The position numbers were made by a program, and so were the translations under genes. A DNA stretch of 64,000 bases, from the NCBI GenBank assembly GCA_036524055.1, contig DATDCZ010000029.1, positions 1,042 to 65,041 of the forward strand, given 5' to 3'. This stretch comes from Anaerolineales bacterium (GTDB taxonomy: Bacteria; Chloroflexota; Anaerolineae; Anaerolineales; Villigracilaceae). The notes beneath the pieces were generated by a model. That model made no database searches. It saw nothing but the letters and a program-made list of their open reading frames with translations, and was not told the origin of the DNA. Shown in pieces: positions 1-64,000 of this stretch. Each line of letters opens with the position of its first letter. Position 1 is the stretch's first letter.

Positions 1-903
1 GCCATAGGCTGTCGCGCGGAGAGGTCGGCTTGGGTGAATGGCCGCGAAGAGCGGGTTGGCTACATCGGCCAGATCCGCGTCGCCGAGGGCTTTCGCGGAA
101 CGTGGCTCGTGCAGCAGGGGGCACAATGGTACTGCGAAGCCGGCGGCCGCGATCTTCTCTACTTCGGCGTGATCGCGAGCGAGAATCCGCGCGCCCGCAA
201 ACTTCTGACTGGAGGCCGGCTCCCTGGGGGGGTATATGTGCGGCGGTTATGCGGCATGACAACCTATGCCATTGCCCTTGGGCGCCAGCGTCAGCCTCGG
301 GTGCAAGGCATTCGCATTGGCGCCGGATCAACGGAGGGATTGGGCGCGATCGTGGACTTCGTCCACCGGCACGGGGCTCGACGCCAGCTCTTCCCTGCTT
401 ACACCGAGGAAGACTTCATCGGTGGAGTGAGGTTGCGCGGATTGAGTCCCCAGGACATTATGGTGGCGAGCAGGGACGGAGCGATCTGCGGCGTGATGGC
501 GGTGTGGAACCAGGCAGCCTACAAGCAGGACGTAGTGGATTCCTACAGTCCGACACTTCGCCGCATTCAGCCGTTCTACGACGTTGGGGCGCGGTTGCTC
601 GGGTTCGCACCACTAACAGCACCCGGACAGGCGATTCCCCTTTCGTTCGCAGCTTGCATCTGCGTCGCCAACGACGATCTGGAAGTGATGCGAGCCTTGC
701 TGCGCGTATCTGAGGAGCATGCGCGCCAGAACGGCAAGGCATTTTTCATGCTCGGACTTGCCGACAAGGATCCGCTTCTGGCAGCTGCCTCCACCACGAT
801 CCATATCACTTATCGAAGCGACCTGTATGCCGCAGCGTGGTCGCCTGACCGGCTAAAGCAGCTAGATGATCGAGTCCCATACATCGAGATCGCCACGCTG
901 TGA
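1..903 (+). CDS. GNAT-like acetyltransferase family protein, 5' end cut by window edge
   Basis: Frame 1 is open from base 1 to TGA 901-903. IGQIRVAEGFRGTW resembles the GNAT acetyl-CoA binding motif (Q/R-x-x-G-x-G/A). Function weakly supported. Confidence 0.45.
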   Translation, partial: AIGCRAERSAWVNGREERVGYIGQIRVAEGFRGTWLVQQGAQWYCEAGGRDLLYFGVIASENPRARKLLTGGRLPGGVYVRRLCGMTTYAIALGRQRQPRVQGIRIGAGSTEGLGAIVDFVHRHGARRQLFPAYTEEDFIGGVRLRGLSPQDIMVASRDGAICGVMAVWNQAAYKQDVVDSYSPTLRRIQPFYDVGARLLGFAPLTAPGQAIPLSFAACICVANDDLEVMRALLRVSEEHARQNGKAFFMLGLADKDPLLAAASTTIHITYRSDLYAAAWSPDRLKQLDDRVPYIEIATL

Positions 904-2087
904 ACAAGCCGGGCGATGACAGGACGGATCGCATGCATTCACATCGCTTGACACGCTGGGAAGCTACCTCGCTGATGGTGGGTGCCGGAGTTGGCGCCGG
1001 CATCATGGCCGTGCCGTTTCTTGCACAGCATGTGGGCCTCATCGGACTGGCCATCATCCTTCCGGTCGCATGGGCGGTCAGCGCTCTCATCCACTTGATG
1101 CTGGCGGAGGTGCTGTTTCGCACCGGCAAGGACATGCAGATCGTGGAACTGATGCGGCTATACGTGCTTCGAGGCCGCGTCGGCCAGTGGTTGCTGTGGG
1201 CAGTCTTCGCCCTGTTGAGTGTTGCCTTCCTGGCCAACCTTGCGGCGTACGTATCTGGTGCGGGTGAGATCGTTGCGAATCTTACCGGGCTCAACACGCT
1301 GGTGGCAGACATCGTCATCTACGTCATCTCTGCCGGCGTGGTGTTCTACGGGCTGAAGGCGGTCGGCGTTGCGGAGCGATTTGGCGCGCTGGCGCTATTG
1401 GGTCTCATTGCCGCCATCAGTGTGGGCGCGGTTTCCATGCCGTTCAAGCTACCGCTTTGGTCCCCGGGCTCGGCAACCCAATGGCTCGCCCTCTACGGTA
1501 TGGTGATGTATGCACTATGGACGTTTTACAGCGTGCCGCAAGTAGTCCAGGGCTTGGGAACCGACCGCCTGGGGGCCGTGCGGGCCATCACGATCGGCCT
1601 TGGCATCAACGGTGTGTTGACAGCGATTGTGGCGCTCATCGCCCTGGGCATCTCCAACCCAGTCACTGAGGTCGCCATCATCGGCATCAGCGAACGTCTT
1701 GGTACTTGGGCTGGCGTAGTCGGTTCGCTTTTCATCGTGTTCGCCCTGATCACAAGTTATTGGTCGGTCTCGCTGGCGTTGGCGGACATCCTCCGCCAGA
1801 GGACAAACATGTCCGGGAAGCTCGCCTGGTTGTTGGCGACGCTCCCATCACTGCTCATCCTGTGGATCGGAGCCTGGCAGTTTCTGCAATGGCTGCGGCT
1901 GGCCGCGGGCGCTACCGCCCTCGTGGTTGCACTTATCACTCTGCCGATGTATCGGCAGGCGCATCGCACAGGCGCGGTCAGCGACCCGGGTTGGTCTCTC
2001 GGTCGGTGGGGAAAGCCTTGGATGCTTTTCCTAATGCTGTTGGCGTTGATCCTGATGGCGGTGGGATCCTTGGTCGCGGTGGACTAA
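900..2087 (+). CDS. Amino-acid permease-like polytopic membrane transporter (Trp/Tyr-permease-like family)
   Basis: 395-aa ORF, strongly hydrophobic with many predicted helices. N-terminal SLMVGAGVGAGIMAVPF resembles the IGAG-hL-x-hP signature of aromatic/hydroxy amino-acid permeases. GTG 900 overlaps the upstream stop; alternative ATG at 933. Confidence 0.6.
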   Translation: MNKPGDDRTDRMHSHRLTRWEATSLMVGAGVGAGIMAVPFLAQHVGLIGLAIILPVAWAVSALIHLMLAEVLFRTGKDMQIVELMRLYVLRGRVGQWLLWAVFALLSVAFLANLAAYVSGAGEIVANLTGLNTLVADIVIYVISAGVVFYGLKAVGVAERFGALALLGLIAAISVGAVSMPFKLPLWSPGSATQWLALYGMVMYALWTFYSVPQVVQGLGTDRLGAVRAITIGLGINGVLTAIVALIALGISNPVTEVAIIGISERLGTWAGVVGSLFIVFALITSYWSVSLALADILRQRTNMSGKLAWLLATLPSLLILWIGAWQFLQWLRLAAGATALVVALITLPMYRQAHRTGAVSDPGWSLGRWGKPWMLFLMLLALILMAVGSLVAVD

Positions 2088-2111
2088 TGCACCGGGTAAT
2101 CCTATCCGATC

Positions 2112-2906
2112 TCAGGCATTCAGACGATTGACGAGCTCAGGAAGTAGGCCGAGGTGGCCGATCTCGAAGTAGCCATGGTTCGGCGCATCGACGTGTTCGT
2201 GAGACCAGGTGTGCTCATAGGGCACAAAGACTGCGCGGCCGTCAATTTCGATCACAGGCAGGATGTCCGACTTCAGTGAATTCCCGACCATGATGAACTT
2301 GTCGATCGGAATGCCATGCCGCTGCAAGAGCGAACGGTAGCTCTCCGCGGTCTTATCCTGAATGATCTCTACGTATTTGAAGAGGGGTGTCAGGCCGGAC
2401 CGCTTGAGCTTCTCACTCTGCTCCAGCAGGTCGCCTTTGGTGATCAGCATGAGGTCGTGGTCGCGCGCGAGAGCAGTCAGGGCGGAGGCGGCGTGCTCAA
2501 AGAGCATCACATCGGCGGCCAGCATGTCGCGTCCCAACTGCAATATGGAATCGATCACGGCGCCGCTAACCTTGCCGCCCGTGATAGCCACGGCAGCCTC
2601 GATCATGGACAGCGTGTAGCTTTTGATGCCATAGCCGTACCAGCCGATATTGCGCACCTCGATCTCTCCGAGGGCCTTCTCGATCGCATCCGGTCCGGCA
2701 AAGTCCTGCAGGAGCTGCTTGAACGCGCCTCCCGCCCGCTGATAGTGGGTCTCGTTGTGCCACAGTGTGTCGTCAGCATCGAAAGCGATGAAGAGTCGCC
2801 GTGCGGTTGGTAGCTGGGTGCCGGAAGGTGTTGTCACAGCGTGGTCTTCTCCCCGATCTGACGAACTGGCATTCGGTTTTTGAGACCGGTATGGAGATAC
2901 TGACAT
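2112..2906 (-). CDS. HAD-superfamily hydrolase
   Basis: DxDxT motif in FIAFDADDTLW, later ITKGD and VGNSLKSD motifs typical of HAD motifs III/IV. Confidence 0.75.
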   Translation of the reverse strand: MSVSPYRSQKPNASSSDRGEDHAVTTPSGTQLPTARRLFIAFDADDTLWHNETHYQRAGGAFKQLLQDFAGPDAIEKALGEIEVRNIGWYGYGIKSYTLSMIEAAVAITGGKVSGAVIDSILQLGRDMLAADVMLFEHAASALTALARDHDLMLITKGDLLEQSEKLKRSGLTPLFKYVEIIQDKTAESYRSLLQRHGIPIDKFIMVGNSLKSDILPVIEIDGRAVFVPYEHTWSHEHVDAPNHGYFEIGHLGLLPELVNRLNA

Positions 2907-3125
2907 TCAGATTATCGCACGGGCCCGGTCGGATTTCAATAGCGTGCCCGATCTTCATACCGTGACACATACTCGCGCCGTGCAGCGCATGCCTCCGTCC
3001 CGGAATGGCCCGAAATCTGGTGACGTTTGTCCATTAGGTGAGTCGACTTGGGACCGTATCATGTTAGAATGCGCATCCGACGTGCGGCGGCTACACTTGG
3101 CAACATACCTCTGGAGCGGCCTTCC

Positions 3126-3845
3126 ATGAAGTTAAGCGGCGCATCGTCCGCAGAGGTACTCGAATTCCTGCGCGTCGTCCCCCTATTCTCGAAGATCAAT
3201 GGCTCCACGGCCAGAAACCTGGCCACCCAGTGCCACTTTCGCCATTTCGACAAGGGCGAACGGATCTTCCACGAATCCGACATGGCCGAGTGCGCCTTCC
3301 TGGTGCGTTCCGGGAAGATCTCCATCATCCTTAACAGCACCGATGGCCGTGAGCTGGTTATCGACGAAATGCGCCCCGGCGACATTCTGGGGGAGGTCGG
3401 TCTCTTAACTCGGACAAGCCACACCGCCAGCGCCGTTGCGCGTACACATTGCGAAGTTCTCGCTCTTCCCCGCGAGCTTTTCCTCCGCATGATCGATGAC
3501 GAGCCGGTCCTTGCACGCCGGATTCTGGATGTCACGGCCCATCGCCTGCAGCGGAGCGCCGTCCGCGAGACCGCCCTGGCATTCCTGGACGCCCAGGCCC
3601 GCCTCGCCCGCTACCTCCTTGCCTTGGAGGCCGAAGAGCATGACAAGGGCTATGTGACCGCCTCGCAGGAGGATCTGGCTCGGGGAACGGGCCTCATTCG
3701 CCAAACGGTCGCCAAGGTGCTGGGCAGGTGGCGTCGCGACGGCTGGCTTCTGACGGGCAGGGGAAGGGTTCTGCTCCTCAACCGTAAGGCTTTGGAGCAG
3801 ATCGAGAGAGGCGATATTTCGGTCTCGCTTGTGTCGCCGAGGTGA
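3126..3845 (+). CDS. Crp/Fnr-family transcriptional regulator (cNMP-binding domain + C-terminal HTH)
   Basis: VPLFSKINGSTARNLA...FDKGERIF.E.D...FLVRSGKISI is a cNMP-binding beta-roll. C-terminal ASQEDLARGTGLIRQTVAKVL is an HTH. ATG 3126 chosen over TTG 3048 because family members start about 10-15 aa before the VPLF motif. Confidence 0.85.
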   Translation: MKLSGASSAEVLEFLRVVPLFSKINGSTARNLATQCHFRHFDKGERIFHESDMAECAFLVRSGKISIILNSTDGRELVIDEMRPGDILGEVGLLTRTSHTASAVARTHCEVLALPRELFLRMIDDEPVLARRILDVTAHRLQRSAVRETALAFLDAQARLARYLLALEAEEHDKGYVTASQEDLARGTGLIRQTVAKVLGRWRRDGWLLTGRGRVLLLNRKALEQIERGDISVSLVSPR

Positions 3846-3916
3846 CAGACAGCCGGCGAACACTGACCTATACTGCGGGTAACGTTGAGACCGGAATGAC
3901 CAAAAAGGAGCCCGCA

Positions 3917-4903
3917 ATGAAGGTCGCGAAGAAGGTCCTGAAGAAGCTCTCCGCAGTTCGGGCCGTCCTGCCCAACGACGAGCGCGAAGTTCTCGACGCT
4001 ATCGTCCTTGGGGAGGTTCACGCCCACAAGTTCGGCAAGGTCGGTAAAGCGGGAAAAGCCAGCAAGGCTGGCAAAACCCAGGTCAAGGCGCACAAATTCG
4101 GCAAGTCCGTCGGCAAAGCCGCGAAGGCAGGCGGCAAGACACAGGTGAGGGCACACATGTTTGGTAAGGTCGGCAAGGTTGGGAAGGCCGCCAAGGCGGA
4201 TAAGACCCAGGTCAAGGCTCACATGTTCGGCAAGGTCGGCAAGGTTGGCAAGGCCGCCAAGGCGGATAAGACCCAGGTCAAGGCTCACATGTTCGGCAAG
4301 GTCGGCAAGGTTGGCAAAGCCGCCAAGGCGGACAAAACCCAAGTGAAGGCCCACAAGTTTGGCAAAGTTGGTAAGGTCGGCAAGGCTGACAAGACCGCCA
4401 AGCAGGTGAAGGCTCACAAGTTTGGCAAGGTCGGCAAGATCGGAAAAGCCGATAAGACCGCCAAGCAGGTGAAGGCTCACAAGTTTGGCAAGGTTGGCAA
4501 GGTCGGCAAGGCTGACAAGACCGCCAAGCAGGTGAAGGCTCACAAGTTTGGCAAAGTCGGCAAGGTCGGCAAGGCCGACAAGACCGCCAAGCAGGTGAAT
4601 GCTCACAAGTTTGGCAAGGTCAGCAAAGCCGGCAAGGCTGGTAAAGCCGGCAAGCAGGTCAAGGCCCACAAGGTTGGCAAGGTTGGTAAGGTCGGCAAGG
4701 TTGGTAAGGCCGGCAAGCAGGTCAAGGCCCACAAGCTGGGCAAGGTTGGGAAAGTTGGTAAGGTTGGCAAGGCTGGCAAGCAGGTCAACGCACACAAACT
4801 GGCCAAGACTAACCAGGCTCCGGCCAAGCTGATCCCTGCCACAACACTCCCTCCGATCGAGTTCGATCCGAATTCTGAGGAGTATCACCCGGTCCAGCAA
4901 TAA
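3917..4903 (+). CDS. Polycationic tandem-repeat protein: 34-aa N-terminal region, 12 x 21/22-aa Lys-rich units (consensus KAH[KM]FGKVGKVGKA(A)K(A)DKT(A)(K)QV), 38-aa Pro-rich/acidic tail
   Basis: ATG 3917 is preceded by AGGAG at 7-nt spacing. The repeat period is kept in frame (63 or 66 bp) over 768 bp, and wobble-position differences between units preserve the peptide. No family recognised. Confidence 0.7.
   Translation: MKVAKKVLKKLSAVRAVLPNDEREVLDAIVLGEVHAHKFGKVGKAGKASKAGKTQVKAHKFGKSVGKAAKAGGKTQVRAHMFGKVGKVGKAAKADKTQVKAHMFGKVGKVGKAAKADKTQVKAHMFGKVGKVGKAAKADKTQVKAHKFGKVGKVGKADKTAKQVKAHKFGKVGKIGKADKTAKQVKAHKFGKVGKVGKADKTAKQVKAHKFGKVGKVGKADKTAKQVNAHKFGKVSKAGKAGKAGKQVKAHKVGKVGKVGKVGKAGKQVKAHKLGKVGKVGKVGKAGKQVNAHKLAKTNQAPAKLIPATTLPPIEFDPNSEEYHPVQQ
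4019..4786 (+). repeat. 12 tandem in-frame DNA repeats (five 66-bp units and seven 63-bp units) inside the Lys-rich ORF
   Basis: Direct reading: units 4 and 5 (about 4204-4335) are almost identical at the DNA level, and units 6-9 (about 4336-4587) are near-identical 63-mers. A degenerate 13th unit starts at 4787. Confidence 0.9.
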
Positions 4904-4995
4904 CCTCTTAGCTCCCGGCAGTAGCGAACCTGGACCCTGCCGGAGGGGCACGGAGACTCCAGGACCTCAAAGCAAAATCAGACCTTCGAACGGGC

Positions 4996-5044
4996 AAACG
5001 TGGATTTTCTGCGGACAAGATTGATGCAGAGAATCCACGTTTTA
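4996..5044 (+). terminator. Rho-independent terminator-like hairpin after the repeat-protein gene
   Basis: AAACGTGGATTTTCTGC-loop-GCAGAGAATCCACGTTT forms a stem of about 17 bp followed by a T-run (cgTTTTatc). Confidence 0.65.
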
Positions 5045-5070
5045 TCTTATACTCGGGCAGGGTGGGCTAT

Positions 5071-5859
5071 ATGGACTCAGACCAGATTGCTCGTGAAGAA
5101 AAGCTCTCGGAGCAACTCAAGCGGCTGATCGTTTCGATCGGTGCCGGCGGACAGACCGTCCTTTTGGGCTCAAGCGACGAGCTGCTGAATTCCATCGTGG
5201 TGGCCGCCGCACGCATATTTGGCGCCGGTGCCGCCTCGATCCTGCTCGTCAATGAGGACGAGCAGGTTCTCGAATTCAAGGTCGCCTACGGCCCGGCCGG
5301 AAAGAAGCTGGTCGGAACCAAGTATCCGCTCGACAAAGGCATCGCCGGCTACGTCGTGATGACCGGCCAGCCCATCGCTACCTCCCAGGTCAGCAAGGAC
5401 GCGCGCTGGGACAAGGAATTCGCCCAGAGCACGGGGTATGTCCCGGAATCGATCCTTGCCACGCCGCTGCTTTCCGGGGACCGCATCATCGGCGTCATGG
5501 AAGTCCTCGACAAGATCAATGCAGCATCCTTCGGCATCCAGGACATGGAACTTCTGGGCATGTTCGCACGGCAGGCCGCCCTGGCAATTGATCAGGCTCA
5601 GCAGCTCAGCAAGATCGAAGGGGCGCTCGTCTTGGGGTTGAAGCGACTCGCGACCGCCGATCCATCCAAGGATTCCTCGGAGATCCTTTCCGTGCTTGAG
5701 ACAGCCAGGAATGACCAGGGCGAGATTTCTGATCTACTGGAGATCGCGCGCCTGCTGGGGGATATCAGTGCGTTGGGCGAGGCCGAACGTCGCGCCTGCC
5801 TGCAGATTCTGGAGGTCTTCGCCAGCCTCAAACGCTCCGCGCCGCGCAGGTTCGGGTAA
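5071..5859 (+). CDS. GAF domain-containing protein with helical C-terminal extension
   Basis: GAF-like core: SILLVNEDEQVLEFKVAYG...GIAGYVVMTGQPI...ILATPLLSGDRIIGVMEVLDK. No output domain seen. Alternative GTG start at 5062. Confidence 0.8.
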   Translation: MDSDQIAREEKLSEQLKRLIVSIGAGGQTVLLGSSDELLNSIVVAAARIFGAGAASILLVNEDEQVLEFKVAYGPAGKKLVGTKYPLDKGIAGYVVMTGQPIATSQVSKDARWDKEFAQSTGYVPESILATPLLSGDRIIGVMEVLDKINAASFGIQDMELLGMFARQAALAIDQAQQLSKIEGALVLGLKRLATADPSKDSSEILSVLETARNDQGEISDLLEIARLLGDISALGEAERRACLQILEVFASLKRSAPRRFG

Positions 5860-5862
5860 GGT

Positions 5863-6711
5863 ATGTCCGCAGAAGAAGAGGAACTGCGCCCCGCGTGGTC
5901 TCAAAGCTTCACGCCGGAGGCCATTCAGCAACTCAACGCTGTTGGCCCGTTCTCCGACATCACGCCCGCCTGGGCCTGGGGTCGTAGCAAAGGTAAGGGC
6001 ATACGTGTGGCAGTGGTCGACAGCGGTGTTGAGCATGACCATCCGGCTGTCGGCAAGAGTGTGAAGGGCGGAGTGATTGTGGAATACGACTCCCGCGCGA
6101 AAGATTCTTACCGCATCCGCCCGGACGATGAACCCATGGATGTCTCCGGCCACGGGACGGCCTGCGCCGGGATCATCCACGCGCTCGCCCCGGAGGCCGA
6201 GATCTACAGTGTAAGGGTGCTCGGCCGCAATATGGCCGGTCGTGCCATTCAGTTTGCCGCCGGGCTGGATTGGGCCATTGAACATGACATGCACGTGGTC
6301 AATCTCAGCTTGAGCACATCTCTGGAGGAATTCTTCGGGATCTTTCATGACCTCGCCGACCAGGCATACTTCAAGAACATGAATCTGGTTTCGGCGGTCA
6401 ACAACATACCTGAGCCGAGCTTCCCATCGCTCTATTCGTCCGTGATCTCCGTGGCCGCCCATGATGGGCATGATCCGTTCACCTACTATTACAATCCCAA
6501 GCCGCCGGTTGAATTCGGCGCGCCGGGGATCGACGTGGAAGTGGCCTGGAACCAAAAGCAGTACCTCGTGTGCACGGGTAACAGCTTCGCTGCTCCTCAC
6601 ATCGCTGGCATCACAACCCTGATTCGTTCCAAACACCCTGATCTGACGCCCTTTCAAGTCAAGACGGTCCTGATGGCTTGCGCGGCCAATATGCGCCATC
6701 GGGCAAACTAG
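5863..6711 (+). CDS. S8 (subtilisin-like) serine peptidase, small, no signal peptide
   Basis: Catalytic triad motifs in order: VAVVDSGV (Asp), SGHGTACAGII (His), GNSFAAPHIAGI (Ser). The N-terminus is acidic and not hydrophobic. Starts 3 nt after the GAF gene stop. Confidence 0.85.
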   Translation: MSAEEEELRPAWSQSFTPEAIQQLNAVGPFSDITPAWAWGRSKGKGIRVAVVDSGVEHDHPAVGKSVKGGVIVEYDSRAKDSYRIRPDDEPMDVSGHGTACAGIIHALAPEAEIYSVRVLGRNMAGRAIQFAAGLDWAIEHDMHVVNLSLSTSLEEFFGIFHDLADQAYFKNMNLVSAVNNIPEPSFPSLYSSVISVAAHDGHDPFTYYYNPKPPVEFGAPGIDVEVAWNQKQYLVCTGNSFAAPHIAGITTLIRSKHPDLTPFQVKTVLMACAANMRHRAN

Positions 6712-6730
6712 ATCAACAGAGAGGAAACAC

Positions 6731-8500
6731 ATGGGGCAATTCGATAAACCATCCGGATGGTCTCTTGCAGATTTGTTGCCGGCGCCAGTCGAGAAATCGC
6801 TGGAGGAAACCCTGGCCCAGCTGGAGCGGACGGTCTCCGGGTTTGAGGCCATGCGCGAACGGCTGACAGAGACTGTCGCAATTGACGATTTCAACAAGGC
6901 GCTCGCGGCGCTGGAAAAGATCTCCACCATCAAGAGCAAGATCGAGGCATATGCGGATCTTGCTTTCTCCGAAAACACACAGAGTCCCGAGGCGCTCAAT
7001 TTGCGGGACCGCGTCGATCAGGTCCTGACCGATATCGGCAACCGTTGCCTCTTCTTCGAGCTTTGGTTCAAGGCGCTTCCGGATGAGGCCGCCAATCGCC
7101 TGATCTCCAAAACCGGTGATCAGCGATATTTCTTGGAGACCATGCGGCGTTTCAAGCCGTTCACTCTGACCGAGCCCGAAGAGAAGGCCATCAACATCAA
7201 GGATGTCAATGGCATCGACGCCATCGTCAACTTGTACGAGATGATCACCAACGGCTTCGAGTTCGAGCTGGAGGTGGATGGCGAGAAGAAGACGCTCACG
7301 CGCGACGAGCTGGCAAGTTACTACCAGAATCCTTCACCGGATTTGCGCGCCGCCGCGTACCAGGAGCTGTTTCGGGTATTCGGCGAGAATTCCACGGTGC
7401 TGGCCCAGATGTACATCCACCGGGCGCGCGACTGGCACGCCGAGGGAGTGGAGTTGCGGGGCTTCCCGTCCCCGGTATTCGCACGCAACCTGGAAAATGA
7501 TCTCCCCGAAGCGGTTGTGAATACGCTGTTGTCCGTCTGCCGGAAGAATGCCAGCTTGTTTCAGAAGTACTTCAAGCTGAAGGCCAAGTGGCTGGGGCTC
7601 GACAAGCTGCGGCGGTATGACGTTTACGCGCCCCTGGCTCCTTCCGACAAGAAATTCGCGTATGCTGAGGCCACCCAAATGGTGATGGACAGCTATACGG
7701 CCTTTTCGTCCGACGTGGCGGCGCTTGCCAGGCGCGTGTTCGATGACGACCATCTGGACTCTGAAGTTCGTGCCGGCAAACGCGGCGGCGCTTTTTGTTA
7801 CACCGTGTCCCCGGAGCTCACGCCCTGGGTTATGGTCAACTACAACCAGCAGGCCCGCGACATCGCCACGCTGGCACACGAACTGGGGCATGCGATCCAT
7901 TCGATGCTTGCCAGTCGCCATTCCATACTGACCCAGCTGCCTTCCCTGCCGTTGGCCGAAACGGCCTCAGTGTTCGGCGAGATGCTGCTGACCGACCGAT
8001 TGCTGAAGCAGGAGCAGGACCCGCGCGTCCGGCGAGAGCTTCTGGCGAACGCCCTGGACGACGCCTATATCACGGTCATGCGCCAGGCCTACTTCACCAT
8101 CTTCGAGAAGGACGCCCATGACATGATCGCCGACGGCAAGACGATAGACGAGTTGGCCGACCACTACCTGGCAAATCTCAGGGAACAGTTCAGTGATGCC
8201 GTGGATGTCAGCGAGGACTTCAAGTGGGAGTGGGTCAGCGTGCCTCACATGATCCAGTGGCCCTTCTATACCTATGCCTATAGCTTCGGCCAATTGCTGG
8301 TCCTTGCGCTGTATCAACAGTACCGGCTCGAGGGCGATGCCTTCCTACCCAGGTATCTGCGCATCCTCTCGCACGGTGGCTCAACGCCGCCGCTGAAGGT
8401 GCTCACGGAGGCCGGCCTCGACGTCACGCAGGCCGCCTTCTGGCAGGGTGGCTTCGATTTCCTCGCGAAAATGCTGGCCGAACTCGAGCAATTGTCTTAA
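6731..8500 (+). CDS. pepF: M3-family oligoendopeptidase (PepF-like)
   Basis: 589 aa with zinc motif HELGHAIH and downstream E in AETASVFGE; length typical of the M3B family. Confidence 0.85.
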   Translation: MGQFDKPSGWSLADLLPAPVEKSLEETLAQLERTVSGFEAMRERLTETVAIDDFNKALAALEKISTIKSKIEAYADLAFSENTQSPEALNLRDRVDQVLTDIGNRCLFFELWFKALPDEAANRLISKTGDQRYFLETMRRFKPFTLTEPEEKAINIKDVNGIDAIVNLYEMITNGFEFELEVDGEKKTLTRDELASYYQNPSPDLRAAAYQELFRVFGENSTVLAQMYIHRARDWHAEGVELRGFPSPVFARNLENDLPEAVVNTLLSVCRKNASLFQKYFKLKAKWLGLDKLRRYDVYAPLAPSDKKFAYAEATQMVMDSYTAFSSDVAALARRVFDDDHLDSEVRAGKRGGAFCYTVSPELTPWVMVNYNQQARDIATLAHELGHAIHSMLASRHSILTQLPSLPLAETASVFGEMLLTDRLLKQEQDPRVRRELLANALDDAYITVMRQAYFTIFEKDAHDMIADGKTIDELADHYLANLREQFSDAVDVSEDFKWEWVSVPHMIQWPFYTYAYSFGQLLVLALYQQYRLEGDAFLPRYLRILSHGGSTPPLKVLTEAGLDVTQAAFWQGGFDFLAKMLAELEQLS

Positions 8501-8512
8501 GGAGCGTTGGGC

Positions 8513-10297
8513 ATGGCTGAAACCGCTAAAGCTTCCACCTCACCATTCTCGGTCTTCCGCAATCGCAATTTCTCACTGATGTGGTCGGGCCAACTGGTTT
8601 CGACCATGGGCTCTGCCTTGACGTCGCTGGCGGCCTCCATCTATGTCTTCCGGCTGACGAACTCAGCCTTGAGCGTGGGCCTGATGTTGATGGCCACGGC
8701 AGCACCCAGCCTGCTCGTCGGACTGTTCGCAGGCGTGTTCGTGGATCGCTACGACCGGAAGAAGATCATGATTATCTGCGATCTTCTCCGGGCGGTGTTG
8801 GTGTTCCTGGTCCCCTTCCTTGTAGGTCATGGCGTCGTGTGGCTGTATGTCATCGTGATGCTGACCAGCGCCATCGGTCAGTTTTTCGATCCCGCTCATG
8901 AGAGTGTGCTGCCGGAAGTTGCCTCGGATGAGGAGCTGGCTGCGGCGAACTCACTCATCGCCATCAGCTCATTTGGCTCGACGGCCATCGGCTTCGCCGC
9001 CTCAGGTTTGATCGCCGCCGCGGCGGACATCAGTTGGGCGTTCTATCTGGATGCCGTGACTTTCCTTGTTTCGGCACTTTGCATTTACTTGATTCGCATC
9101 AAGGCTTTCACGTCAGACGAGAAGACCAGCGCCTCGATTGTCATCAGCAACCTGCGCGCCGGGGTGCAGCAGCTGTTCAAGACTCCGATACTGCGATCGC
9201 TCTTCACTGCGCAGGTGCCTGTGCTGATGGCGTTCGGCCTGGTCAACGCCTTGTTGCTGCCTTTTGCCATACGCGCTCTCGGTGCGACCGAGTTTGAGTA
9301 CGGCTTGCAGGAGGGACTCACTTCCATCGGTTTCGTCATCGGCAGCCTGCTCATGGCGGGCATATTCGACCGCATGCGCGAGGGTGCGTGGATCGGCATC
9401 AGTTTCTTCGGTATGGCCATCGCCGGGATCGTGTATTCCTTCCTTCACTCCATCCCGCTCGCCATATTGGTGGTGACCATCTCGGGCTTCTTCAACGCGC
9501 CTTCCGCTATCGGGCGCAGGTTGGTGGTGCAGCGCAACACACCGCGGGAAATGCGCGGTCGGGTAAATAGTGTCTTTTTCGTGTCTCGCGACGTGCTTTT
9601 CCTGGTCGGTATGGCGGCCGCCGGGCTTGCCGATACGATTGATGTCCGCGTGATGTACCTGGCTGGCTCGCTGATCATCCTTGTCGGTGCAGTCCTGGTC
9701 ATGACGCTGCCCGGGCTGCGGCAGGAAGGGGCGGAATGGCAACAAGCGCTCGGCTTCCTGAGGGCCTCTGCAACGGCCCCGGGGCTCGGCAAAGGCCGGG
9801 CCGCTGTGCCGGCAGATGTGGATCTACTCGTGGGCCTCGTTCCAACTCTCTCGGTTCTCACGGTCAAGGAGCGCGCCAATCTCGCCCGTTCGGCCAGGGT
9901 TGTTGAAGTGCCGGCTGCCACCGCAGTCCTGCGACGTGGCGATGCAGGGGACGCGGCGTTCTTCATTCTGGAAGGCCGCGTGGCAGCCGGGCTGACGACG
10001 GCGGGAGGCGATTACAAGTCGCTTGAGTCTATGACCGTGGGAGATCTCTTCGGTGAGATCGCCGCCCTGACGGGTTCGACACGCCGGGCAGATGTGGTCG
10101 CCACTGATGCCTCGAAGCTGTTCCAGATCCCGGCAGAAACCTTGCGGGGATTAATGAGCCAGCCTGCAATGAGTGCCATGGTCCTGTCCAAGATGACCGA
10201 GCGACTTAGTATATCCAGCCAGTATGAGCTGCCGCGCTTCGCCGGAGTCGATCAACAGGCGATGCGCGAATTGCGCACCGCGCCGGCAGAGTCCTGA
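8513..10297 (+). CDS. MFS transporter fused to a C-terminal cyclic-nucleotide-binding domain
   Basis: About 400 aa of 12-helix MFS-like sequence (FVDRYDRKK loop motif), then VLRRGDAGDAAFFILEGRVA...GDLFGEIAALTGSTRRADVVA, a cNMP-binding beta-roll. ATG 8513 has AGGAG 8 nt upstream. Confidence 0.8.
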   Translation: MAETAKASTSPFSVFRNRNFSLMWSGQLVSTMGSALTSLAASIYVFRLTNSALSVGLMLMATAAPSLLVGLFAGVFVDRYDRKKIMIICDLLRAVLVFLVPFLVGHGVVWLYVIVMLTSAIGQFFDPAHESVLPEVASDEELAAANSLIAISSFGSTAIGFAASGLIAAAADISWAFYLDAVTFLVSALCIYLIRIKAFTSDEKTSASIVISNLRAGVQQLFKTPILRSLFTAQVPVLMAFGLVNALLLPFAIRALGATEFEYGLQEGLTSIGFVIGSLLMAGIFDRMREGAWIGISFFGMAIAGIVYSFLHSIPLAILVVTISGFFNAPSAIGRRLVVQRNTPREMRGRVNSVFFVSRDVLFLVGMAAAGLADTIDVRVMYLAGSLIILVGAVLVMTLPGLRQEGAEWQQALGFLRASATAPGLGKGRAAVPADVDLLVGLVPTLSVLTVKERANLARSARVVEVPAATAVLRRGDAGDAAFFILEGRVAAGLTTAGGDYKSLESMTVGDLFGEIAALTGSTRRADVVATDASKLFQIPAETLRGLMSQPAMSAMVLSKMTERLSISSQYELPRFAGVDQQAMRELRTAPAES

Positions 10298-10348
10298 GGA
10301 GTTCAGCGCAGCTCGGAGGCTGCCTCGCTTCATCGGAATAGAACTGAC

Positions 10349-10385
10349 AAGAAAGCACCCGCGCGTCGGTGGCGGGTGCTTTCTT
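10349..10385. terminator. Bidirectional terminator-like hairpin between convergent genes
   Basis: AAGAAAGCACCCGC-9 nt-GCGGGTGCTTTCTT; A-run and T-run flanks allow function on both strands. Confidence 0.65.
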
Positions 10386-10424
10386 GTAACCTGGCTTGCG
10401 GTGAGCCGGATACGGATTGCAGAC

Positions 10425-11099
10425 TCAGCTTGGCGCAGACGCGGCGCCTACCGGCTCCACGAACAACGCGGCGGCGAGATCGTATCCCAGTACGTGTTCG
10501 CGCTTGCCGTATTGGATTCGGAGCGGCCCCTTCGATGGCGCGCGATGGCGGAGTTCGAACTCAACCTGTGGGAATAGGCCAAGCTCGGCGAAGTAGCGCA
10601 GTTCATCGGGATTGTGCGTCCGTACCCGGCTGATGCGGCAGCGCGTGCCGGCCGAAAGCTGCACCAGGCTTGTATCCCTTACCTCGGGCATAACGCCCTC
10701 CTTGGATGGGATGGGTTCTCCATGCGGACACCGCGTAGGATGACCGGTGATCTCATCCAACCGGTCCTCGAGATGATCGTTGATTCCCAGCTCGAACTGA
10801 TCTGAAAGATCGTGGGCTTCGTCCCATCCGTATTTCATCACCCGGACGAGGAAAACCTCAACCAGCCGATGCCGCCGTAGCGCCGGCATCGCGATGCGCT
10901 CGCCTTCCCCGGTGAGCCGCACGCCGCGATACAGCTCGTGCTCCAGGTAGCCGAGGTCCTTCAGCCGCGCCACCATGCGCGAGGTGGCCTGCAGGGATGA
11001 GTTGACCGCCTCGGACAGCTCAGAAAGTCCGACCTTCGGCAGATCCTGTTGCAAGCGGTAGATCTCGGCGGCGTAGCGCCGCATGGCGGGGGTGGTCAT
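10425..11099 (-). CDS. DtxR/MntR-family metal-dependent transcriptional regulator with C-terminal FeoA/SH3-like domain
   Basis: N-terminal winged helix (LSEAVNSSLQATSRMVARLKDLGYL), the HRLVEVFL dimerisation helix and metal-site region HLEDRLDEITGHPTRCPHGEPIP. Confidence 0.85.
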   Translation of the reverse strand: MTTPAMRRYAAEIYRLQQDLPKVGLSELSEAVNSSLQATSRMVARLKDLGYLEHELYRGVRLTGEGERIAMPALRRHRLVEVFLVRVMKYGWDEAHDLSDQFELGINDHLEDRLDEITGHPTRCPHGEPIPSKEGVMPEVRDTSLVQLSAGTRCRISRVRTHNPDELRYFAELGLFPQVEFELRHRAPSKGPLRIQYGKREHVLGYDLAAALFVEPVGAASAPS

Positions 11100-11148
11100 T
11101 TTCTTGAAAGCTTGAATATCAGCCCTTCTTGCATGAGATTTATCCGAT

Positions 11149-11165
11149 TTTCACCCAAGGTGAAA
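11149..11165. promoter_or_regulatory. Inverted repeat TTTCACC-CAA-GGTGAAA in the AT-rich divergent promoter region; candidate metalloregulator operator
   Basis: Perfect 7-3-7 palindrome read directly, between the DtxR-family gene (minus) and the FTR1 permease gene (plus). It does not match the classic DtxR box, so the assignment is speculative. Confidence 0.3.
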
Positions 11166-11284
11166 CAGAACATCACCTGAATTTATATCAATTTTATCTT
11201 AAGTATCTGGCTTCTTCCGGACTGGCAGATTATAACAGGGGCAGGTTGCGGCGATTTCGACTACTTCAAGGAGCTCTCTGAAGC

Positions 11285-12115
11285 ATGCTGGCAAGTATTC
11301 TACTGGCACTACGTGAAGGACTGGAAGCGGCGCTCATCGTCGGGATAGTCTTGGGCGCGCTTCGAAAGATGGATCGAGGCGACCTCGCTCCGGCCGTCTG
11401 GCGCGGGACGATTTCCGCGATCTTCGTGAGCCTGGCCGCGGCCATCGGGCTGACAGCACTCGGGCTGAGCCTCGAAGGGCCGGCCGAGCCGATCTTCGAG
11501 GGTGCAGCGATGCTCCTCGCGGCTGCCATCCTCACATGGATGATCTTCTGGATGAACCGTCAATCACGGTACATGAAGCAGGGCTTGGAAACTGGTGTGC
11601 GCCGCGCGGCCCTGTCGACTGGGAAGGGCGCACTGTTTGGTCTGGCTTTCCTGGCCGTGGTGCGCGAGGGCATCGAATTGGCATTGTTTCTGACGGCGGC
11701 TGCGTTTGCTTCCGGCGCGCGCGGTACGATCCTGGGCGGCTTGGTGGGTTTGGCCGCTGCCGCGTTCATTGGTTGGTCGCTTTTTGCCTCGACGATCCGG
11801 CTTGACTTGAAGCGCTTCTTCCAGGTCACGGGCGTGCTTCTTCTGTTATTTGCGGCCGGCTTGGTGGGAAACGGAGTGCATGAGTTCAATGAGGTCGGAT
11901 GGATACCCGCGCTCGTTGAGCATGTGTGGGATCTGAACCCCATACTGAGTGAAAGCTCGGGCGCGGGTGTGGCCCTCAAGGCCCTGGTTGGCTACAATGG
12001 CAACCCCAGCCTGACTGAGGTTATGGCCTACCTCGCGTACGTCGTCGGCGTCCTTCTTGCTCTGAGGCGCACTGATCGCAAGGCCGCGGCGGCCGCGGCG
12101 CAAGTCCCCGCCTAG
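11285..12115 (+). CDS. FTR1/EfeU-family high-affinity iron permease
   Basis: Two REGxE motifs (REGLEAAL, REGIELAL) in a polytopic membrane protein. Confidence 0.85.
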   Translation: MLASILLALREGLEAALIVGIVLGALRKMDRGDLAPAVWRGTISAIFVSLAAAIGLTALGLSLEGPAEPIFEGAAMLLAAAILTWMIFWMNRQSRYMKQGLETGVRRAALSTGKGALFGLAFLAVVREGIELALFLTAAAFASGARGTILGGLVGLAAAAFIGWSLFASTIRLDLKRFFQVTGVLLLLFAAGLVGNGVHEFNEVGWIPALVEHVWDLNPILSESSGAGVALKALVGYNGNPSLTEVMAYLAYVVGVLLALRRTDRKAAAAAAQVPA

Positions 12116-12135
12116 TCCGGATTGGCTGTGAGAGA

Positions 12136-12165
12136 AACAGGCTCCGTGAATTCACGGAGCCTGTT
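12136..12165 (+). terminator. Terminator-like hairpin after the FTR1 gene
   Basis: Perfect palindrome AACAGGCTCCGTGAATTCACGGAGCCTGTT followed by CTTTC. Confidence 0.6.
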
Positions 12166-12285
12166 CTTTCAATGCAATACAATCGGATCTGGGGACCTCA
12201 TCCCACCTGCAGCTACGCTAGAGCGGCATGGCGTGGTAAATCGCAATGGGAGCTTACGGGCCGGCAGCGGGGCCCGGACAACAAT

Positions 12286-13590
12286 ATGTCCACAGAACCA
12301 CAAAGTTCCAATGTCGGAAGTCTCACTCTTGCCATTGATCTCGGAACTTCGCGTCTCAAGCTTGCCGCATTTGACGAAGAACTAGATCAGGCGTACGCCG
12401 TCTCCTCTTCCACACCAACGGGTCGGGCGAGGGGCGAGCTTGAGGCCGGGGATCTCTGGCTCGGGATTCAAGGTTTGGTGAGCAGTGCCGGCGTCGGACT
12501 CGACTTGCGACGGATAACCGCGATCGGCATCACCGGCATGGCCGAATCCGGATGCCTCATCGACAAGCAGGATCGACCGATCACGCCCATGCTGTTGTGG
12601 CACGATCGGCGTGGCATTAGGCAGGCCGCTGCGCTCCGCCGCAGGGCTGGCCCCAGATTCGCGCGGCTCACAGGATTGCGGATGACCAGTGTCCGATCGG
12701 TCGCCAAATGGCGATGGATGATCGACCACGGAGCACCGCGGGCTGCTCGATGGTGTGGCGCGCCGGAGTGGATTGCGCTTTGTTTGACGGGCGCATGGGC
12801 AACGGACTATACGCTCGCGGTTCGGACGGGCGTCTTCGATGTTGCCGGGCGCCGCTATTCGCGCGAGCTGCTTGCGGCTGCCGGCGCGCGGCCGGGGATT
12901 TTTCCACCAACTCGAGGCTCGCCTGCGCCCATTGGCAAGCTCCGTCCCAACGTCGCCGCTGAACTGGGTCTGTCTGGCTCAGCAGAGGTCGTGATAGCCG
13001 GGCACGACGACATTGTCTCAGCCTATGGGGCTGAGGGTCGAGAGGGTGACTTGATCGACTCGGGCGGCACCGCCGAAGGGCTGGTACGGATTCTGGCTTC
13101 GGTCCCGTCGCCGGCCACGACTGCAAAGGCGCGCATGGCCATGACGCCCTTCTATCTGACCGGGACCTTCGCCCTTCTTGCGGGAGCCGGCTCGACGGGC
13201 GCGCTCATGCAAGAGGCGGCCAAGATGCTGGGGCAGTCGCCCGCGGAATTGGACCGCCTTGCAACGCCGAGGCGGCAGTATCCCGAAGGGACCATCAAGG
13301 CTCGACTCACAAAGGAAAGTCTGCCGCGACTGAAGGTCGATTCCAAAGTCGCGGCGCCGCGCGTTTGGAGCGCCGTCCTGGACCTTGTTTGTGATCGGTT
13401 CGAGGCCGCCGCCAGAAGACTGGAGCAGCTGGCCGGGCCACCCCGGCGCCTCGTTCTGATCGGCGGCGCAGCTCAGAGCGACGAGTTGGTGAGGAGAAAG
13501 GCCGAGCGCCTTGGCTTGCCTGCAGTCGTCCTGCATGGAGTGGATACGGCCACGCTCGGCGCGGCCATGCTTGCGAAACGCTCACCCTGA
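12286..13590 (+). CDS. FGGY-family carbohydrate kinase (xylulokinase-like)
   Basis: LAIDLGTSRLK phosphate-1 motif near the N-terminus and GGAAQS near the C-terminus. ATG 12286 chosen because family members start just before the DxGTS motif (ORF track start 12172). Confidence 0.75.
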   Translation: MSTEPQSSNVGSLTLAIDLGTSRLKLAAFDEELDQAYAVSSSTPTGRARGELEAGDLWLGIQGLVSSAGVGLDLRRITAIGITGMAESGCLIDKQDRPITPMLLWHDRRGIRQAAALRRRAGPRFARLTGLRMTSVRSVAKWRWMIDHGAPRAARWCGAPEWIALCLTGAWATDYTLAVRTGVFDVAGRRYSRELLAAAGARPGIFPPTRGSPAPIGKLRPNVAAELGLSGSAEVVIAGHDDIVSAYGAEGREGDLIDSGGTAEGLVRILASVPSPATTAKARMAMTPFYLTGTFALLAGAGSTGALMQEAAKMLGQSPAELDRLATPRRQYPEGTIKARLTKESLPRLKVDSKVAAPRVWSAVLDLVCDRFEAAARRLEQLAGPPRRLVLIGGAAQSDELVRRKAERLGLPAVVLHGVDTATLGAAMLAKRSP

Positions 13591-13630
13591 ATCGGGGGCA
13601 GGATGCGCTCGCCCCGTCCAAAGCGAAACC

Positions 13631-13659
13631 TTGACAACTTAGTACATATGTTCTATAAT
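13631..13659 (+). promoter_or_regulatory. Consensus sigma70-type promoter TTGACA-17-TATAAT with embedded LexA (Cheo-type) box candidate AGTACATATGTTCT (13641-13654)
   Basis: TTGACA 13631-13636, 17-nt spacer, TATAAT 13654-13659. The box matches GAAC-N4-GTTC at 11 of 12 positions, with the ATAT centre of the B. subtilis consensus. Confidence 0.6.
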
Positions 13660-13740
13660 TCATCGGATGCATACTGCCGCTCTTTCTTGGCATACACGGC
13701 CCGGGTCATGGGTTCTTCTGAGGCGAATTAGCCGAATGGC

Positions 13741-13826
13741 ATTCGAACCTCATTCGAACCTCGGTGGAGGCGCTCCTCTGTACCCGTAAGTTGCCCGTAG
13801 CCGGCGCATTCGAATTTTTAAAACGC
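13741..13826 (+). repeat. Copy 1 of a repeat of about 85 nt (three CATTCGAA motifs); probable decayed relic of the 3' end of a paralogue of the 56020-56505 gene
   Basis: ATTCGAACCTCATTCGAACCTC (13741-13762) is identical to the reverse complement of 56048-56069. Downstream TACCCGTA..GCATTCGAA..TTTTTAA also aligns with the reverse complement of 55982-56030. Confidence 0.75.
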
Positions 13827-13911
13827 TCGGCCCTCCATCACACCCTGGAGGGGTGCCGTCCGTGGTGACAATCCGATACAATGCGGGCCTGAACGACGCG
13901 AGGGAGAGTCA

Positions 13912-14799
13912 ATGACGATCAAGGTCCATCTTGTCGACGGCACTTATGAGCTCTTCCGGAACTTCTACGGTGCGCCTCCCAAGAAGGCGAAGGATGGCAG
14001 CGAGGTCGGTGCAACCCTCGGCCTGCTCAGGAGCATGTTGCTGCTTGTCACCAGCCCTGGCGTAACGCACGTAGGTGTGGCGTTCGACCACGTGATCGAG
14101 TCTTTTCGCAACGAGCTCTTTACGGACTACAAGACGGGAGACGGCGTGGATCCCGCCCTCATGGCGCAATTCCCACTCGCAGAAGAGGCGGTCGCAGCCC
14201 TGGGCATCGTCGTTTGGCCAATGGTGAAGTTCGAGGCGGATGACGCTCTTGGCACTGCGGCAAAACGTTTCCGGCAGGACAAGTCTGTGCGGCAGGTCGT
14301 CGTATGCTCCCCGGACAAGGACCTGGCTCAGCTGGTTTCGGGCAAGCGCGTGGTGTGCTGGGATAGGCGCCGCGAGATCGTCATCGACGAAGAGGCCGTG
14401 GTCGAGAAGTACGGCGTCCGGCCCGCTTCGATGCCGGATTGGCTGGCCCTCGTCGGCGATAGCGCGGATGGCTACCCCGGCGTACCCGGTTGGGGAGCGA
14501 AGTCGGCCTCAATGGTCCTGGCCCGCTATAAGCACATCGAGGCCATACCTGAGAAATCCGTGAAGTGGCGCATTTCAACACTCAGCGCCGGACGCGCCGC
14601 AAGCCTGGCTGAAAGCCTGTCTGCACACAGGGCTGAGGTCATGCTGTACAAAACGCTGGCAACGCTGCGATTCGACGTCCCTTTGCGGGAGGGCCTCGAC
14701 GATCTCGAATGGCGAGGCGCCCGTCGCCAGCTGCGCCATTTGTGCGCCGTCATGGGCGACGAAAGAATACCTGAGCGCGTCCCGCGCTGGCGGGCATAG
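13912..14799 (+). CDS. 5'-3' exonuclease / flap endonuclease (Pol I N-terminal-domain-like)
   Basis: VHLVDGTYELFR N-terminus, FDH..ESFRNELFTDYK, and the H3TH region LVGDSADGYPGVPGWGAKSA. SD GGGAGAG upstream of the ATG. Confidence 0.85.
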   Translation: MTIKVHLVDGTYELFRNFYGAPPKKAKDGSEVGATLGLLRSMLLLVTSPGVTHVGVAFDHVIESFRNELFTDYKTGDGVDPALMAQFPLAEEAVAALGIVVWPMVKFEADDALGTAAKRFRQDKSVRQVVVCSPDKDLAQLVSGKRVVCWDRRREIVIDEEAVVEKYGVRPASMPDWLALVGDSADGYPGVPGWGAKSASMVLARYKHIEAIPEKSVKWRISTLSAGRAASLAESLSAHRAEVMLYKTLATLRFDVPLREGLDDLEWRGARRQLRHLCAVMGDERIPERVPRWRA

Positions 14800-14914
14800 A
14801 ATTCGAGTCCTACGCCCATTCGGGCGAGTCTTGGGCGTCGGGCGCAGCATGGAGCACGAAGGCAAAGCCCGGTGACTGTAGAATGATCTTATCGGGAGCG
14901 AGGCAGAGAGACTC

Positions 14915-15886
14915 ATGAATGCCATCCAAGTTTCCAACCTGCGACGAGTTTTTAAGTCCTATGTCGGCGTGATTCGGCGCACTGCCAGGGAAGTGGTCGC
15001 TCTGGAGGATGTGTCCTTCGGCATAGAGCCAGGAGAGCTGTTCGGGCTGCTGGGACCGAACGGGGCAGGCAAGACCACCACAGTCAAGATCCTGACCACG
15101 CTCCTCATCCCCACGGCCGGAACGGCGACCATACAGGGCTTCGACGTGGTCAAGCAAGCCGATGAGATCCGCAAGCGCATCGGCTTCATCTTTGGCGGGG
15201 AGCGCGGCCTGTATTGGCGTCTGTCCGGGATCGATAATCTCAGGTACTTCGCCAGCCTTTACGGCGTCGCCCCCGAGGTCTCAAAGAAGCGTATTCCATA
15301 CCTGCTTGAGCTCGTGGGTCTCAAGGGTCGCGGCGAGGAGAGAGTGGGGGGTTACTCGCGTGGCATGAAGCAGCGCCTGCATGTGGCGCGCACGCTGCTT
15401 CACGATCCGGAGGTGCTATTCCTGGATGAGCCGACCATTGGCCTCGACCCTGTGGGGGCCAGGGAGTTCCGCCAGGTGATTCTCGATCTGCAGTCGGAGA
15501 AGAAGACCATCCTGCTGACGACCCACTACATGTTTGAGGCCGACGCGCTCTGCAATCGCATCGCCGTGATCAACCACGGGCGCATTGTGGCGCTGGACAC
15601 GCCGGTGGGCTTGAAGTCGAAGGTTCGCGACCTAAGTGTTGTGGAGGTTGAGATGTTCGGTCTGCCCCAGGAGATGCTGGAGGGGCTGCGCCGCCTGCCC
15701 TTCGTGGACTCACTCTCCGTGGAGGATCACGAACAGCGCCAGATGCTCATGATTCAGACCGCACGCGGTGCTGAAGCTGTGCCGGATGTCCTGGCCTCGC
15801 TGGCAGGGCTGAAGATTGGTCGCGTGATCGTCCGCGAACCGACGCTTGAAGACGCCTATGTCCGTCTCGTGGAAGGTGCGGCATGA
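14915..15886 (+). CDS. ABC transporter ATP-binding protein (ABC-2/DrrA-like exporter)
   Basis: Walker A GPNGAGKTT, signature-like YSRGMKQRL, Walker B LFLDEPT. Confidence 0.9.
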   Translation: MNAIQVSNLRRVFKSYVGVIRRTAREVVALEDVSFGIEPGELFGLLGPNGAGKTTTVKILTTLLIPTAGTATIQGFDVVKQADEIRKRIGFIFGGERGLYWRLSGIDNLRYFASLYGVAPEVSKKRIPYLLELVGLKGRGEERVGGYSRGMKQRLHVARTLLHDPEVLFLDEPTIGLDPVGAREFRQVILDLQSEKKTILLTTHYMFEADALCNRIAVINHGRIVALDTPVGLKSKVRDLSVVEVEMFGLPQEMLEGLRRLPFVDSLSVEDHEQRQMLMIQTARGAEAVPDVLASLAGLKIGRVIVREPTLEDAYVRLVEGAA

Positions 15887-16680
15887 ACTTCCGGACAATC
15901 GTTCGGTACTGGCGCACGGTTCTGGTCGTCGGCGAGATGAGCCTGCGCATGGGGCTGACCGAGCCGTTCGTGATCTTCACGGTATTCATCCAGCCGATTT
16001 TGATTGCCGCGTTGGGGCTTTGGATGTTGCAGGGCAAGGGTGTTGAGGCGGCCATGTTCGTTGTTGTGGGGAGCGGCCTCACCGGCCTCTGGTCCAGCCT
16101 GCTCTTTATCTCTGGAAACAGCATCAATATCGAACGCTGGATGGGCACGCTGGAAACACTCGTCGGCCTCCCGACGCCCTTCGAGGTGATCGTCTTCGGT
16201 AAGAACCTGGCCAATGTGATCCAGAGTCTGGTAGCGATGGTTTTCGGTTACACCGTTGCGGTACTGTTCTTCGGCTACTCGCTCAGCATTCAGCAGCCGG
16301 TGATGTTCGCCGCATCCATCGTCTTCACCGTCGTCGCCTTTGTGTGCTTCGGGTTGATCATCGCTCCAGCGTTCGTGATGAACCCGGCAGTGCAGGGCTG
16401 GCAGAACGCTATGGAGTTCCCCATCTACGTGCTGTGCGGCTTCATGTTCCCGATCGCCCTGCTGCCCGGCTGGACGACTCCGGTCTCCTATCTGCTGCCG
16501 CCATATTGGGCAGCGGTTGCCCTCCACGGCACGTCCACGGGCGGTGCCACCCTGGCCCAAACCCTGACGGCATGGGGCATGCTGCTGTTGTTCTCTGTGA
16601 TCGACCTGTTCATAGCATCCTGGCTGTTTCGGGCGATGCTGTATAAGGCGCGCGCCGACGCGACGTTGGGCATGGAATGA
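15883..16680 (+). CDS. ABC-2 type transporter permease
   Basis: Six-helix hydrophobic protein. Its start overlaps the ATPase stop by 4 nt (ATGA). Confidence 0.8.
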   Translation: MNFRTIVRYWRTVLVVGEMSLRMGLTEPFVIFTVFIQPILIAALGLWMLQGKGVEAAMFVVVGSGLTGLWSSLLFISGNSINIERWMGTLETLVGLPTPFEVIVFGKNLANVIQSLVAMVFGYTVAVLFFGYSLSIQQPVMFAASIVFTVVAFVCFGLIIAPAFVMNPAVQGWQNAMEFPIYVLCGFMFPIALLPGWTTPVSYLLPPYWAAVALHGTSTGGATLAQTLTAWGMLLLFSVIDLFIASWLFRAMLYKARADATLGME

Positions 16681-16716
16681 TCCAGGTTCAAGTGACCGGG
16701 CACTAGTGAGGCAGGC

Positions 16717-17517
16717 ATGAAGAACTTCTTGAACGGATTCCGTCTATTCTGGCAGGGCGCCATCCTGGGCTATGTAGCCTTGTTCCACTGGCTGCGGCCC
16801 ATACAGTATGCTGCATCGAAGATCGTGATGCCGCTGGCACAGATGTTTTTCTTTGTCTACCTGGGGACCTTCGCCACCGGTCAGGACAATGCGGCCTTCT
16901 ATATCATCGGCAACGCGCTGCAGATCGCTGCCGTCAGCGGTATCTATGGCGTCACCATGTCGATCGGCGGTGAGCGCAATGAGGGGACGCTGCCGTACCT
17001 CTTCGGGGCGCCCGCCAACCGTATGCTGATCTTCCTTGGCCGCGCCTTCATGAACATCATTGACGGGGCCATCGGAGTGGTGATCGCCTTCTTCTGGGGC
17101 GTGGTGCTCATGGGCCTGGATCTTTCGCACACCAACATCGCTGCATTGGCGCTCACGATTGTCATCACTACCCTCAGCACTTGCGGATTCGGCTTGCTGC
17201 TCGGGAGTGTGGCGCTGGTAACAGTCAATGTCATGTTCATCAACAACCTGGTGTACTTCCTCCTGTTGATCTTCTCTGGCGCCAACGTGCCGCTGCAATC
17301 GCTACCTGCGTGGGTGCAGGCAATTTCGAGCGCGCTGCCTCTGACCCGCGGGATCGCCGCGGCGCGCCTGCTCGTTGGCGGCGCCAGCCTTGCAGAAGCC
17401 GGACCACTCCTCCTGGGAGAATTGGGCATCGGCCTGATGTACAGCCTCTTGGGCTATGTGCTCTTTACGGTCTTTGAAGTTGAGGCAAAGAAACGCGGCA
17501 CACTGGAACTTGCCTGA
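16717..17517 (+). CDS. ABC-2 type transporter permease (second subunit)
   Basis: Polytopic membrane protein of about the same size directly downstream of the first permease. Confidence 0.8.
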   Translation: MKNFLNGFRLFWQGAILGYVALFHWLRPIQYAASKIVMPLAQMFFFVYLGTFATGQDNAAFYIIGNALQIAAVSGIYGVTMSIGGERNEGTLPYLFGAPANRMLIFLGRAFMNIIDGAIGVVIAFFWGVVLMGLDLSHTNIAALALTIVITTLSTCGFGLLLGSVALVTVNVMFINNLVYFLLLIFSGANVPLQSLPAWVQAISSALPLTRGIAAARLLVGGASLAEAGPLLLGELGIGLMYSLLGYVLFTVFEVEAKKRGTLELA

Positions 17518-17531
17518 GCCAGTTCCGGTAC

Positions 17532-18026
17532 TTGCCAGGCCATCTCACGCACGCCCGTCCCGCGCCGAGGGGAACACACTGGAGGCCGACTTTGGAAGCT
17601 AGCATCCCGGATGACTGGGTCCAAACCCGAGGCTACCATGGCTCGGGCTTCATGCCACTGGTCGCATTCTCAAGCTGGCGCGTCGCCATCCTTCGACCGG
17701 ACGCGGCCCAATCCCCCGGCCTCGTGACGCAAATGGAAAGACACACTGAAACCGATGAAGTCTTCGTCCTCACGAAGGGCGAGGGTATGCTGCTGTTGGG
17801 TGGGATCGGGCCGTACGTTGAGGGTTTGCAGCCGTGTCGAATGCAGTTGGGGACGATCTACAATGTGCGCAAGAATTCCTGGCACGCCATTCTGCTGAGT
17901 CCGGATGCCAGCGTGCTTATCGTCGAGAACGCCGATACGGGAACCCAAAACACCGAATATGAGGACTTGTCGCCGCAGTTGCGCTCGGCGACGCGGCAGA
18001 TAGCAATCCGCGAGGGGCTGGCGTAG
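17532..18026 (+). CDS. Hypothetical protein, possibly cupin-fold
   Basis: ERHTETDEVFVLTKGEGMLLLG...WHAILLS resembles a cupin-like beta barrel. Start uncertain (TTG 17532 or ATG 17652). Confidence 0.4.
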   Translation: MPGHLTHARPAPRGTHWRPTLEASIPDDWVQTRGYHGSGFMPLVAFSSWRVAILRPDAAQSPGLVTQMERHTETDEVFVLTKGEGMLLLGGIGPYVEGLQPCRMQLGTIYNVRKNSWHAILLSPDASVLIVENADTGTQNTEYEDLSPQLRSATRQIAIREGLA

Positions 18027-18053
18027 CCTTAGGATTCTCAGGACTGCTATCTG

Positions 18054-19505
18054 CTATCTGCGGCGCGTGCCCAGCAGGGCGCCCATGATACCGCGGGCCA
18101 CCTCGCGCCCGATCTGACGGCCGAGGGGGCTGTTGGCAGCTTTGAGGACTTTGTCGAACGCCGTGGGTTCGGGCTTTGTGCGCGCACCGGGAACTCCCGC
18201 CGCAGCGGCTGCGCCCGCGGCCGAGGTCGTCCGGGCCTGCAATTTCTCGTAGGCCGACTCCCGATCCATGACGTTCTCATACTTGCCTGCCAACGTTGAG
18301 CTGCGGATGATCTGTTTGCGCAGCTCGGGCGGAATCGGCCCGATCTGTCCCCGTGGTGGAAGCATGAACGCCCGCTCGACGATGCCGGGCATGCCTTTCG
18401 GGTCCAGCATCGAAACAAGCGCCTCACCAACTCCCAACTGTGTGATGGCCTCGGCTACGTCGAGTTTGGGGTTGGTACGAAAGGTCTGTGCCGCTGACTT
18501 GACTGCTTTCTGATCCAGGGGGGTAAAGGCCCGCAGAGCATGCTGCACCCGATTACCAAGCTGTCCTAACACCGTCATGGGCACATCCATGGGATTCTGC
18601 GTGACGAAGAACACGCCGACGCCCTTGGATCGAATAAGTCGGATAACCTGCTCAACCTTTTCCAGGAGCGCCTTCGGCACATCGGTGAAAAGCAAATGCG
18701 CCTCATCAAAGAAGAAGACCAGCTTCGGTTTCTCGGGATCTCCAACCTCCGGCAAAGTCTCAAAGAGCTCCGAAAGCAGCCAAAGCAGGAAGGCCGTGTA
18801 GGTCTTTGGCGAGAGCATTAGCCTTTCGGAGGCAAAAACGTTGATCATGCCCCGCCCTTCTGAATCCGTGCGCATCATATCGGTCAGGTCCAGGGCGGGT
18901 TCGCCAAAGAACATGTCGGCGCCCTGCTCCTGGATGGTGAGCAGACTTCGCTGGATGGCACCGATGGTTGCGCCGGTAATGTTTCCGTACTTGGTTTGGA
19001 ATTCGTGGGCGTTATTGCCGATGAACTGAAGCATGGCCTGCAGGTCCTTGAGATCCAGCAGATCCATGTCGTTGTCATCTGCGATCTTGAAGACCAGGCT
19101 GAGCACGCCGCTTTGGGTCTCGTTGAGGTCGAATAGTCGTGAAAGGATGAGCGGGCCCATCTCGGAGACCGTGGCCCGTACGGGATGCCCTTGCTCGCCA
19201 AAGATATCCCAGAAGGTGACGGGGTATCCCTCGTAGGAAAAGTCCTTCAGCTTCAGCAGCTCGACGCGCTCTTTCACTTTCTTGTTGAGATCTGAACCCG
19301 GCTGGCTGATGCCGGCCAGGTCACCTTTGACGTCGGCCATGAAGACGGAGACTCCTGCGCGGCTGAGGCCCTCGGCGACGACCTGCAGGCTGACGGTCTT
19401 GCCGGTGCCGGTCGCGCCCGCGATCAGTCCATGCCGGTTGGCCATCTGGGGCAGAAGGGCTATCTCTTCTTTATCATTCTTTGCAACCAGAATTGGTTCA
19501 GCCAT
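18054..19505 (-). CDS. HerA-like P-loop NTPase (DUF853 / YjgR family)
   Basis: Walker A GATGTGKT, Walker B LVFFFDEAHLLF, FFVTQNP motif; size and order match the YjgR family. Confidence 0.85.
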   Translation of the reverse strand: MAEPILVAKNDKEEIALLPQMANRHGLIAGATGTGKTVSLQVVAEGLSRAGVSVFMADVKGDLAGISQPGSDLNKKVKERVELLKLKDFSYEGYPVTFWDIFGEQGHPVRATVSEMGPLILSRLFDLNETQSGVLSLVFKIADDNDMDLLDLKDLQAMLQFIGNNAHEFQTKYGNITGATIGAIQRSLLTIQEQGADMFFGEPALDLTDMMRTDSEGRGMINVFASERLMLSPKTYTAFLLWLLSELFETLPEVGDPEKPKLVFFFDEAHLLFTDVPKALLEKVEQVIRLIRSKGVGVFFVTQNPMDVPMTVLGQLGNRVQHALRAFTPLDQKAVKSAAQTFRTNPKLDVAEAITQLGVGEALVSMLDPKGMPGIVERAFMLPPRGQIGPIPPELRKQIIRSSTLAGKYENVMDRESAYEKLQARTTSAAGAAAAAGVPGARTKPEPTAFDKVLKAANSPLGRQIGREVARGIMGALLGTRRR

Positions 19506-19808
19506 TTGGTCTCCCGGAGAAGTCGATTTTGCAACTCAAGAGGCATGCGCAGCTGCCTCTTGGCATGCGGCATCGCGCAAATCCGAATCATTATAATTGA
19601 TGGGTACTCTGGTTTGTGAGTCTCCCCGCAGGATGTATGAATGCACGATCGTCTTCCCCCTTCATCCTGGACAACTAGATGGCATTGCGCTGCGCCAGAG
19701 CCGGGGCATCCCCGGACGTACCATGACAAATCAGAGGGGAGCACGTAGCGCACTAGGTTGATCCGAGCTGATCAAACCCGGATACGCGCCACCGCCCCCG
19801 GTGAATCT

Positions 19809-19979
19809 TTATAGCCCTTCGAAGAGATTGCCGGCAGCAAGAACCACAAAGCCCACAACCACGAGCCAGACTGCCGATCCTGAAAGACCCGTGCCGGGAA
19901 GAAACGTGACCAGCACGCCAACGACCGCCAGCCCGATAGCGATCCAAAATGTAGTGTTTCTTGGGGGACTCAAGTTCAA
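19809..19979 (-). CDS. Small two-helix membrane protein (hypothetical)
   Basis: Hydrophobic segments FWIAIGLAVVGVLVTF and AVWLVVVGFVVLAAG. TTG 19979 has GGAGG 5 nt upstream; the ORF track gives a longer version from 20051. Confidence 0.4.
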   Translation of the reverse strand: MNLSPPRNTTFWIAIGLAVVGVLVTFLPGTGLSGSAVWLVVVGFVVLAAGNLFEGL

Positions 19980-20101
19980 AACGACCTCCGCAGGACTAGC
20001 CCAAAGGAACCTTCTGGTTCCGCGTGTCAGAAGGGCCGCAGATGGCTGCATTCAGCGCGGAGAGTGGAGTCACTCGGCGCGCGCATCGCTCGGCGTGGAC
20101 T

Positions 20102-20491
20102 CTAGTGTCCCGCGTGGGCCTCGGCGGCCTCTGCCGCGGCCTTATCCTTATGGATCGTACCATCGGGATGGTTGGGCGGAGAGTACACGGTGTATAGCTT
20201 CAACAGCTCCGTCTTTGACGTGTTGATCACGTTGTGAAACGTGCCAGCCGGAATGATGACGGCATCGGTGCTGTGGGCGACGTACTTCTCTGTGTCGTTG
20301 AGGATGAAAGTCGCTTCACCCTGCTCGAGTCGGAAGAATTGATCGACCTCGGGATGCATCTCGCGCCCAATTTCCTCCCCCGGCTTCAGGCACATCACCA
20401 CGAGCTGACAGAACTTGCCGGTGAAGAGCACCTGTCGGAAGTACGAATTCTTCAGGGTGAGATCTTCTATGGATCCGAAGAAGCCTTTCAT
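20102..20491 (-). CDS. Cupin domain protein
   Basis: GEEIGREMHPEVDQFFRLEQGEA...IIPAGTFHNV are cupin motifs 1 and 2. ATG 20491 has GGAGG upstream (ORF track start 20635). Confidence 0.75.
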   Translation of the reverse strand: MKGFFGSIEDLTLKNSYFRQVLFTGKFCQLVVMCLKPGEEIGREMHPEVDQFFRLEQGEATFILNDTEKYVAHSTDAVIIPAGTFHNVINTSKTELLKLYTVYSPPNHPDGTIHKDKAAAEAAEAHAGH

Positions 20492-20532
20492 TAGCAGCCT
20501 CCTTCTCGCAACATGCTTCCGTGGAGAAAATG

Positions 20533-20568
20533 ATTCTGACCCCGTTCCATCTGGAACGGGGTCAGAAT
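20533..20568 (-). terminator. Terminator hairpin downstream of the DUF4332-like gene
   Basis: ATTCTGACCCCGTTCC-ATCT-GGAACGGGGTCAGAAT, a 16-bp perfect stem. A T-run (cattttctc) follows on the minus strand. Confidence 0.7.
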
Positions 20569-20589
20569 GGACATACTGGCTACCGTGGA

Positions 20590-20997
20590 CTAGTACTTGA
20601 CGATTCGGGGTAGGCGCTTGGCCTGGGCGACCCATTTGCCGACCTGCTTACGTGCCGGCATCTGGTTCACCAGGTTCTTCTTGGCGTTGATCGCAAGCAT
20701 CTTTTCGTAGAGTTTTTTTGGATCGCGCTTGGCCAGTTCGACAACCGTATCAACGCCGGCTTCCTCCAGCAGGTCAGAGTATTCGCTGCCGACACCCTTG
20801 ATGCGATACAGGTCGGCCAGATTGACCCATTCCAGGATCAGCTTCCCGCCGATTCCAGTCTTGGCTGTGATCTCCTTGCGGCCCTTGGGAGTTGCGCCCT
20901 TTGTCAGAAGGCCACCCGTGCCACGAATGCCTACTTTGATGAGTTTGCGAGCATAAACGGGGCCGATGCCTTCGATATCTGCGATTCCCATCGTCAT
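20590..20997 (-). CDS. DUF4332-like helix-hairpin-helix protein
   Basis: IADIEGIGPVYARKL and LYRIKGVGSEYSDLLEEAGVDTV are HhH repeats typical of the DUF4332 family. Confidence 0.7.
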   Translation of the reverse strand: MTMGIADIEGIGPVYARKLIKVGIRGTGGLLTKGATPKGRKEITAKTGIGGKLILEWVNLADLYRIKGVGSEYSDLLEEAGVDTVVELAKRDPKKLYEKMLAINAKKNLVNQMPARKQVGKWVAQAKRLPRIVKY

Positions 20998-21216
20998 CTC
21001 CTTTGATCATGACCACCGCGCGACCCGCATTGGCCCGCAGTGGAATACTGTATCTGCATTGTACAGCATCGCCCTGCAACATTCAATGGGGGTCGCCCGC
21101 GCACCGCATTGCTATTGAAATCGGACTCGCGCACCGCGTTCAATCAACTCGCCGACGCTGAGGCGAGATTCCGGGGAGAGCAGTACTGGGAATCCATGTA
21201 TTCCGCTGCTATGGCC

Positions 21217-22122
21217 TCAGAGCAGCGGCAGCAAATACTCATAAGCGCTGAGCGCGGCCTTGGCTCCTTCTCCCACGGCCACAAGCACCTGCTCTGCGTA
21301 GCCACTTGCCACATCCCCGGCCGCGAATACGCCTGGAACGCTGGTGTGGTTGGCGCCATCCACGATGACGTGGCCGCGCCCGTCGAGCTGGACCAGATCC
21401 TTCACCATGTCGGAGTTGGGCGTCAGGGCCTTCTCAACGAACATGGCATCAGCTTCGTATTTGGTAGTTGTGCCGGCGGCGTCTTTCAGGACGAGCGAGC
21501 GGGCGTACTCGTCACCCTGTACCTCAACCACCTCACGTCCCGGGAGGATCGTGACGTTTGGGGCGCTCTTCAGCTTGTTGCCAAGCGGCGAATCGAACAT
21601 CTTGTCGCTGGCACAAACCATATACAGGTGCTTGGCAACGGTAGCCAATTCGCCGCCCGAGCGGAGGGCCAGATCGTCGTCGCCTATGACGATGCTGGTC
21701 TTGTCGATGAAGAGTGGGGCATAGCTCACCGCCGAGTAGCACAGACCCTTCATCGTGAATTCCTTTTCCCCGGGAACGCCCATGCGGACTTGGCGCGCGC
21801 CGGTCGCAATGATCACGGCCTTGGCCTCAAGACCCTGCCCGCCCTTTGTAGTTATGGCGAAGCCGCCATTCTTGCGCGCCACTTTCTGCACGTCATCCAG
21901 GTGGCGGGCAAAGTCCAGGTACTCAAGCTCGCTGCGGAACTTGTTGACCACCTCCAGTCCCCGCACTACCTGGTACTCATGAATCCACGGAAGAGCCAGA
22001 CGGTAGTTGGTCTTGCCACCGAAGTCCTTGGTGAGCAGGAGGACGTTGATGCGCTTGCGGATCGCGTAGATGGCGGCTGTGAGGCCCGCCGGCCCGCCGC
22101 CGATGATGATCAGGTCGTACAT
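21217..22122 (-). CDS. Thioredoxin-reductase-like FAD/NAD(P)-dependent oxidoreductase (no CxxC redox motif seen)
   Basis: YDLIIIGGGPAGLTAAIYA FAD motif and GVFAAGDV near the C-terminus. GLCYSAVSYAP occupies the position of the TrxB CATC motif. Confidence 0.75.
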   Translation of the reverse strand: MYDLIIIGGGPAGLTAAIYAIRKRINVLLLTKDFGGKTNYRLALPWIHEYQVVRGLEVVNKFRSELEYLDFARHLDDVQKVARKNGGFAITTKGGQGLEAKAVIIATGARQVRMGVPGEKEFTMKGLCYSAVSYAPLFIDKTSIVIGDDDLALRSGGELATVAKHLYMVCASDKMFDSPLGNKLKSAPNVTILPGREVVEVQGDEYARSLVLKDAAGTTTKYEADAMFVEKALTPNSDMVKDLVQLDGRGHVIVDGANHTSVPGVFAAGDVASGYAEQVLVAVGEGAKAALSAYEYLLPLL

Positions 22123-22140
22123 GGCGTCTCCTTTTCGGAA

Positions 22141-23544
22141 TCAATAGGCCGACTTGATGGTTTCGAGGTCCACATCGAGCTTGCCGTCGTCCGGCGGAGG
22201 CTCAAGGATGAAATGCTCTTCCATCATCATGCGCGTGAGGTCACGCGATCGTTTTATGATCTGCGACGCATTGGTAAACTCCGCATCGTAGGTAGTGGGC
22301 TTGGTCGCCAAACCCTGTTCCACAGCCTTCATCGCTACCGCGGCAGCTTCACGCGGGAAAACCTCCCAATCATCCATGTCCGGCAGGATGTGCTCCGGAT
22401 CCAGGCGCTTTCCGACATGATCAGCAAGTGCCTGGGCAGCTGCGAAGCACATTTCGTCGGTAATTGTGCGCGCCCGAACATCTAGTGTGCCGCGAAAGAT
22501 GCCGGGGAAACCCAGCGAGTTGTTCACCTGATTCGGGAAATCCGAACGCCCCGTGGCAACCACAGCCGCGCCAGCCTCCTTGGCCTCCCAAGGCCAGATC
22601 TCCGGGACGGGATTGGCGCAAGCGAAGACGATGCTGTCCTTGGCCATGGCTTTCACCCACTCCGGTAGCAGGACTCCGGGGCCGGACTTGGAAAGGGCGA
22701 TGGTGACATCCGCGCCCTTCATGGCCTCGGCAATATCGCCCTGCCGCCCCTCTGCGTTGGTGATATTGCACAGCTTCCACTTGTCCTTGTACTCAGCTTT
22801 GCGCATTTCAAGATCCTTGCGATGCTTGCCAAGGATGCCCTTGCTATCAACCATGAAACATTTCGCCGGATCGGCGCCCCATCCGAAAATCAGGCGGGAG
22901 CATGCAACATTGGACGCGCCGGACCCTATGAAGGCGATTTTGACTTCGCTCATCTTCTTGCCGACCACTTTCAGAGCGTTGATTAGGCCGGCCAGGGTTA
23001 CCGTGGCAGTTCCCTGTTGATCATCATGCCAGACGGGTATCTCGGCCTTTTCTCGCAGGGTGTCAAGGATATAGAAGCATTTGGGCTGGGCAATATCCTC
23101 GAGGTTTACGCCGCCCGCTCCCGGCTGAAGCATGAGGACGGTATTGATGATGGCATCGGGATCCTTGGTGTCGAGCATGATCGGAAATCCATCGACGCCG
23201 CCAAGGTACTTGTATAGCAGAGCCTTGCCCTCCATGACGGGAAGACCGGCCTTCGGACCAATGTCGCCCAATCCCAGGACGCGTGTGCCGTCACTCACGA
23301 CGATGACGGTATTCCACTTGTTGGTGTACTCGTACACGAGCTCGGGATCAGCCTGGATGGCCTTGCACGGCGCCGCCACACCCGGGGTGTACCAAATGGC
23401 GAAGTCATTGAAGCTGTGAACGGTGCATTTGAGTGTGGTCTCGATCTTCCCCCGATAGAAAGGATGCATTTTCATGGCATCAGCCGAAGGTTTCTTGGCC
23501 TTTGCGAGGAGTTCGTCGACGTTCATGGTGTCCCTATCCTCCAA
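22141..23544 (-). CDS. NAD(P)-dependent malic enzyme
   Basis: FAIWYTPGVAAPC, VVSDGTRVLGLGDIG and FIGSGASNVA dinucleotide motif; 467 aa with no PTA domain. Confidence 0.9.
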   Translation of the reverse strand: MEDRDTMNVDELLAKAKKPSADAMKMHPFYRGKIETTLKCTVHSFNDFAIWYTPGVAAPCKAIQADPELVYEYTNKWNTVIVVSDGTRVLGLGDIGPKAGLPVMEGKALLYKYLGGVDGFPIMLDTKDPDAIINTVLMLQPGAGGVNLEDIAQPKCFYILDTLREKAEIPVWHDDQQGTATVTLAGLINALKVVGKKMSEVKIAFIGSGASNVACSRLIFGWGADPAKCFMVDSKGILGKHRKDLEMRKAEYKDKWKLCNITNAEGRQGDIAEAMKGADVTIALSKSGPGVLLPEWVKAMAKDSIVFACANPVPEIWPWEAKEAGAAVVATGRSDFPNQVNNSLGFPGIFRGTLDVRARTITDEMCFAAAQALADHVGKRLDPEHILPDMDDWEVFPREAAAVAMKAVEQGLATKPTTYDAEFTNASQIIKRSRDLTRMMMEEHFILEPPPDDGKLDVDLETIKSAY

Positions 23545-23720
23545 GTCACCTACCCCAGGTTTCTCAGTTCAGGACCTGCGCCCATGTGCCTTGAGCCAAG
23601 GTATTCAATTGCTTGCCCCCATCCAGTTGCCCCCAGATGCCCACCCTATACACTTCCCAACGACAGCCCCACGATTAAGTAAGGTCAAGGTCCGCGAGTC
23701 TTCTGTGTCTTCCCGTTCTC

Positions 23721-25226
23721 CTAAGCCGGGGAAGCCCATTTCGTCGCCACGCCCGCAGTTTGAGGCGGCACAAATGCCGGCGACAGAAGTCCGGCTTCGG
23801 TTACGAGGCGCGGCACGATCTCCTCCCAGCCGACGGCCATGATATGGAGGCCATTCACGCCTTGGCCCTCGAACTTCCGTATCTGTTCGATCAATTCGAG
23901 CGAGATCTGGAGGCCCTCCTCGGCTGGATTTCCCTGTTTGTCGGCGGTTTCCATACGGTGCATGAGAGAGGACGGCATGACGACACCCGGTATCTCATCC
24001 TTCATGTGGCGTGCCATCCTCAAGCTCTTTAGAGGCGTGACACCAATCAGGATGAAGACCTTGTCCAGAATGCCACGCCGGGCCAGCTCATCAAGCCAGA
24101 TTTCAAGGCGCGCCGCGTCGTACACCAAATTCGTTTGGAAGAATTGTGCACCGGCATTGACTTTCTTGTGCTCGCGCAAAGCCTGGAAGCGAGGCTCGGA
24201 GGCAAAGGGGGAAGCGGCGGCTCCGAGGAAGAAGCGCGGCGGTGCCTTGATCTCCCGACCATCCAGGTAGATTCCCTCATCGCGCATCCGCCGCAGGATC
24301 CAAAGCATCTGCACCGCATCAACGTCGTTGATGTCCATCCGTCCACGGGGCGCCGGCGACATCTTCATGCTGTCGCCGGAAATGCATAGCATGTTGTGGA
24401 TGCCCAGATCAGCCGCGCCCATGACCTCCGACTGCAGGCCGACGCGTGTGCGGTCGCGGGCGGCGATCTGCATCACGGGCTCAGCGCCCTCCCGCAGAGC
24501 CAGAACAGAGCATGCCCAGGATGCCGTCCGAGGCGCCGCGGAGGGGCTGTCGGTGAAGTTGATGGCCGCGACATACGGCTTGATCAGCTCAATGTTTCTC
24601 AGAAGCCTGTCCAGGTTGGTCGAGACAGGCGGTGCAACCTCGGCGGTAATGACGAATTCGCCCGCCTTGAGTCGACGCTCCAGTTCAGACGCGGGCTGAT
24701 CATGAGCCGGAGCATGATATGCACTGTCGCCTCGCCACCAGTCCGGCTGACGCACGGGTCTGAAGATCGAGTCCCAGGTCCGGGCGCGCTTGTTGACATC
24801 ACGGGACAACAGCCCCGCGGCAACTTTTCGGGTGCCAAGCTTCCCGACCTGCCTAGCCACGTCGCCCCAGGTCTCACCTCCGACTTTATCCCAATCCATC
24901 GGCGGGAGGACTTCAAGCAGCATCTCCTGCCGGTTCAGGCGGTAAGCGCGGTCGTAGATGCGATACCAGATGCAGGGCCGGGTCTCGTCCACGTAACAGT
25001 GGTCCTCGGTCGAGCCCCCACATGGCCCGTTGCGAACTCCTTTTGGGCACTCCATCGGGCAGATGAAAGCCGTTTCCTGAAGAAGGCAGTTACCGCACAT
25101 GCGGCAGCCGAAGAGCGGCCCCTTAACCGCGATCTCTACTGCCTGCAGAACGCGCTGGCCGAGTGACTTCCTGGCGAAAGGTGAGTATGGTGGCTGCCAA
25201 CGCCGACCTGGAGTAAACACTGGCAT
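23721..25226 (-). CDS. metF: Methylenetetrahydrofolate reductase fused to an N-terminal Cys-rich MetV-like (MTHFR C-terminal-domain-like) module
   Basis: N-terminus has CRMCGNCLLQETAFICPMECPKGVRNGPCGG. The remainder is a MetF-like TIM barrel (FVITAEV.P...INFTDS...QFFQTNLVYD). ATG 25226 has GGGAGA 6 nt upstream. Confidence 0.8.
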   Translation of the reverse strand: MPVFTPGRRWQPPYSPFARKSLGQRVLQAVEIAVKGPLFGCRMCGNCLLQETAFICPMECPKGVRNGPCGGSTEDHCYVDETRPCIWYRIYDRAYRLNRQEMLLEVLPPMDWDKVGGETWGDVARQVGKLGTRKVAAGLLSRDVNKRARTWDSIFRPVRQPDWWRGDSAYHAPAHDQPASELERRLKAGEFVITAEVAPPVSTNLDRLLRNIELIKPYVAAINFTDSPSAAPRTASWACSVLALREGAEPVMQIAARDRTRVGLQSEVMGAADLGIHNMLCISGDSMKMSPAPRGRMDINDVDAVQMLWILRRMRDEGIYLDGREIKAPPRFFLGAAASPFASEPRFQALREHKKVNAGAQFFQTNLVYDAARLEIWLDELARRGILDKVFILIGVTPLKSLRMARHMKDEIPGVVMPSSLMHRMETADKQGNPAEEGLQISLELIEQIRKFEGQGVNGLHIMAVGWEEIVPRLVTEAGLLSPAFVPPQTAGVATKWASPA

Positions 25227-25609
25227 GCAGGGTCTCCCTACTTGTGCGGCTTCGAATGAGGCCTCCCACCCGACAGCGCCCACTGGCGGGCGTTCCAGCC
25301 CCGATATCTCCCAGCATATACAACTGGAGACTCTCGGCGGTCAATGTCCGAGGAGCCGGCCCGTGTAACATCTTCATTGTAGACAATAGCAGGGGGATAG
25401 CCAGTGTCTTTCGTCTCTATGGCATAGATGACATCAATCTACTCCTCAGGGTGGAACTCGGGAGGTTGGCGAAATTGGCACCGGGCGCCCTTCCGAGAGG
25501 CTTTTCCCCATGCCGTGCCGTCCGGTTGAACCAGCCTGTTCGGCGGCCTCTGCGCCCGCGCCGAATCCACCCCCGGCAGTGCGACCGCCTGCGAGCTGAT
25601 TTCGATATT

Positions 25610-26500
25610 TCAGGAAAGTCGCGTCGCCCGGGCTTCTCGGTGGAACACCTTTAGCTCGCCGCGAACGTGGAGCAGCAGCACAATGAGGAGCATAACCAGG
25701 GTAGTCCCAATGTTCGCAAGCAGCTGATCGCGCAGCTCAGCGAAGTAGGACATGGACTGGGCGGCGTTGTTTATCGCGATGTGGGCAATCGAAACGACAA
25801 AGATGCTCTGAGTCCGAACATACACATATGCCAGGTAGATGAAGGTGCAAATGGAACCGATCGCCAGGACGACGAAATTCAAGAGCGGTACCGTCTGTGC
25901 CGCCTGCGTTTGCGGCACCACGAGCGCAAGGGGCAAGTGCCAGGCGAACCAGATCAGTCCGCCAATGATCAGGCCAACCCATGGCCGGATCCTGAACAGG
26001 AGCGGGAACATGAATCCGCGATGCCCAAACTCTTCCCCAAAACCCGTTATGAGCCCGGGGAGGATATTGAATACGGTCAATCCACCGATGAAATAGACCA
26101 GTAGCATCGTCTGAGCTGTGAAGCCCGGAGGCAGGGACGCGGTCATGTCCTGGCCCGCCGCGGCAAATTGCCCGGCAAGCCTGGCGAGGAAGACGTTTCC
26201 AGTGAAGTCCCAGTGGACCGCCCCCAAGACCGTGTACGTGCTGCTGAAAAGGACGACGATGCCAAGGGAGAACAGCCAGTACCTGACGTAGTCACCCAAT
26301 CGACCGAAACGCAGCGCGGCATCGCTGAATCGCGGCGGATAGAAAAAGAGCCGCGTGATGAGGGCGGCCAGCGCGGGTGTGAGCATGTACACCTGGGCAA
26401 GGTAAGCGCCGTTCTTGCCAAGCTCCAGTGCTCCGACTATCACTGCAGTGCACAGAAAGGTCAGAATTGCGAAGTAGATGGCCAAGGAACGAGAATGCAT
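25610..26500 (-). CDS. CPBP-family (CAAX-type) intramembrane metalloprotease
   Basis: GFGEEFGHRGF (EExxxR motif) and a later SIAHIAINN (FxxxH-type) motif in a polytopic protein. ATG 26500 has GAGG upstream. Confidence 0.8.
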   Translation of the reverse strand: MHSRSLAIYFAILTFLCTAVIVGALELGKNGAYLAQVYMLTPALAALITRLFFYPPRFSDAALRFGRLGDYVRYWLFSLGIVVLFSSTYTVLGAVHWDFTGNVFLARLAGQFAAAGQDMTASLPPGFTAQTMLLVYFIGGLTVFNILPGLITGFGEEFGHRGFMFPLLFRIRPWVGLIIGGLIWFAWHLPLALVVPQTQAAQTVPLLNFVVLAIGSICTFIYLAYVYVRTQSIFVVSIAHIAINNAAQSMSYFAELRDQLLANIGTTLVMLLIVLLLHVRGELKVFHREARATRLS

Positions 26501-26929
26501 GGGTGCCTCAAGGTCTTGACGTGTGGAAGTCCCTACACTCATGGAATGGGAGTCGCGCCCGGCGGCCGCCCGCTGGTATGCAGGGCGAATTGGCAGGACG
26601 GTCCGGCATATCGCGCAGGGCGCCGCCCGTGACACGAAGTTCCGTGCCACAGATTCTCCATTCTAGTCCTAATGCGAGCCCCCAAGCCAGGCGACACGCC
26701 TAGTGGCAATTGCTCCGTTGGTTCGGGGGAGCGGCCAATCCAGTGTGCCGTCCGGCTGCCTCTTTTGGCGTGAGAGGGTTCGCCCCAGCGCAAGGTCCAT
26801 GACGCCCACCGTATCCCCTGCAACGCTGGCGACGTATACTGTAGAAGGCTGGCTGAGGCACCTTTGATCAGTTCTAGATCAAAGAGCGCCGGAGCAGTCG
26901 AGTGGGGCTTCACCAGAAGGGAGGGTCAC

Positions 26930-27922
26930 ATGCAAAGCAAGGAGCGGCTCCCAGGCGCAACGCGGCGCGGCAGAATGAATCGTCCGCCTGCGGTTGGGGT
27001 AGCGGCCGGGGTGCTGCTTATTCTGGCATTTGCCTACTTGGGCATCGGCGGGATCGCAGCCAGCCGGCTTACATTACCCCAAAGGGTCTTTGATCCGGAA
27101 AGGAATCCTGGGGCATACGATCTCGAGTTCGAGGAGCTGCGCATCCCGGCACGAACCGACAAGTTGGAGATCGCAGCGTGGCACATCCCATCGCTGGCGA
27201 ATTCGCGAGTCATCGTCCTGGTCCACGGCAGGGATAACAGCCGCTCAAGTGGCTTTGTCGACCAGTTCGTGCCATTCGCCTCGGCCCTGCACGACGCGGG
27301 TTTCTCGGTTTTCATGATCGACCTTCGAGGCCACGGGCAAAGTGCGGACTCGCGTTACACATTCGGAATCAGAGAACGCCGGGATATTCTGGGCGCGGTG
27401 GATTGGCTGGAGACGCACGGCTACGGTCTGGGAAGTATCGGGGTCCTGGGATACTCATTAGGAGCAGCATCTGTCATAGGGGCCGCTTCCGAGGAAACCG
27501 ACGTAGGCGCCATATGGATCGATAGCGCCTACGCGGACATGCGCTCCGTGATTGAGGGAAGTTGGACCCAAGAGAGCGGCCTGCCCCTGGTGTTTCTGTC
27601 CTCAACCGAATTGATGACGCGGTTGCTGTACGGGTATGATCTCGCAGCCTCACGGCCCGTGGACGAAATCGCCGGGATCGCCCCAAGGCCCATCTATATG
27701 GTGCACTGCAGGGAGGACAGACTGATCCCACTGTCCCATATGGACCGGTTGCTGTCGGTTTCGGCGAATACCCAGACATGGGTAATCCCGAACTGCGATC
27801 AGCACGCGCTGGATCACGACATCGTTCCCGAAAGATACAACAACCATGCCATCGGATATAGCCTTAATTCGGACGAGTATACCGGACGGGTGATTGCCTT
27901 CTTCGATGCGGTCCTGAGGTGA
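26930..27922 (+). CDS. Alpha/beta hydrolase with N-terminal membrane anchor
   Basis: VLVHGRDNS oxyanion region and GYSLGA nucleophile elbow; hydrophobic anchor VAAGVLLILAFAYLGIGG. ATG 26930 has GGAGG upstream. Confidence 0.8.
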   Translation: MQSKERLPGATRRGRMNRPPAVGVAAGVLLILAFAYLGIGGIAASRLTLPQRVFDPERNPGAYDLEFEELRIPARTDKLEIAAWHIPSLANSRVIVLVHGRDNSRSSGFVDQFVPFASALHDAGFSVFMIDLRGHGQSADSRYTFGIRERRDILGAVDWLETHGYGLGSIGVLGYSLGAASVIGAASEETDVGAIWIDSAYADMRSVIEGSWTQESGLPLVFLSSTELMTRLLYGYDLAASRPVDEIAGIAPRPIYMVHCREDRLIPLSHMDRLLSVSANTQTWVIPNCDQHALDHDIVPERYNNHAIGYSLNSDEYTGRVIAFFDAVLR

Positions 27923-27950
27923 TCGAGGGCTTCCGAATATGGGGACGGGA

Positions 27951-27979
27951 CCGGCACCGCCGGAGATCGGTGGTGCCGG
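27951..27979 (+). terminator. GC-rich hairpin after the hydrolase gene (weak terminator candidate, no T-run)
   Basis: CCGGCACCGCCG-GAGAT-CGGTGGTGCCGG. Confidence 0.35.
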
Positions 27980-28489
27980 CCAACAAGGAGGCTCCACCGG
28001 CCAATTCCTATGGGCCATCGCGATTCCATCGCGACTTTCATTGGAATCCACGGAAAGGGTTGCCTGGCGGTCGCAAGGGCACTGACGAAGGGAAAATCGA
28101 GCATTGCCAGCATGCGCCGAACGGCACACTCGGTTGCGCACCATCAATCGCAACCGAAACCACGTATTCCTCGAACCTGGTCAGCCAGCTTGAGAGAGAC
28201 GGCGGTCAAGGGTCACAGCGAACATGCCCAAAAGAGGATGAAGGTCGCAAGCAGGCTCCGGCGGTAAGCGCTTCAACTCCGGAAAACCAATTTCCCACGG
28301 AGCACCGGCGGACTCTGGAATTGAATATGCATTACCCGCTCCTGCTTATCGGAGAGGACCACGTATTGACGGGAGTCGAGCATGAAGCTAAACTGCGACT
28401 CTCGGTGAACGTGGCCCGCGAAGTGTGGGGCGCGCACCAGCCCCGGGGAGAGACTCCGGGGAACCATCTCAGAGTGTGGGAGAGCTGCC

Positions 28490-29428
28490 ATGAGGCTGGT
28501 CACATTTGAGTCCGGCAGTGAATCGCATGCGGGTATTGCCATTGGTGAAAGTGTGGTGGACGCCACAGTGGCCGCGAGGGCGGCGAGCATCCGTGTGGGG
28601 CGCAATTCTGTTGGCAATCGAACGATACTTGGGTGGACAAGGGCGGACCAGGAGCACCTTGGGGCCGTGGCCGCTGAACTCGCTGAAGGTGTCACTAAGA
28701 AACGAGAGGGCATCTATGCGGCGGCGGACGTAAATCTTGGCCCGCCGATCCCGGACCCGGACAAGATCATCTGTCTGGGCCTCAACTATCGCACTCACGC
28801 CGAAGAGGCTGGCCTTGAACTGCCAAAAGTACCGTTGCTATTTGCCAAGTTCCGCAATACTCTCACCGGCCCCACCGGTCCGATCATGCTTCCAGCTCTG
28901 AGCGCCCAGATAGACTATGAGGGCGAACTTGCCCTCGTAGTTGGCCGACGATGTAAGACCGTCACCGTTGAATCTGCCCTAGAGTTCGTAGCGGGCTACA
29001 TGGTCATGAACGACGTAAGTGCGCGGGATATCCAGATGCGCACCAGCCAGTGGCTTTCCGGAAAGACCATGGACACCTTTGCGCCTTGCGGCCCCGCACT
29101 TGTGGTCAATGAGATCCGTGATCCGCAGGACCTAAGAATTGCTACCCGCGTCAACGGGAATACCCTGCAGCAAAGCAACACGAAGGACATGATCTTCTCA
29201 GTCGCCGAGATCGTGGCGTACGTCAGCCAGCTCATGACCCTTGAGCCCGGCGACATCATATCTACAGGCACCCCTGATGGCGTGGGCTATAAGCGGAATC
29301 CACCGGTGTTCCTGCGAGATGGTGACATGGTCGAAGTCGAAATCGAAAGGATCGGACTGCTGCGAAATCCCGTCTTCGGGCCACGCGGTGCAAAATCCAG
29401 GTCCAAAGAGCGAGCGCGCAAGACATAA
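28490..29428 (+). CDS. Fumarylacetoacetate hydrolase (FAH) family protein
   Basis: IICLGLNYRTHAEE, DYEGELALVVG and GDIISTGTPDGVG are hallmark FAH-domain motifs. Confidence 0.85.
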   Translation: MRLVTFESGSESHAGIAIGESVVDATVAARAASIRVGRNSVGNRTILGWTRADQEHLGAVAAELAEGVTKKREGIYAAADVNLGPPIPDPDKIICLGLNYRTHAEEAGLELPKVPLLFAKFRNTLTGPTGPIMLPALSAQIDYEGELALVVGRRCKTVTVESALEFVAGYMVMNDVSARDIQMRTSQWLSGKTMDTFAPCGPALVVNEIRDPQDLRIATRVNGNTLQQSNTKDMIFSVAEIVAYVSQLMTLEPGDIISTGTPDGVGYKRNPPVFLRDGDMVEVEIERIGLLRNPVFGPRGAKSRSKERARKT

Positions 29429-29716
29429 GCCATCAAACGAAGTGAGGCTGCCACGTGCCGGGAATGGTGGATTGTCCAGTGGCGATTTCTGTTCCCGTCC
29501 GAAGCACGTAGCTGCATCACTACCAAGAATCGCGCCGGCCCGCACCGCGGGCCGCTCGAGATGCCTTAAGCCCAGGCGATTTGTGCCATTCCCGGAAGCA
29601 GCGAATTGTGGCCAAGAAGCTATCGGGACCGTGCCGCCGATCAACCACCACCATAACCTCGGCGGCGCGCCACATAGCTCCCGACGAACGGGCGCGACGC
29701 CCCGGCACAGAAAGCG

Positions 29717-29750
29717 AAAGCGGCCTGCCGAGATATCGGCAGGCCGCTTT
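29717..29750. terminator. Bidirectional terminator hairpin between convergent FAH and DUF35 genes
   Basis: AAAGCGGCCTGCCG-AGATAT-CGGCAGGCCGCTTT with A/T-run flanks. Confidence 0.7.
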
Positions 29751-29768
29751 GTGGTTAGTGGTTGGTGG

Positions 29769-30176
29769 CTAGTGGACTCGCGTGAGGCGAGGCCGGAACT
29801 TGTAGCCGTAGACGATCACGCCTCGCTCATCACCGTCGTCGCGCATTCGACGGGTCACCATTTCGACGGCCATGCCAATCTGCACTGGTTTCTCATCCAA
29901 GTCGGTCAATTGGGCGGTGACCATGGGTCCTTCATCGAGCTTCACCAGGGCGACCGTATAGGGCGCATTCGCATCGTACCCGCTCGGCGCCTCATAGATG
30001 GTTGTGTACGAGAACACCTCGCCCTTGCCGCTGAAGGCAAACGGCTGACGCGCCTCGTTGCCACAATTGGGGCAGATGTCCCGCGGGGGAAAGATCTTGT
30101 GGTCGCAGTGGTGGCAGACTTCGCCCACGAGCGAGTACCTCTGCCGTTTTAGTCGCCAGTGCCGGGCAATTTCCAT
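29769..30176 (-). CDS. DUF35 Zn-ribbon/OB-fold protein (scaffold of the archaeal-type thiolase-HMGCS complex)
   Basis: CHHCDHKIFPPRDICPNCG zinc ribbon followed by an OB-fold-like C-terminus; 135 aa. Confidence 0.8.
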   Translation of the reverse strand: MEIARHWRLKRQRYSLVGEVCHHCDHKIFPPRDICPNCGNEARQPFAFSGKGEVFSYTTIYEAPSGYDANAPYTVALVKLDEGPMVTAQLTDLDEKPVQIGMAVEMVTRRMRDDGDERGVIVYGYKFRPRLTRVH

Positions 30177-30498
30177 GTATGCATCCTCTCTGCGAAGCTA
30201 ATTCTATGCTGACCCGCTATCAGGAACTCTCAGCCCCGTTTCCAATACTCGGCTTCGTGTAGCCTGAGTTTCTCATGAGCCGCCGTGCTGAACACTTTTC
30301 CGTCGCGGAGATCAGCGTCGATTTAACGGCATCGACCGCTGGGACGCGCGTTGGGCGCCGTGTATAATGCCGCCGACGGCTGCCATGACTCAGACCGCGT
30401 CGATTGGGTGGGCAAGGCTTCTCAAGCTCGGGCACCTGAGAAATGAATGGCTCTCGGCAAGGCAGTTGCGTTCTGAGAATCCACTTTCCGAGGGGGAA

Positions 30499-31659
30499 TC
30501 AGGATTCTGCTACAAGGACATGTGAGATGGCAGTGGAGGCTGGGCCGCCGACCGATTGAATAAGGCCGCAGGCCGCGTCGGGAATCTGATTCTTCCCGGC
30601 GCGCCTCTGCAGCTGCATGGTGGCCTCCACGGCCTGGTACACGCCTGTGGCGCCACCGGGGAAGCCTCTGGCCTTAAGGCCGCCCATGGTCGCCGTGGGG
30701 ATGCGTCCGCTCAGGGCAATGCCGCCGTCCGCGGCCAGCTTCCAGCCAAGCCCTCTGGTGGAAAACCCTACCGACTCAAGAGCGAGTGCAGCATAGATGC
30801 TGTAGGCATCATGCAACTCAAGGAAGTTGACATCATCCAGCGACTTGTCGGCTTGCCTGAGCGCCTTCTCCGCAGATACGCGGCAGGCTTTAAACTGAAG
30901 GATATCGGGACGATCATGCAGCGACAAGGCATCGACCGTTGAGGCTGATCCCGCAATACGCACGACCGTCCTTGACGCTGCTGATGACAACACTCGCTCG
31001 CTGGTAAGCACGACGGCTGCTGCACCATCTGCATTCGGTGCGATATCAAACTGGCGGAGGGGCTCGTTGACGATGGGAGCACTGCTGTACGCTTCCACCT
31101 TGATGGCCCTGCGAAACATCGCGTTCGGGTTGCCTTCGCCGTTGGCGTGTGCGGTGAGCGCAAAGGGAGCCAGTCCGTCGGGCGGTACGTCGTACTCGTA
31201 CAAGTACCTCTGCATCAGCATCGCAGCTTGAGCCGTCTGGGTAAGTCCCTGCACAGCCTCGAAGTCGCTGTCGGAGCCCGTTGCCACCGCCGCCTCCACA
31301 TTTGCGCCGACGCGGTCGGTAAACTTTTCCACGCCCACGACCAGAGCCACGTCGACCAGCCCGCTGGCCACCGCCAGATAACCCTGGCGGAGGGCTGCCC
31401 CGCCTGAGGCACCGGCTGCTTCCAGCGTGACAGCCTCAATGCCCGCAAGGTTGGCGTAGTCCGCAAGCAGTACTCCCAAGTGTGCCTGGTTTGAAAGATT
31501 CGGCGCCAGCATGTTTCCGACGAAGAGTGCCTGCGGGAGCAGACCACCCGAATCGTGCAAGGCCGCCCGAATTGCATCCAGCGCCAGTTCGCGCAGCGAA
31601 ATCTCCCAATGCTCACCGACCGGGGTCTGCCCGATGCCGGCGACGACTACGGCTGTCAT
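30499..31659 (-). CDS. Thiolase (archaeal-type acetoacetyl-CoA thiolase)
   Basis: 386-aa thiolase-fold protein (LELHDAYS, GGPAST near the C-terminus), adjacent to the HMG-CoA synthase gene. Confidence 0.8.
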   Translation of the reverse strand: MTAVVVAGIGQTPVGEHWEISLRELALDAIRAALHDSGGLLPQALFVGNMLAPNLSNQAHLGVLLADYANLAGIEAVTLEAAGASGGAALRQGYLAVASGLVDVALVVGVEKFTDRVGANVEAAVATGSDSDFEAVQGLTQTAQAAMLMQRYLYEYDVPPDGLAPFALTAHANGEGNPNAMFRRAIKVEAYSSAPIVNEPLRQFDIAPNADGAAAVVLTSERVLSSAASRTVVRIAGSASTVDALSLHDRPDILQFKACRVSAEKALRQADKSLDDVNFLELHDAYSIYAALALESVGFSTRGLGWKLAADGGIALSGRIPTATMGGLKARGFPGGATGVYQAVEATMQLQRRAGKNQIPDAACGLIQSVGGPASTAISHVLVAES

Positions 31660-31712
31660 ATGATGATTCCCTGCGACTTCAAGGTTGATGAGAAGGCAAG
31701 TTGTGCGTGCAA

Positions 31713-32795
31713 TTACCGCATCGCAAGCTTGCCGCGATACCGTACGTACGTGGCGTAGTCGATTTCGGTCCGTCGGGTTATGTAGTCGGTCGTTCGCGGG
31801 GCCAGATCGCGACGCGCCGGGAGCTCGTCGGTGACCACTATGTCAAAGGCATCCGATCCCGCACCGGAGCCAAAGGATACCATCAAGATACGGTCGCCCG
31901 GTGCCGCTATGTCCAGTGTGGCGGTCAGGCCGATGAGCGCGGCGCCGGCGTATGTATTGCCGATCACCGGAACCAGGAGCCCTGGTTCAATCTGTTCCTT
32001 GGAAAAGCCCAACTGAGCCGCGACTCTCTGTGGGAACTTGGTGTTGGGCTGGTGGAAGATCGCCCAACGATAATCCTGCGCAGCTGTCCCCGAGGCCTGC
32101 ATAAGGCGATGAGCCGCTTCAGAGATGTGCTTGAAGTACGCCGGTTCACCCGTAAAGCGCATCCCGTGCTCCGGGTATTTGGCCTCTGGCCGCCGCCAGA
32201 AATCCGGCGTGTCGGTAACGTATGAATACGACGCATTGATCACCGCCACCGACTCCTCGGCCGGGCCGAGAACGTAGGCAGCGCCCCCTGCCCCGGCCGT
32301 ATACTCGAGGGCGTCACCCGGCTTCCCTTGCGCCGTGTCCATTCCCAATGCCATGGCGTAGTGGGCCATGCCGGAGCCAACCAAACCCATGGCCGCGACG
32401 AGGGCCTCAGTGCCTGCCTTGCAGGCAAATTCCCAATCGGCTGCCTGCGTGTGTGGAACGGCACCAATGGCCTCGGCCACGATTGTTGATGTGGGCTTGA
32501 CAGCATAGGGATGGGATTCAGACCCGACCCACACTGCACGAAGCTCCTGGGGATCGATTCGCGCTCGCGCCATGGCATTGCGCGCAGCCTCGATCGACAT
32601 CGTCGCAACGTCCTCGTCGAGGCCGGGTACCGCCTTTTCCTTGATCGGGAGCCCACCTTTGCCGCCCATCCAGATCCGGGCAACTTCCCGGGCGGGAAGT
32701 CGGTATCGGGGTACGTAAGCGCCATAGCCGATGATCCCTACTTCCTTTGAAGGTCTAAGGAGTGATCCCTCAGATTCCGTTTGTGACGTAAGCAT
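31713..32795 (-). CDS. Hydroxymethylglutaryl-CoA synthase (archaeal-type)
   Basis: [12 protein letters not shown]-terminus, active-site region [16 protein letters not shown]; 360 aa. Confidence 0.85.
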
Positions 32796-32821
32796 AGTGT
32801 ACCTACCGTTGCTGGTTCGAA

Positions 32822-34120
32822 TCAGGCATTCGGCTGCGTGTCCGTCAGCTCTCGCAGAATCTGTTGAGCACGGTCGATTCTGACTACTTGTTCGGCCACC
32901 AATCTCTCCGCCACGGCATCGATTGCCGCGCCGGCGGCGCCGGCCGCAATGGCCACTTGGCGCGCGTGGAGTGACATGTGCCCTCGCTGGATACCTTCTG
33001 TCGCGAGGGCTCGGAGGGCGGCCATGTTTTGGGCAAGCCCAACGCTGACAATGATCTCAGCCAGATCGGCAGCGGTATGGACTCCCATGAGTCTTAGGGC
33101 TGCCTGCGCCGATGGATGCACTCTTGTGGCGCCGCCAACGATGCCTACGGCCATGGGCATCTCGAGCTCGCCGATAAGATTCCCTGTGGCATCCGCACTC
33201 CAGGTTGACAAGGAGGTGTAACGGCCGCTGCGCGCTGCGTAAGCGTGCGCGCCTGCCTCTATAGCGCGCCAGTCGTTGCCGGTGCAAATTACCACAGCAT
33301 CGACCCCGTTCATTATGCCTTTGTTGTGGGTGGCGGCGCGGTAAGGATCCGCGGCCGCGAAGGCCCATGCTTCGACGATCCCATCTCGCACCTGCTCGCC
33401 CGAATAACCACCGAACGCCAGCTCTGTGACCGGAATGAGGCACCTGGCTTGAGCCAGACGCCGATCCGCAAGATTCGAGAGGATACGTAAGTGAACGCGA
33501 CCGCCGGTCAGGGATTCGATTCGTGGGGCAAGCCTTTCGCAGGCAGTATTCACGGCGTTGGCGCCCATGGCATCGCGAACATCATAGATGAGATGAACCA
33601 CAACAAAGGCACCGATAGCTGTATCCTGAAGTATGCGGACCTGTAAGTCGCGTGCACCCCCGCCCACTTTCCTAAGCACCGGATCGATCTCATCGGCTTC
33701 GGCAAGCAGCGCGGCCTGGTGCTCAACAATGGCAGCGCGTGCCTGCTCAACGTTGCGCAGACCCAAGACTTGTATTTGCCCGATCATTTCGGGAGCCGAA
33801 CTGGATGCCTGAAAACCCCCTCCCGCTCGCGCGAGTTTGGCCATGAATGACGCTCCGGCAACGACCGACGGCTCTTCGATCGCCATCGGAACGAGGACAT
33901 CCTGACCATTTATCTGGAAGTTGAGTGCGATTCCAAGCGGAAGGGCAAATGTCCCGATCACGTTCTCAATCATGTGATCGGCGGCATCGAGTGATAAAGC
34001 ACCCGGAGAGCCCAAGTCGTCGATGTCCGAGGAGGACGGGATACTCTGCGCGAGCTCCCGACGCCTCTCCTGGAGGCTCAGTCTGTAGAATCCGGTCAAT
34101 CTTGAGGTCCTGTTGGCCAT
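32822..34120 (-). CDS. mvaA: Hydroxymethylglutaryl-CoA reductase, class II
   Basis: [24 protein letters not shown] and [10 protein letters not shown] motifs; 432 aa with no membrane domain. Confidence 0.9.
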
Positions 34121-34210
34121 TTGTGGATCAGCTTCGGATTGTATCGCGAGCGTCCGCCAAAATCTATCAACCTTTGTACGATATAATCAATAAGAGGTGT
34201 CTTTGCGATC

Positions 34211-35887
34211 ATGCTCCTGACCCGAGAGCAGCTTCAGGAAAGGCTTATTGCCCTGCATCAGGCCAGTCTTGAACTGGTGCAGGAAGTATCGGTAGAGCAT
34301 CTCTTGGAGCGAATAGCCACAACCGCCTGCGAACAGGTGGGGGCGCGCTACGCCGCACTTGGCGTATTGGATGGGGCAGGGGGACTGGCCCAGTTCATCA
34401 CCGTAGGTCTGACAGACGACGCCATTAAGCGCATTGGACACACTCCAATCGGCAGGGGGCTAATTGGGGAACTCATGGATTCAAGGACCCCGATACGGGT
34501 TCCCGTAATCCTGGAGCACCCGCATTCGGTCGGGTTCCCAAAACATCATCCCGTCATGGTTTCGTTCCTCGGCGTCCCCATTCGGACGGGCGATCGCCAA
34601 TTAGGCCAAATCTATCTTACCGACAAGATCGGCGAAGCAGAGTTCACGGCGGATGATGAGCGCATCATTCAGATGTTGGCGGGTTATGCGGCCGCGGCAA
34701 TCCAGAATGCAAGGCTGCTGGAGCAAATGCAAGCTCGCGACGCCGCCCTTACCCGGCGGAACGAAGACCTTGCCCTGCTGAACGACATTGCGGGTGTGCT
34801 GACCGCCTCCCTCGAGTCTGAAGAGGTGCTGAACAAAACACTGGCCATTGTCATGAACTACATGAAGGTGGAGGCCGGCGCGATCTTTCTACTTGAGGCC
34901 GACAACCAGGTCCTGCGGATGGTGTTACATCGGGGTCAGGCCGCGGAGGCGTTCTGGACCCGAAATACGTTCCGCATCACGGATGGCTTGCTAGGTGAGG
35001 TGGCTCGCACGGGACGCACGCGCGTCAACGCGAACCCTATGCCTGAAGGGCCTTCTTTGCTGGCTGCAGTGTCAAAGGCGGGCTTCCGCCAGGTGGCCCA
35101 CCTGCCCCTTAAGTCTGGCGACCGCGTCCTGGGTGTCATGAGTGTGGCCTCTCGCAGCGTTGAACCACTAGATGCTCGTGGCTTGCAGCTCCTGGAGGCG
35201 GTGGGCAATTGGGCTGGCCTGGCGCTAGAGAACGCCCATCTGCATCAAAATGCACGCAGGCTGGCAGTCCTTGAGGAACGTGAGCGCATTGGGATGGATC
35301 TCCACGACGGCATTATTCAATCTGTCTATGGGGTGGGATTGGCGCTGGAGCACGTTGGTCTCATCATCGAGGAGGATCCTGCTGCCGCAAGGGCGCAGCT
35401 CAAGGATGCGATCGGTGGTCTGAACCATGCGATCCGGGATATTCGGGCATATATCCTGGACCTTCGGCCGCGGCAGCTGGGAAACGAGGGGTTGCTTGGA
35501 GGATTGCGCCGCCTTGCGACCGAATATCGAGCAAACACATTCTCTGATATCGAGCTGACTGGTCCCGAGAGCGGCCTGGAAGACATGCCGCAGGTGACGG
35601 CTCTGGCCCTCTTCCACATTTGCCAGGAGGCACTTGGGAACGCCGCCAAGCACGCTGTCGCAAAGCGAGTCGCGGTGCACGTGTGGCTGACCGACGAGAG
35701 AGTCTTGCTGGAAGTTCAGGATGATGGCAAGGGCTTTGCGGTGGAGAAAATGAGCTCGACCATCGGTCACGGCCTTTCCAACATGCAAACGCGCGCGCGT
35801 TCTGTGGGCGGAGATGTAGAAATCACCTCGAATCCGGGCGAAGGTACAACCGTTTTGGCTTGGGTGCCGCGTGTTTCCAAGGCATGA
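34211..35887 (+). CDS. GAF-domain sensor histidine kinase (HisKA_3 / NarL-partner type), no adjacent response regulator
   Basis: Two GAF-like regions, H-box ERIGMDLHDGIIQSVY, N-box EALGNAAKHA, G-boxes DDGKGF and GHGLSNM. Confidence 0.85.
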   Translation: MLLTREQLQERLIALHQASLELVQEVSVEHLLERIATTACEQVGARYAALGVLDGAGGLAQFITVGLTDDAIKRIGHTPIGRGLIGELMDSRTPIRVPVILEHPHSVGFPKHHPVMVSFLGVPIRTGDRQLGQIYLTDKIGEAEFTADDERIIQMLAGYAAAAIQNARLLEQMQARDAALTRRNEDLALLNDIAGVLTASLESEEVLNKTLAIVMNYMKVEAGAIFLLEADNQVLRMVLHRGQAAEAFWTRNTFRITDGLLGEVARTGRTRVNANPMPEGPSLLAAVSKAGFRQVAHLPLKSGDRVLGVMSVASRSVEPLDARGLQLLEAVGNWAGLALENAHLHQNARRLAVLEERERIGMDLHDGIIQSVYGVGLALEHVGLIIEEDPAAARAQLKDAIGGLNHAIRDIRAYILDLRPRQLGNEGLLGGLRRLATEYRANTFSDIELTGPESGLEDMPQVTALALFHICQEALGNAAKHAVAKRVAVHVWLTDERVLLEVQDDGKGFAVEKMSSTIGHGLSNMQTRARSVGGDVEITSNPGEGTTVLAWVPRVSKA

Positions 35888-36436
35888 ATCAGCGCAAGTC
35901 GGCATCCTTTAACGTTCTACCGCGTTTTTGTGTGCGCATCACAAGCAAAATGAAGTGGCGTTCGCATTTTCATTCTTTAAGTCGGTGTTCGTCGTGTAGT
36001 TGACGCGGTTGCTCACGCACCCATATGTGGGGGACAAGCCGCCGTGAACGCCTTAGCTGGCTGATACATACGTTCTACTTTGAAACCCGGTCACACTTCT
36101 CTCCAACAGTTTCCTTTAACATTCTTCAACCTTAATAAAGGCGATGTTTTAAACCATGCGTAGGTGAAAAGTGTTGGTGTCGGCGTGATGTTTCTGCTAG
36201 AATGAACTCGATGTTGAGAGAGTGGGATGTGAATCGCCGCCACATCCGTCATGTTCGAGCCTCATCAGTCTGCTCTGCAACTCCGAAATAGGGGTCCACG
36301 ACCGGTGCGTACACGGCTCGTCCGTACGCGGCCCCGGCGCTTGGGCAGGTGCAGGCGACCCTGGGGCCATACCTAGACTGTATACGACTCGCCGGGCTGG
36401 GCAACACACCGAATATTTTTGAACTGAGGACACACG
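35888..36436. other. Candidate oriC / dnaA upstream region
   Basis: 549-bp gene-free stretch, locally AT-richer (36061-36200), directly upstream of dnaA. Gene orientation switches around it. No clean TTATCCACA boxes found, so this is tentative. Confidence 0.3.
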
Positions 36437-37777
36437 ATGAACATCGATCAGGCTTGGGGATCTGTGCTTTCGCAGTTGCAGACTGATTTGCCGAAAGCAT
36501 CGTTCGAAACATGGCTCGGCGAAGCCAGACCCCTGTCCTTTGAGAATGGAGCGTTGACTGTCGGCGTTCCGAACGCGTATGCGCGCGACTGGCTTGAGAG
36601 CCGGCTGGCGAGCACTATCAGCCGCCTTCTCGTGGGAATCTTGAACTCGAACGTGGTGGTTAACTTCGTGGTTGCTCAATCGGAGGAGATGGAGTCGGGG
36701 GAGACGGATCAGCCCGATGCAGAGACCGTCTGGAGCACGCGGATGCGCGTGCACCACTCGCTGAACCCGCGCTACACTTTTGAAAGCTTCGTAGTCGGAT
36801 CGGGGAACCGCCTGGCGCACGCCGCCTGTCAGGCGGTGGCCGAGAAACCCGCGAAAGCCTACAATCCGCTCTTTCTCTATGGAGGCGTCGGCCTGGGAAA
36901 GACGCACCTGCTCCATGCCATAGGCAATGCGTGCTTTGGACGAGGTCTGAACGTACTGTACGTGTCTTCGGAAGAGTTCACGAACGAGATCATTAACGCG
37001 ATCCGAACACACACCACGCAAGCCTTCCGGGATAAGTACCGATCGGCGGATGTGCTGTTGGTCGATGATATCCAGTTCATTGCAGGGAAAGAAAGTACGC
37101 AAGAGGAATTCTTTCATACGTTTAATACGCTCCACGGGCAAGACAAGCAGATCATCGTGTCCTCGGATCGACCGCCAAAATCCCTTGTGACACTTGAAGA
37201 GCGCATGCGCTCGCGCTTCGAATGGGGCCTCGCGGCGGATATCCAGCCGCCGGACCTGGAAACACGGCTGGCCATCTTGCGAGCGAAGGCGGAAAGGACA
37301 GGTAGACATATCCCGGACGAGATCCTGGACTCAGTCGCGAGACGGGTGCAATCGAATATCCGTGAACTGGAAGGCGCACTGAACCGCATCATTGCGTTTG
37401 CGGATCTCAGCGGGCATTCGTTGACCCCGGAACTCGTCGAATCCGCGCTGGCGGATCTACTCCCGCAGCGTCAGAGCGTGCTCCCGGAACGTATCGTTGA
37501 ATTGGTGGCCCGGGAATGGAAAACCACGACGGAGGCCCTGCTTGGCCGGGATCGTTCCCAAAAGATTGCAGAACCCCGTCAGGTGGCTATGTACCTGATG
37601 CGCAAGGAAACGGATGCATCTCTGCCGCAAATTGGCGAGGTACTCGGTGGTCGCGATCACACCACCGTGATGTATGCCATTGATAAGATTGCGAACCAGA
37701 TGGAGACGAAGGCAGACTTGCGCAAGCGGGTGATTAACGTGAAGCAGCAGCTTTACGGGCAAGGCGCAGCCGTCTGA
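36437..37777 (+). CDS. dnaA: Chromosomal replication initiator protein DnaA
   Basis: Walker A GGVGLGKTHLLHAIG, Walker B LLVDDIQF, box VII, and the C-terminal DNA-binding helix GGRDHTTVMYAIDKI. Confidence 0.95.
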   Translation: MNIDQAWGSVLSQLQTDLPKASFETWLGEARPLSFENGALTVGVPNAYARDWLESRLASTISRLLVGILNSNVVVNFVVAQSEEMESGETDQPDAETVWSTRMRVHHSLNPRYTFESFVVGSGNRLAHAACQAVAEKPAKAYNPLFLYGGVGLGKTHLLHAIGNACFGRGLNVLYVSSEEFTNEIINAIRTHTTQAFRDKYRSADVLLVDDIQFIAGKESTQEEFFHTFNTLHGQDKQIIVSSDRPPKSLVTLEERMRSRFEWGLAADIQPPDLETRLAILRAKAERTGRHIPDEILDSVARRVQSNIRELEGALNRIIAFADLSGHSLTPELVESALADLLPQRQSVLPERIVELVAREWKTTTEALLGRDRSQKIAEPRQVAMYLMRKETDASLPQIGEVLGGRDHTTVMYAIDKIANQMETKADLRKRVINVKQQLYGQGAAV

Positions 37778-38007
37778 GTCATTCGTCGTCGGCCTCACGG
37801 TCAAATGCCCGATCCATTGTCTGAAGCATGATATAATCTCGCCGCTCCGCGGGCAAGAAGCCCGCGCGGCCCACATCTTGCCTGGGATGGGCATCAAGCA
37901 TCCCTGAGCGGGTGAGCGTCCTTGCCGGACCCGAACCCCGCTAAACCCATATCGTGCGGCCGACTCCATGTAAGACGACGCCGGCACGACAGAAGTCAAG
38001 GAGAAAA

Positions 38008-38997
38008 ATGGCCGCAATATCCATGAAGGCCCTGCTTGAGAGCGGCGTCCACTTCGGTCACCGCACGAACAAGTGGGATCCTCGAATGAAGCCGTACATC
38101 TTCACAGAGCGTAACGGCATTCATATCATCGACTTGCAGCAGACCGTGAAGCTGCTGAACAACGCTCTTGCCATAGTACGTGATGCCGTGGCCGCGGGTG
38201 GAACCGTACTATTCGTGGGCACGAAGCGGCAGGCGCAGGAGACCATCCGGGACGAGGCTACGCGTGCCGGCATGCCCTATGTGACCGAGCGGTGGCTCGG
38301 CGGCATGTTGACCAACTGGTCAACCATGTATGCTCGCATCCAGGAGCTGGACCGCCTGGAGGGGCTGCGGGACACCGGTGAGATCAGCCGCCTAACCAAG
38401 AAGGAAGGTCTGCTGATCCAACGCGAGATCGATCGGCTCCTGATTCGGCTCTCCGGTGTGCGTAAGATGCGCCGGCTGCCTGAACTTCTTTTCGTCGTGG
38501 ATGTCAGCCGTGAAGAAGCCGCCGTCCACGAGGCGAACCTGTTGGGTGTCCCGGTCGTCGCCCTGGTGGACACCAACTGCAATCCTCAGGGAATAGACTA
38601 CGTCATCCCATCGAACGATGATGCCATCAGGGCTATCAAGCTGCTGGTCGCTAAAGTGGCCGACGCAGCCTTGGAAGGCAAGGCAATGCGCAAAGAGCAG
38701 GAACCCGAGGAGGTGCTTGAGACGGCCCATGAGGGCGCAAGTGCAATGTCTCACCTCAGGAACACCGAGCGGGTAGTGGAGTCTGACGAGGAGGTCGAGG
38801 AGGGCGCCCTTCTGGGCGAGTCGACACTTGCCAAGCTCAGCGCCACGCGGAAACCCGAGGAGGTCGCTCCAATCGGCAGCACAGAAACCGAGTCGATTGA
38901 GGGACCGAAGACTGATGTTGTGGAGCTCGACCAAGCGGCTGCGACGGCTGCCGAGGTCGCCACGCCGAAACCAGAAGCTGGGCCAGAGGGCGCCTGA
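38008..38997 (+). CDS. rpsB: 30S ribosomal protein S2 with long acidic C-terminal extension
   Basis: [22 protein letters not shown]..., [10 protein letters not shown], and DTNCNP. AAGGAG SD before ATG 38008. Confidence 0.95.
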
Positions 38998-39008
38998 CCG
39001 TACAAGGA

Positions 39009-39623
39009 ATGACCATGGAAATCACAGCGGATATGATCAAGGCGCTGCGCGCCGAAACCAATGCCGGTGTCTTGGATTGCCGCAAGGCGCTGCAGGAATC
39101 CAACGGGGATCACCAGAAGGCGGTTGCGTGGCTGCAGGAGAAGGGTATGGCCATGGCTGCCAACCGCTCAGACAGGGCGGCGTCGAATGGCATGATCGAG
39201 ATCTACTCACACGGTGGCGGGCGCGTCGGGGTGATGGTAGAGGTGAACTGCGAAACCGACTTCGTGGCCCGATCAGAGCAATTCCGCACGCTGGCACATG
39301 AGATCGCGCTGCAGGTTGCGGCGAACTCCCCAAGATATGTACGCGTAGATGACATCCCGGCCGCAGAGCTAGACCAAGAGGCCGAGAGGGCAAAAGCGCG
39401 CGGCAAAGACGAGGGGAAGGATGCCGCGATTGTGGACAAAATGGTACAAGGCGCCCTGGACAAATACAAGGATGATGTGGCACTCCTGCGTCAGACATAT
39501 ATTCGGGATGAGAGCATGACGGTGGAGAAGTTGATCATGCAGAACGTTGCCGCAATCGGCGAGAATGTCGTCGTGCGACGTTTTCAGCGATGGGAACTGG
39601 GTGAGAACCGCGACGCCACGTAA
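39009..39623 (+). CDS. tsf: Translation elongation factor Ts (short form)
   Basis: ITADMIKALRAETNAGVLDCRKAL UBA-like N-terminus and VEVNCETDFVAR. The start may be ATG 39015. Confidence 0.9.
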   Translation: MTMEITADMIKALRAETNAGVLDCRKALQESNGDHQKAVAWLQEKGMAMAANRSDRAASNGMIEIYSHGGGRVGVMVEVNCETDFVARSEQFRTLAHEIALQVAANSPRYVRVDDIPAAELDQEAERAKARGKDEGKDAAIVDKMVQGALDKYKDDVALLRQTYIRDESMTVEKLIMQNVAAIGENVVVRRFQRWELGENRDAT

Positions 39624-39731
39624 CCATGAAGAGCCAACCTGAAGGTTGGCTCTTTTCTTGATGCAAGGCTCTAAGTCGCCATGGCCAACAAACGACGACC
39701 CGGGCTGTAGAGCAGAACTTCAGGAGGGCAG

Positions 39732-40448
39732 ATGGCGAACCTAAGGTACAAGAGAATTCTGTTGAAGCTGAGCGGCGAGGCACTGGGTGGAGAATCCGGC
39801 TTTGGCATCGATGTGAACCAGGCCGAGTCGATAGCAAACAGAGTCAAGGCCGTCCACGATACGGGCGTGCAGGTTGCCGTCGTGCTCGGCGCCGGCAACT
39901 TGTGGCGCGGCAAGCAGGGATTGGAACGCGGCATGGATCGCTCCACGGCTGACTACATGGGTATGATGGGAACGATCATGAATTCCATGGTGCTGATGGA
40001 TGCGCTGGAGCGAATTGGCGTGTTGACGCGGGTAATGTCGGCCATCGAAATGCGCGCCGTGGCTGAGCCCTATATCCGTCGGCGCGCCATTCGACATCTG
40101 GAAAAGGGGCGAGTCGTGATCCTTGGAGCAGGGACAGGTAATCCCTTCTTTTCGACGGACACGGCGGCCGCATTGAGGGGATCGGAAATCGATGCCGACG
40201 TTGTTATCAAGGCAACCAAGGTGGATGGTATTTACGACGCCGATCCGCGTAAGTTCCCGAACGCGAAGAAGTTTTCGCGGTTGAGCTATATAGACTATCT
40301 CAATCGCCGATTGGAAGTGATGGACAGCACGGCTGTATCGCTGTGCATGGACAACAAACTGCCGATTCTGGTGCTTAGCCTGTGGGATCCGGAGGCCATC
40401 CTGCGCGCGCTGAGAGGTGAGGAAATTGGCACGTTGGTTACAGGCTGA
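39732..40448 (+). CDS. pyrH: UMP kinase
   Basis: [42 protein letters not shown]. Confidence 0.95.
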
Positions 40449-40597
40449 GTCAGCTTGGCGAACGCTGGTTGTCGATCAGCCACGCTCCTGACCTCCTCGG
40501 CAAGATCGGGGCAAGGTGCGCATCCTGCCGGGCCTGCCGTAGCACTTTTCTCTGTTTTCGAGTATCCTTGCCTTGAATCATCTGCCTGGAGGCCGTA

Positions 40598-41155
40598 TTG
40601 ATCAAAGACCTTCTCAAAGATGCAGAACATCGCATGCACGGGGCCCTCAAGACCCTCATCGATGACCTGGCCGCGATCCGAACCGGCCGGGCGAACCCAG
40701 CGATTGTTGAGAAGCTAAGCGTCAATTACTACGATGCACCTACGCCGCTCCTACAATTGGCGACGATTACGGTGCCAGAACCGCGCTCGTTGACGATCAA
40801 GCCCTTTGACGCTGGAACGCTCAAGGATATCGAGAAAGCGATCCTGGCATCGGATCTGGGACTAACTCCGAATTCTGATGGCAAGGTCATTCATCTCAAC
40901 CTTCCACCCCTCACAGAAGAGCGACGTCGTGACTTGGTCAAGATGGTCCACGGCCGGCTCGAAGAGGCGAGGGTGGCCATCCGCAATATCCGGCGCGACT
41001 CGCACAACGACATGCGCGATTTTGAGAAGGAGAAGCTGATCTCCGAAAATGATCTCAAGATGGGCGAGGAAAGCCTCCAGAAGTTAACCGACAAGTTCAT
41101 TGAGGAAGTCGGGGAGTTGGGACGGAAGAAGGAATCCGAAATAATGGAAGTGTAG
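40598..41155 (+). CDS. frr: Ribosome recycling factor
   Basis: IKDLLKDAEHRMHGALKTL...IRTGRANPAIVE...LPPLTEERRRDL; TTG start. Confidence 0.95.
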   Translation: MIKDLLKDAEHRMHGALKTLIDDLAAIRTGRANPAIVEKLSVNYYDAPTPLLQLATITVPEPRSLTIKPFDAGTLKDIEKAILASDLGLTPNSDGKVIHLNLPPLTEERRRDLVKMVHGRLEEARVAIRNIRRDSHNDMRDFEKEKLISENDLKMGEESLQKLTDKFIEEVGELGRKKESEIMEV

Positions 41156-41228
41156 GCCCACCTGGCGGACGGGATGACCATTGCCAACACCCGGTCATGC
41201 GCCCGCAATCCGAGTTCATACGGTCCTC

Positions 41229-41975
41229 ATGCCTGAAACTGCGAATCCGGTACCGCTCGAGCGAGTTCCCCGCCATGTGGCCATCATTATGGATGGCAAT
41301 GGCCGCTGGGCCATCTCGCGCGGCTTGCCTCGTCTCGCCGGCCATAAGGCCGGCACCGAGAACCTGCGGCGGGTCATCCGTGCCTCGGTAGAGTTCGGCA
41401 TCAAGTACCTCACCATCTACGCGTTTTCGACCGAGAATTGGGGCCGGCCACCTGAAGAGGTGCAGGGTCTGCTGCATATCCTTGAGGATGTAATCGATCG
41501 CGAGCTGGGGGAGTTGCATAAAGAGGGTGTGCAACTTCGCCACATCGGCCGCCTTGAGCGTCTTTCCGCGGCGCTCCAGGACAAGGTGCTTTCGGCGGTT
41601 GAAATGACGCGCAACAACGACCGCCTTGTGCTCAATGTTGCGTTCAATTATGGCGGCCGCGATGAGATCGTCCAGGCCATCCAGCGCATGATGAAGGATG
41701 GCGTTCAACCGGATCACGTGACGGATGAATTGGTCAGCCAGTACCTCTACACGGCGGGCGTTCCGGATCCGGATCTGATCATCCGTACGTCTGGTGAGTT
41801 GCGCGTCAGCAATTTCCTTATCTGGCAGGGGGCATATGCGGAACTCTACAGCACGCCCACCTACTGGCCAGACTTTGACAAGGCAGAGTATCGGCGTGCG
41901 CTGGAAACTTTCGCGCAACGCGATCGGCGTTACGGAGGCGTCTCTGAGGCAGTAGCCAGCAAGAGCAATGCTTAG
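41229..41975 (+). CDS. uppS: Isoprenyl transferase (undecaprenyl-diphosphate synthase)
   Basis: HVAIIMDGNGRWA, FSTENWGRP, IRTSGELRVSNFLIWQ. ATG 41229 preferred to TTG 41181. Confidence 0.9.
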   Translation: MPETANPVPLERVPRHVAIIMDGNGRWAISRGLPRLAGHKAGTENLRRVIRASVEFGIKYLTIYAFSTENWGRPPEEVQGLLHILEDVIDRELGELHKEGVQLRHIGRLERLSAALQDKVLSAVEMTRNNDRLVLNVAFNYGGRDEIVQAIQRMMKDGVQPDHVTDELVSQYLYTAGVPDPDLIIRTSGELRVSNFLIWQGAYAELYSTPTYWPDFDKAEYRRALETFAQRDRRYGGVSEAVASKSNA

Positions 41976-42774
41976 ACGCACGCTGACCGCCGTGCTTTTG
42001 CTCGCCATTGCCTTGCCCGCGGCCTATTTTGGGGGAACTGCCTTATTCGTTCTCCTGCTAGTGTTCATAAACCTCGCCACATTCGAATATGCTCAGATGT
42101 TCAACCTAAGGGGGTATCAGCCGTCGGCGACGATCACACTAGCCTCGGTCACGCTCTTACTGGCCGCCAGGGCGTTTCGGCCTGACCTGGCTCCGCTGGC
42201 GTTGAGTCTGACAATCCTGGCTTGCATGACCTTCCATTTGGTCAAGTACGAATCGGGCCGCGATCTGGCTGCGGTCGACCTGGTCATCTCGCTAGGTGCT
42301 GTTGGATACCTGGGGTGGATCGGTGCGTATTTGTTTGACTTGCGGCAATTGGACAACGGCGGCTGGTGGTTGTTATTGGTCTTTGCCATCGTTTGGTTCT
42401 CGGATTCGGCGGCCTATTTCGTCGGCAGCCGATTCGGCCGCCATAAGATTGCGCCGCGATTGAGCCCCAAAAAATCTTGGGAAGGCTATATTGCGGGCGT
42501 GGTCGGCGGCACGGCTTTTGGAGCAATACTGGCGGTTCTCTTGAACAGGTGGGGGCCATTCGACCTCACCCTCTCCCAGGGCATCGCACTGGGTGCCGCA
42601 CTTAGCACGCTGACCACTCTGGGCGACCTCGGAGAAAGTCTCTTTAAGCGCTTCGCAGGTGTGAAAGACTCAGGTAATCTGTTACCCGGTCATGGCGGAG
42701 CATTCGATCGTATCGATTCACTGATTTGGGCGGGTGTGCTCGGGTATTACTGGATCCGATACTTCATCATCTGA
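41968..42774 (+). CDS. cdsA: Phosphatidate cytidylyltransferase
   Basis: C-terminal signature SLFKRFAGVKDSGNLLPGHGGAFDRIDS; the start overlaps the uppS stop. Confidence 0.85.
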   Translation: MLRRTLTAVLLLAIALPAAYFGGTALFVLLLVFINLATFEYAQMFNLRGYQPSATITLASVTLLLAARAFRPDLAPLALSLTILACMTFHLVKYESGRDLAAVDLVISLGAVGYLGWIGAYLFDLRQLDNGGWWLLLVFAIVWFSDSAAYFVGSRFGRHKIAPRLSPKKSWEGYIAGVVGGTAFGAILAVLLNRWGPFDLTLSQGIALGAALSTLTTLGDLGESLFKRFAGVKDSGNLLPGHGGAFDRIDSLIWAGVLGYYWIRYFII

Positions 42775-42785
42775 AGGGAGGGCGC

Positions 42786-43772
42786 ATGAGGCAAGCTGCG
42801 CCTACTCGCAATCTTGCACTTGATCTGGCACGGGTTACGGAGGCGGCTGCCCTGGCGGCGGGCCGCTACATGGGCCGCGGCGACAAAGACGCAGCCGATG
42901 GCGCCGCAGTCCACGCGATGCGCCTGGTGCTGCAGACGATAGACATCCAGGGGCTGATCATCATCGGTGAAGGTGAGAAGGACAACGCCCCGATGCTTTT
43001 CAACGGGGAGAGTGTGGGGAGCGGCTCTGGCCCCGCTGTGGACGTGGCCGTGGATCCCATCGACGGAACGCGGCCGCTGGCATTTGGCCGCACCAACTCG
43101 CTGGCAACAGTGGCCATTGCTCCGCGCGGATCGATGTTTGATCCGGGCCCCTTCGTCTACATGAACAAACTGGCTGTCGGTCCGGCTGCCAAGGGCAAGA
43201 TCGACATCGAGAGATCGATCACCGAGAACTTGAAGGCGATTGCCAAGGCCAAGGGCACGGAAGTGGACGACTTGACGACCATCATCCTTGATCGGCCGCG
43301 GCACGAGGAAATGATTGCCGAGATCCGCAAGGCTGGTGCGCGCATCCGCATCATTCCCGATGGTGACGTGGGCGCGGCCCTGATGACCGCCTGGCCCGAC
43401 TCAGGAGTGGATGTCTTATTTGGAATTGGCGGCACGCCAGAAGGTGTGTTGGCGGCCTGTGCTCTCAGGGCCATGGGAGGCGAGATCCAAGGGAAGCTTT
43501 ATGCACGAGATGAGGATGAGCTTCGCCGAGGACGTGAGGCGGGCTTCGATTTTGAGAAGGTGCTGACGATGGATGACCTGGTGTCATCCGAGGATGTATT
43601 CTTCGCGGCCACCGGGATTACTGATGGGGAGCTGCTCACAGGAGTACGCTACTTCCATAACGGAGCCAGCACGGATTCCATTGTGGTCCGCGGCTTGACA
43701 GGGACAGTTCGTCAGATCTCTGCCACGCATAGACTTGACAAGCTTGAGGAACTAAGCACCTTCAAGTACTAA
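42786..43772 (+). CDS. glpX: Class II fructose-1,6-bisphosphatase (GlpX-type)
   Basis: LALDLARVTEAAALAA..., VAVDPIDGT, GGTPEGVLAA. ATG 42786 has GGAGG upstream. Confidence 0.9.
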   Translation: MRQAAPTRNLALDLARVTEAAALAAGRYMGRGDKDAADGAAVHAMRLVLQTIDIQGLIIIGEGEKDNAPMLFNGESVGSGSGPAVDVAVDPIDGTRPLAFGRTNSLATVAIAPRGSMFDPGPFVYMNKLAVGPAAKGKIDIERSITENLKAIAKAKGTEVDDLTTIILDRPRHEEMIAEIRKAGARIRIIPDGDVGAALMTAWPDSGVDVLFGIGGTPEGVLAACALRAMGGEIQGKLYARDEDELRRGREAGFDFEKVLTMDDLVSSEDVFFAATGITDGELLTGVRYFHNGASTDSIVVRGLTGTVRQISATHRLDKLEELSTFKY

Positions 43773-43820
43773 GGCTTTAAGCGAGTCGAGGTTACCGCGC
43801 ACCGACTGCGGGGTAGTTTC

Positions 43821-43849
43821 TTGACACTCCTCCGCTATGTACGTATAAT
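43821..43849 (+). promoter_or_regulatory. Consensus promoter TTGACA-17-TATAAT driving tRNA-Asn
   Basis: TTGACA 43821-43826 and TATAAT 43844-43849; the tRNA 5' end lies 11 nt downstream. Confidence 0.7.
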
Positions 43850-43860
43850 CCCGCTCGCCT

Positions 43861-43933
43861 TCCTCGCTAGCTCAATTGGCAGAGCGGGCGGCTGTTAACC
43901 GCTAGGTTCGAGGTTCAAGTCCTCGGCGAGGAG
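43861..43933 (+). tRNA. tRNA-Asn (anticodon GTT)
   Basis: Acceptor stem TCCTCGC/GCGAGGA, D-arm AGCTCAATTGGCAGAGC, anticodon loop CTGTTAA, T-arm CGAGGTTCAAGTCCTCG. No encoded CCA. Confidence 0.9.
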
Positions 43934-43948
43934 CTTTGCAGGCTGATC

Positions 43949-43980
43949 AAATCCGCCTCGATCGATGTGAGGCGGATTTT
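43949..43980 (+). terminator. Rho-independent terminator after tRNA-Asn
   Basis: AAATCCGCCTC-GATCGATGT-GAGGCGGATTT followed by a T-run. Confidence 0.75.
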
Positions 43981-44127
43981 GCGTAAGGTGATGAGAGGGT
44001 CCTCGGTACGACGGCGTCGGCTGGCATTGACGGTTCTTCGGATACGGGTTTCCCCCAGTGCAACCTTGGACCGGAATCTGTGTTAATCTGACCGCAGAGA
44101 CAAAACACGGAGAGAGGAGAATGTGAC

Positions 44128-44514
44128 GTGAAGAAGTACGCTTTATTGATACTCGTGGTGGTGGGAAGCTTGCTGCTTGTGGCCTGCGGTGGGGGTGGTG
44201 CTGCTGCAGGAGGAACGGGAGCGGGCGCCTCCAGGACGGACTTTCCGATGCCAGGCTCGGTGAGCAATCTCACCGATACCGGCGGCGGCTCCATAAACTT
44301 CCAGACTCAAATGACCGTCGAGGAGACAGTCTCGTTTTACAGAGATGCCTTCACCAAGGCTGGCTTAACTGAGCGCACCATCAACACTGCCATTACGGAC
44401 ACGACATTCAGTCTGGTGTTTGATGGTGATGCAAGCGGCAAGGCCGTCGTTGTCCAGGGGGTAGACCTCGGCAACGGTACCGCGAACGTCAACATACGCT
44501 ATGAGGATGTGTAA
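44128..44514 (+). CDS. Small lipoprotein (hypothetical)
   Basis: Signal peptide with lipobox: MKKYALLILVVVGSLLLVAC followed by a Gly/Ala linker; GTG start. Confidence 0.6.
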   Translation: MKKYALLILVVVGSLLLVACGGGGAAAGGTGAGASRTDFPMPGSVSNLTDTGGGSINFQTQMTVEETVSFYRDAFTKAGLTERTINTAITDTTFSLVFDGDASGKAVVVQGVDLGNGTANVNIRYEDV

Positions 44515-44637
44515 GAAGAAGCCGCGAACAGGCGTCCACTGGGGAAACCCCAGGTCCGGCGGGCCGCGTGGCATGTAATACACTGGTCGAGCGGCCGCAG
44601 CCTTCGCGTTGGGAGAAACCGCCAACAGAGGAGCAAA

Positions 44638-45906
44638 ATGGCCGACTTTAGCAAAGTCGCCCGTAAGATCACTATTGTCCTTTTCGCCGAACAGGGTCTG
44701 GCCTCGGCAGCTTTCATTGCTGCCTCGACCCTCAATGGGATCGTCGCGGCAGATCTCGCCGGGAGCTCAGGCTGGGCAGGCGTGCCAGCGGCGACGTACC
44801 TCCTGGCGGGAGCATTGGCGGCATTTGGCTGGGGGATATTGAACGATACGATGGGGCGCCGACGGGCCCTGGTGTTAGGTTTGGCGATCGGGGCAGTGGG
44901 TTCGGCGGTAGCATTCTTCGCCATTTCCGCGCGCTCATTCGGCATCTTTCTCGGCGGCATGCTCCTCATGGGCATCGCTAACTCGGCGGTGCAGCTAGCG
45001 CGCTTCATTGCAGCGGAGGTCAATCTTCCGGCGGCGCGGGGCAGGGCAATTTCCCTGGTTGTTCTGGGTGGCACCGTCGGTTCAGTGGTTGGTCCATTGG
45101 TTGCGGGACCCGCTGGCGCCTACTTCAAAGCATTTGCCGGGAGCGAGCTGGCTGGCGCCTACGCCATCAGTTCCCTGCTTTTCGTGCTGGGTGCCTTGGC
45201 AATCTTTCTCGGACTCACGCCAGATCCGCGCAAGATCGGGCAGGCGCTGACTGCAAGCATTGCGGCAGACGCTCTGCTATCAGGCCAAGTGCCAGTCGAA
45301 CGCGCCAAAGAAGCGCGAACTGCTCGCGAAATTTTCGCTCAGCCCGAGTCGGTTGTTGCCCTGACGTCGATGCTGGTCGGTCAGCTGGTGATGGTGATGG
45401 TAATGGTGATTACGTCACTTCACATGAAGGACCATCAGCATGCGCTCCACGACATCTCAATCGTGATCGCATCGCACACCTTCGGCATGTACGTGTTTTC
45501 AGTCTTTTCAGGACAGTTGGCAGATCGCTGGGGACGAAAACCCGTGATCATCGTGGGCGCAGCCACGCTTGTGCTGGCGTGCGTGGCAGCAACACTCTCA
45601 CCCGATGTGGTTCCCCTGGGAGTGGCCCTATTTTTCCTTGGACTCGGCTGGAATTTCTGTTACGTTGGTGGCTCAACGCTCCTAGCCGATCAACTCACCC
45701 CTCGGGAGCGGGCGAGAACCCAGGGGCTTAACGATCTCATGGTTGGCTTAGCATCAGCGACGGGCAGTCTGTCCAGTGGACTGATCTTCTCCGCCTTGGG
45801 ATATTCGGTCATGGCATACGTGAGTGCAGGATTGGCGCTGGTTCCGCTCTTGGTGGCCTCGATGCTCTACCGTCGGCCTGTGAATCAGGCCGCGGCAGTC
45901 TCTTGA
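44638..45906 (+). CDS. MFS transporter
   Basis: 12 hydrophobic segments and the loop motif NDTMGRRRAL (MFS D-R/K-x-G-R-R/K). Confidence 0.85.
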   Translation: MADFSKVARKITIVLFAEQGLASAAFIAASTLNGIVAADLAGSSGWAGVPAATYLLAGALAAFGWGILNDTMGRRRALVLGLAIGAVGSAVAFFAISARSFGIFLGGMLLMGIANSAVQLARFIAAEVNLPAARGRAISLVVLGGTVGSVVGPLVAGPAGAYFKAFAGSELAGAYAISSLLFVLGALAIFLGLTPDPRKIGQALTASIAADALLSGQVPVERAKEARTAREIFAQPESVVALTSMLVGQLVMVMVMVITSLHMKDHQHALHDISIVIASHTFGMYVFSVFSGQLADRWGRKPVIIVGAATLVLACVAATLSPDVVPLGVALFFLGLGWNFCYVGGSTLLADQLTPRERARTQGLNDLMVGLASATGSLSSGLIFSALGYSVMAYVSAGLALVPLLVASMLYRRPVNQAAAVS

Positions 45907-45909
45907 CTC

Positions 45910-45945
45910 AAAAGACAACGCCGGTGATCACCGGCGTTGTCTTTT
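45910..45945. terminator. Bidirectional terminator between convergent genes
   Basis: AAAAGACAACGCCGGTGATCACCGGCGTTGTCTTTT, a perfect palindrome with A-run and T-run flanks. Confidence 0.8.
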
Positions 45946-45972
45946 CACTTTGGGTTGCTTCCGTATCCGCAC

Positions 45973-46254
45973 TTAATCCGATTTCTCAGTGGATGAGGCC
46001 TCGTTTGAGATCTTTGCGGGCTTGCTCTCGTCCTTTTTTTCGGCCTTCGGGGCGGGAGATGAACTCGCGGCAGACGGTCGATGATCCGTCGAGTAGAATC
46101 CCGATCCCTTAAATACTACTCGAACCGGCGAGATCACCTTCTTGAGAGATTTCTTGCGGCACTCAGGGCACACCTGCAGCGGTGCATCGGTAAAGGCTTG
46201 TTGGCGCTCAAACTGCACCCCACAGGATCCGCACCGGTATGTATAGACTGGCAT
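45973..46254 (-). CDS. FmdB-family zinc-ribbon protein
   Basis: MPVYTYRCGSCGVQFE...CPEC...GSGFY, the canonical CxxC...CxxC FmdB N-terminus. Confidence 0.8.
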   Translation of the reverse strand: MPVYTYRCGSCGVQFERQQAFTDAPLQVCPECRKKSLKKVISPVRVVFKGSGFYSTDHRPSAASSSPAPKAEKKDESKPAKISNEASSTEKSD

Positions 46255-46443
46255 TACCTGCTCCTTGCTATTCCTACTTGCTATCGACCGTATTATAGCC
46301 CGTCGAGGGGTCTACGTATAGGCTCCGATGCCCGGTGATACAATTCTCTTACATTTGGCACGGTTGGGTCCGGAGGCCGGGTAGCAGGCGGCGATGCGGG
46401 TGCCTCATGGCCAAGGGAGCAGCGTTCTGAAATGGGAGGGCTC

Positions 46444-46686
46444 ATGCTCAGGATCGAGATCGTTTACTGCGCTGTTTGACACTACACCGACCGGGCCGTG
46501 AGCCTGGCAGGTGAACTCCTGAAGCAATTTGAGCACCTTGTTGAGGCCATCGTCCTGGTACCGTCGGACGGGGGCCGATTCGAGGTGACGGTGAACGGGA
46601 AACTGGTCTATTCCAAACTCAAGACGAACCGACATGCCCAGCCGGGCGAAGTAATCGGTTTGATCAGTGAGATCGTGGAAGGTTGA
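46444..46686 (+). CDS. SelW/Rdx-family thioredoxin-fold protein, candidate selenoprotein (in-frame TGA 46477-46479 in a C-A-V-U motif)
   Basis: ATG 46444 (SD GGGAGGG) reads MLRIEIVYCAV-TGA-HYTDRAVSLAGELL..., in frame with the 62-aa ORF called from GTG 46498. This matches the Rdx pattern IEY-C-x-x-C/U...RA..LA.ELL. A hairpin at 46485-46513 follows. Confidence 0.6.
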
Positions 46687-46689
46687 AGG

Positions 46690-47676
46690 ATGCCTAAGAA
46701 GGGAAGAGTCTTTTCCGGGGCGCGTCCAACCGGGCGACAGCACCTGGGCAACTACCTGGGCGCTATCAAGAACTACGTGGCGCTGCAGGACGAATACGAC
46801 TGCGTTTATTGCATCGTGGATCTGCACGCGCTTACGACTGTGGAAGACACCGAGAATCTCAAGCAGAATACGCACGAGATGGCGCTTGACTTTCTCGCGG
46901 CAGGGATCCGACCGCAGGAATCCATCGTGTTTGTCCAATCGCACGTGCCAGAAGTGACCGAATTGCATACCATCCTCTCGATGGTCACGCCTCTCGGGAA
47001 ACTGACGGATCTGCCCACCTTCAAGGACAAGGTACGCCAGCATCCAGACAACGTGAACTACGGGCTGGTGGGTTATCCCGTATTGATGACCGCGGATATC
47101 GTGCTCTACAAGGCGAATATCGTGCCAGTCGGAATCGACCAGGCACCTCATCTGGAATTTGCCAGGGAGATCGTGCGCAGCTTCAATCATCGATACGGCA
47201 CGAAGGTGCTCATCGAGCCGCAAATCAAGACCACCGAGTATCCCAAGGTGCTGGGGATAGACGGCAGGGAGAAGATGAGCAAGAGCCTTAATAATCACAT
47301 CGAGCTGGCTGCCACGCCAGCGGAGACCAAGAAGCGAGTCCTCGAAATGGTCACGGATCCGGCAAGAATCAAGCGGACCGATCCGGGAAATCCTGATATC
47401 TGCAATGTCTTCACGATGCACAAGGTGTTTTCGCCTCAGGCCGATATCGAAATGGTCAATATCGAGTGCCGCCGAGCAGGGATTGGTTGCGTTGACTGCA
47501 AGTCCCTTTTTGCCAAGAATCTCAACCAGCACCTTGAGCCGTTCCGGGCAAGACGCGCCGAGATCGCATCCAGGCCCGACAATGTAAACGACGTGCTCAA
47601 TGACGGCGCTAAGCGTGCCCGTACGATCGCTCAGAAGACAATGGAAGACGTGCGCGCCGCCGTGGGCCTGCCCTGA
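46690..47676 (+). CDS. trpS: Tryptophan--tRNA ligase
   Basis: SGARPTGRQHLGNYLG (HIGH-type motif), KMSKS, and the class Ic size of 328 aa. Confidence 0.95.
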   Translation: MPKKGRVFSGARPTGRQHLGNYLGAIKNYVALQDEYDCVYCIVDLHALTTVEDTENLKQNTHEMALDFLAAGIRPQESIVFVQSHVPEVTELHTILSMVTPLGKLTDLPTFKDKVRQHPDNVNYGLVGYPVLMTADIVLYKANIVPVGIDQAPHLEFAREIVRSFNHRYGTKVLIEPQIKTTEYPKVLGIDGREKMSKSLNNHIELAATPAETKKRVLEMVTDPARIKRTDPGNPDICNVFTMHKVFSPQADIEMVNIECRRAGIGCVDCKSLFAKNLNQHLEPFRARRAEIASRPDNVNDVLNDGAKRARTIAQKTMEDVRAAVGLP

Positions 47677-47708
47677 GGCGCTAAAGCCCCGCCAAGTCTG
47701 TCAATGAC

Positions 47709-48146
47709 ATGCGCGTAATTTTGCAACGAGTGAGCGAAGCCAGCGTTAGCGTGGCGGAACGGCGCATCGCGCATATTTCGCGCGGTTTACTGATCCTCCT
47801 GGGGATTGGACACGAGGATGCGCAAGAACAGGCACGCTTCCTGGCCGAGAAGATCGCGAACCTGCGCGTGTTTGAGGATATCGAGGGGAAGACCAATCTG
47901 TCGATCAAAGATGTCGGCGGGGAAGCAATCGTCGTCTCGCAGTTCACCCTCTATGCGGATGTAAGTAAAGGGCGTCGGCCGTCCTTCACCGAGGCTGCGG
48001 CGCCTTCTTCAGCAGAACCCCTGGTTGAGAAGTTCATACAACTGCTCAGAGACCAAGGCGTCCCCACGCAGACCGGAGCCTTTGGGCAACATATGCAAGT
48101 GGAGATCCACAACGACGGTCCGGTTACGATCTGGCTCGAACGCTGA
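47709..48146 (+). CDS. dtd: D-aminoacyl-tRNA deacylase
   Basis: MRVILQRV...SQFTLYAD...NDGPVT, the canonical Dtd motifs. Confidence 0.9.
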   Translation: MRVILQRVSEASVSVAERRIAHISRGLLILLGIGHEDAQEQARFLAEKIANLRVFEDIEGKTNLSIKDVGGEAIVVSQFTLYADVSKGRRPSFTEAAAPSSAEPLVEKFIQLLRDQGVPTQTGAFGQHMQVEIHNDGPVTIWLER

Positions 48147-48246
48147 GTCCGCGAAATTGACCCCAACCAAGGCTTGACTTAATAAGGGGATACAGGTACA
48201 TTTGGGGCCTGTAGGATGCAAGTAGGTTTTCGTTGGGAATGGTGAC

Positions 48247-48278
48247 GACGGCTCAAAGCAGAACTGCTTTGAGCCGTC
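48247..48278 (+). promoter_or_regulatory. 15-bp perfect hairpin in the long csp leader (candidate attenuator or thermosensor)
   Basis: GACGGCTCAAAGCAG-AA-CTGCTTTGAGCCGTC followed by TTGATT. It lies between the candidate promoter TTGACT-17-TACATT (48172-48200) and the csp ATG at 48342. Confidence 0.4.
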
Positions 48279-48341
48279 TTGATTGACCGCCGATGAAACA
48301 CATACTACATCACTCAATCTAATTTGCCATAAGGAGGCAAA

Positions 48342-48554
48342 ATGTCAGAACGTGTTGTCGGTACGGTCAAGTGGTTCAATGGTGAAAAGGGCTACGGTTT
48401 CCTCGCTCGCGAGGGTGGACCGGACGTCTTTGTTCACTACAGCTCGATCGAGGGCGAAGGTTTCCGAAACCTGCAGGAGGGCCAGAAGGTGGAATTCACC
48501 ATCGAGAAGGGCCCCAAGGGTTTGCAGGCAGCCGCCGTCCGCGTCGTCGCCTAA
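48342..48554 (+). CDS. cspA: Cold-shock protein (CspA family)
   Basis: RNP1 KGYGFL and RNP2 VFVHYS; 70 aa. Confidence 0.95.
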
Positions 48555-48569
48555 AGACCGGACACAAGG

Positions 48570-48606
48570 GAAGAGCCTCGTCATGCGACGAGGCTCTTCT
48601 TTTTTT
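48570..48606 (+). terminator. Rho-independent terminator after csp
   Basis: GAAGAGCCTCGTC-ATGC-GACGAGGCTCTTC followed by TTTTTTT. The stop codon of the convergent minus-strand gene lies in the loop. Confidence 0.85.
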
Positions 48607-49342
48607 GGGTAGGAAGCCAGAGCAGTGCATCCACCTCAACCGCCATTGCCCCCGCCTCAAGCATGAGGTGTGCGCTGGCATCGGAGAAGATGCCATTGGA
48701 GCCTATCAGCGGGAGTCCCAACTTCGTGGCAGCTTGCACCGATTGAAGCGACAATGGAAAGAGGGAAGGTCCCAACAACCTCCCGCTAACGACGACGCCG
48801 GCGTGGTCCAAGGCTCCGCGTGGCGCCGCCAGACTACAGGCGATTGCCCCAGTCTCCAGGACTCTGGGGCCAAGGCGCAGCAACTGCCCGGCGGCCAGGT
48901 TGACGATCACCGGAAGTTCGCCGATGCCCATCTCGACGGCAAGCAAGATCAGGTCATCAGCAAGCAGGGGCGCAAAACCCAGTTCGACGGCGAGAACATT
49001 GTCCACTCCCTCGAGGGCCGCGACCATTTGCCGGGTTTCATCGGGCCGGTCCGCCATGAGATGGACAATGATTGGAAGGCGCGCCTGGCTCCATGCGCGT
49101 GAGAAGTGATTCAGGCAACTACGAAAACCCGGATTGGGGAGACCGGTGTGGAGCAAGAACCCTCCGGGGAATTCGACAAGCTGGGGCGTCTCTGCGGGAA
49201 AGCGCGGCCGCATGGAAATGGGGTTGGTAATGAAGGCGCCCAGTTCCTCCCAAAGGATTGGCATGCGTGAGTCAGGGGCAAAGCCGAGAGTGCCCGCGGC
49301 ATTTAGTATTGGTTTGACGAAGTCGAGGTCTCGTTTTGGCAT
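48581..49342 (-). CDS. Dihydroorotate-dehydrogenase-like TIM-barrel protein (divergent, short)
   Basis: ILNAAGTLGF...TGLPNPG...IIVHL...GSNGI pattern resembles class 1 DHOD-family proteins, but canonical GNP.PR and catalytic motifs are altered. Confidence 0.5.
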   Translation of the reverse strand: MPKRDLDFVKPILNAAGTLGFAPDSRMPILWEELGAFITNPISMRPRFPAETPQLVEFPGGFLLHTGLPNPGFRSCLNHFSRAWSQARLPIIVHLMADRPDETRQMVAALEGVDNVLAVELGFAPLLADDLILLAVEMGIGELPVIVNLAAGQLLRLGPRVLETGAIACSLAAPRGALDHAGVVVSGRLLGPSLFPLSLQSVQAATKLGLPLIGSNGIFSDASAHLMLEAGAMAVEVDALLWLPTQKKKSLVA

Positions 49343-49458
49343 ATCACCCCGCTCGCAGGTGGGATAACAACGAAGGGCAATGTGCCGCCGTGAGGCGGGC
49401 CCCTAGCCATGGGCGCAAGGTCAGGCCCGACTCTGTGAACGCGGTCGCAGACTGAATC

Positions 49459-50799
49459 TTAACCGGGGACAGCCGCCGCCTCAATGGCCTGCAGCATCTC
49501 ATCGTTTGTTGCGAACTTGAATTCCGGAAGACCGCGCTTGGCAGCCTCTGCCTGCTCAACGGCCTCAAGCTTCTTGAGCTCATCCAGGGTGATCACGGTC
49601 TTGGGTAGGGAGCGCATCTTTGCGGCCAGCGCCGAAAGATCAGGCGTGGCAGCGGGGAGGGACTCGAGGTATTGAGAGACTGCTTTGGCTGCGTTTGTGC
49701 CGTCCTTGCGGGCAAGGCCCACCAGGCCATTGCTCGCTTTCCGCGACCAGCCGCCATAGAAGACATCGACAATCGGGGAGCCGGTGCCTGGTTCGAAGGC
49801 TTCGTACGAGTTGCCGTCAACAGGGTAGCGAGGGACAGGGGCTTTGACGAATTCGCTTGCGTCCACAGGCAGGCCGAATGAGGCATCAACTTGATCGCCA
49901 ATGGCAAAGATCACCGTGTCTACATCAAGCAGGCGTTTGTGACCAGTGCCACGCGGCCTGACCGCGCCATCCTTGAGAACCAGCTCATTATCCTCCACCT
50001 CGAGTTGAGCCAGGTTGCCATCCTGGCCCAGCATGCGGGAGGGGGAGGCAAGGAACTCGAATCGGAAACGCGTGTCGGCCATCTTGGGATCGGCCTTGGG
50101 CATGGCCTCCAGAATCTTCTGGCGACCGATATCGACATCCTCGTTGATTGCCTGAAGGGCGGGACGGACGCGCTGCAACTCGGCCTCGAAGGCCTCGAGA
50201 TCGAGATTGGCGATGATGTGTTTCATCTCTTCCTTGGTGAAATTCACCTCGGCAGGGCCGCGTCGAACGACGCAGATGATCTCATCCACCTTCATTTCGC
50301 GAATAAGATAGCGCGAGACATCCACCATCACGTTACCGGCACCAATGATGGCGCAGCGCTTTCCGATCCTGAACTGCCACTCGCTGTAGGGTGGCAGTTT
50401 GTTGTAGTGATAGACAAGATCCTTGGCATGATAGACGCCTTTGAGGTCCTCCCCAGGCAACCCCAACCACTTGGTCCCTTGCGCGCCGGCCGTCACAAGA
50501 ATCGCCTGGAAGCCGAGATCGCGCAGGTCATCCAACGTCAAGTCCCCGTGCTGCCCGATGGTGATGTTGCCGTAGTAAGTGATGCCGAGATTCCCGAGGA
50601 CCTGCTCGAACTGCTTGCGCAAGCCGCCCTTCATCGTGAGTTTCTCCGGGTAGATGCCGTATTCGGCGAGGCCCCCGGGCTTGATGTCACGGTTAAACAG
50701 GACGACCTGGTTACCTGCCAGAGCAAGCTCACGTGCTCCGAACAGTCCAGCCGGCCCTGCACCGATCACAGCGATGTAGTGAGACTTCTGATCTGACAA
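49459..50799 (-). CDS. FAD/NAD(P)-binding oxidoreductase (FprA/adrenodoxin-reductase- or GltD-like)
   Basis: IAVIGAGPAGLFGAREL, PGGLAEYGI and a second Rossmann motif CAIIGAGNVMVDV. Confidence 0.7.
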   Translation of the reverse strand: MSDQKSHYIAVIGAGPAGLFGARELALAGNQVVLFNRDIKPGGLAEYGIYPEKLTMKGGLRKQFEQVLGNLGITYYGNITIGQHGDLTLDDLRDLGFQAILVTAGAQGTKWLGLPGEDLKGVYHAKDLVYHYNKLPPYSEWQFRIGKRCAIIGAGNVMVDVSRYLIREMKVDEIICVVRRGPAEVNFTKEEMKHIIANLDLEAFEAELQRVRPALQAINEDVDIGRQKILEAMPKADPKMADTRFRFEFLASPSRMLGQDGNLAQLEVEDNELVLKDGAVRPRGTGHKRLLDVDTVIFAIGDQVDASFGLPVDASEFVKAPVPRYPVDGNSYEAFEPGTGSPIVDVFYGGWSRKASNGLVGLARKDGTNAAKAVSQYLESLPAATPDLSALAAKMRSLPKTVITLDELKKLEAVEQAEAAKRGLPEFKFATNDEMLQAIEAAAVPG

Positions 50800-51058
50800 T
50801 CTTCCTCCCGATCCTGTGCGGACAAAACGGGCAGATTATATTTGAAATGAGGGGCCTGCACAAGTGCACCGGATAAGCGTGCACTTATTGTAGTCGTGGA
50901 TAGGCACGGCCGGTTACGGCGCAGATGACATAAATGCGAGCCAGAGGGCGCGGTGCGAGCGGCCTCCCGCCGATTTTCGCGTGGGCATTTACAAATCGAG
51001 CGTGCGCTCAACTGAGATGCCTGTGTTAAGATTGACAACGAGGCACTAAGGAGGACGT

Positions 51059-51814
51059 ATGACGCTCCCCGACGATAAGCGACGAGGGACGCCGCGGGAC
51101 CGATTCCGTGAGATTATCGCCGCGGAAAAGGAGGAGGCATCCGCACCCGAGCCGCGAAAACCGGTTGTGGTGAACCTACCGAAGATTGGCGCAGTCGCAG
51201 AAGAACCCTCCCCGTCCACGGCGCCCGAAGCCGCAAGCCGGTCAAGCCTGGCTGGAAAACTCTCGGCTGCGCGCCCCGGCCCAACCTTCTGGACTGCAGG
51301 GGCGATCCTTTCCATCTTTGCCAACCTAGTGCTTTTCATCATGCTGATCAGCGCCTGGCGGGGATTGAGTGCAGTGAACCCCGGCGGCGGCGGACTGCTG
51401 GCGCTCTATACGAGCCTCGAACAGATGGACCAAGCGCATGTTCGGACGACGATCCCGGTGACGACTACGGTGGCGGTGGATGCCAGCATCCCAGTGAAGT
51501 CATCCACCAACATCACCCTGGCTCGCGATGTGCTGATCCAAGGCGCGCACGTGACTATCAACACGGGTCTTTTCAACATCGACGCGCCGGCTGCCGTGAC
51601 TCTGCCTGCAGGCACCTCGCTGGATGTGGACCTGGACATGACTCTCCCGATGAAAACCAACTTGCCGATCTCAGTGAGTGTGCCCGTCGACATCGCGATT
51701 CAGGATACCGAACTGCATGCAGCCATCCAGGGATTGAAAAACGCCCTGCGGCCGCTCATTTGCGCCTCTACGCCGGGGGCGATGCTTGCTGACGGTTCCC
51801 TGGTTTGCCACTGA
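51059..51814 (+). CDS. Hypothetical single-pass membrane protein
   Basis: Charged N-terminus, one transmembrane segment (AGAILSIFANLVLFIMLISAW), Thr/Val-rich C-terminal domain. AAGGAGG SD upstream. No family recognised. Confidence 0.5.
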   Translation: MTLPDDKRRGTPRDRFREIIAAEKEEASAPEPRKPVVVNLPKIGAVAEEPSPSTAPEAASRSSLAGKLSAARPGPTFWTAGAILSIFANLVLFIMLISAWRGLSAVNPGGGGLLALYTSLEQMDQAHVRTTIPVTTTVAVDASIPVKSSTNITLARDVLIQGAHVTINTGLFNIDAPAAVTLPAGTSLDVDLDMTLPMKTNLPISVSVPVDIAIQDTELHAAIQGLKNALRPLICASTPGAMLADGSLVCH

Positions 51815-51861
51815 GCCCAATCGGTGCGGTGAAAGAGCCGCGGCAGGTATAATGCCGCCCT

Positions 51862-53154
51862 ATGCCCAAAACCCATACGAAGACCAAACTGGCCAACGGC
51901 CTGAGCGTACTGCTGAAAGAAATCCACACAACACCGCTGATATCGCTGTGGGTCTGGTACCGCGTGGGCTCGCGAGACGAGGTTCCGCCGATCACCGGCA
52001 TCTCGCACCTGGTAGAGCACATGCAGTTCAAGGGCACGCGACGATTTCCGGCCGAGGTCATGGACAAGGCTGTGGCGCGCGAGGGCGGTACGCGCAATGC
52101 CTTCACATTCCTGGATTGGACCACGTACTTTGAGACCATGCCGGCCAACAAGATCGACCTGGCGCTGCGGCTCGAAGCCGACCGGATGGTGCACAGCCTG
52201 TTCGATGCGGGCGAGCTGGCTTCCGAACGGACCGTGGTGATATCCGAGCGGGAGGGGCATGAGAACGAACCGATGTTCCTGCTCAGCGAGGCAGTGCAGC
52301 ATGCCGCATTCCGCGTACATCCATATCACCATGAGATCATCGGCGATATGGCGGACTTGCGAACGATGCAGCGCGAGGACCTGTACCGGCATTACAAGTC
52401 CTATTACGTCCCGAACAATGCGATCATCAGCGTGGCCGGCGATTTCGATGCCGCGACCATGCTTGAGAAGATCCGCAAAGTCTTCGAGCCCATTCCTGCA
52501 GGAAACATCCCGCCGCGCCTGAGTCGGCTGGAACCGGAGCCGAGGGGCGAAACGCGGGTGACGGTGGAGGGCCCGGGCGAAACAGCCTATGTCCAGGCGG
52601 CATACCGCTTCCCACCGGCATCGCACCCGGATTTTTTCGCGCTATCCGTTCTGGACAGCCTGCTGGCGGGACCGAGCAACCTGAACATGTTCGGGGGCGG
52701 CGGCATCTCGAACAAGACATCGCGCCTGTACCGCGCGCTGGTGGATAAGCAATTCGCCGTGGGCTTTTCGGGCGGATCCAACTTGACGGTGGACCCATTC
52801 CTATACTCGATCTCGATCACCATGCATCCAAAACGAAAGCCGGAGGAGGCGCTGGCCGCGCTGGACCGCGAGATAAGCCGGATACAGAACGAGGCAGTTG
52901 CGCCGGGCGAGGTCGCCCGGGCCATCAAGCAGGCCAAGGCGAACTTTGCGTACGGAACTGAGAACATTAGCAACCAGGCTTTCTGGCTGGGGTACGCCGA
53001 GATGTTTGCCACCTATGCGTGGTTCGAGACGTACATTGACAAGCTGGCGGCAGTGACGCGGCACGAGATCCGTGAAGCGGCACAGAAGTATCTGCAACCC
53101 CGCTCGCGAGTCGTGGGAATCTATGTTCCGACCGGCAATGGTGCGGCGAAATGA
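51862..53154 (+). CDS. M16-family zinc peptidase (catalytic subunit)
   Basis: Inverted zinc motif HLVEHMQFKG (HxxEH) near the N-terminus; 430 aa. Confidence 0.9.
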   Translation: MPKTHTKTKLANGLSVLLKEIHTTPLISLWVWYRVGSRDEVPPITGISHLVEHMQFKGTRRFPAEVMDKAVAREGGTRNAFTFLDWTTYFETMPANKIDLALRLEADRMVHSLFDAGELASERTVVISEREGHENEPMFLLSEAVQHAAFRVHPYHHEIIGDMADLRTMQREDLYRHYKSYYVPNNAIISVAGDFDAATMLEKIRKVFEPIPAGNIPPRLSRLEPEPRGETRVTVEGPGETAYVQAAYRFPPASHPDFFALSVLDSLLAGPSNLNMFGGGGISNKTSRLYRALVDKQFAVGFSGGSNLTVDPFLYSISITMHPKRKPEEALAALDREISRIQNEAVAPGEVARAIKQAKANFAYGTENISNQAFWLGYAEMFATYAWFETYIDKLAAVTRHEIREAAQKYLQPRSRVVGIYVPTGNGAAK

Positions 53155-54443
53155 GCGGCCGAAGCGGCGTGCGCGATGATTGGAAGAAATCACTTCCCGG
53201 ACCGGAGAATATCCACCGCGAAGTGCTGAGCAACGGCATCACAATATTGGCGCGATCGAACTTCAGCAGCCCCTCTGTCACTATCAGCGGCTTCGTGAAG
53301 AGCGGAAGCATGCTGGATCCAGAAGCCAAGCTGGGGCTGGCCGATTTCACGACATCGGCGCTGATGCGGGGCACGCAGAAGCACAGCTTCGACGCTCTGT
53401 ACAGCGCGCTCGAATCGGTCGGGGCGAGCCTGGGACTTGACTCAGGCATGAACACGACGGGTTTCCACGGCCACGCGCTTTCAGAGGACCTGCCACTGTT
53501 GATCCGATTGCTCTCGGAGGTGCTGCGCGAGCCAACGTTCCCTGCAAAGGAAATCGAGAAGCTGCGGCACAATCTTCTTACCGGATTGGCCATACGCGCC
53601 CAGGACACGGCGGACATGGCAGACCTGAGCTTTGACAGCATCCTGTACCGCGGACATCCGTATGCGCGGCCGGAGGATGGATATCCCAAGACCATCAAAG
53701 CCATCCGACGCGAGGACCTGGTGCGCTTCCACAAGGCAAGTTTCGGTCCGAAGGGCATGGTCATGGTAGTGGTGGGCGCAGTCGATCCGAAGAAGGCAGC
53801 CGAGGTTGTGCACCGGGCGCTGGGGTCATGGAAGAACGCGGCGCAAGTCGTGTGCGAGCCGCCAGGAGATCCGCGGCCACTCCGGCAAACCACCAGGCGT
53901 CATCATAAGATCGCTGGAAAGGCGCAGGCAGACCTGATCGTCGGCACGAATGGGCCGAGGCGTACTGATCCGTTGTGGCTGCCGGCCTCACTGGGCAACT
54001 CCGTGCTGGGGCAGTTCGGGATGATGGGACGTATCGGGAAATCGGTGCGGGAAGAATCCGGATTGGCATACTACGCGTACTCCAGCGTGAGCTCGGGCCT
54101 GGGACCCGGCGCATGGACCGTGAGCGCGGGCGTGAACCCGACGAACGTTGAGAAGGCGACGGAACTGATCACGCGCGAACTACGCGGCTTTGTTGCAAGG
54201 GGCGTGACGCCGGAGGAGCTGGCTGACAACAAGGCCAACTTTGTGGGCAGGCTGCCGCTTTCGCTGGAATCCAACGCGGGCGTGGCCAGTGCGCTGCTCA
54301 ACATCGAGCGGTACCAACTGGGCATGGATTACTACCAGCGCTATGCCAGCCGCATCCGCGGCATCACGCGCGAGCAGGTGCAAGAGGCGGCGCGCAAGTT
54401 CATCGACCCCGACCGGCTGGTCATCGCGTCCGCGGGTCCGTAG
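53151..54443 (+). CDS. M16-family peptidase, non-catalytic partner subunit
   Basis: Same size and fold pattern, but the HxxEH position reads LADFTTSALMRG. The start overlaps the upstream stop (ATGA). Confidence 0.85.
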   Translation: MSGRSGVRDDWKKSLPGPENIHREVLSNGITILARSNFSSPSVTISGFVKSGSMLDPEAKLGLADFTTSALMRGTQKHSFDALYSALESVGASLGLDSGMNTTGFHGHALSEDLPLLIRLLSEVLREPTFPAKEIEKLRHNLLTGLAIRAQDTADMADLSFDSILYRGHPYARPEDGYPKTIKAIRREDLVRFHKASFGPKGMVMVVVGAVDPKKAAEVVHRALGSWKNAAQVVCEPPGDPRPLRQTTRRHHKIAGKAQADLIVGTNGPRRTDPLWLPASLGNSVLGQFGMMGRIGKSVREESGLAYYAYSSVSSGLGPGAWTVSAGVNPTNVEKATELITRELRGFVARGVTPEELADNKANFVGRLPLSLESNAGVASALLNIERYQLGMDYYQRYASRIRGITREQVQEAARKFIDPDRLVIASAGP

Positions 54444-54466
54444 AGAGGGTGGGGCAGGGCAGCGTG

Positions 54467-54838
54467 ATGCTGAGAACGGGCGTTGACCTGATCGAGATAG
54501 ACCGCGTGCAGGAAGTCCTGCGGCGCCACGGAGAACGCTACCTCGAGCGCGTCTACACCGAGGCAGAGCTCGCGCAGGGCCACAACAATGCCCAGTATCT
54601 GGCAGGGCGCTTCGCCGCCAAAGAAGCCGTTGCAAAGGCGCTGGGGACCGGGATCGGCATGGTCGCGTGGCAAGAGATCGAGGTGCTGGGTGACGACCAG
54701 AACGCACCGATTCTGAAGCTCTCGGGGGCGGCACGCAAACGAGCGGAAGAGCTTGGCTTGACCGAATGGTCTTTGAGCATCAGTCACAGCATGACACATG
54801 CAGTGGCGGTTGCGGTGGCGATGGGCGAGAAGAAGTAG
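54467..54838 (+). CDS. acpS: Holo-[acyl-carrier-protein] synthase
   Basis: MLRTGVDLIEIDRV...FAAKEAVAKALGTG...SISHS, the canonical AcpS pattern. Confidence 0.85.
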   Translation: MLRTGVDLIEIDRVQEVLRRHGERYLERVYTEAELAQGHNNAQYLAGRFAAKEAVAKALGTGIGMVAWQEIEVLGDDQNAPILKLSGAARKRAEELGLTEWSLSISHSMTHAVAVAVAMGEKK

Positions 54839-54841
54839 AAG

Positions 54842-55174
54842 CTAAGGCCGAGAGGACCGACGTGCCCGTCTTGCGACGGGCTGGAAGAGCAGCCGGCGGG
54901 AAAAAGTGGCGGGCCTGGTTTCGGCACGTGCGTACAAGCTCAGGGGGCGATCAACGTCGATACCAATCCACAAATGATGCGGCGGAAGGGCCGCGTATTC
55001 CCGGAGCGCAACGCCGCCCACGCGTGAGCCATCTCTCGGAATTGCGCCGGGAGGAACGAGGCATAGCGTGGGCTCGCGGTGAAAGCGGCTCCGGTAGTAA
55101 GCGGTGGCGCGGGCGACGGCATTTTGAAGGCCCAGCTGCGGACCATCATCAAGCCAGAAGATCCCAGTAAGCAT
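54842..55174 (-). CDS. Hypothetical protein (third gene of the SOS-box cassette)
   Basis: 110-aa ORF. GAGGTG SD 5 nt upstream overlaps the stop of the preceding gene (translational coupling). No motif recognised. Confidence 0.45.
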   Translation of the reverse strand: MLTGIFWLDDGPQLGLQNAVARATAYYRSRFHREPTLCLVPPGAIPRDGSRVGGVALREYAALPPHHLWIGIDVDRPLSLYARAETRPATFSRRLLFQPVARRARRSSRP

Positions 55175-55183
55175 CAGAGCACC

Positions 55184-55951
55184 TCAATCCAAATCGGGGA
55201 GCCAGAAGGGCAACCAATGGTCGGCCTCCCAGACCGCAAACTGCGATGGCGGCTGCAACGTACCAGCGGGAAGTGTCGTGGACCGATGCAGGATTGCAGC
55301 GGACTGCGCTTCACGAATGTAGCCGAACAGACGGAAGCGGAATGGCGCGAGGAAGGGGGCCACATCGGGTGCAGGCGTCATATTCAGAGTAATGAACGGC
55401 CAAAGGCCCGGCGGTGTTCTGTGCATCAGCTCGTGCGCCGCGCCGCGGAGATCAGCATCGGAAGCCAGGGCTTCGAAGCCATCGATGAGGAGAACGAGGG
55501 AGGATGAGCGAGGATCCGTCGTCCGTTGGACGGCCGAAGCCAGATACCCCGTGGTGAGGGCATGATGAAAAGCCAGCACAGCCTCGCAGTTGTCCGAGCC
55601 TTCGAAGGCCGCCCATTCGCGCGGGTGTTCTGTGAGGACGACATAGCGAGCCCGCCCTGGATCATGGGTGAGTTCGAGGGCACGCGCGATGGTCTGCAGG
55701 AGGCGAGTCTTGCCGGCGCCGGCGTCGGCGGCGACAAGGACAGGTGAGGGCGATGGATCGGCCAGGTTGAGAAGCACCGGCCGCTGATCATCGGCAAGCC
55801 CGATGAAGAGGGCAATGGACGGCAGCGGCCCCATGGATGCAAGCGCGGCCGTGAGTGACCGGCTCCCGGAATCCGGATGACGGGTGAGGCTCGTTCGTCG
55901 AGAAGTCTGCAAGGAGAGCGGCGGTGGGGTGGAATTCGTAAGCGGGTTCAT
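55184..55951 (-). CDS. Minimal FtsK/SpoIIIE-like P-loop ATPase domain protein
   Basis: Pattern GLADDQRPVLLNL...VLVAADAGAGKT (Walker A), LVLLIDGFEAL (Walker B), then RFRLFGYIREAQSAAIL. This follows the order of FtsK/SpoIIIE motor domains. 255 aa with no transmembrane or gamma domain. GGGAG SD upstream. Confidence 0.55.
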   Translation of the reverse strand: MNPLTNSTPPPLSLQTSRRTSLTRHPDSGSRSLTAALASMGPLPSIALFIGLADDQRPVLLNLADPSPSPVLVAADAGAGKTRLLQTIARALELTHDPGRARYVVLTEHPREWAAFEGSDNCEAVLAFHHALTTGYLASAVQRTTDPRSSSLVLLIDGFEALASDADLRGAAHELMHRTPPGLWPFITLNMTPAPDVAPFLAPFRFRLFGYIREAQSAAILHRSTTLPAGTLQPPSQFAVWEADHWLPFWLPDLD

Positions 55952-55981
55952 GTCTGCTCCCTGGGAATTGAATTTGCAGCG

Positions 55982-56069
55982 GCGATTAAAAAAGTTCGAA
56001 TGCGGCCCGTACGGCTGGTCTACGGGTAAATTCCGAGGTCTGAGTCGGAGGTTCGAATGAGGTTCGAAT
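55982..56069 (-). repeat. Copy 2 of the repeat of about 85 nt (covers the last codons and 3' flank of the 56020-56505 gene)
   Basis: The reverse complement of 56048-56069 is identical to 13741-13762, and the remainder aligns with indels to 13781-13826. Confidence 0.75.
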
Positions 56070-56505
56070 CGTCCGGATGGAGATCAGGAAGCAATTCGCG
56101 GGCGTGGCGAAGACTCCGAAGAATTCGAAACAGCTCCGGATCGCGGCGTTTGCGGCGGGCAGCTGAATTGATCAGCGAAATGATCAGCCCCAGGTAGTTC
56201 ATGATGGCGCGTTCATAGGCGAGCCAATCCTTCTCCGGCGCGGCCTTCTGGGCGTCGAGCAGGCGAGCGAGATGGACGCGCGCCAGGCCGATCTCAAAGT
56301 CCGGATCCAGGGTGGAACGCGGATTCTGCAACGCGGCGAGCTCTCGCGGCAGGCGGCGGGAGTAAAGTCCATGAACGAGGCGGTTTGTGTTGCCCTGCTG
56401 GCCGCCTCGCCGCCTGGACTTGGAGGAAGGCGTTGGAGGGGGCATTTCAACGGGGAGGTTCTGCCGGTCCGTTGACGACGGAGGGTCTGAGGGTGTCGGT
56501 TGCAT
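56020..56505 (-). CDS. Hypothetical protein: Pro/Ser-rich N-terminus, basic RRRGGQQGNTNRLVHGLYSRR motif, helical C-terminus
   Basis: ATG 56505 has GAGGA 5 nt upstream and lies downstream of the promoter at 56554-56581. The 213-aa ORF-track version (start 56661) would contain its own promoter. Confidence 0.55.
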   Translation of the reverse strand: MQPTPSDPPSSTDRQNLPVEMPPPTPSSKSRRRGGQQGNTNRLVHGLYSRRLPRELAALQNPRSTLDPDFEIGLARVHLARLLDAQKAAPEKDWLAYERAIMNYLGLIISLINSAARRKRRDPELFRILRSLRHARELLPDLHPDDSNLIRTSDSDLGIYP

Positions 56506-56538
56506 GGGTATCCTCGCTTTGGCAAAAGGGACGGAATC

Positions 56539-56581
56539 CAGAACAGATGTTCTAATTATAGGTGGAAGCCCGATTTTGTCA
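56539..56581 (-). promoter_or_regulatory. Near-consensus promoter TTGACA-16-TATAAT followed at once by LexA (Cheo-type) box AGAACATCTGTTCT
   Basis: Read on the minus strand: TTGACA (56581-56576), TATAAT (56559-56554), and a 14-bp palindrome at 56552-56539 matching GAAC-N4-GTTC exactly and overlapping the expected transcription start. Confidence 0.6.
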
Positions 56582-57193
56582 AGGGCAGGGAGGCGGGCAA
56601 TCCGGGTCGCGCAGCGCCGATCGGGGAACCCACGTTTTGTCGGCGCCCGCGCGAGGAACACCTCGAGCGCACCACTTCATGAGCCCAGCCAGGCGGTTTG
56701 TACGTCAGTCTGCCACGCGAGTTGGTCGAGCATCATCGACGGGCATCAGGGGAGGCCCCGAAAAGAACGGGACCTTCGACAGCTTGAAGGCGCTGAGAGG
56801 GACGGGCTCGGTTCCAGGGTTCTCTGAAAGTAGGCAGGACGCAGCGACACAATGCCCAGAGGCTTACGACAAAGGAGGCCCCAAGGCAGACTTGTCCGTA
56901 CGGGAGGCCATGAGCCGTGATCGAACGGAGATCGAATTCGCGATTGAGGGGCTGACGCAAGTCGTCCAAGGTGTGCGTAGCGCGTGAAAAGGAAATTACC
57001 AGTGAGAATCCGGGAATTGGGCTGGGGCGCCCGCGCGAGAATGGGCATAGGGTGCGGTTCTCGCATATAATTGGCACACAGACGAGGGGGAGGAGCGAGA
57101 CGTGCCGCACGTGAGAGGAGGTGAGGAGCCGCGCGACAAGTCCACGTCCAAAGAAATCTGAGCATCACTTTCTTTTCTCAAATGGAGGAGTAC

Positions 57194-58309
57194 ATGCGAA
57201 AGCTCACTACGGCTCTTGCGATCAGCATCCTTTTTGGACTTCTGGCCGCGGCGTGTGCGCCGTCAGGGGCACCAGTCGTGCAGACGGTGGTCGTGACCGC
57301 ACCAGCAGGAACGCCGCAAGTCAAAGTGCAGGTGGCCCAGGCCCCAGGCTTTGGCGAAACGCTCACGGCGGTGAAAGCCAGAGGGAATTTGATCTGCGGC
57401 GTAAACGGCCAACTCCCGGCATTCTCGTTCCTTGATCCAAATGGCGAGATGAAGGGGTTTGATGCCGATTTCTGTCGCGCGCTAGCTGCCGCGATCTTCG
57501 GTGATGCCACCAAGGTTGAATTCCGCCCCTTGACGACCCAGGAGCGCTTCACCGCGCTGCAGACCGGAGAGATCGACGTCCTGATGCGCAATACCACCTG
57601 GTCGCTCGTGCGTGATACGGAGTTGGGGCTCAACTTCACAGTGACGACCTTCTACGATGGGCAAGGCATTATGGTGCCGGTCGCCAGCGGGTTCAAGTCA
57701 CTCAAGGACCTCGAAGGTGGAACGGTCTGTGTCCAGAAGGGCACGACCACAGAACTGAACCTGGCCGATGCCATGGCCGTCAACGGGGTGACCTATACAC
57801 CGGCCACATTCGATGATGTCAATGCGACCTACGGTGCGTACGCCGAGGGCCGCTGCGATGCGGTGACATCCGACAAGTCACAGCTGTCGTCCGTGGCCAA
57901 GGGCGTGCTGCCCAATCCGAATGAGCACGTGATCATGGACGTCACCCTCTCGAAAGAGCCCCTGGGACCTGTGGTGCGACACGGAGACGACCAGTGGTTC
58001 GACATCGTGAGGTGGACGATCTTTGCGACCATCGCAGGCGAGGAGTACGGCGTCAACTCGACGAACGTCGATGAGCAGCTGGCGAATGCGACCAACCCCG
58101 AGATCCGACGGCTTCTGGGCGCGGAAGGCGAGCTGGGCTCCAAGCTGGGCCTGGGCAACGACTGGGCCTTCAACGTGATCAAGCTGGTGGGCAACTACGA
58201 GGAGATCTACAACCGCAACCTCGGGGAAAGCACTCCCACCTTCATACCGCGCGGTTACAACGCCCTGTATTCCAAGGGCGGACTGCTTTACTCACCACCG
58301 TTCCGCTAG
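57194..58309 (+). CDS. Amino-acid ABC transporter substrate-binding lipoprotein (AapJ/BztA-like)
   Basis: Lipobox LLAAAC, then the family-3 SBP pattern (LICGVNG..PAFSF, FRPLTTQERFTALQTGEIDVLMRNTTW). GGAGG SD before ATG 57194. Confidence 0.85.
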   Translation: MRKLTTALAISILFGLLAAACAPSGAPVVQTVVVTAPAGTPQVKVQVAQAPGFGETLTAVKARGNLICGVNGQLPAFSFLDPNGEMKGFDADFCRALAAAIFGDATKVEFRPLTTQERFTALQTGEIDVLMRNTTWSLVRDTELGLNFTVTTFYDGQGIMVPVASGFKSLKDLEGGTVCVQKGTTTELNLADAMAVNGVTYTPATFDDVNATYGAYAEGRCDAVTSDKSQLSSVAKGVLPNPNEHVIMDVTLSKEPLGPVVRHGDDQWFDIVRWTIFATIAGEEYGVNSTNVDEQLANATNPEIRRLLGAEGELGSKLGLGNDWAFNVIKLVGNYEEIYNRNLGESTPTFIPRGYNALYSKGGLLYSPPFR

Positions 58310-58339
58310 ACCAATTACGAAGAATGGGGAAGGGCAGCT

Positions 58340-59551
58340 ATGCTGCCCTTCCCCATACAACATTTCGGCCAGATGACCGTTCAACAGCCTCATCGCTCGA
58401 TACCGCTCTGGCGCGACGTGCGCGTTCTGCGCGTATTCGCGCAGGTGGCGTTCCTGGTCCTGCTGGCGCTCCTGCTCGGGTATCTTTTCCGGAACATGCT
58501 GGCTGCACTCCGGCAACAGGGCCTGGGGCTGGGCTTTTCGTTCCTGCGGCTGACGGCGGGCTTTGACATCGGGGAATACCTGATCCCGTTCAGCCGCGCG
58601 TCTTCCTATGGATCGGCGTTCATTGTGGGCCTGCTGAATACTGCCCTGGTGAGTGTATTGGGAATCATTCTGGCAACGATCCTGGGCGTGATCGTCGGTG
58701 TGGCGCGGCTCTCCAAGAACATACTTGTGCAGGGCCTGGCGCGGGCCTACATAGAGGCGCTCCGCAACGTCCCACTGCTGGTTATGTTGATCTTCTGGTA
58801 CTCAGGTCTCTTCCTGAAGCTGCCACGCGTTAATCAAGCCACGCCGGGCCCGGGCGGCGTGCTGTTCACGAACCGGGGCATTGCGATTCCGTGGGGGATC
58901 CCAACGGAGACATACCCAACGTATCTGGTGATCCTGACCGTCGGCCTGTTGGTCGCAATCATCACCGCGGCCGTGTGCATCTGGATCGGCAGAAGGACCG
59001 GACGGGGTCCGCTAGCCTGGGCGTGGTCATTGTTCGCGTTCGTGCTGGTGGCCGTGATCGGATGGATCGCGCTGCCGAGCGCGCCCTTGCTGGTGGATGC
59101 GCCGGCGCTGCAGGGTTTGCGTATCGCCGGCGGAAAGCAATTATCTCCGGAGTTCATGGCACTACTTTCAGGACTGGCCATCTATACGTCGGCATTTATC
59201 GCGGACGTGGTCAGGGCAGGCATCCAGGCAGTGCCGAAAGGGCAAGTTGAGGCGGCCAAGGCAATCGGACTGAAGGATGCCGCTGTGCTGAGATTGGTGG
59301 TGTTCCCCCAGGCCCTCAGGGTGATCATCCCGCCATTGACGGGCCATTACCTCAACCTCACGAAGAACTCATCGCTGGCAGTGGCCATCGGGTATCCCGA
59401 CCTGTTTTCCGTTGGGGGCACGGTGCTGAACCAGAGCGGGCGAGCCGTGGAGGTCATCAGCCTGGTCATGGCCGTATATCTCACCTTGAGCCTGCTGACG
59501 TCACTCCTGATGAACTGGTACAACCGCAGGCTCAAATTCGTCGAGCGATAG
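58340..59551 (+). CDS. Amino-acid ABC transporter permease (AapQ-like)
   Basis: Polytopic protein with EAA-loop EAAKAIGLKDAAVLRLVVFPQALR. Confidence 0.9.
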   Translation: MLPFPIQHFGQMTVQQPHRSIPLWRDVRVLRVFAQVAFLVLLALLLGYLFRNMLAALRQQGLGLGFSFLRLTAGFDIGEYLIPFSRASSYGSAFIVGLLNTALVSVLGIILATILGVIVGVARLSKNILVQGLARAYIEALRNVPLLVMLIFWYSGLFLKLPRVNQATPGPGGVLFTNRGIAIPWGIPTETYPTYLVILTVGLLVAIITAAVCIWIGRRTGRGPLAWAWSLFAFVLVAVIGWIALPSAPLLVDAPALQGLRIAGGKQLSPEFMALLSGLAIYTSAFIADVVRAGIQAVPKGQVEAAKAIGLKDAAVLRLVVFPQALRVIIPPLTGHYLNLTKNSSLAVAIGYPDLFSVGGTVLNQSGRAVEVISLVMAVYLTLSLLTSLLMNWYNRRLKFVER

Positions 59552-60763
59552 ATGATCGAAGCCCAAGCGCCGCGACCGCAAGACGTTCTGCCGCCGCCCG
59601 TGGAAAGGTACACGATCCTGGGGTGGATGTACCGGAACCTGTTCAGCAGCTGGTTCAATGCCCTGCTGACCTTTGCCGCGGTCGCGCTGGTGTATGCCAT
59701 CGGAAAGCCGCTGCTCACGTGGACATTCTCCCAGGCGCGATGGGAAGTTGTGTCGGTCAATATCCGGCTGTTGATGGCGGGGCAGTATCCAGTTGCAGAA
59801 CTGTGGCGTGTATGGCTGTGCGTCCATCTGCTGGCGGTGCTGGGGGGCCTGTCCTGGGGCGTTTGGGTGAGGGGTTATCGACTGGTGGGATTGATCGTGC
59901 TGGCGGCACCGCTGGGCCTGGCGGCAGCCTTGCAGGGCGGGCCGGCGCGCATTCACCTGGTCGCAGCCGCCATCGTTGCGCTGGTGGCTTACGTGCTTGG
60001 GCGGGTAGCGGGGCGCAGGATCCAGCGGACATTGATCACGCTGTGGATCGTATACCTGCCGCTGGTGCTGTTGATCGTGAATGGAATCGGCCGCGAGACC
60101 GATCCCCTGCGCCTGGTGTCCTCGAATCTGTGGGGCGGACTGCTGCTGACGCTGCTGCTCACGGCGGTTGGCATACTGGTTTCGTTCCCGCTGGGAATCC
60201 TGCTGGCGCTGGGGCGGCGTTCTCAACTGCCCATCATCCGCTGGTCGAGCATCGCGTACATTGAACTGGTGCGAGGGGTGCCGCTGGTCACGATCCTCTT
60301 CATGGCACAGATCATGCTGCCGCTGTTCCTGCCGGCGGAAATCAAGATCGACCGCGTGGTGCGCGCCATGGTGGGCATCATCCTGTTCACGGCGGCGTAC
60401 CAGGCGGAAAACATCCGGGGCGGCTTGCAAGCCATCCCCCCGGGTCAATTCGATGCGGCGAAAGCCATTGGCCTAAGCGGCATCCAAAGCATGGTGCTGA
60501 TCATCATGCCGCAGGCGCTGCGCAACGTGATCCCAGTGCTGGTGGGACAGTTCATCGCGTTGTACAAGGACACGTCGCTCGTGGCGATCGTGGGATTACT
60601 GGATCTGCTGGGAATCGCCAAGAGCATCGTGTCGCAGCCGCAATTCATCGGACTGCAGCGCGAGGCCTACCTGTTCGTAACCCTGATCTACTGGTTCCTG
60701 AGCTACTTCATGGCCCACCTCAGCCAGCGGCTGGAGGTTGCGTTGGGCGTGGGCGAGCGCTAG
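59552..60763 (+). CDS. Amino-acid ABC transporter permease (AapM-like)
   Basis: Polytopic protein with EAA-loop [24 protein letters not shown]. The ATG directly follows the upstream TAG. Confidence 0.9.
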
Positions 60764-60779
60764 CCTGCAAAAGAGGACG

Positions 60780-61544
60780 ATGCATATGGCCGTCGAAACC
60801 CCCCGAGCCGCCCCGATGATCGTGTGTCGCGACGTCCACAAGTGGTACGGGCACTTTCATGCGCTGCGCGGTGTGGATATGGAGGTGAACAAAGGCGAGG
60901 TGATCGTCATCTTCGGGCCATCCGGCTCGGGAAAGTCCACCTTCATCCGTACACTCAACCGGTTGGAGGAACATCAGCGCGGGCAGATCCTGGTGGACGG
61001 CGTGGAGCTGAGCAACGACGTACGCAACATCGAGCGCGTGCGGATGGAAACGGGGATGGTGTTCCAGCAATTCAATCTCTTTCCACACCTGACGGTGATG
61101 CAGAACGTCACGCTGGCGCCGTTGTGGGTGCGGCATTGGCCAAAAGCACGTGCCGAGAAGACGGCAGTGGAGCTACTGGCGCGCGTCGGAATCCCGGAGC
61201 AGGCGGACAAGTACCCCGGCCAGCTCTCAGGCGGGCAGCAACAACGCGTGGCGATCGCCCGGGCGCTCGCCATGCAGCCGAAGATCATGCTTTTCGACGA
61301 GCCGACCTCGGCGCTGGACCCGGAGATGATTAAAGAGGTGCTGGAGTCGATGATCGCGCTGGCGAAGTCCGGGATGACGATGCTAGTGGTGACGCACGAA
61401 ATGGGATTCGCAAGGGCGGTGGCTGACCGCATGTACTTCTTCGACGAAGGGGTGATCGTGGAGAGCGGAACGCCAAAGGAAATCTTCGAGGCTCCCAAGG
61501 AAGCTCGGACGCGTTTGTTCCTGTCGCAGATATTGACGCATTGA
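60780..61544 (+). CDS. Amino-acid ABC transporter ATP-binding protein (AapP/GlnQ-like)
   Basis: Walker [10 protein letters not shown], signature [15 protein letters not shown], Walker [14 protein letters not shown] 60780 has AGAGGA upstream. Confidence 0.95.
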
Positions 61545-61615
61545 GGCGTTTGGAGGAGGGGGAATCCACGGTGGATCAACGTGCGGGCGCGATGTCAGGG
61601 GGGCACCGATTATCG

Positions 61616-61635
61616 TGGGCACGATATATCGTGCC
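61616..61635. promoter_or_regulatory. Perfect 20-bp palindrome GGGCACGATATATCGTGCCC (terminator or operator) between the ABC operon and the glycosidase gene
   Basis: Read directly. No T-run follows, and a related half-site GCACCGATTATCGTG lies immediately upstream. Confidence 0.4.
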
Positions 61636-61736
61636 CCAACATATGACGGGCAGCCCGGGCGTAGCGCTCCGGGATAGAGTACGATATACACACCGCGGCA
61701 CCCTGTGCGCCGGCGATTATTCCCAAGGCTAAACTC

Positions 61737-63512
61737 GTGAGCTTCCAATCTCCGTTGCTTGAACTTCTCAAGAACCGAATCAATCTCAGGCAGAGTCCGT
61801 TCAGCACGCGCGCCTCGAGACTCATGGTGTTTCGATCCAACGAGCACTTCACGATACGGCTGGCGGAGCGCTGGTTCAAGCTCGCAGGGCAGCTCTCTGC
61901 TTACCGGCAGCGCGCGCCTTTGATCGACCGCTGGGCACTGACTGACGGGCAAGGCAATCCACTTGAGCTGAGAGTCACGACCTACCCGCATCGAATCGAG
62001 TGCTCGACGCGGGCAGGCGAGTTCGTCCTGTGTTTTGTCGATCCTGAGACGCTGCTGCTTTCACTGCCGGCAGGGCCGTGCGGGATACGGTTCGAGGCGA
62101 ACCTGGACAAGGCGCAGACAGATCGTCGCGGGGGCATCCTGCGACTTACAGGCGACATCCGGCGAAACGTCGCCTACACGACGAATGCGCGCATCGTACG
62201 ACACGCGGCGACCGCACTCCCTACGGCGAATCAGTCGGTTGAATTGCTGCTGGATGGTTCGGAGGGCAACTGCAGCTTCCTGTTGAACATTACGCCGCGG
62301 CTGGGCTTCAACCGCTACATACCGGATGTCGAGGCGGCGCTGGAGGCGACGGCCAGGCGCTGGCACGACTGGTTTGCAGCCGCACCCGAGGTGGATGAGC
62401 AATACCGGGCGCAGTACTACTATGCGTGGTGGGTGATGCGGGCGGGATTGATCTCGACGCGGTTCTACACGACGCGCGAGGCAATGACGCCATCCATGAT
62501 GCACTACGTGGGCGTATGGCAATGGGACGCATACTTCCATGCACTGGCCTATCGACACGTCGAGAAGCGACTGGCGCAGGACCAGATCCGCATCATGCTG
62601 GATCACCAGCGGGACGACGGCATGATTCCCGACGCGATCCACGACGAGGGCACGGTGACGCACCTGGAGACCCCCGTAGATGCGGATGTCACCAAACCGC
62701 CGCTGCTGGCGTGGTCGGCGTGGAAGCTGTATGAGCTGGACGGCGATCGCGAGTTCCTGAGCGAGATCTACGAGCCGATTGTCAGGGTCAATCGATGGTG
62801 GTTTGAAAAGAACGATCTCGATGGAAACGGGCTGTGCGAATACCAGCATCCTTTTTCGTCGGGGCTGGATGACAGTCCGCTGTGGGATGATGGGATGCCC
62901 GTGGAGTCGCCGGACCTGAATACGTATCTTTTTCTGCAACAAGAAGCGCTCGGGCGGATGGCGGAGGTGTTGGGGGAGCACGCCGATGCAAAGATGTGGC
63001 AGGAGCGCGCCCGAGAGATGGTGCAACGCCTGCTCCAGCACAGCTGGGATGCTAAGAGTGGATACTTCTGGGCGAAGCGGAATGGAGTGCGAGTTGACGT
63101 CAGAACGCCGTTCAACCTCTTCCCGCTGCTCACGGGGCAGCTCCCGACGGAAGTATCGAAGCGATTGGTGGAACACCTGGTGGACGCGCGCAAGTTCTGG
63201 TCGCGTTTCCCCGTGCCGAGCGTGGCGATGGATGACCCCAAGTACGACCCGAACCAGATGTGGCGCGGGCCGACGTGGGTGAACATTAACTACCTGCTAA
63301 TCGAGGGGCTTAGGAAATCAGGCTATGGTGAACTGGCAAGCGATCTGCAGCGCAGGACGCTGGACTTGATCTGCTGCCGGGATGATATCTACGAGTACTA
63401 CCACCCGGAAACGGGAGAGAATCCGCCGATGGCCGCGGCGACATTCGGCTGGTCGTCAGCGGTGTTTATAGACCTGGCGATACAGGCAGCACACGAGAAT
63501 CCGCCCCGCTGA
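61737..63512 (+). CDS. (alpha/alpha)6-barrel glycoside hydrolase, GH63 / MGH1-like (glucosyl- or mannosylglycerate hydrolase- or trehalase-like)
   Basis: WQWDAYFHALA, DGMIPD, TKPPLLAW, GLDDSPLWD, RGPTWVNINYLLIEGL and FGWSSAVF match the GH63/GH37-clan pattern; GTG start. Confidence 0.7.
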   Translation: MSFQSPLLELLKNRINLRQSPFSTRASRLMVFRSNEHFTIRLAERWFKLAGQLSAYRQRAPLIDRWALTDGQGNPLELRVTTYPHRIECSTRAGEFVLCFVDPETLLLSLPAGPCGIRFEANLDKAQTDRRGGILRLTGDIRRNVAYTTNARIVRHAATALPTANQSVELLLDGSEGNCSFLLNITPRLGFNRYIPDVEAALEATARRWHDWFAAAPEVDEQYRAQYYYAWWVMRAGLISTRFYTTREAMTPSMMHYVGVWQWDAYFHALAYRHVEKRLAQDQIRIMLDHQRDDGMIPDAIHDEGTVTHLETPVDADVTKPPLLAWSAWKLYELDGDREFLSEIYEPIVRVNRWWFEKNDLDGNGLCEYQHPFSSGLDDSPLWDDGMPVESPDLNTYLFLQQEALGRMAEVLGEHADAKMWQERAREMVQRLLQHSWDAKSGYFWAKRNGVRVDVRTPFNLFPLLTGQLPTEVSKRLVEHLVDARKFWSRFPVPSVAMDDPKYDPNQMWRGPTWVNINYLLIEGLRKSGYGELASDLQRRTLDLICCRDDIYEYYHPETGENPPMAAATFGWSSAVFIDLAIQAAHENPPR

Positions 63513-63606
63513 TGCGGGGCGGATATGTTCCGGGCGGGATTGCTGCTGGTGCACACGAAAGCCGCGTTTGCCAGCACGCGATGATGTTGTCGTTCGCGAT
63601 GTTGCT

Positions 63607-64000
63607 TTAGCCGCCGAGACTTGTGGGACCGGGTAGGTCTGCATCGGGAGGCGGGAGCGAATTGCCCTCGACCGCCGTGGGTGCGTTACCGGCGCCGCCC
63701 AGTTGATTTGGCCCGGGATTTGATTCGACGGCGGAGGGGGAGTTGCCTGCGCCGCCGAACGTATTATGGCCCAACATGTTGTCGCCGGGGATGGCGCTAT
63801 TGTCAGTTCCGCCACTGTGGTCGATATTTGGGAGCTCCTTGCCGAAGGTTTCGGCCCCGCCCCACTGGGGATTTTCAATCTTGTCAAACCTGTCATTGCC
63901 GCCGAGCATATTATCGCCGGGGATCCAGCCCATGTTGTCGCCGGGGATGGCGCTGTTGTCAGTTCCACCGCTGTGCGTGCCTCCACTGTGCTGGAACCGA
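63607..64000 (-). CDS. Gly/Asn/Asp-rich repeat protein, C-terminal part only (gene continues beyond the window)
   Basis: The minus-strand frame stays open to the window edge. It contains the repeated unit HSGGTDNSAIPGDNM(L/G). No family recognised; coding status moderate. Confidence 0.4.
   Translation of the reverse strand, partial: RFQHSGGTHSGGTDNSAIPGDNMGWIPGDNMLGGNDRFDKIENPQWGGAETFGKELPNIDHSGGTDNSAIPGDNMLGHNTFGGAGNSPSAVESNPGPNQLGGAGNAPTAVEGNSLPPPDADLPGPTSLGG

Follow-up and report, generated by a model that had tools for sequence, protein, structure and literature searches.

The 64-kb stretch of DNA analyzed here (the window) carries a gene cluster that is conserved throughout the filamentous Anaerolineae, a class of the Chloroflexota. 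On balance, the cluster probably encodes a precursor protein that is induced by a cyclic nucleotide (cNMP) through a Crp-family regulator and is cut into many peptides by a cytoplasmic subtilase partnered with a GAF protein. No earlier description of this cluster type was found in the literature, in agreement with the preliminary description of this DNA, whose author knew of no system with this architecture. The features are as follows.

3126–3845, plus strand, Crp/Fnr-family regulator, 239 aa (PF00027, 86.6 bits; HTH_Crp_2, 52.9 bits)
3829–3850, plus strand, candidate Crp-type palindromic operator, TTGTGTCGCCGAGGTGACAGAC
3869–3874, plus strand, −10-like hexamer TATACT, 21 nt past the operator core (promoter scan)
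3905–3910, plus strand, Shine-Dalgarno sequence AAGGAG, 6 nt 5′ of the precursor ATG (read directly from the sequence)
3917–4033, plus strand, precursor leader (aa 1–39), MKVAKKVLKKLSAVRAVLPNDEREVLDAIVLGEVHAHKF, the last residues of which are the first AHx-hydrophobic site
4034–4801, plus strand, twelve tandem 21/22-aa units, GKVGKVGKADKTAKQVKAHKF-like, with the unit end QV(K/R/N)AH(K/M)(F/L/V)
4802–4903, plus strand, precursor tail AKTNQAPAKLIPATTLPPIEFDPNSEEYHPVQQ and stop codon (hhFDPxxEEYxx tail conserved)
4996–5043, plus strand, RNA hairpin followed by a U-run, between the precursor and GAF genes
5048–5053, plus strand, second −10-like TATACT directly 3′ of the hairpin, equivalent to the conserved CAATATATACT of relatives
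5062–5859, plus strand, GAF-domain protein (Pfam GAF, GAF_2, GAF_3)
5863–6711, plus strand, small, putatively cytoplasmic subtilase S8, 282 aa (PF00082, 111.7 bits)
6731–8500, plus strand, PepF-like M3B oligoendopeptidase, 589 aa, with HELGH (PF01432, M3_N)
8507–10297, plus strand, MFS transporter (EntS/DHA3-like) with a C-terminal cNMP-binding domain (MFS_1, MFS_3, PF00027)

The six plus-strand ORFs lie exactly where the preliminary description had put them, and re-analysis bore out their domains, the hairpin, and the repeat of 12 units (21/22 aa). The Pfam profile search that it had proposed finds the PF00027, PF00082, PF01432, GAF, and MFS_1 domains. Two of the three gaps that it gave, 3 nt (GAF–S8) and 19 nt (S8–M3), also stand; the third, 12 nt (M3–MFS), applies only to an MFS start at ATG 8513 and becomes 6 nt with the TTG start at 8507. 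The GAF protein has 265 aa from GTG 5062, or 262 aa from ATG 5071, the start in public gene calls. No signal peptide or transmembrane segment is found in the six window proteins except the MFS transporter, which has about 11 transmembrane segments; the single hydrophobic 19-mer of the GAF protein (residue 44) is inside the GAF domain. All cluster components, the transporter excepted, thus appear to be cytoplasmic.

Relatives of the S8 enzyme number 221 at the species level. Synteny was counted in 80 species-level loci. The GAF gene adjoins the S8 gene in 71 of 73, usually with a gap of 0–3 nt or with the genes overlapping. The GAF protein, listed earlier as one of three potential sensing modules, is more than a third sensor: it is an obligate neighbor of the subtilase. 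Two tests defined beforehand concerned the repeat protein: its homologs proved to be syntenic with the GAF and S8 genes, a precursor-like homologous gene lying directly upstream in 58/60 loci with enough flank, and a GAF–S8 block without a precursor gene was almost never seen. The crp gene is upstream in 48/58 loci, and homologs of the repeat protein in three contexts show the order Crp, precursor, GAF, S8, M3, MFS each time. The M3 and MFS genes had been proposed as members of the system. They are indeed local in 17 and 21, respectively, of the 33 loci with full flanks, upstream rather than downstream in some loci, but they are accessory parts and not constant ones. Relatives additionally carry genes for a multi-GAF kinase, an Hpt protein, a REC-cyclase, and a cNMP-PP2C phosphatase (17–23 of 32 loci); the window is without the cyclase module. 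Neither an immunity gene nor a receptor is conserved in the cluster.

The repeat ORF (3917–4903) has a period of 63 nt and consists of the 39-aa leader, the 12 units, and a 33-aa tail. Coding is in the plus frame: units differ 167 times at codon position 3, 44 times at position 2, and 34 times at position 1, and the codon changes are 132 synonymous versus 82 non-synonymous. GC3 (0.76) is similar to that of the adjoining genes, and AAGGAG or AGGAG occurs at the corresponding position in the aligned upstream regions of relatives. An overlapping antisense ORF of 433 aa is an artefact, because the coding constraint seen in the codon-position bias, the GC3, and the AAGGAG favor the plus frame.

No Pfam or NCBIfam model was found for the precursor family. 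Its members combine a helical leader and a β-hairpin tail, both conserved, with between 1 and about 18 units in the middle; each locus has one precursor gene. A leader HMM shows the leader to be conserved in 61 loci, and it is also kept in 445 clusters at 50% identity. Structure prediction makes the leader a helical hairpin and, in the minimal homolog, the tail a β-hairpin. In the predicted model, a disordered stretch separates two small structured elements, and the boundary motif falls within the predicted disordered segment.

The ends of the units should be noted. Throughout the family, they read (D/S)EVxAHx(M/L/F), whereas the unit bodies are hypervariable, being Lys-rich, Pro/Thr-rich, acidic, or Gln-rich depending on the lineage, with a net charge per unit of +6.7 to −3. 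The terms polycationic and Lys-rich in the preliminary description therefore fit the lineage of the window, in whose repeats Lys makes up 30% and each unit carries a net charge near +6, but not the family. Motifs occurring at least three times per protein are AH (39/53 proteins), ExxxH (35/53), VxxH (34/53), and HxM (26/53); with the same criterion, composition-matched shuffles give 8, 1.1, 1.5, and 0.1 proteins, respectively. Unit bodies are 24–44% identical between species whose S8 enzymes are 87–97% identical, and units inside one protein are 92–100% identical. In two loci (L039 and L040), every unit still has the motif although identity among the units is down to 51%; a clear AH motif is absent from a few family members (P0185–P0190). 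Unit length is concentrated at 21–25 aa, and single-unit forms of 65–75 aa comprising the leader, one site, and the tail also exist. The idea of a multi-core precursor, raised in the preliminary description, is strongly supported by a unit-end motif kept across lineages in which the unit bodies are not. The nearly unconstrained unit composition is unusual for antimicrobial peptides, and the units could simply be spacers.

The same idea is supported by the protease, since the unit-end motif corresponds to the P4–P1 residues of the canonical subtilisin autoprocessing site. Subtilisins are normally chaperoned and inhibited by an I9 propeptide; in the solved prosegment complex 1spb, its C-terminal residues sit in S4–S1. 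The C-termini of the propeptides of the nearest solved enzymes read ...VAHAY and ...IAHEY (1spb_P and 3whi), and this A-H-x-aromatic junction agrees with A-H-x-(M/L/F) at the unit ends. D53, H97, and S241 (catalytic) and N181 (oxyanion hole) in the S8 sequence have aligned counterparts in subtilisin BPN′, as expected from the intact D/H/S triad reported before, and neither a signal peptide nor an I9 propeptide was found in the enzyme. Among solved structures, subtilisin BPN′, Carlsberg, and Savinase are the nearest. Homologs form more than 120 clusters at 79–100% identity, identity across the class is 62–90%, and the cleft residues are near-invariant. Judging the pockets by sequence alignment alone, Ile or Phe at BPN′ 96, which lines S4, is restricted to lineages in which a bulky residue precedes the His, with at least three correlated transitions (Fisher 8e-5, phylogenetically uncorrected).

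The PDB matches of the GAF protein are nearly all cNMP-binding GAFs (CyaB2 1ykd, PDE2, PDE5, PDE6, and PDE10), and the protein carries a C-terminal helical extension of about 85 aa. The HELGH motif attributed to the M3 enzyme is present in the translation; the enzyme scores 536.6 bits against TIGR02290 (cutoff 561.7), and its nearest PDB entry is 2qr4, M3B oligoendopeptidase F. The C-terminal cNMP-binding domain described for the MFS transporter matches PF00027, with an intact, canonical phosphate-binding cassette, GEIAALTGSTRRADV, that is kept in orthologs. An MFS protein is an unusual exporter type for peptides of 21–24 residues.

Crp orthologs retain the cAMP-contact residues G71, E72, R82, and S83 of E. 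coli CRP, with R82 replaced by His in the window sequence and 7 others (49 sequences); R180 is invariant, and all 49 have Gln for E181. Since His replaces the phosphate-binding Arg, the ligand of the window Crp is uncertain. The operator core TGTCGC-N4-GTGACA (3832–3847) overlaps the crp stop codon (3843–3845) and is the sole match in the window (weight-matrix score 32.8 bits). In relatives, each locus has a single operator, invariably located between the crp stop and the precursor start, and over 2.3 Mb of loci it is essentially confined to the precursor promoter. The spacing between operator and hexamer and a TATA(C/T)T box are shared by the aligned upstream sequences of relatives. From the position of the hexamer, the operator center would be at about −41.5, suggesting class II promoter geometry. 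The cNMP control suggested earlier is supported by this promoter-specific operator, by the likeness of the GAF protein to cNMP-binding GAFs, by the intact cassette fused to the MFS transporter, and by the response-regulator cyclase encoded within the cluster of relatives.

The hairpin has an 18-bp stem followed by TTTTATCTT, and the 166 nt around it fold with z = −2.8. RNAalifold predicts 19 pairs from 29 loci; 11 of them show compensatory double changes, and G-U pairs are many but A-C pairs few. A hairpin with z below −2 is found in 50/63 precursor–GAF intergenic regions. No Rfam family matches it. The hairpin may be a terminator, an attenuator, or a 3′ stabilizer.

The anatomy, the synteny, the contrast between the kept motif and the variable unit bodies, the junction match, the operator specificity, and the hairpin covariation are observed; cleavage (with its register), what the GAF protein and the peptides do, which ligand binds, and export are inferred. 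The proposed pathway, controlled by a second messenger, would run as follows. A cyclic nucleotide would be produced, in many relatives by the in-cluster response-regulator cyclase, with a soluble multi-GAF hybrid kinase and the Hpt protein acting upstream of it, and would activate the Crp-family regulator. Crp bound to its operator would turn on the precursor gene. The hairpin 3′ of this gene would terminate or attenuate transcription, so that the precursor mRNA is proposed to exceed the enzyme mRNA. The precursor would consist of the helical-hairpin leader, 12 disordered units, and the β-hairpin tail, and at each A-H-x-(F/L/M) site the subtilase would cleave C-terminal to the hydrophobic residue, S4 taking Ala, S1 taking Phe/Leu/Met, and His being P3. 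In the window, this would yield twelve cationic 21/22-mers (GKVGK...QVKAHKF) plus two end pieces, a 39-aa leader fragment and a 33-aa tail peptide. The translationally coupled GAF protein would be the subtilase partner and most likely renders the cleavage ligand (cNMP)-dependent. Where present, the M3B oligoendopeptidase may trim or turn over the fragments, and the cNMP-gated MFS transporter may export them or their breakdown products.

The single-unit forms look like a ground plan, and only the leader and tail, the two structured elements of the model, are conserved as polypeptide. The units between them are disordered and nearly unconstrained in composition. These observations would suit a proteolytic switch, in which the leader and tail are functional, either jointly as a small regulator, tether, or inhibitor or with the tail as a single mature peptide, and the subtilase severs them on cNMP; the repeats would be a disordered linker, and surplus sites would only tune the severing rate. 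We regard such a switch as a serious but unlikely alternative, since one site would suffice for it, yet every unit keeps the motif, even in L039 and L040 and where the bodies are only 24% identical. The clustering of unit lengths, the homogenization of units within each protein, and the nearby oligoendopeptidase and exporter, which fit the handling of peptide products, also point away from it. Another possibility is that the repeat protein regulates the protease in trans as a multi-site pseudo-substrate or competitive inhibitor, buffering or timing the subtilase like a detached propeptide, with the true S8 substrates elsewhere. The S8 enzyme is without an I9 propeptide, the motif copies the C-terminal residues of one, and the gene is tightly linked to the protease under its own predicted inducible promoter. 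Contrarily, the leader was rejected as an I9 propeptide (hhalign probability 0.4%), and the motif is in a disordered region rather than at the end of a folded inhibitor domain. An inhibitor induced by the apparent activating signal of its own system is unparsimonious, and hypervariable unit bodies are unexpected in a tight-binding inhibitor; we consider this explanation improbable.

A leader, multiple cores, a follower, and an S8 protease close by recall a classical RiPP cluster, cyanobactin-like with its modifying enzymes elsewhere. However, none of the 80 loci has a conserved modification enzyme within 10 kb, and the PatA/PatG model TIGR03895 scores 19.7 bits (cutoff 421), so the cyanobactin analogy drawn earlier does not extend to membership. 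Weak PADLOC matches to Pycsar components (via the cNMP-binding domains) and to a "subtilase" model raise instead a Pycsar-like cNMP anti-phage system with a protease effector; these matches span generic domains only, the Pycsar cyclase is absent, and the S8 enzyme, well conserved class-wide, follows phylogeny, as is typical of housekeeping or regulatory genes passed on vertically and not of a mobile defense island. We give very little credence to a RiPP or defense cluster. Slightly less still is given to a Lys-rich nucleoid-associated, polyanion-binding, or amino-acid reserve protein beside unrelated peptidase and transporter genes, an option also named in the preliminary description. The Lys content and charge of the window repeats and a superficial likeness to Lys/Ala-rich histone-like tails speak for it, but the charge range of the family disfavors such a role as the family function, since orthologs at the same position are neutral, acidic, or Pro/Thr-rich. 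Furthermore, linkage to GAF–S8 is near-universal, conservation is limited to the leader, tail, and boundary motif, and matches to collagen-like adhesin models (64 bits, cutoff 325) are compositional.

For a precursor cut into many peptides by a GAF-partnered subtilase, two known systems offer analogs. PopD partners and controls the subtilase PopC, and a signal is made by cleavage (PMC6434023); this pair is an analog of a subtilase with a controlling partner, as S8 and GAF may be here. PepF degrades a ribosomal precursor peptide (PMC11218540) and is an analog for the M3B oligoendopeptidase of the cluster. Judging from its sequence, the cluster as a whole would resemble a bacterial counterpart of multi-copy prohormone processing.

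The six open reading frames that the preliminary description placed on the plus strand are all found where it located them, and Pfam supports each of its domain assignments: a Crp regulator, a GAF protein, an S8 peptidase (subtilase), an M3 peptidase, and an MFS transporter with a C-terminal cNMP-binding domain. The remaining frame, the gene of the repeat protein (hereafter the precursor), does consist of 12 units of 21 or 22 aa, with a 63-nt period in 3917-4903. The HELGH motif is seen in the translated M3 enzyme, the S8 enzyme has an intact D/H/S triad and no signal peptide, and the hairpin with its T-run is present as described. Neither a signal peptide nor a membrane segment occurs in any of the six proteins except the MFS transporter; the GAF protein has one hydrophobic stretch, within its GAF domain.

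Features of the window (coordinates, strand, description)
3126-3845, plus strand: Crp regulator gene
3829-3850: palindromic candidate Crp operator, overlapping the crp stop codon
3917-4903, plus strand: precursor gene, encoding a 39-aa leader, 12 units of 21 or 22 aa, and a 33-aa tail
4996-5043: hairpin with an 18-bp stem, followed by a T-run
10425-11099, minus strand: MntR/DtxR-type metalloregulator gene, downstream neighbour
11285-12115, plus strand: EfeU/Ftr1 iron permease gene, downstream neighbour

The metalloregulator and iron permease genes are not conserved beside the cluster in relatives and are therefore regarded as lying outside it.

The differences between the units of the window repeat number 167, 44, and 34 at codon positions 3, 2, and 1, respectively, and the codon changes comprise 132 synonymous and 82 non-synonymous ones. 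A 433-aa open reading frame on the minus strand (3650-4951) also spans the repeat. Since the between-unit differences show this codon-position bias, the antisense frame is non-coding and was rejected as a repeat artefact. The GC3 of the precursor gene equals that of the adjoining genes, and AAGGAG is located 6 nt 5' of its ATG. An exact-sequence look-up of the protein with both possible starts gave no record in public gene calls. Short-read assemblies break within the repeat gene, and gene callers leave it unrecorded, so many-unit precursors are under-represented in databases. Three short-read contigs with an identical S8 sequence (L084-L086) begin in the 3' end of the repeat gene.

When the window precursor itself was the query, the true relatives numbered only four. 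The N-terminal stretch KKLSAVRAVL..EREVLDAIVLGE and the C-terminal stretch IEFDP..EEY.P are common to them, while their repeats differ, and all three that could be placed on contigs are encoded in clusters with the Crp, repeat, GAF, S8, M3, and MFS genes in this order. The S8 protein gave wider access to the family. It falls into more than 120 clusters at 79-100% identity, of which those named are "Anaerolineales bacterium". A scan of one genome per species gave 221 S8 relatives, and the best 80 of the 221 were examined. Essentially all of these 80 belong to Chloroflexota, class Anaerolineae (Anaerolineales, Caldilineales, Ardenticatenaceae, and Promineifilaceae). Synteny in the surrounding loci (L-numbered hereafter) was scored on six-frame open reading frames with phmmer, and the precursors of L023, L050, L058, and L057, missed by the automatic selection of the upstream frame, were added by hand.

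Neighbouring genes in the S8 loci (denominators are loci with enough flank)
GAF gene adjoining the S8 gene: 71/73
Precursor-like gene just 5' of the GAF gene: 58/60
Crp gene: 48/58
M3 gene: 17/33
MFS::cNMP gene: 21/33

The core of the cluster therefore consists of the Crp, precursor, GAF, and S8 genes, and the M3 and MFS genes are frequent accessories outside it. The co-occurrence considered in the preliminary description, that of the repeat gene with all of GAF, S8, M3, and MFS, thus stands for the GAF and precursor genes and holds in only part of the loci for the two accessories, while a GAF-S8 block lacking the repeat gene, the converse case raised there, is not the common arrangement. The M3 and MFS genes are located upstream in L039, L040, and L064, and no clear correlation was seen by eye between repeat number and the presence of M3 or MFS. 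The S8 proteins of L015, L022, and L049 (69-81% identical by tblastn) come from metagenome-assembled genomes labelled Syntrophothermus, Acidobacteriota, and Moraxellaceae; these labels are probably binning errors rather than signs of horizontal transfer.

The protein encoded upstream of the GAF gene has the same plan across the loci: a leader, 1 to about 18 units, and a tail. The leader (..LLKKLSALRATL...ER..LD..I.) and the tail (..hhFDP..EEY..) are conserved, and single-unit forms of 65-75 aa are common. Contrarily, the unit bodies are hypervariable between lineages, being Lys-rich, Pro/Thr-rich, acidic, Ala-rich, or Gln-rich, with a net charge per unit ranging from +6.7 to -3 across the family. 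The end of every unit carries the family-wide motif (D/S)-E-V-x-A-H-x-(M/L/F). In a recurrence test that presupposes no motif (n = 53 proteins), AH, ExxxH, VxxH, and HxM recurred at least three times in 39, 35, 34, and 26 proteins, respectively, as against 8, 1.1, 1.5, and 0.1 in composition-matched shuffles. Two kinds of departure from the motif were observed. In L030-L033, L061, and L070, the His residue is replaced with Asn (Met in L070), as in DETRANAM, SEVSFNAM, and DEVNAMRM; in L030-L033, His is kept at the first site after the leader and Asn occupies all internal sites. P0185, P0186, P0188, and P0190, a subgroup of single-unit members, have the conserved leader and tail without a clear EVxAH (e.g. 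KAEMNGSSM, NPVNGHEG).

Change is far faster in the unit bodies than in the regions around them, and yet homogenisation keeps the bodies alike within a protein. Between L002 and L003, the identities are 93% for S8, 93% for GAF, 86% for the leader, 91% for the tail, and 44% for the unit bodies, with 100% identity among the units within a protein. The corresponding values between L025 and L034 are 87%, 85%, 79%, 52%, and 24%, with 98% within a protein.

No Pfam or NCBIfam model reached its cutoff with the window precursor or 13 diverse homologues; matches to a collagen-like Scl adhesin and to LpxR were compositional and below cutoff. An exhaustive profile search of 1.84 billion representatives gave 445 clusters at 50% identity, including 219 with E values of 1e-10 or better. 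One match, P0198 (807 aa), was a pentatricopeptide-like false positive. An AlphaFold2 model of a minimal member (moderate confidence, mean pLDDT 64) has a helical hairpin at residues 2-35, a disordered motif-bearing segment at residues 38-52, and a C-terminal beta-hairpin.

The window S8 protein belongs to the peptidase S8 superfamily (PF00082, 111.7 bits against a cutoff of 21.8), and among solved structures it is closest to the true subtilisins BPN', Carlsberg, and Savinase. Asp53, His97, and Ser241 align with the triad residues Asp32, His64, and Ser221 of BPN', and Asn181 aligns with the oxyanion-hole residue Asn155. No I9 propeptide was found in the protein; the catalytic domain begins near residue 43, preceded by a short extension (residues 1-42, window 5863-5990). 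The extension contains the conserved sequence LRPAWSQxF, in which Pro10, Ala11, Trp12, Ser13, Gln14, and Phe16 are invariant. Its resemblance to the autoinhibitory LIPY/F extension of Bacillus intracellular subtilisins (ISPs) is visual only. The possibility that the precursor leader is a cryptic I9 propeptide was ruled out (hhalign probability 0.4%).

The C-termini of subtilisin propeptides should be compared with the unit ends. In the PDB chains, the propeptides of BPN' (1spb_P) and subtilisin E end with ...EEDHVAHAY and ...EEDHIAHEY, respectively, and the last four residues occupy subsites S4 to S1 in the prosegment complex. The A-H-x-(M/L/F) end of the units has the same P4-P1 pattern as the A-H-x-(aromatic or hydrophobic) end of the propeptides, and from this match a cut is predicted after the hydrophobic residue. 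Unlike the I9 junction, the unit-end motif of the family is repeated up to about 18 times and lies in disordered sequence. Judging from these sequences, S8 is likely to be the processing enzyme for the precursor, and the predicted cleavage of the window protein would yield twelve peptides of the type GKVGKVGKADKTAKQVKAHKF.

The S8 pockets were read from the sequence alignment; an AlphaFold2 model from a 12-sequence alignment had a mean pLDDT of 38. The cleft residues are nearly invariant across the family. Position 96 (BPN' numbering), which lines S4, is Leu wherever the residue before His in the motif is Ala or Gly, and is Ile or Phe only in four lineages with Met or Leu before His. A neighbour-joining tree has at least three correlated transitions between the two positions (Fisher test 8e-5, uncorrected for phylogeny). 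The nearly invariant cleft and the pattern at position 96 fit the predicted register, and the covariation is suggestive of it. L034 is the sole lineage whose units (17, in 7846-9111) end with EVKLQSM, where Leu and Gln take the places of Ala and His, and its S8 (9995-10831) carries S127C, P165V, and M100V (BPN' numbering), which are unique in the family. Co-evolution of enzyme and substrate in this lineage is anecdotal.

The GAF gene abuts or overlaps the start of the S8 gene in almost all loci, suggesting that the two proteins form a stoichiometric complex. The GAF protein has the GAF fold by Pfam; of its 22 PDB hits, nearly all are cyclic-nucleotide-binding GAF domains (CyaB2, PDE2, PDE5, PDE6, and PDE10), and cNMP binding is predicted for it. 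We infer that the GAF protein either makes the protease respond to a ligand or brings in the leader. In function, its nearest precedent is PopD of Myxococcus xanthus, a protein that forms a complex with the subtilisin-like protease PopC and controls it (PMC6434023). About 6 kb is inserted between the GAF and S8 genes in L050 and L058 (about 3900-9960), and two tandem GAF paralogues lie 5' of the S8 gene in L059 (403-1970).

Immediately 5' of every precursor gene is the palindrome TGTC(G/A)C-N4-GTGACA, whose extended consensus is TT(A/G)TGTCGCC-N-AGGTGACAGAC. A -10-like TATA(C/T)T occurs 21 nt 3' of it, and this spacing puts the operator centre at about -41.5. A site centred at -41.5 is the geometry of class II CRP-activated promoters, which the arrangement also resembles in its 16-bp TGTxxx-N4-xxxACA palindrome and in the adjacent regulator gene. 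The palindrome at 3829-3850 is the sole match in 64 kb, and in 2.3 Mb of loci (both strands) matches of at least 14 bits are found almost exclusively at the precursor promoter position.

The regulator is a member of the Crp family (PF00027, 86.6 bits; PF13545, 52.9 bits), and its orthologues retain the residues of E. coli CRP that contact cAMP. The window protein, an exception at Arg82, the residue that binds the cyclic phosphate, has Gly71 and Glu72 together with His in place of Arg82 and Thr in place of Ser83. His at this position is shared with 7 of 48 orthologues, and the other 41 sequences have Arg. Nucleotide binding may therefore be altered or lost in the window lineage, which qualifies any assignment of the ligand. 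The recognition helix is distinct from that of E. coli CRP, with Gln instead of Glu181 in 49/49 sequences, and this residue fits the half-site TGTC(G/A)C in place of TGTGA.

About 30 loci (L002-L037, L079) retain the sequence, as well as the structure, of the hairpin 3' of the precursor gene: GTGGATTTTCTGC...GCAGAAAATCCAC, followed by TTTT and then CAATATATACT. RNAalifold gave 19 pairs, 11 of them with compensatory double changes. Since the single-side changes are mostly G-U and not A-C, an RNA structure on the plus strand is favoured over a DNA palindrome. An unrelated TACCCGG/CTGGGTA hairpin occupies the same place in the distant loci L047, L051, L065, L072, L078, and L083. The tally of T-runs undercounts terminators, because the U-run is folded into the stem against an upstream A-run. 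An excess of precursor mRNA over enzyme mRNA is usually obtained by means of a terminator or attenuator placed 3' of a highly expressed structural gene. The hairpin had no Rfam match in a search of window 2900-10500 at an E value of 1 or better. A match to the rdlD antitoxin RNA at 10350-10395 on the minus strand (25.3 bits against a gathering threshold of 50, E = 0.09) is most likely due to chance. The centre of the hairpin palindrome lies about 41 nt 5' of a second -10-like hexamer, TATACT (5048-5053). This hexamer is doubtful as the promoter of the GAF operon because it leaves 9-18 nt to the start codon.

The window M3 enzyme contains PF01432 (162 bits) with HExxH, as in the M3B oligoendopeptidase F family, and its nearest PDB entry is 2qr4, an M3B PepF. 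It is not an equivalog of TIGR02290 (536.6 against a cutoff of 561.7) or TIGR00181 (320 against 490.55), since both scores are below cutoff. The transporter is of the MFS (DHA3/EntS-like) type, judging from MFS_1 (123.7 bits), MFS_3 (92.8 bits), and about 11 hydrophobic segments; its scores against the EntS and TIGR00900 models are below their cutoffs. The cNMP-binding domain fused to it retains the canonical phosphate-binding cassette.

In many relatives, the co-directional cluster opens with four further signalling genes, each of which is present in 17-23 of 32 loci.

Additional signalling genes
Gene 1: soluble hybrid histidine kinase with about 7 GAF domains, about 1650 aa
Gene 2: Hpt protein
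Gene 3: response-regulator (REC) adenylate/guanylate cyclase
Gene 4: cNMP-binding PP2C (SpoIIE-type) phosphatase

They are found at L029 (1-7616) and L033 (21-7528), and also in L004, L022-L036, L045, L047, L056, L061, L070, and L072. The window has none of the four; only a distant kinase-like frame (34211-35887) matches.

The components belong to known superfamilies, and the precursor family, the obligate GAF-subtilase pair, the dedicated Crp operator, and the architecture match no curated model. The preliminary description knew of no described system with this architecture, and in open-access papers and bioRxiv, likewise, no paper matched. In its proposed logic, the system is closest to those in which subtilases process multi-copy propeptides, namely Kex2 acting on yeast alpha-factor and the cyanobactin pathway, and, more broadly, to the processing of multi-copy prohormones and propheromones in eukaryotes. 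The alpha-factor prepro-protein is cut by Kex2, a kexin of family S8, and then by trimming peptidases. Both systems have one polypeptide consisting of a leader and tandem peptide copies separated by a short conserved motif, a subtilase-family endoprotease acting at each motif, and further peptidases acting afterwards (both steps predicted here). However, the window system is bacterial and cytoplasmic, while the Kex2 route is the secretory pathway; the motif is the subtilisin-like A-H-x-hydrophobic rather than dibasic; and a minimal subtilisin (282 aa), together with a GAF partner, takes the place of Kex2. The precursors are non-homologous, the unit bodies as well as the copy number vary radically between species, and the control is of the Crp type.

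The cyanobactin pathway is similar in having a multi-core precursor (PatE) with a leader, cassettes flanked by conserved recognition sequences, and a clustered S8 protease. The comparison with PatA/PatG drawn earlier does not extend to family membership, since S8 scored 19.7 bits against TIGR03895 (cutoff 421.05) and the modification genes are absent: no macrocyclase or DUF domain, heterocyclase, prenyltransferase, or other conserved modification enzyme was found in the window and 80 loci. The recognition sequences differ, and cyanobactin clusters have neither a GAF partner nor cNMP regulation. The ISPs have a cytoplasmic true-subtilisin domain with a short N-terminal extension and without a signal peptide or I9 propeptide, as does the window S8. 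They differ in being general, dimeric enzymes with a LIPY/F-motif extension and without a dedicated substrate gene or GAF partner. PopC resembles S8 as a subtilisin-like protease without a signal peptide that is restrained by a co-encoded partner, PopD, which answers a nucleotide second-messenger pathway, and it produces an intercellular signal from a specific protein by converting CsgA p25 to p17, the C-signal (PMC6434023). PopC, contrarily, is a secreted 50.8-kDa protein with an extra N-terminal part, and its surface-protein substrate is cut at a single site. PopD does not belong to the GAF proteins, (p)ppGpp serves as the messenger, and there is no repeat precursor.

Three other candidates were rejected. 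QhpE, which matures QhpC of quinohemoprotein amine dehydrogenase, is likewise a small subtilase without a signal peptide acting on one ribosomal peptide substrate, and is the second-best NCBIfam match of S8; the score (NF049966, 98.3 bits) is below the cutoff of 165, and neither qhp genes nor a qhpADCB context is present. A type VII mycosin was dismissed on TIGR03921 (123 bits against 278.75), the lack of a hydrophobic segment, and the lack of ESX genes nearby. For Pycsar or other cNMP anti-phage systems, PADLOC matched only generic cNMP-binding domains (E values 1e-10 to 1e-3), and the window contains no cyclase.

Judging from the sequences, the reading we consider most likely, and somewhat more probable than an even chance, is as follows. 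Crp with a cyclic nucleotide would induce the polyprotein, and the GAF-partnered cytoplasmic subtilase would cut it into many copies of a lineage-specific peptide. The M3B oligoendopeptidase would trim or degrade the products, and the cNMP-gated MFS transporter would export them. The M3 step has a precedent in PepF, which degrades a ribosomal precursor peptide (PMC11218540). The main rival is a proteolytic switch, in which the conserved ends would be functional and the units would serve as a linker; we think it unlikely. It should be noted that the units within the L039 and L040 precursors have drifted to 51% identity with the motif still in every unit, and this retention indicates selection on each copy. 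The repeat protein might instead be a multi-site pseudo-substrate that regulates the protease, which is possible though improbable.

Two further readings are disfavoured by the family-wide composition, the absence of modification enzymes, and the vertical, class-wide conservation. A classical RiPP or defence system would agree with the presence of a precursor with a leader and core(s), and no dedicated modification enzyme is conserved within 10 kb in the 80 loci; this reading is very improbable. The Lys-rich nucleoid or reserve protein of the preliminary description, suggested by the window units, is the least probable of all, because unit composition and charge vary across the family and Lys-rich, polycationic units are thus confined to the window lineage.

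The processing of a Crp-induced polyprotein by the GAF-partnered subtilase can be extended, tentatively and as a possible though doubtful scheme, to a bacterial equivalent of prohormone conversion. In this extension, a cNMP/Crp-induced polyprotein would be cut by a GAF-gated cytoplasmic subtilase and exported by the cNMP-gated MFS transporter as many copies of a linear, lineage-specific, rapidly diversifying peptide. Cells or filaments would exchange the peptide as a kin-specific signal, or it would serve as an antagonist, and it would feed back through the co-encoded phosphorelay of multi-GAF kinase, Hpt, and cyclase. If so, such unmodified, multi-copy peptides would form a new class among bacterial signals, and their precursors a new family.

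If the processing reading is correct, the precursors would form a ribosomal peptide-precursor family without an existing model. The processing logic, in which a multi-copy polyprotein is cut by a cytoplasmic subtilisin that has no propeptide and an obligate GAF partner, would be one so far undescribed in bacteria. The circuit would be compact and would couple cyclic nucleotides directly to controlled proteolysis and to the output of peptides. In the proposed chain, a phosphorelay would act on the cyclase, whose cNMP would reach Crp, GAF, the MFS gate, and the PP2C phosphatase. With their hypervariable bodies between fixed motifs, the units would constitute a natural peptide library, and the enzyme with the A-H-x-hydrophobic motif could serve to release tandem peptides. 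The breaks of repeat genes in short-read assemblies and the absent gene calls imply that such systems are systematically under-reported. Anaerolineae are a very abundant and poorly cultured class, whose filamentous members dominate anaerobic digesters, activated sludge, and sediments, and to our knowledge their cell-cell communication and development are essentially unknown. The cluster would offer a concrete molecular entry to both.

Follow-up and report, generated by a model that had tools for sequence, protein, structure and literature searches.

Within the 64,000-nt stretch of Anaerolineales DNA analyzed here (the window), the plus-strand open reading frame (ORF) at 3917-4903 is, judged by sequence comparison, a member of a large, unnamed, and undescribed family of Chloroflexota proteins. 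We give about an even chance to the reading that it encodes a cNMP-controlled, multi-copy peptide precursor, which would be cut at the junctions between its repeated units to yield products that are exported. Because the neighbors of the gene are constant (a regulator of the cyclic-nucleotide type, a GAF protein, and a subtilisin, in most cases joined by an exporter), a precursor is the most likely assignment, rather than a DNA-binding or envelope protein. The cleavage, the product, and the ligand in this model are deduced from synteny and motif logic.

Reading of the sequence bears out a real ORF that runs from an ATG to a stop codon and encodes 328 aa. When cut at each 'AH', the protein resolves into a 35-aa leader, 12 full units of 21 or 22 aa, and a 37-aa tail, the same segments that a preliminary description of this DNA had recognized with leader and tail lengths of 34 and 38 aa. 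The array (residues 36-291; 4022..4789, + strand) has unit lengths of 22, 21, 22, 22, 22, and then seven times 21 aa, the units starting at 4022, 4088, 4151, 4217, 4283, 4349, 4412, 4475, 4538, 4601, 4664, and 4727, and a 13th AH, at 4790, opens the tail. The unit start given in the preliminary description holds throughout: AH(K/M)(F/V/L)GK begins 12/12 units, each of which follows the pattern AH-x-(F/V/L)-GK ... Q-V-(K/R/N). Tandem Repeats Finder reports a 63-nt period (~9-10 copies, score 629) with nested 9- and 18-nt periods. The protein is indeed Lys-rich, but one residue in three was slightly generous, as Lys accounts for 25.8% of all residues and for 30.1% of those in the array, the rest of which is mostly Ala, Gly, and Val. 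There is one His per unit, as claimed, the leader (HAH) and the tail each adding one more, and the G-K-V run of units 11-12 is present with five Gly-containing triplets instead of six. The good Shine-Dalgarno sequence (AGGAG; 3906..3910, + strand) was also correctly placed, 6 nt before the ATG, and a purine-rich Shine-Dalgarno sequence lies at the equivalent place in all loci.

No other segment of the family is as well conserved as the leader (MKVAKKVLKKLSAVRAVLPNDEREVLDAIVLGEVH; residues 1-35, 3917..4021, + strand), which is without signal-peptide character; AlphaFold2 places helices at 5-17 and 20-30 with low confidence. The tail (AHKLAKTNQAPAKLIPATTLPPIEFDPNSEEYHPVQQ; residues 292-328 and the stop codon, 4790..4903, + strand) contains the family C-terminal motif hydrophobic-x-F-D-P-N-x-E-E-Y and is conserved in P0002-4 and L002-L019. 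The mean pLDDT of the whole precursor is 53, leaving the array without a confident model, although it may form a folded repeat domain; the beta-hairpin ladder that AlphaFold2 drew for the array was discarded as untrustworthy at this pLDDT. No signal peptide, membrane anchor, or LPXTG anchor was found in the precursor sequence.

Neighboring units, previously described as nearly identical in DNA, share 81-94% of their bases (62/66 for units 3/4, 61/66 for units 4/5, and 60/63 for units 6/8), and units 3-5 encode the same amino acids with 4-9 synonymous base differences. Among all units of the window, pS is ~0.50 and pN/pS is 0.32, which indicates that the amino acid sequence is held by selection. 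Differences between units fall on codon positions 1/2/3 in the proportions 93/143/278, and the plus frame has a GC3 of 76% and a GC2 of 36%; this third-position excess and the GC3/GC2 contrast mark a 433-aa minus-strand ORF (3650-4951) as a shadow ORF. The same pattern holds in 10/10 genes tested, with pN/pS between units of 0.00-0.54 and pS up to 0.6; in one locus, from a Chloroflexia MAG (L005), pS is 0.475 and pN/pS is 0.05. Low pN/pS despite high pS in these 10 genes indicates that many copies of one peptide are being maintained. Thus, by these estimates, the units are not just recent copies but have long been diverging at synonymous sites while purifying selection acted on them, and the suggestion of recent duplication or gene conversion stands only insofar as copy number varies between near-identical strains. 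The comparison of repeat number across strains that had been recommended shows this directly: exactly one 29-aa unit separates L026 from L027, whose flanks are 98.8-100% identical, L006, L007, and L008 carry 11, 12, and 16 units, and unit number differs also between L010 and L011.

The exact unit number in the window assembly may be uncertain, since six short-read contigs with a GAF neighbor identical to that of the window all break inside the array and since one of the six, L021, links the unit types through a single 'ADKTAKQV' unit, of which the window has four. These six contigs say nothing on copy number and show only that the array collapses assemblies. Short-read assemblies break inside such precursors, and gene callers miss or mis-call them; owing to this breakage, the precursors are under-represented in protein databases.

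The family became visible only through its leader. A whole-protein homology search recovered only 4 true relatives, swamped by Lys-rich low-complexity words (the K/A-rich proteins P0005-P0008 were rejected as compositional matches), and a leader-alignment search in a word-indexed database gave 3 fragments only. An exhaustive profile search with the leader then revealed small proteins (35-250 aa) that form, at 50% identity, at least 202 clusters, with the leader N-terminal in all of them. The conserved leader pattern is KKLSA(V/L)RA(V/T)L...ER..LD. The junctions of these proteins read (A/G)-H, and most of the proteins also have the C-terminal tail motif, here in the form hydrophobic-x-F-D-x4-5-Y, which lies near the C-terminus in 79/150 profile hits, many of the others ending at contig ends. 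The units are separated by a conserved 7-residue junction, (E/Q/D)-(V/A)-x-A-H-x-(F/M/L). In a logo of 12 family members, A and H are invariant, with V/A/T at -2, Q/E/D at -3, and F/M/L at +3; across the wider family, ~12% of junctions are G-H and a few are T/L/P-H.

Between these fixed points, the unit bodies vary freely across the family in sequence, length (9-54 aa), charge, and number (1-17 units per protein). The bodies are built of 3-4-aa sub-repeats, and their composition differs by lineage, being K-rich, Q/T/A-rich, P-rich, or uncharged. Most members carry a net positive charge (median +0.12 per residue), yet 25% of all family units have a net charge of 0 or below, some, such as those of P0186, are nearly uncharged, and those of the Chloroflexia locus are net acidic (7% K+R versus 10% D+E). 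The minimal members P0207, P0219, and P0255 consist of a leader, one junction, a short body, and a tail, an arrangement that reads as the classical leader/core layout. The preliminary description had put forward, among three functions, a multi-core peptide precursor with the N-terminus as leader, and the conserved leader, the junction, and the protease context described below fit it. It had also not recognized the family, and the searches agree: Pfam, NCBIfam, and the PDB gave no true match to the precursor, and a literature search found nothing on the precursor family, its GAF partner, or the cassette. A Pfam match to LpxR (22 bits) was below the cut-off and compositional, and an NCBIfam match to the collagen-like proteins SclA/SclB (NF038329) was rejected at 64 bits against a cut-off of 325 and without a signal peptide or LPXTG; the latter weak match reflects a Gly-X-Y-like periodicity.

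About 16 distinct loci share a cassette comprising a Crp-like regulator, the precursor, a GAF protein, an S8 peptidase, and usually an M3 peptidase and an MFS-cNMP fusion, a count that leaves the other ~190 leader-family clusters outside it. The first four genes occur together in every examined locus with enough sequence, as established from gene calls or ORF lists in the window, L001-L004, L014, L018, L019, L026, and L029, and from tblastn together with the promoter and hairpin elements in L006, L008, L009, and L010. Most loci add the M3 and MFS genes. The Chloroflexia locus has only the regulator, precursor, GAF, and S8 genes, lacking both M3 and MFS, and M3 is missing from L026/L027 as well, so that neither export nor trimming is universal. 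The synteny of precursor and protease spans two classes of Chloroflexota. Across loci, identity is 73-92% for S8, 60-80% for GAF, 52-89% for the leader, and 74-81% for MFS, whereas the array is barely alignable. Genes for an Hpt protein and a response-regulator-cyclase (Response_reg + Guanylate_cyc) lie upstream in L014, L018, L026/27, and L029/30, accompanied in some of these by a cNMP-binding SpoIIE phosphatase. In L028, a radical SAM/LAM gene lies downstream, which is not conserved elsewhere. A search for defense systems with PADLOC returned only generic cNMP-binding and subtilase matches, leaving the precursor, GAF, and M3 without hits, and a role in defense was accordingly rejected. Rfam and tRNA scans found nothing near the locus.

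The regulator (3048..3845, + strand, the longest ORF) combines a cNMP-binding domain (Pfam cNMP_binding, 1.5e-24) with a Crp-type HTH (HTH_Crp_2, 4.4e-14); its probable start is the Met at ~3126, giving ~239 aa as in its orthologues, and its gene directly precedes that of the precursor wherever a locus is long enough to tell. Overlapping its stop codon is a 16-bp palindrome of Crp-type geometry, TGTCGCCGAGGTGACA (3832..3847), a putative operator for the precursor promoter with the family form TGTCG(C/T)C-N2-(G/A)(G/A)(C/T)GACA. Even when up to 2 mismatches are allowed, the 64-kb window contains no other such site, and each locus has one, upstream of the precursor. A promoter-like site, CAGACA-17-TATACT (3846..3874, + strand), matches the consensus at 9/12 positions; its -10 box (3869-3874) is conserved in all loci as TA(T/C)A(C/A/T)T, and 12 distinct loci all keep a spacing of 21 nt between the palindrome and this box. 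If transcription starts 7 nt past the -10 box, the palindrome would be centered at about -41.5.

Between the precursor and GAF genes lies a stem-loop with 16-bp arms, CGTGGATTTTCTGC...GCAGAGAATCCACG, followed by TTTT (4999..5043, + strand). Over 11 loci, 96.6% of cells are paired and 4 pairs are compensatory, with G.U intermediates, in a register far better than slid controls; the minimum free energy fold of the window includes the hairpin (z = -3.4), and L004 and L005 have hairpins in this position whose sequences are unrelated. The G.U intermediates and the unrelated hairpins make a role as a DNA operator less likely, and we regard the element as a putative partial terminator or mRNA stabilizer. 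Just 3' of it, a TATACT -10-like box (5048..5053, + strand) is conserved in alignments and is a possible second promoter for gaf-S8-M3-mfs, with a weak -35 element, TTGCAG, in the 3' arm of the hairpin; the consensus promoter scan did not call this box.

The GAF protein (5071..5859, + strand; 262 aa from the ATG at 5071, within a GVG-start ORF from 5062; Pfam GAF, and GAF_2 at 7.7e-18) consists of a GAF domain of the cyclic-nucleotide-binding type and a C-terminal four-helix extension. Its best PDB sequence matches are the cAMP-binding GAF of CyaB2 (1ykd, 2.2e-16) and those of PDE2/5/6/10, and its AlphaFold2 model (pLDDT 73), which has a GAF fold, retrieves 4mcw, 1ykd, PDE6, PDE10, and Lcd1-cAMP as top Foldseek hits (probability 1.00). 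Binding of cAMP or cGMP is suggested by the nearest of these matches (1ykd, PDE2/5/6/10, and Lcd1-cAMP). The protein has ~1600 relatives, with more than 120 clusters at 68% identity or above, and this partner family is without its own Pfam or NCBIfam model or solved structure. The S8 gene (5863..6711, + strand; 282 aa; Pfam Peptidase_S8, 5.3e-32) starts 4 nt after the GAF stop codon. Its product best matches subtilisin BPN' in the PDB (5.5e-26, residues 43-274), and the motifs VVDSG (D), HGT (H), NN (oxyanion Asn), and GNSFAAP (S) are conserved in all orthologues; the presence of the triad and oxyanion Asn identifies the predicted enzyme as a subtilase (MEROPS S8). Neither a signal peptide nor an I9 prodomain was found, and with its catalytic motifs the enzyme looks active and cytoplasmic.

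Further downstream are a cytoplasmic M3-family oligoendopeptidase (PepF-like; 6731..8500, + strand; 589 aa; Pfam Peptidase_M3, 3.4e-47) that matches TIGR00181 and TIGR02290, scoring 536.6 bits on the latter, just under the 561.7 cut-off, and an MFS_3 (EntS-like) transporter (8507..10297, + strand; 596 aa; MFS_1, 1.1e-35; MFS_3, 2.3e-26) with a C-terminal cNMP-binding domain (4.1e-16, residues 466-552). Pfam thus detects cNMP-binding domains in both the regulator and the transporter, and the transporter fusion is also present in L014, L016, L017, L019, and L026-L030.

We propose the following sequence of events. A cyclic nucleotide, which in many loci would come from the adjacent phosphorelay-driven class III cyclase, would activate the Crp-like regulator, which would then bind the palindrome and turn on the precursor gene, while the stem-loop after that gene would keep precursor mRNA in excess over that of the enzyme genes. 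The prodomain-less subtilisin, probably controlled by the cNMP-type GAF protein, would cut every junction in the cytoplasm, with the leader and tail acting as docking elements, although these two segments could serve other functions. The more economical guess for the scissile bond is after the His, where the conserved positions would span P5-P2'; alternatively, it may follow the hydrophobic residue (Ala at P4 and Phe/Met/Leu at P1). Many identical peptides of 17-29 aa would be released per precursor, the M3 oligoendopeptidase, where present, may trim them or clear the leader, and the MFS transporter, with its own cNMP-binding domain, would export the product, which may be a signal, an antimicrobial, or a metal-binding peptide through its invariant His. 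MFS_3 transporters are known to carry small solutes, e.g., enterobactin, and a 2-kDa polycation would be an unusual cargo for them. No core-modifying enzyme of the YcaO, LanM, radical SAM, or ATP-grasp type was found in the conserved cassette; on its predicted gene content, the cassette has the leader/core arrangement of a RiPP but no modifying enzyme and is therefore not a RiPP in the strict sense.

Several known systems share parts of this arrangement. Cyanobactin clusters (PatE-type precursors with PatA/PatG) likewise have an N-terminal leader, tandem cores that are flanked by recognition sequences and hypervariable between lineages, and adjoining S8 proteases. However, there is no sequence relationship (on TIGR03895, which has a cut-off of 421.05 bits, the window S8 reaches 19.7), and there is no macrocyclase insertion or DUF domain, heterocyclase, or prenyltransferase here; the units have 17-29 aa rather than 6-8, the host belongs to the Chloroflexota and not to the cyanobacteria, and the regulator, protease partner, and exporter bear cNMP-sensing domains. 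The best NCBIfam matches of the window S8 are mycosin (MycP, 123 bits) and QhpE (98 bits); the latter is a small subtilisin that cleaves off a leader peptide in the cytoplasm. The MycP1 site AVKAA↓S may by analogy be compared with V-K-A-H. Nevertheless, both scores are far under the cut-offs (278.75 and 165), there are no membrane anchor, ESX genes, or qhp genes here, and the PDB search ranks classical subtilisins first. Double-glycine bacteriocin, NHLP, and Nif11 precursors resemble the present one in having a helical hydrophobic/acidic leader (here E-x-x-L-D-x-I-V-L-G-E) before a cleavage site, and TIGR03896 (cNMP-binding, bacteriocin transport-associated) offers a precedent, its weak matches of 38 and 30 bits being far under the cut-off of 161 and reflecting the generic cNMP-binding domain only. 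In contrast, the leader here ends in LGEVHAH without a Gly-Gly site, the cassette has an MFS exporter and encodes neither a C39 peptidase nor an ABC transporter, and no NCBIfam leader model matches the precursor.

For the GAF protein, the closest relatives by both sequence and fold are those of Anabaena CyaB2 and PDE2/5/6/10, from which it differs in being a stand-alone protein with its helical extension and in being translationally coupled to a protease. The GAF of PDE6, which is among the Foldseek hits, binds the disordered polycationic peptide P-gamma, a precedent for GAF-peptide contact. Yeast alpha-factor processing by Kex2 and fungal repeat peptides matured by Kex2, e.g., the epichloecyclins (PMC10540207), provide a parallel for many peptide copies per precursor with short conserved protease sites, for a subtilisin-superfamily endoprotease followed by trimming peptidases, and for strain-variable copy number. 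The eukaryotic systems use the secretory pathway and dibasic sites, whereas the process here would be cytoplasmic, with (E/Q)-V-x-A-H sites and MFS export, so that the relation is one of analogy only and not of homology.

Among the other explanations, an unlikely one, but the best to survive, is that the repeat protein is a substrate of intracellular regulated proteolysis with no exported peptide, degraded by the GAF-controlled subtilisin and M3 when cNMP rises. It could then be a nitrogen or amino acid reserve, a timer, a protease 'sponge', or a source of intracellular effector peptides, and the role of the MFS transporter could be unrelated or indirect. That all three soluble proteins are without signal peptides agrees with this, as do the Chloroflexia locus, which has neither MFS nor M3, and the 3-4-aa sub-repeats, which are typical of low-complexity, slippage-prone sequence; moreover, PepF-type M3 enzymes degrade short peptides. 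Purifying selection on whole units within a gene, however, is unexpected for a mere amino acid store, unit composition differs widely between lineages, and an MFS_3-cNMP exporter, 74-81% identical, is present in nearly all Anaerolineales loci.

The invariant His could instead define the product, the cleaved peptides binding metal and being exported by the EntS-like transporter as a peptide metallophore. This version of the precursor model, which makes a specific claim about the product, we regard as improbable. The peptides would have an N-terminal X-A-H (an ATCUN-type Cu/Ni site) if the cut precedes the residue before Ala, or else would end in Ala-His. A and H are the only invariant unit residues, the nearest named relative of the transporter is the enterobactin exporter EntS (114 bits, below the cut-off), and in the window the next genes downstream (10425-12115) encode a DtxR-family repressor and an FTR1 iron permease, but these metal genes are not conserved in the other loci compared. 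The departures from A-H at some junctions also argue against a metallophore, as does the presence of only one His per 17-29 aa, and the ATCUN form rests on an assumed cleavage position.

An uncleaved polycationic structural protein (H1-like nucleoid, LEA-like, or envelope) with functionally unrelated neighbors is more doubtful still. The Lys content of the array, its Ala, Gly, and Val remainder, the net basic charge of most members, and the Gly-X-Y-like periodicity behind the weak Scl match could all be accommodated by such a protein. The histone-H1-like function proposed in the preliminary description nonetheless finds no support, as a polycationic character is not a family trait (given the acidic Chloroflexia units and the quarter of units with no net positive charge), the conserved parts are the leader, junction, and tail and include no DNA-binding surface, and no Pfam or PDB match was obtained; likewise, the LEA-like or envelope alternative is at odds with the lack of a signal peptide or anchor and with a proteolytic and regulatory context kept in strict synteny in two Chloroflexota classes. 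Finally, a noncoding minisatellite or assembly artifact open in one frame by chance, with which the breakage of short-read assemblies in the array and the open opposite strand would be compatible, is effectively refuted by the codon-position pattern and GC3/GC2 values, by pN/pS below 1 in all 10 genes, by the conserved Shine-Dalgarno sequence and promoter, and by protein-level conservation of the leader and tail in hundreds of sequences.

Anaerolineales, which are difficult to grow in culture, abound in sediments, soils, and digesters. Should the precursor model hold, they would possess a compact cassette in which one second messenger acts over three successive steps of peptide production, a natural bacterial example of peptide copy-number tuning, and a subtilisin that recognizes a defined 7-residue motif and accepts nearly any cargo between sites, which would make it a useful processing tool. 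We further suggest, tentatively and with well under even confidence, that filamentous Chloroflexota use prohormone-like signaling, in which the cNMP made by a phosphorelay cyclase would license transcription (through Crp), processing (through the GAF-subtilisin pair), and export (through the cNMP-gated MFS) of identical unmodified peptides, whose sequence and copy number would diversify between strains as a lineage-specific signal or weapon. If true, this would be a bacterial counterpart of alpha-factor and neuropeptide processing and would define a new class of ribosomal peptide pathway that relies on proteases alone.

The Lys-rich repeat ORF, referred to here as the precursor, occupies 3917-4903 (+), and both its length of 328 aa and the good Shine-Dalgarno sequence noted in the preliminary description were confirmed, with AGGAG lying 6 nt before an ATG start. 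The array of 12 units of 21/22 aa described there was likewise recovered in this assembly by splitting the protein at Ala-His, which yields an N-terminal leader of 35 aa, 12 units, each 21 or 22 aa long, that start with AH(K/M)(F/V/L)GK and end with Q-V-(K/R/N), and a 37-aa tail that opens with a thirteenth AH. Tandem Repeats Finder reported a period of 63 nt with nested 9- and 18-nt periods in the array, whose Lys content is 30%. The plus frame is the coding frame: GC3 is 76% vs a GC2 of 36%, differences between units at codon positions 1, 2, and 3 number 93, 143, and 278, units 3-5 encode the same amino acids with 4-9 base differences, and the Nei-Gojobori pN/pS of the window units is 0.32 at a pS of about 0.50. 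A minus-strand 433-aa ORF (3650-4951) is a shadow of the repeat; it is Leu/Gly/Ala-rich, open across the entire array, and possibly prone to mis-annotation by a gene caller.

No credible match to the precursor was found in Pfam, NCBIfam, or PDB. Although Lys-rich words dominated a homology search with the whole protein, it still returned four true relatives, which have the leader and tail in common with the precursor but not the unit sequence. When a profile of the leader only was searched against 1.84 billion representatives (E ≤ 0.001), 202 clusters matched. All are small proteins (35-250 aa) that begin with the leader, and the number of (A/G)-H junctions in them runs from one to at least seven. 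Complete sequences end with the motif hydrophobic-x-F-(D/N)-x4-5-Y, and minimal members consist of leader, single junction, and tail. A junction logo drawn from 12 well-sampled members reads (Q/E/D)-(V/A/T)-x-A-H-x-(F/M/L), in which A and H never change, whereas all that lies between the junctions is variable. Units are 9-54 aa long (median, 24), their bodies being built of 3-4-aa sub-repeats (GKV, GKAA, PKAA, QTAA, PTR, and others). The host organisms that carry a name are all Anaerolineales MAGs or uncultured Chloroflexia MAGs, and a literature search found nothing on the leader family or its gene cassette.

Within genes, inter-unit pN/pS was 0.00-0.54 in all 10 genes tested, with synonymous divergence of up to 0.6 (in the Chloroflexia locus L005, pS 0.475 and pN/pS 0.05); therefore, the unit copies are old and their amino acid sequence is actively kept within the gene. 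Across lineages, almost the entire unit body is exchanged, while the enzymes remain 73-92% identical. Copy number varies between near-identical strains: L026 (3734-4306) and L027 (6012-6497) differ by exactly one 29-aa unit between flanks that are 98.8-100% identical, both having a degenerate first post-leader junction (V-S-T-Q-R-M, without Ala-His); L010 and L011 are unequal in unit number; and L006, L007, and L008 hold 11, 12, and 16 units. Six short-read contigs with a GAF protein identical to that of the window (L020-L025) all break inside the array, and one of them, L021, joins the unit types otherwise, with one 'ADKTAKQV' unit vs four in the window. The figure of 12 units is therefore the assembly's own and uncertain. 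Because the array breaks or collapses assemblies, unit counts in databases cannot be relied on, and genes of this kind are called too rarely.

The precursor is the second gene of a cassette that runs from a Crp/Fnr-type regulator (3048-3845) through a GAF protein (5071-5859), an S8 subtilase (5863-6711, starting 4 nt past the GAF stop), and an M3 oligoendopeptidase (6731-8500) to an MFS_3 transporter with a C-terminal cNMP-binding domain (8507-10297). The same order was found in every related locus with enough sequence, about 16 distinct loci (L001-L004, L006-L010, L014-L019, and L026-L030), with M3 absent from L026/27; L005 keeps only regulator, precursor, GAF, and S8. At ≥68% identity, databases contain over 120 clusters of the GAF protein, so the cassette is far commoner than the few gene-called precursors. 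Compared with nine other loci, the window proteins are 73-92% (S8), 60-80% (GAF), 74-81% (MFS), 66-83% (M3), and 48-64% (regulator, leaving out L019, whose contig begins at the precursor) identical; the leader is 52-89% identical and the array barely alignable. The subtilisin is 92% identical to that of L008 and 73% to that of L005 (9836-10672), a comparison of Anaerolineales with Chloroflexia, and such unusually high identity across classes hints that the cassette is under strong constraint or has been transferred laterally. In L001 (ENA contig_64979), many genes are broken up (Peptidase_M42 into four parts, and M3 and MFS as well), the precursor continues in frame from the C-terminus of Crp, and frameshifts fall within the array, which looks like error-prone long-read assembly and not real pseudogenes.

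The S8 protein is a bare subtilisin catalytic domain (BPN' match, 5.5e-26 over residues 43-274) with a short conserved N-terminal extension, without signal peptide or prodomain. Every orthologue preserves the Asp, His, Asn, and Ser motifs. Its best named relatives in NCBIfam, mycosin and the leader peptidase QhpE, are both far below cut-off. By sequence and predicted fold, the GAF protein, which has an extra C-terminal helical bundle, is nearest to cAMP/cGMP-binding GAFs (CyaB2, PDE2/5/6/10, and Lcd1). Three of the six cassette proteins have a predicted domain of a cyclic-nucleotide-sensing type. Directly upstream in four locus groups (L014-17, L018, L026/27, and L029/30) are Hpt and response-regulator-class III cyclase genes, preceded by a large to very large multi-GAF or uncharacterised sensor protein, and two of these groups also have a cNMP-binding SpoIIE phosphatase. 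These upstream genes lie at 1-5674 in L014, 1-5456 in L018, 1585-2940 in L026, and 1-6464 in L029/L030, and they are a likely source of the cyclic nucleotide. Upstream of the window cassette, their place is taken by a HAD hydrolase and a Trp/Tyr-type permease. PADLOC assigned the cassette proteins to no defined defence system.

Overlapping the regulator stop codon is a 16-bp Crp-type palindrome, TGTCG(C/T)C-N2-(G/A)(G/A)(C/T)GACA (TGTCGCCGAGGTGACA, 3832-3847), the only such site in the 64-kb window, which lies exactly 21 nt before a -10 box (3869-3874 in the window) in 12 distinct loci; a consensus scan independently called a promoter at 3846-3874. Class II Crp-dependent promoters have their site centred near -41.5. 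The palindrome centre falls at about -41.5, assuming a standard -10-to-start distance. Its overlap with the regulator gene, constant spacing, and uniqueness point to autoregulated activation of the precursor gene in the class II manner. Between the precursor and GAF genes is a stem-loop (4999-5043) with 16-bp arms and a short U-run, conserved in position in the window, L001-L003, L006-L010, L014, L018, and L019. In an alignment of 11 loci, pairing holds in 96.6% of cells, compensatory changes affect four pairs, G.U intermediates occur, and the register is clearly better than slid controls. L004 and L005 also form a hairpin at this position, of unrelated sequence. The covariation, the G.U intermediates, and the unrelated hairpins favour an RNA-level role, either as a partial terminator or as a stabiliser of the precursor message. 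The stem-loop is followed by a conserved TATACT (5048-5053), which may be a second promoter. Another GC-rich inverted repeat (CTCCCGGCAG...CTGCCGGAGGGG, 4912-4948), also present in the MFE fold, directly follows the precursor stop codon. Elsewhere in the window, the sole RNA gene found by Rfam and ARAGORN is a tRNA-Asn (GTT) at 43861-43934, and a HerA-like helicase (18054-19505 (-); HerA_C, 6.9e-213) adjoins a 481-aa ORF (21040-22485) without a Pfam match.

Of the alternatives raised in the preliminary description, the multi-core peptide precursor gained support, with leader, junctions, and tail conserved beside a protease cassette. In the model that we infer, cNMP would activate the Crp-like regulator, the precursor would be transcribed, and the stem-loop would hold its message in excess; the cytoplasmic subtilisin, gated or assisted by its cNMP-type GAF partner and with leader and tail as docking elements, would cleave every junction, M3 would trim the products or clear the leader, and the cNMP-gated MFS would export the product. 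Cleavage could occur in two ways: (i) after His, so that the junction from -3 to +3, counted from Ala, would neatly cover P5-P2', with Val at P4, Ala at P2, His at P1, and a hydrophobic residue at P2', or (ii) by classical subtilisin logic, with Ala at P4 and Phe/Met/Leu at P1. From P4 to P2, the after-His cut would resemble the mycosin-1 site AVKAA↓S. The logic is nearest to that of two kinds of system, the multi-core precursors of cyanobactin type, which have S8 proteases, and the multi-copy precursors that Kex2 processes in eukaryotes, with homology to neither. The cassette falls outside a strict definition of RiPPs because it has no modifying enzyme; double-glycine/C39-ABC features were not found in it, nor did NHLP/Nif11 leader models match the precursor. 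We give the model of precursor processing and export, taken whole, about an even chance of being correct.

An intracellular proteolysis substrate that is never exported would fit the cytoplasmic enzymes and the loci without MFS, but selection for identical units and a conserved exporter fit it poorly, and we consider it unlikely. More doubtful is a His-based metal-binding product, a sub-case of the precursor reading: the invariant His and the EntS-like transporter speak for it, but the iron genes directly downstream of the window cassette (10425-12115), a minus-strand metal-dependent repressor of the DtxR family that has a FeoA domain at its C-terminus and an FTR1-type iron permease beside it, form a pair that is not conserved in the other loci. 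The histone-H1-like and LEA-like or envelope alternatives of the preliminary description, in which an uncleaved polycationic protein would serve nucleoid or envelope, did not hold up and are very improbable, since charge is not conserved (units range from strongly basic to acidic, one-quarter of all units are not cationic, and those of L005 have 7% K+R vs 10% D+E) and the features that are in fact conserved do not fit. A non-coding minisatellite can be dismissed on the codon-position and family evidence.

The array has evolved as a gene for a multi-copy product would be expected to, in which one peptide is repeated many times, its dosage would be tunable by slippage, and its sequence would be free to diversify while the processing sites stay. 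We regard the cassette as a probable Chloroflexota-specific system for multi-copy ribosomal peptides, with proteases as its only processing enzymes and cNMP as its putative control, and its precursors form a large, unnamed, and coherently organised family.

Follow-up and report, generated by a model that had tools for sequence, protein, structure and literature searches.

The locus at 46444-46686 (+ strand) of the window (by which we refer to the whole 64-kb stretch of DNA that was analysed, and which comes from a soil bacterium of the Anaerolineales, Chloroflexota) raises the question of whether a TGA triplet, placed early within a small and otherwise open reading frame, acts as an ordinary stop or may be decoded as selenocysteine (Sec), and of where the gene that harbors it begins. 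In the list of open reading frames the locus is represented only by a 62-aa ORF (46498-46686) that starts with the GTG at 46498. Translation of the window revealed a frame that runs from ATG 46444 through 80 codons to a stop (TGA 46684-46686), and that has the TGA at 46477-46479 as its sole interruption. The read-through product consists of MLRIEIVYCAV, the in-frame TGA and HYTDRAVSLAGELLKQF...IVEG (whole translation: MLRIEIVYCAV*HYTDRAVSLAGELLKQFEHLVEAIVLVPSDGGRFEVTVNGKLVYSKLKTNRHAQPGEVIGLISEIVEG, where the asterisk stands for the in-frame TGA), and its initiation codon is preceded, at a distance of 3 nt, by the Shine-Dalgarno-like motif GGGAGGG (46434-46440, +). A preliminary description of this DNA had pointed out the single interrupted frame, the 62-aa ORF as its only call and the upstream Shine-Dalgarno motif, and all three were recovered here.

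In order to assign the read-through product (the gene is hereafter termed selW) to a protein family, we ran profile searches in which cysteine was substituted for the in-frame stop. The 80-residue product was found to match the Pfam family Rdx (PF10262; E 6.3e-20, 71.6 bits, cut-off 22.6) over positions 1-73 of the 74 in the profile, and to score above the cut-off of the NCBIfam model TIGR02174 (CXXU_selWTH; 61.5 bits, cut-off 34.2), while staying below that of the narrower equivalog NF041051 (SelTWH_Campy; 78.7 bits, cut-off 88). A search of the PDB aligned it, from residue 3 onwards, with the bacterial Rdx proteins 2fa8 and 2p0g, and matched it to mouse SelW (2npb) as well. In these alignments the stretch Y-C-A-V-[TGA]-H-Y is placed against YCTQCNW (2fa8) and YCRQCNW (2p0g): Cys9 (codon TGC, 46468-46470, +; Cys in 81/81 of the sequences compared below) corresponds to the first Cys of their CxxC, and the TGA (46477-46479, +; codon 12, the candidate Sec codon) to the second one, a pairing of TGA with Cys that holds for 2fa8, 2p0g and other Rdx proteins in the PDB. 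For the fold, AF2 was applied to the orthologue P0014, which shares 65% identity with the window protein and carries Trp at the Sec site. The resulting model reached a pLDDT of 94.9 and displayed the element order of the thioredoxin-like Rdx fold (beta1-alpha1-beta2-beta3-beta4-alpha2), in which beta1 comprises residues 2-9 and alpha1 residues 12-29, the Sec position being the first residue of alpha1. The top structural matches of this model were all SelW-related (TM up to 0.93, for 2p0g), with thioredoxins scoring far lower. We thus consider it very probable that selW encodes a SelW-like (Rdx family) thioredoxin-fold protein of 80 residues with a Cys9-x-x-Sec12 motif. The physiological substrate is unclear even for characterised members of the SelW-like family (PMC1088965).

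The conservation of the locus was investigated by scanning one genome per species, which yielded 80 loci (all of them from Anaerolineales or other Chloroflexota MAGs) and, together with the window, a set of 81 sequences. Among the MAGs, one labelled Anaerolinea thermophila (L074) has the same TGA-containing gene. As a separate observation, the source organism (or a near-identical one) is present in soil metagenomes. Each of the 80 loci matches the selW product over all 80 residues, and codon 12 is TGA in 80/80 species genomes and in the window (81/81), with TGC, TGT and TGG found in none. The comparison of Cys and TGA codons in orthologues, which the preliminary description had proposed as a check, has therefore a uniform outcome. 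Coding conservation extends on both sides of the TGA, as codons 1-11 and 13-78 are kept as protein while their synonymous sites vary. Within codons 1-11 the amino acids are 75-100% conserved across the 81 sequences, and the synonymous sites are variable (Leu2 is written with six codons, Tyr8 as TAC/TAT in 52/29 sequences, Cys9 as TGC/TGT in 59/22 and Ala10 with four codons); codon 1 is ATG in 75/81.

These data bear directly on where the gene begins. The alternative in which the real gene is the 62-aa ORF from GTG 46498, with 46444-46497 as an untranslated leader or a decayed remnant and the TGA as an ordinary stop, draws on the fact that mechanical ORF calling yields exactly this ORF, that the truncated product keeps 45.4 bits on Pfam Rdx, and that the databases are filled with its counterparts: among the 365 relatives returned by a protein database search, most are 62 aa long, and the closest ones are nearly all 62-aa calls from the same internal codon (several of them under the name ‘selenoprotein W-related protein’). 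Against it stands that such a product would be devoid of beta1 and of the entire redox motif, its match being confined to profile positions 19-73 (as compared to 1-73 for the read-through product), and that codons 1-11 are under protein-level selection in the 81 sequences, which provides the upstream region (46444-46497) with the very conservation whose lack had been named beforehand as an argument against Sec decoding. Furthermore, 70/81 sequences show GGAG/GAGG in the interval -18..-4 relative to codon 1, as compared to 1/81 with such a motif before the internal GTG (codon 19), the other 80 having none there, and codon 19 is itself not always a possible start (GTG in 72/81, GTT in 7 and GTC in 1). 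As for the decayed-remnant version, a remnant would not be expected to retain the TGA in 81/81 sequences, nor an open frame to either side of it. We regard this alternative as extremely unlikely. The GTG at 46498-46500 (+) is not a real gene start, and the 62-aa ORF is an annotation artefact, as had been surmised when the gene was first described as truncated by misannotation; the triplet codes for Val19 and supplies the G-U-G of the putative SECIS apical loop (alignment columns 25-27). It is because this GTG, as part of that loop, is conserved that gene callers everywhere pick it.

The structure in question is a hairpin directly downstream of the TGA, for which an outer stem, an inner stem and a loop had been described at 46485-46513. 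In the window it folds as stated, with the inner arms CCGGGC (46491-46496) and GCCUGG (46502-46507) closing the loop CGUGA (46497-46501), and with the outer stem CACC (46485-46488)/GGUG (46510-46513) extending it (46485-46513, +). Counted from the final base of the UGA, the loop occupies nt 18-22 (i.e. a UGA-to-loop distance of 17 nt), and the core (46491-46507, +; 6-bp stem and 5-nt loop) begins 11 nt past the UGA. The 57-nt stretch from 46474 has an MFE of -19.3 kcal/mol (z = -2.46), and 3 out of 200 shuffled sequences were as stable, which makes the single-sequence fold statistic, taken alone, only moderate evidence. The consensus structure of the ungapped 81-sequence alignment consists of the inner stem alone (6 bp and a 5-nt loop, window 46491-46507), which is paired in essentially all sequences. 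Three of its pairs are invariant, pair 22:30 alternates between G-C and G-U, and compensatory changes occur at pair 18:34 (C-G in 61 sequences, U-A in 14) and at pair 21:31 (G-C in 73, A-U in 3); covariation is confined to these 2 of the 6 core pairs, the remaining four being invariant or changed on one side. The observed covariation score was reached by 0/500 shuffles, and sliding the 3' partner as a control lowered pairing from 80.6% to 16-44%. What did not withstand the comparison is the outer stem: the window shares it with only a few relatives, and three of its four pairs are standard ones in only 18-39/81 sequences, i.e. in fewer than half. The earlier description of the hairpin thus holds for its inner stem and loop, and not for CACC/GGUG as a conserved part.

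A second, codon-based line of evidence points to the same core. The codons overlapping the hairpin are strikingly uniform (Arg17 CGG in 76/81, Ala18 GCC in 79/81, Val19 GTG in 72/81 and Leu21 CTG in 74/81). When the 23 four- or six-fold degenerate selW codons whose amino acid is conserved to 95% or more are ranked by codon entropy, numbers 17, 18, 19 and 21 take the four lowest places (0.17-0.52 bits, as compared to 1.03-2.38 bits for the others), and the chance that the hairpin codons would occupy these four ranks is, by rank alone, about 1 in 8855. The synonymous entropy in codons 17-21, the lowest in the gene, is the signature of an RNA constraint superimposed on the coding one. Moreover, the loop G at 46498 (19 nt after the UGA) is invariant, and the U that follows it is at least 90% conserved.

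The resemblance of this hairpin to bacterial SECIS elements was assessed against the bSECIS model as given in a 2026 review (PMC13188914), which specifies an apical loop of 3-9 nt, an upper stem of 4-16 bp, a distance of 16-37 nt that separates the UGA from the loop, and an MFE no higher than -7.5 kcal/mol; within the first two loop positions there should be a G, with G or U as its usual successor. The window hairpin conforms to it in each respect, with a 5-nt loop, a 6-bp stem, G-U at loop positions 2-3 and a 17-nt spacing; the energy is -8.8 kcal/mol when the 17-nt core is folded by itself, and -17.9 kcal/mol when the 44 nt after the UGA are folded. The energy limit is respected by 77/81 orthologues. 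In the sequences in which Gly takes the place of Ser20 (loops CGUGG and CGUUG), an extra C-G pair closes the loop, giving rise to a 7-bp stem with a GUN triloop that still satisfies the model. In the same vein, work on the structure of SelB describes a conserved G approximately 20 nt downstream of the UGA on a stem of 6-8 bp (PMC4605307). A search of Rfam (with gathering thresholds for the whole window, and with E values of up to 10 allowed for 46380-46720) retrieved only the tRNA-Asn and a chance miRNA match; as the hairpin is covered by no curated Rfam family, this result says nothing about its status as a SECIS.

Sec decoding would require dedicated machinery, and we therefore searched for it in the available loci. 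ARAGORN detected no tRNA-Sec in the 64-kb window or in any related locus (the window contains a tRNA-Asn only), motif scans for SelD (G-C/U-G-C-K) and SelA (S-G-D-K-L-L-G-G-P-Q) over 853 kb of loci returned nothing credible, and an NCBIfam scan of the ten window ORFs of SelA-, SelB- or SelD-like size assigned them to unrelated functions (sugar kinase, malic enzyme, histidine kinase, S2, GlpX and others). Since 64 kb represents a small fraction of the genome, the missing sel genes carry no weight against Sec decoding. Indirect support for the trait comes from a comparative-genomics survey (PMC5029168), in which Anaerolinea thermophila UNI-1, a cultured relative, is credited with SelD, SelA and SelB as well as with four known selenoproteins (Tables S1 and S2 of that survey); Caldilinea aerophila is listed likewise, the number of selenoproteins being three. 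A motif scan of the window for other selenoprotein genes with an in-frame TGA produced 284 matches, almost all of which are noise in GC-rich DNA. In a comparative read-through screen over all loci selW ranked first, and the other candidates examined proved to be antisense or alternative frames of the conserved trpS and dtd genes (i.e. artefacts).

The same searches are what a reading without selenium would build upon, namely that, the genome being devoid of Sec machinery, a near-cognate or suppressor tRNA reads the UGA as Trp, Cys or Gly, perhaps with the hairpin as a stimulus. Besides the machinery not being found in the 64-kb window and approximately 850 kb of related loci, this reading may invoke the few full-length database entries, all of which show W at the Sec position (YCAVWHYT), as code-4 gene calling renders TGA, and the presence of trpS immediately downstream. 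The usage of stop codons in selW itself (TGA in 18 of the 81 sequences, i.e. the window and 17 relatives, TAA in 53 and TAG in 10) argues against it: TGA still serves as a normal stop in the lineage, and as it terminates selW in 18/81 genomes, a genome-wide reassignment of UGA (codes 4 or 25) is excluded. Furthermore, the codon specifies the second, catalytic residue of CxxC/CxxU, and in the Rdx family only Cys or Sec are functional there; TGC, TGT or TGG would be expected in some of the 80 species and are seen in none; the hairpin fits a SelB-type SECIS in size, spacing and loop G-U; and a cultured relative possesses SelA, SelB and SelD. Non-selenium read-through of this kind appears to us very unlikely.

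Under the preferred reading, in which the UGA at 46477-46479 is with high probability a selenocysteine codon used through the SelB/SECIS mechanism, the process would follow the canonical bacterial mode. The hairpin at 46491-46507 (loop CGUGA) would be bound by SelB carrying Sec-tRNA(Sec) when the ribosome is positioned at the UGA, selenocysteine would be put in at this codon in place of termination, and the product would be a small thiol/selenol oxidoreductase with its C-x-x-U at the beta1/alpha1 junction. The data show the frame, the family, the fold, the conservation of the TGA and that of the hairpin with its covariation; the dependence on SelB and tRNA(Sec), the actual incorporation of selenium and the redox function of the selW product are inferred. 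The proposal that the UGA encodes Sec in a SelW/Rdx-like C-x-x-U motif, as put forward in the preliminary description, is supported by the family match, by TGA in 81/81 sequences and by the conserved hairpin that fits the bSECIS model. We argue that the strongest point in its favor is the combination of the two features, as a UGA that 80 species retain at the catalytic Cys/Sec position, along with a SelB-type hairpin, is hard to account for without Sec decoding. As to whether the observation exceeds chance, we consider the comparative data (TGA in 81/81 sequences, coding conservation on both sides and an inner stem conserved with covariation) to be decisive.

The genomic neighbourhood adds a further layer. 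Directly downstream of selW lies trpS (tryptophanyl-tRNA synthetase; 46690-47676, +; Pfam tRNA-synt_1b, E 1e-64), followed by dtd (D-aminoacyl-tRNA deacylase; 47709-48146, +; Pfam Tyr_Deacylase, E 6.6e-56), and a gene for an FmdB-type Zn-ribbon protein is the divergent upstream neighbour (45973-46254, -; Pfam Zn_ribbon_8, E 2.8e-15). These genes occupy the same places in 77-78, 76 and 64 of the 80 relatives, respectively. A 375-aa minus-strand ORF (46405-47532) was rejected, as it is the antisense of trpS. In the window the ATG of trpS (46690) comes 3 nt after the selW stop, and a possible Shine-Dalgarno sequence of its own (GGAAGG, 46677-46682) is located within the last selW codons. Across the relatives the distance between the two genes varies between -26 and +314 nt, with at most 10 nt in roughly half of the genomes, from which it follows that the coupling is not obligatory; the tight coupling to trpS that had been claimed is thus true of the window and common elsewhere, but not universal.

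This arrangement lends itself to an explanation in which translation mostly terminates at the UGA, the 11-codon peptide and the hairpin act as a regulatory leader for trpS-dtd, and the Rdx product is minor or incidental. The selW-trpS-dtd order in about 77/80 genomes and the short gap in half of them would be in line with it, as would the generally low efficiency of Sec insertion in bacteria. It is contradicted by the conservation of the whole 80-codon frame as an Rdx protein with a confidently predicted fold, by the Shine-Dalgarno-like sequence that trpS has of its own and the variable gap, and by the outcome of searches for regulatory elements: between the hairpin and trpS (+ strand) there is no terminator-like site and no antiterminator element, and neither a T-box nor any other Rfam element was matched at selW-trpS in the window. 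The probability of such a leader seems to us minimal. The linkage of selW with trpS and dtd could nevertheless be functional, either because the Rdx selenoprotein has the enzymes of tRNA charging and proofreading as its targets or partners, or because UGA decoding tunes the expression of TrpRS. The basis for this suggestion is the conserved gene order and, for about half of the genomes, a gap that does not exceed 10 nt, nothing more, and we hold it to be improbable; if true, UGA decoding (selenium-dependent, and in competition with near-cognate Trp-tRNA) would tie the selenium/redox status of the cell to the fidelity of UGA/Trp decoding. A search of the literature for a link between SelW and trpS, or for the gene order selW-trpS-dtd, found none. 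The conserved order is the only slightly unusual point of the locus, and a small unexplained extra.

The main value of these results resides in the correction of annotation, as public genomes and metagenomes of Anaerolineales list selW and dozens of its orthologues in a wrong form, either as 62-aa fragments without the catalytic C-x-x-U, or as code-4 artefacts with Trp at the Sec position. In both forms the records conceal a selenoprotein that is apparently universal in an abundant lineage of soil, sludge and sediment, and by implication these organisms would depend on selenium and carry the Sec-decoding trait. Moreover, the 81-sequence alignment offers a clean natural case of a minimal 17-nt bacterial SECIS superimposed on coding sequence, and may serve as a test case for SECIS predictors. 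The knowledge of selenocysteine decoding itself is left as it was before.

With respect to known systems, SelW-like C-x-x-U proteins have been recognised as bacterial selenoproteins for about two decades. In the Sargasso Sea data no other selenoprotein family was as abundant (PMC1088965), and few Cys-containing homologues of them occur in Sec-using organisms (PMC1794560). With these proteins (TIGR02174/PF10262; PMC1088965, PMC1794560) selW shares the length of approximately 80 aa, the C-x-x-U right after beta1, the small coding-region hairpin after the UGA with a G in its apical loop, and the scarcity or lack of Cys forms in Sec users. There is no difference in kind; here the gene is apparently fixed in a clade of Anaerolineales (80/80 species genomes) and heads a selW-trpS-dtd run. 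The Cys-containing Rdx proteins of solved structure (Agrobacterium Atu0228, 2fa8; Vibrio cholerae, 2p0g; Streptomyces SAV_2001, 3dex) have the same fold and the same location of the redox motif (TM 0.88-0.93 and rmsd 1.2-1.4 A to the orthologue model, at about 32-35% identity), and differ in that their CxxC is specified by ordinary Cys codons without a SECIS and their chains are longer (~105 aa, with a longer C-terminus). Mouse SelW (2npb) is more distant (~24% identity, TM 0.77) and has in common the Rdx fold and the C-x-x-U at the beta1/alpha1 junction, whereas the mammalian selenoprotein W gene relies on a SECIS in the 3'-UTR, with SBP2 and eEFSec, and not on a coding-region hairpin bound by SelB. 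As for the RNA element, the selW hairpin resembles the E. coli fdhF type and the bSECISearch consensus by its position directly 3' of the UGA within the ORF, and by a spacing and energy that are within the model. The elements of the fdhF type have a stem of 6-8 bp and a conserved G approximately 20 nt after the UGA; in selW the G stands at 19 nt and is followed by U. The experimentally defined minimal element of E. coli fdhF is also 17 nt long and also begins 11 nt after the UGA. In its primary sequence the selW hairpin bears no relation to the elements of E. coli, and its 6-bp core shows no evident bulged U; we consider it a candidate SelB site. As selW displays every feature of the SelW-like family that could be examined, it is best viewed as a wrongly annotated member of a known family, and not as a new kind of selenoprotein.

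The Sec position of the SelW-like gene (selW, window 46444-46686, plus strand; in-frame TGA at 46477-46479) is occupied by TGA in all 80 genome loci examined. The 'full-length' relatives retrieved from the databases (P0001, P0003, P0004, P0006, P0007, P0012, P0014 and P0024) all carry tryptophan at this position (YCAVWHYT), which is probably a product of gene calling under genetic code 4 (in which TGA is translated as Trp) on short metagenome contigs. Taken together with the many relatives truncated to 62 aa (called from the codon equivalent to the internal GTG at 46498), these Trp-bearing calls mean that the selenoprotein is present in public protein sets in two different wrong forms. Furthermore, the comparative screen for in-frame TGA codons was dominated by antisense and alternative frames, such as a 375-aa open frame antisense to trpS (46405-47532, minus strand), the translation of which is conserved among relatives only because trpS itself is conserved. 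Frames of this kind would lead astray any naive Sec/Cys search in the present GC-rich lineage.

The gene order selW-trpS-dtd (46444-48146) was found to be kept in approximately 77 of the 80 Anaerolineales/Chloroflexota species genomes (loci L006-L085), and a divergent Zn-ribbon gene lies upstream of selW in 64 of the 80. The codons for the C-terminal ...VEG of selW (GAA GGT), which are conserved, also form an SD-like GGAAGG for trpS in many genomes. A literature search combining SelW, tryptophanyl-tRNA synthetase, operon and selenoprotein returned no paper in which all four were brought together.

Elsewhere in the window, a candidate 353-aa ORF (3842-4903, plus strand; overlapped by a 433-aa minus-strand ORF) is made up mostly of a lysine-rich repeat of 21 residues (KAHKFGKVGKVGKADKTAKQV), present in some 10-12 copies and seen in the DNA as the tandem repeat at 4129-4797 (period 63 bp, matches 84-86%), and gave no Pfam match above threshold. 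Two pairs of neighbouring equal-length plus-strand ORFs (430 + 430 aa, overlapping by 4 nt, at 51862-54443; 403 + 403 aa, abutting, at 58340-60763) suggest tandem paralogues. The ribosomal protein S2 gene (37954-38997, plus strand) encodes 347 aa, and as the S2 domain ends at about residue 244-248, the product bears a C-terminal extension of approximately 100 residues, for which there is a partial match to the S2 'sunset domain variant' model of NCBIfam, at a score well under the model's cut-off.
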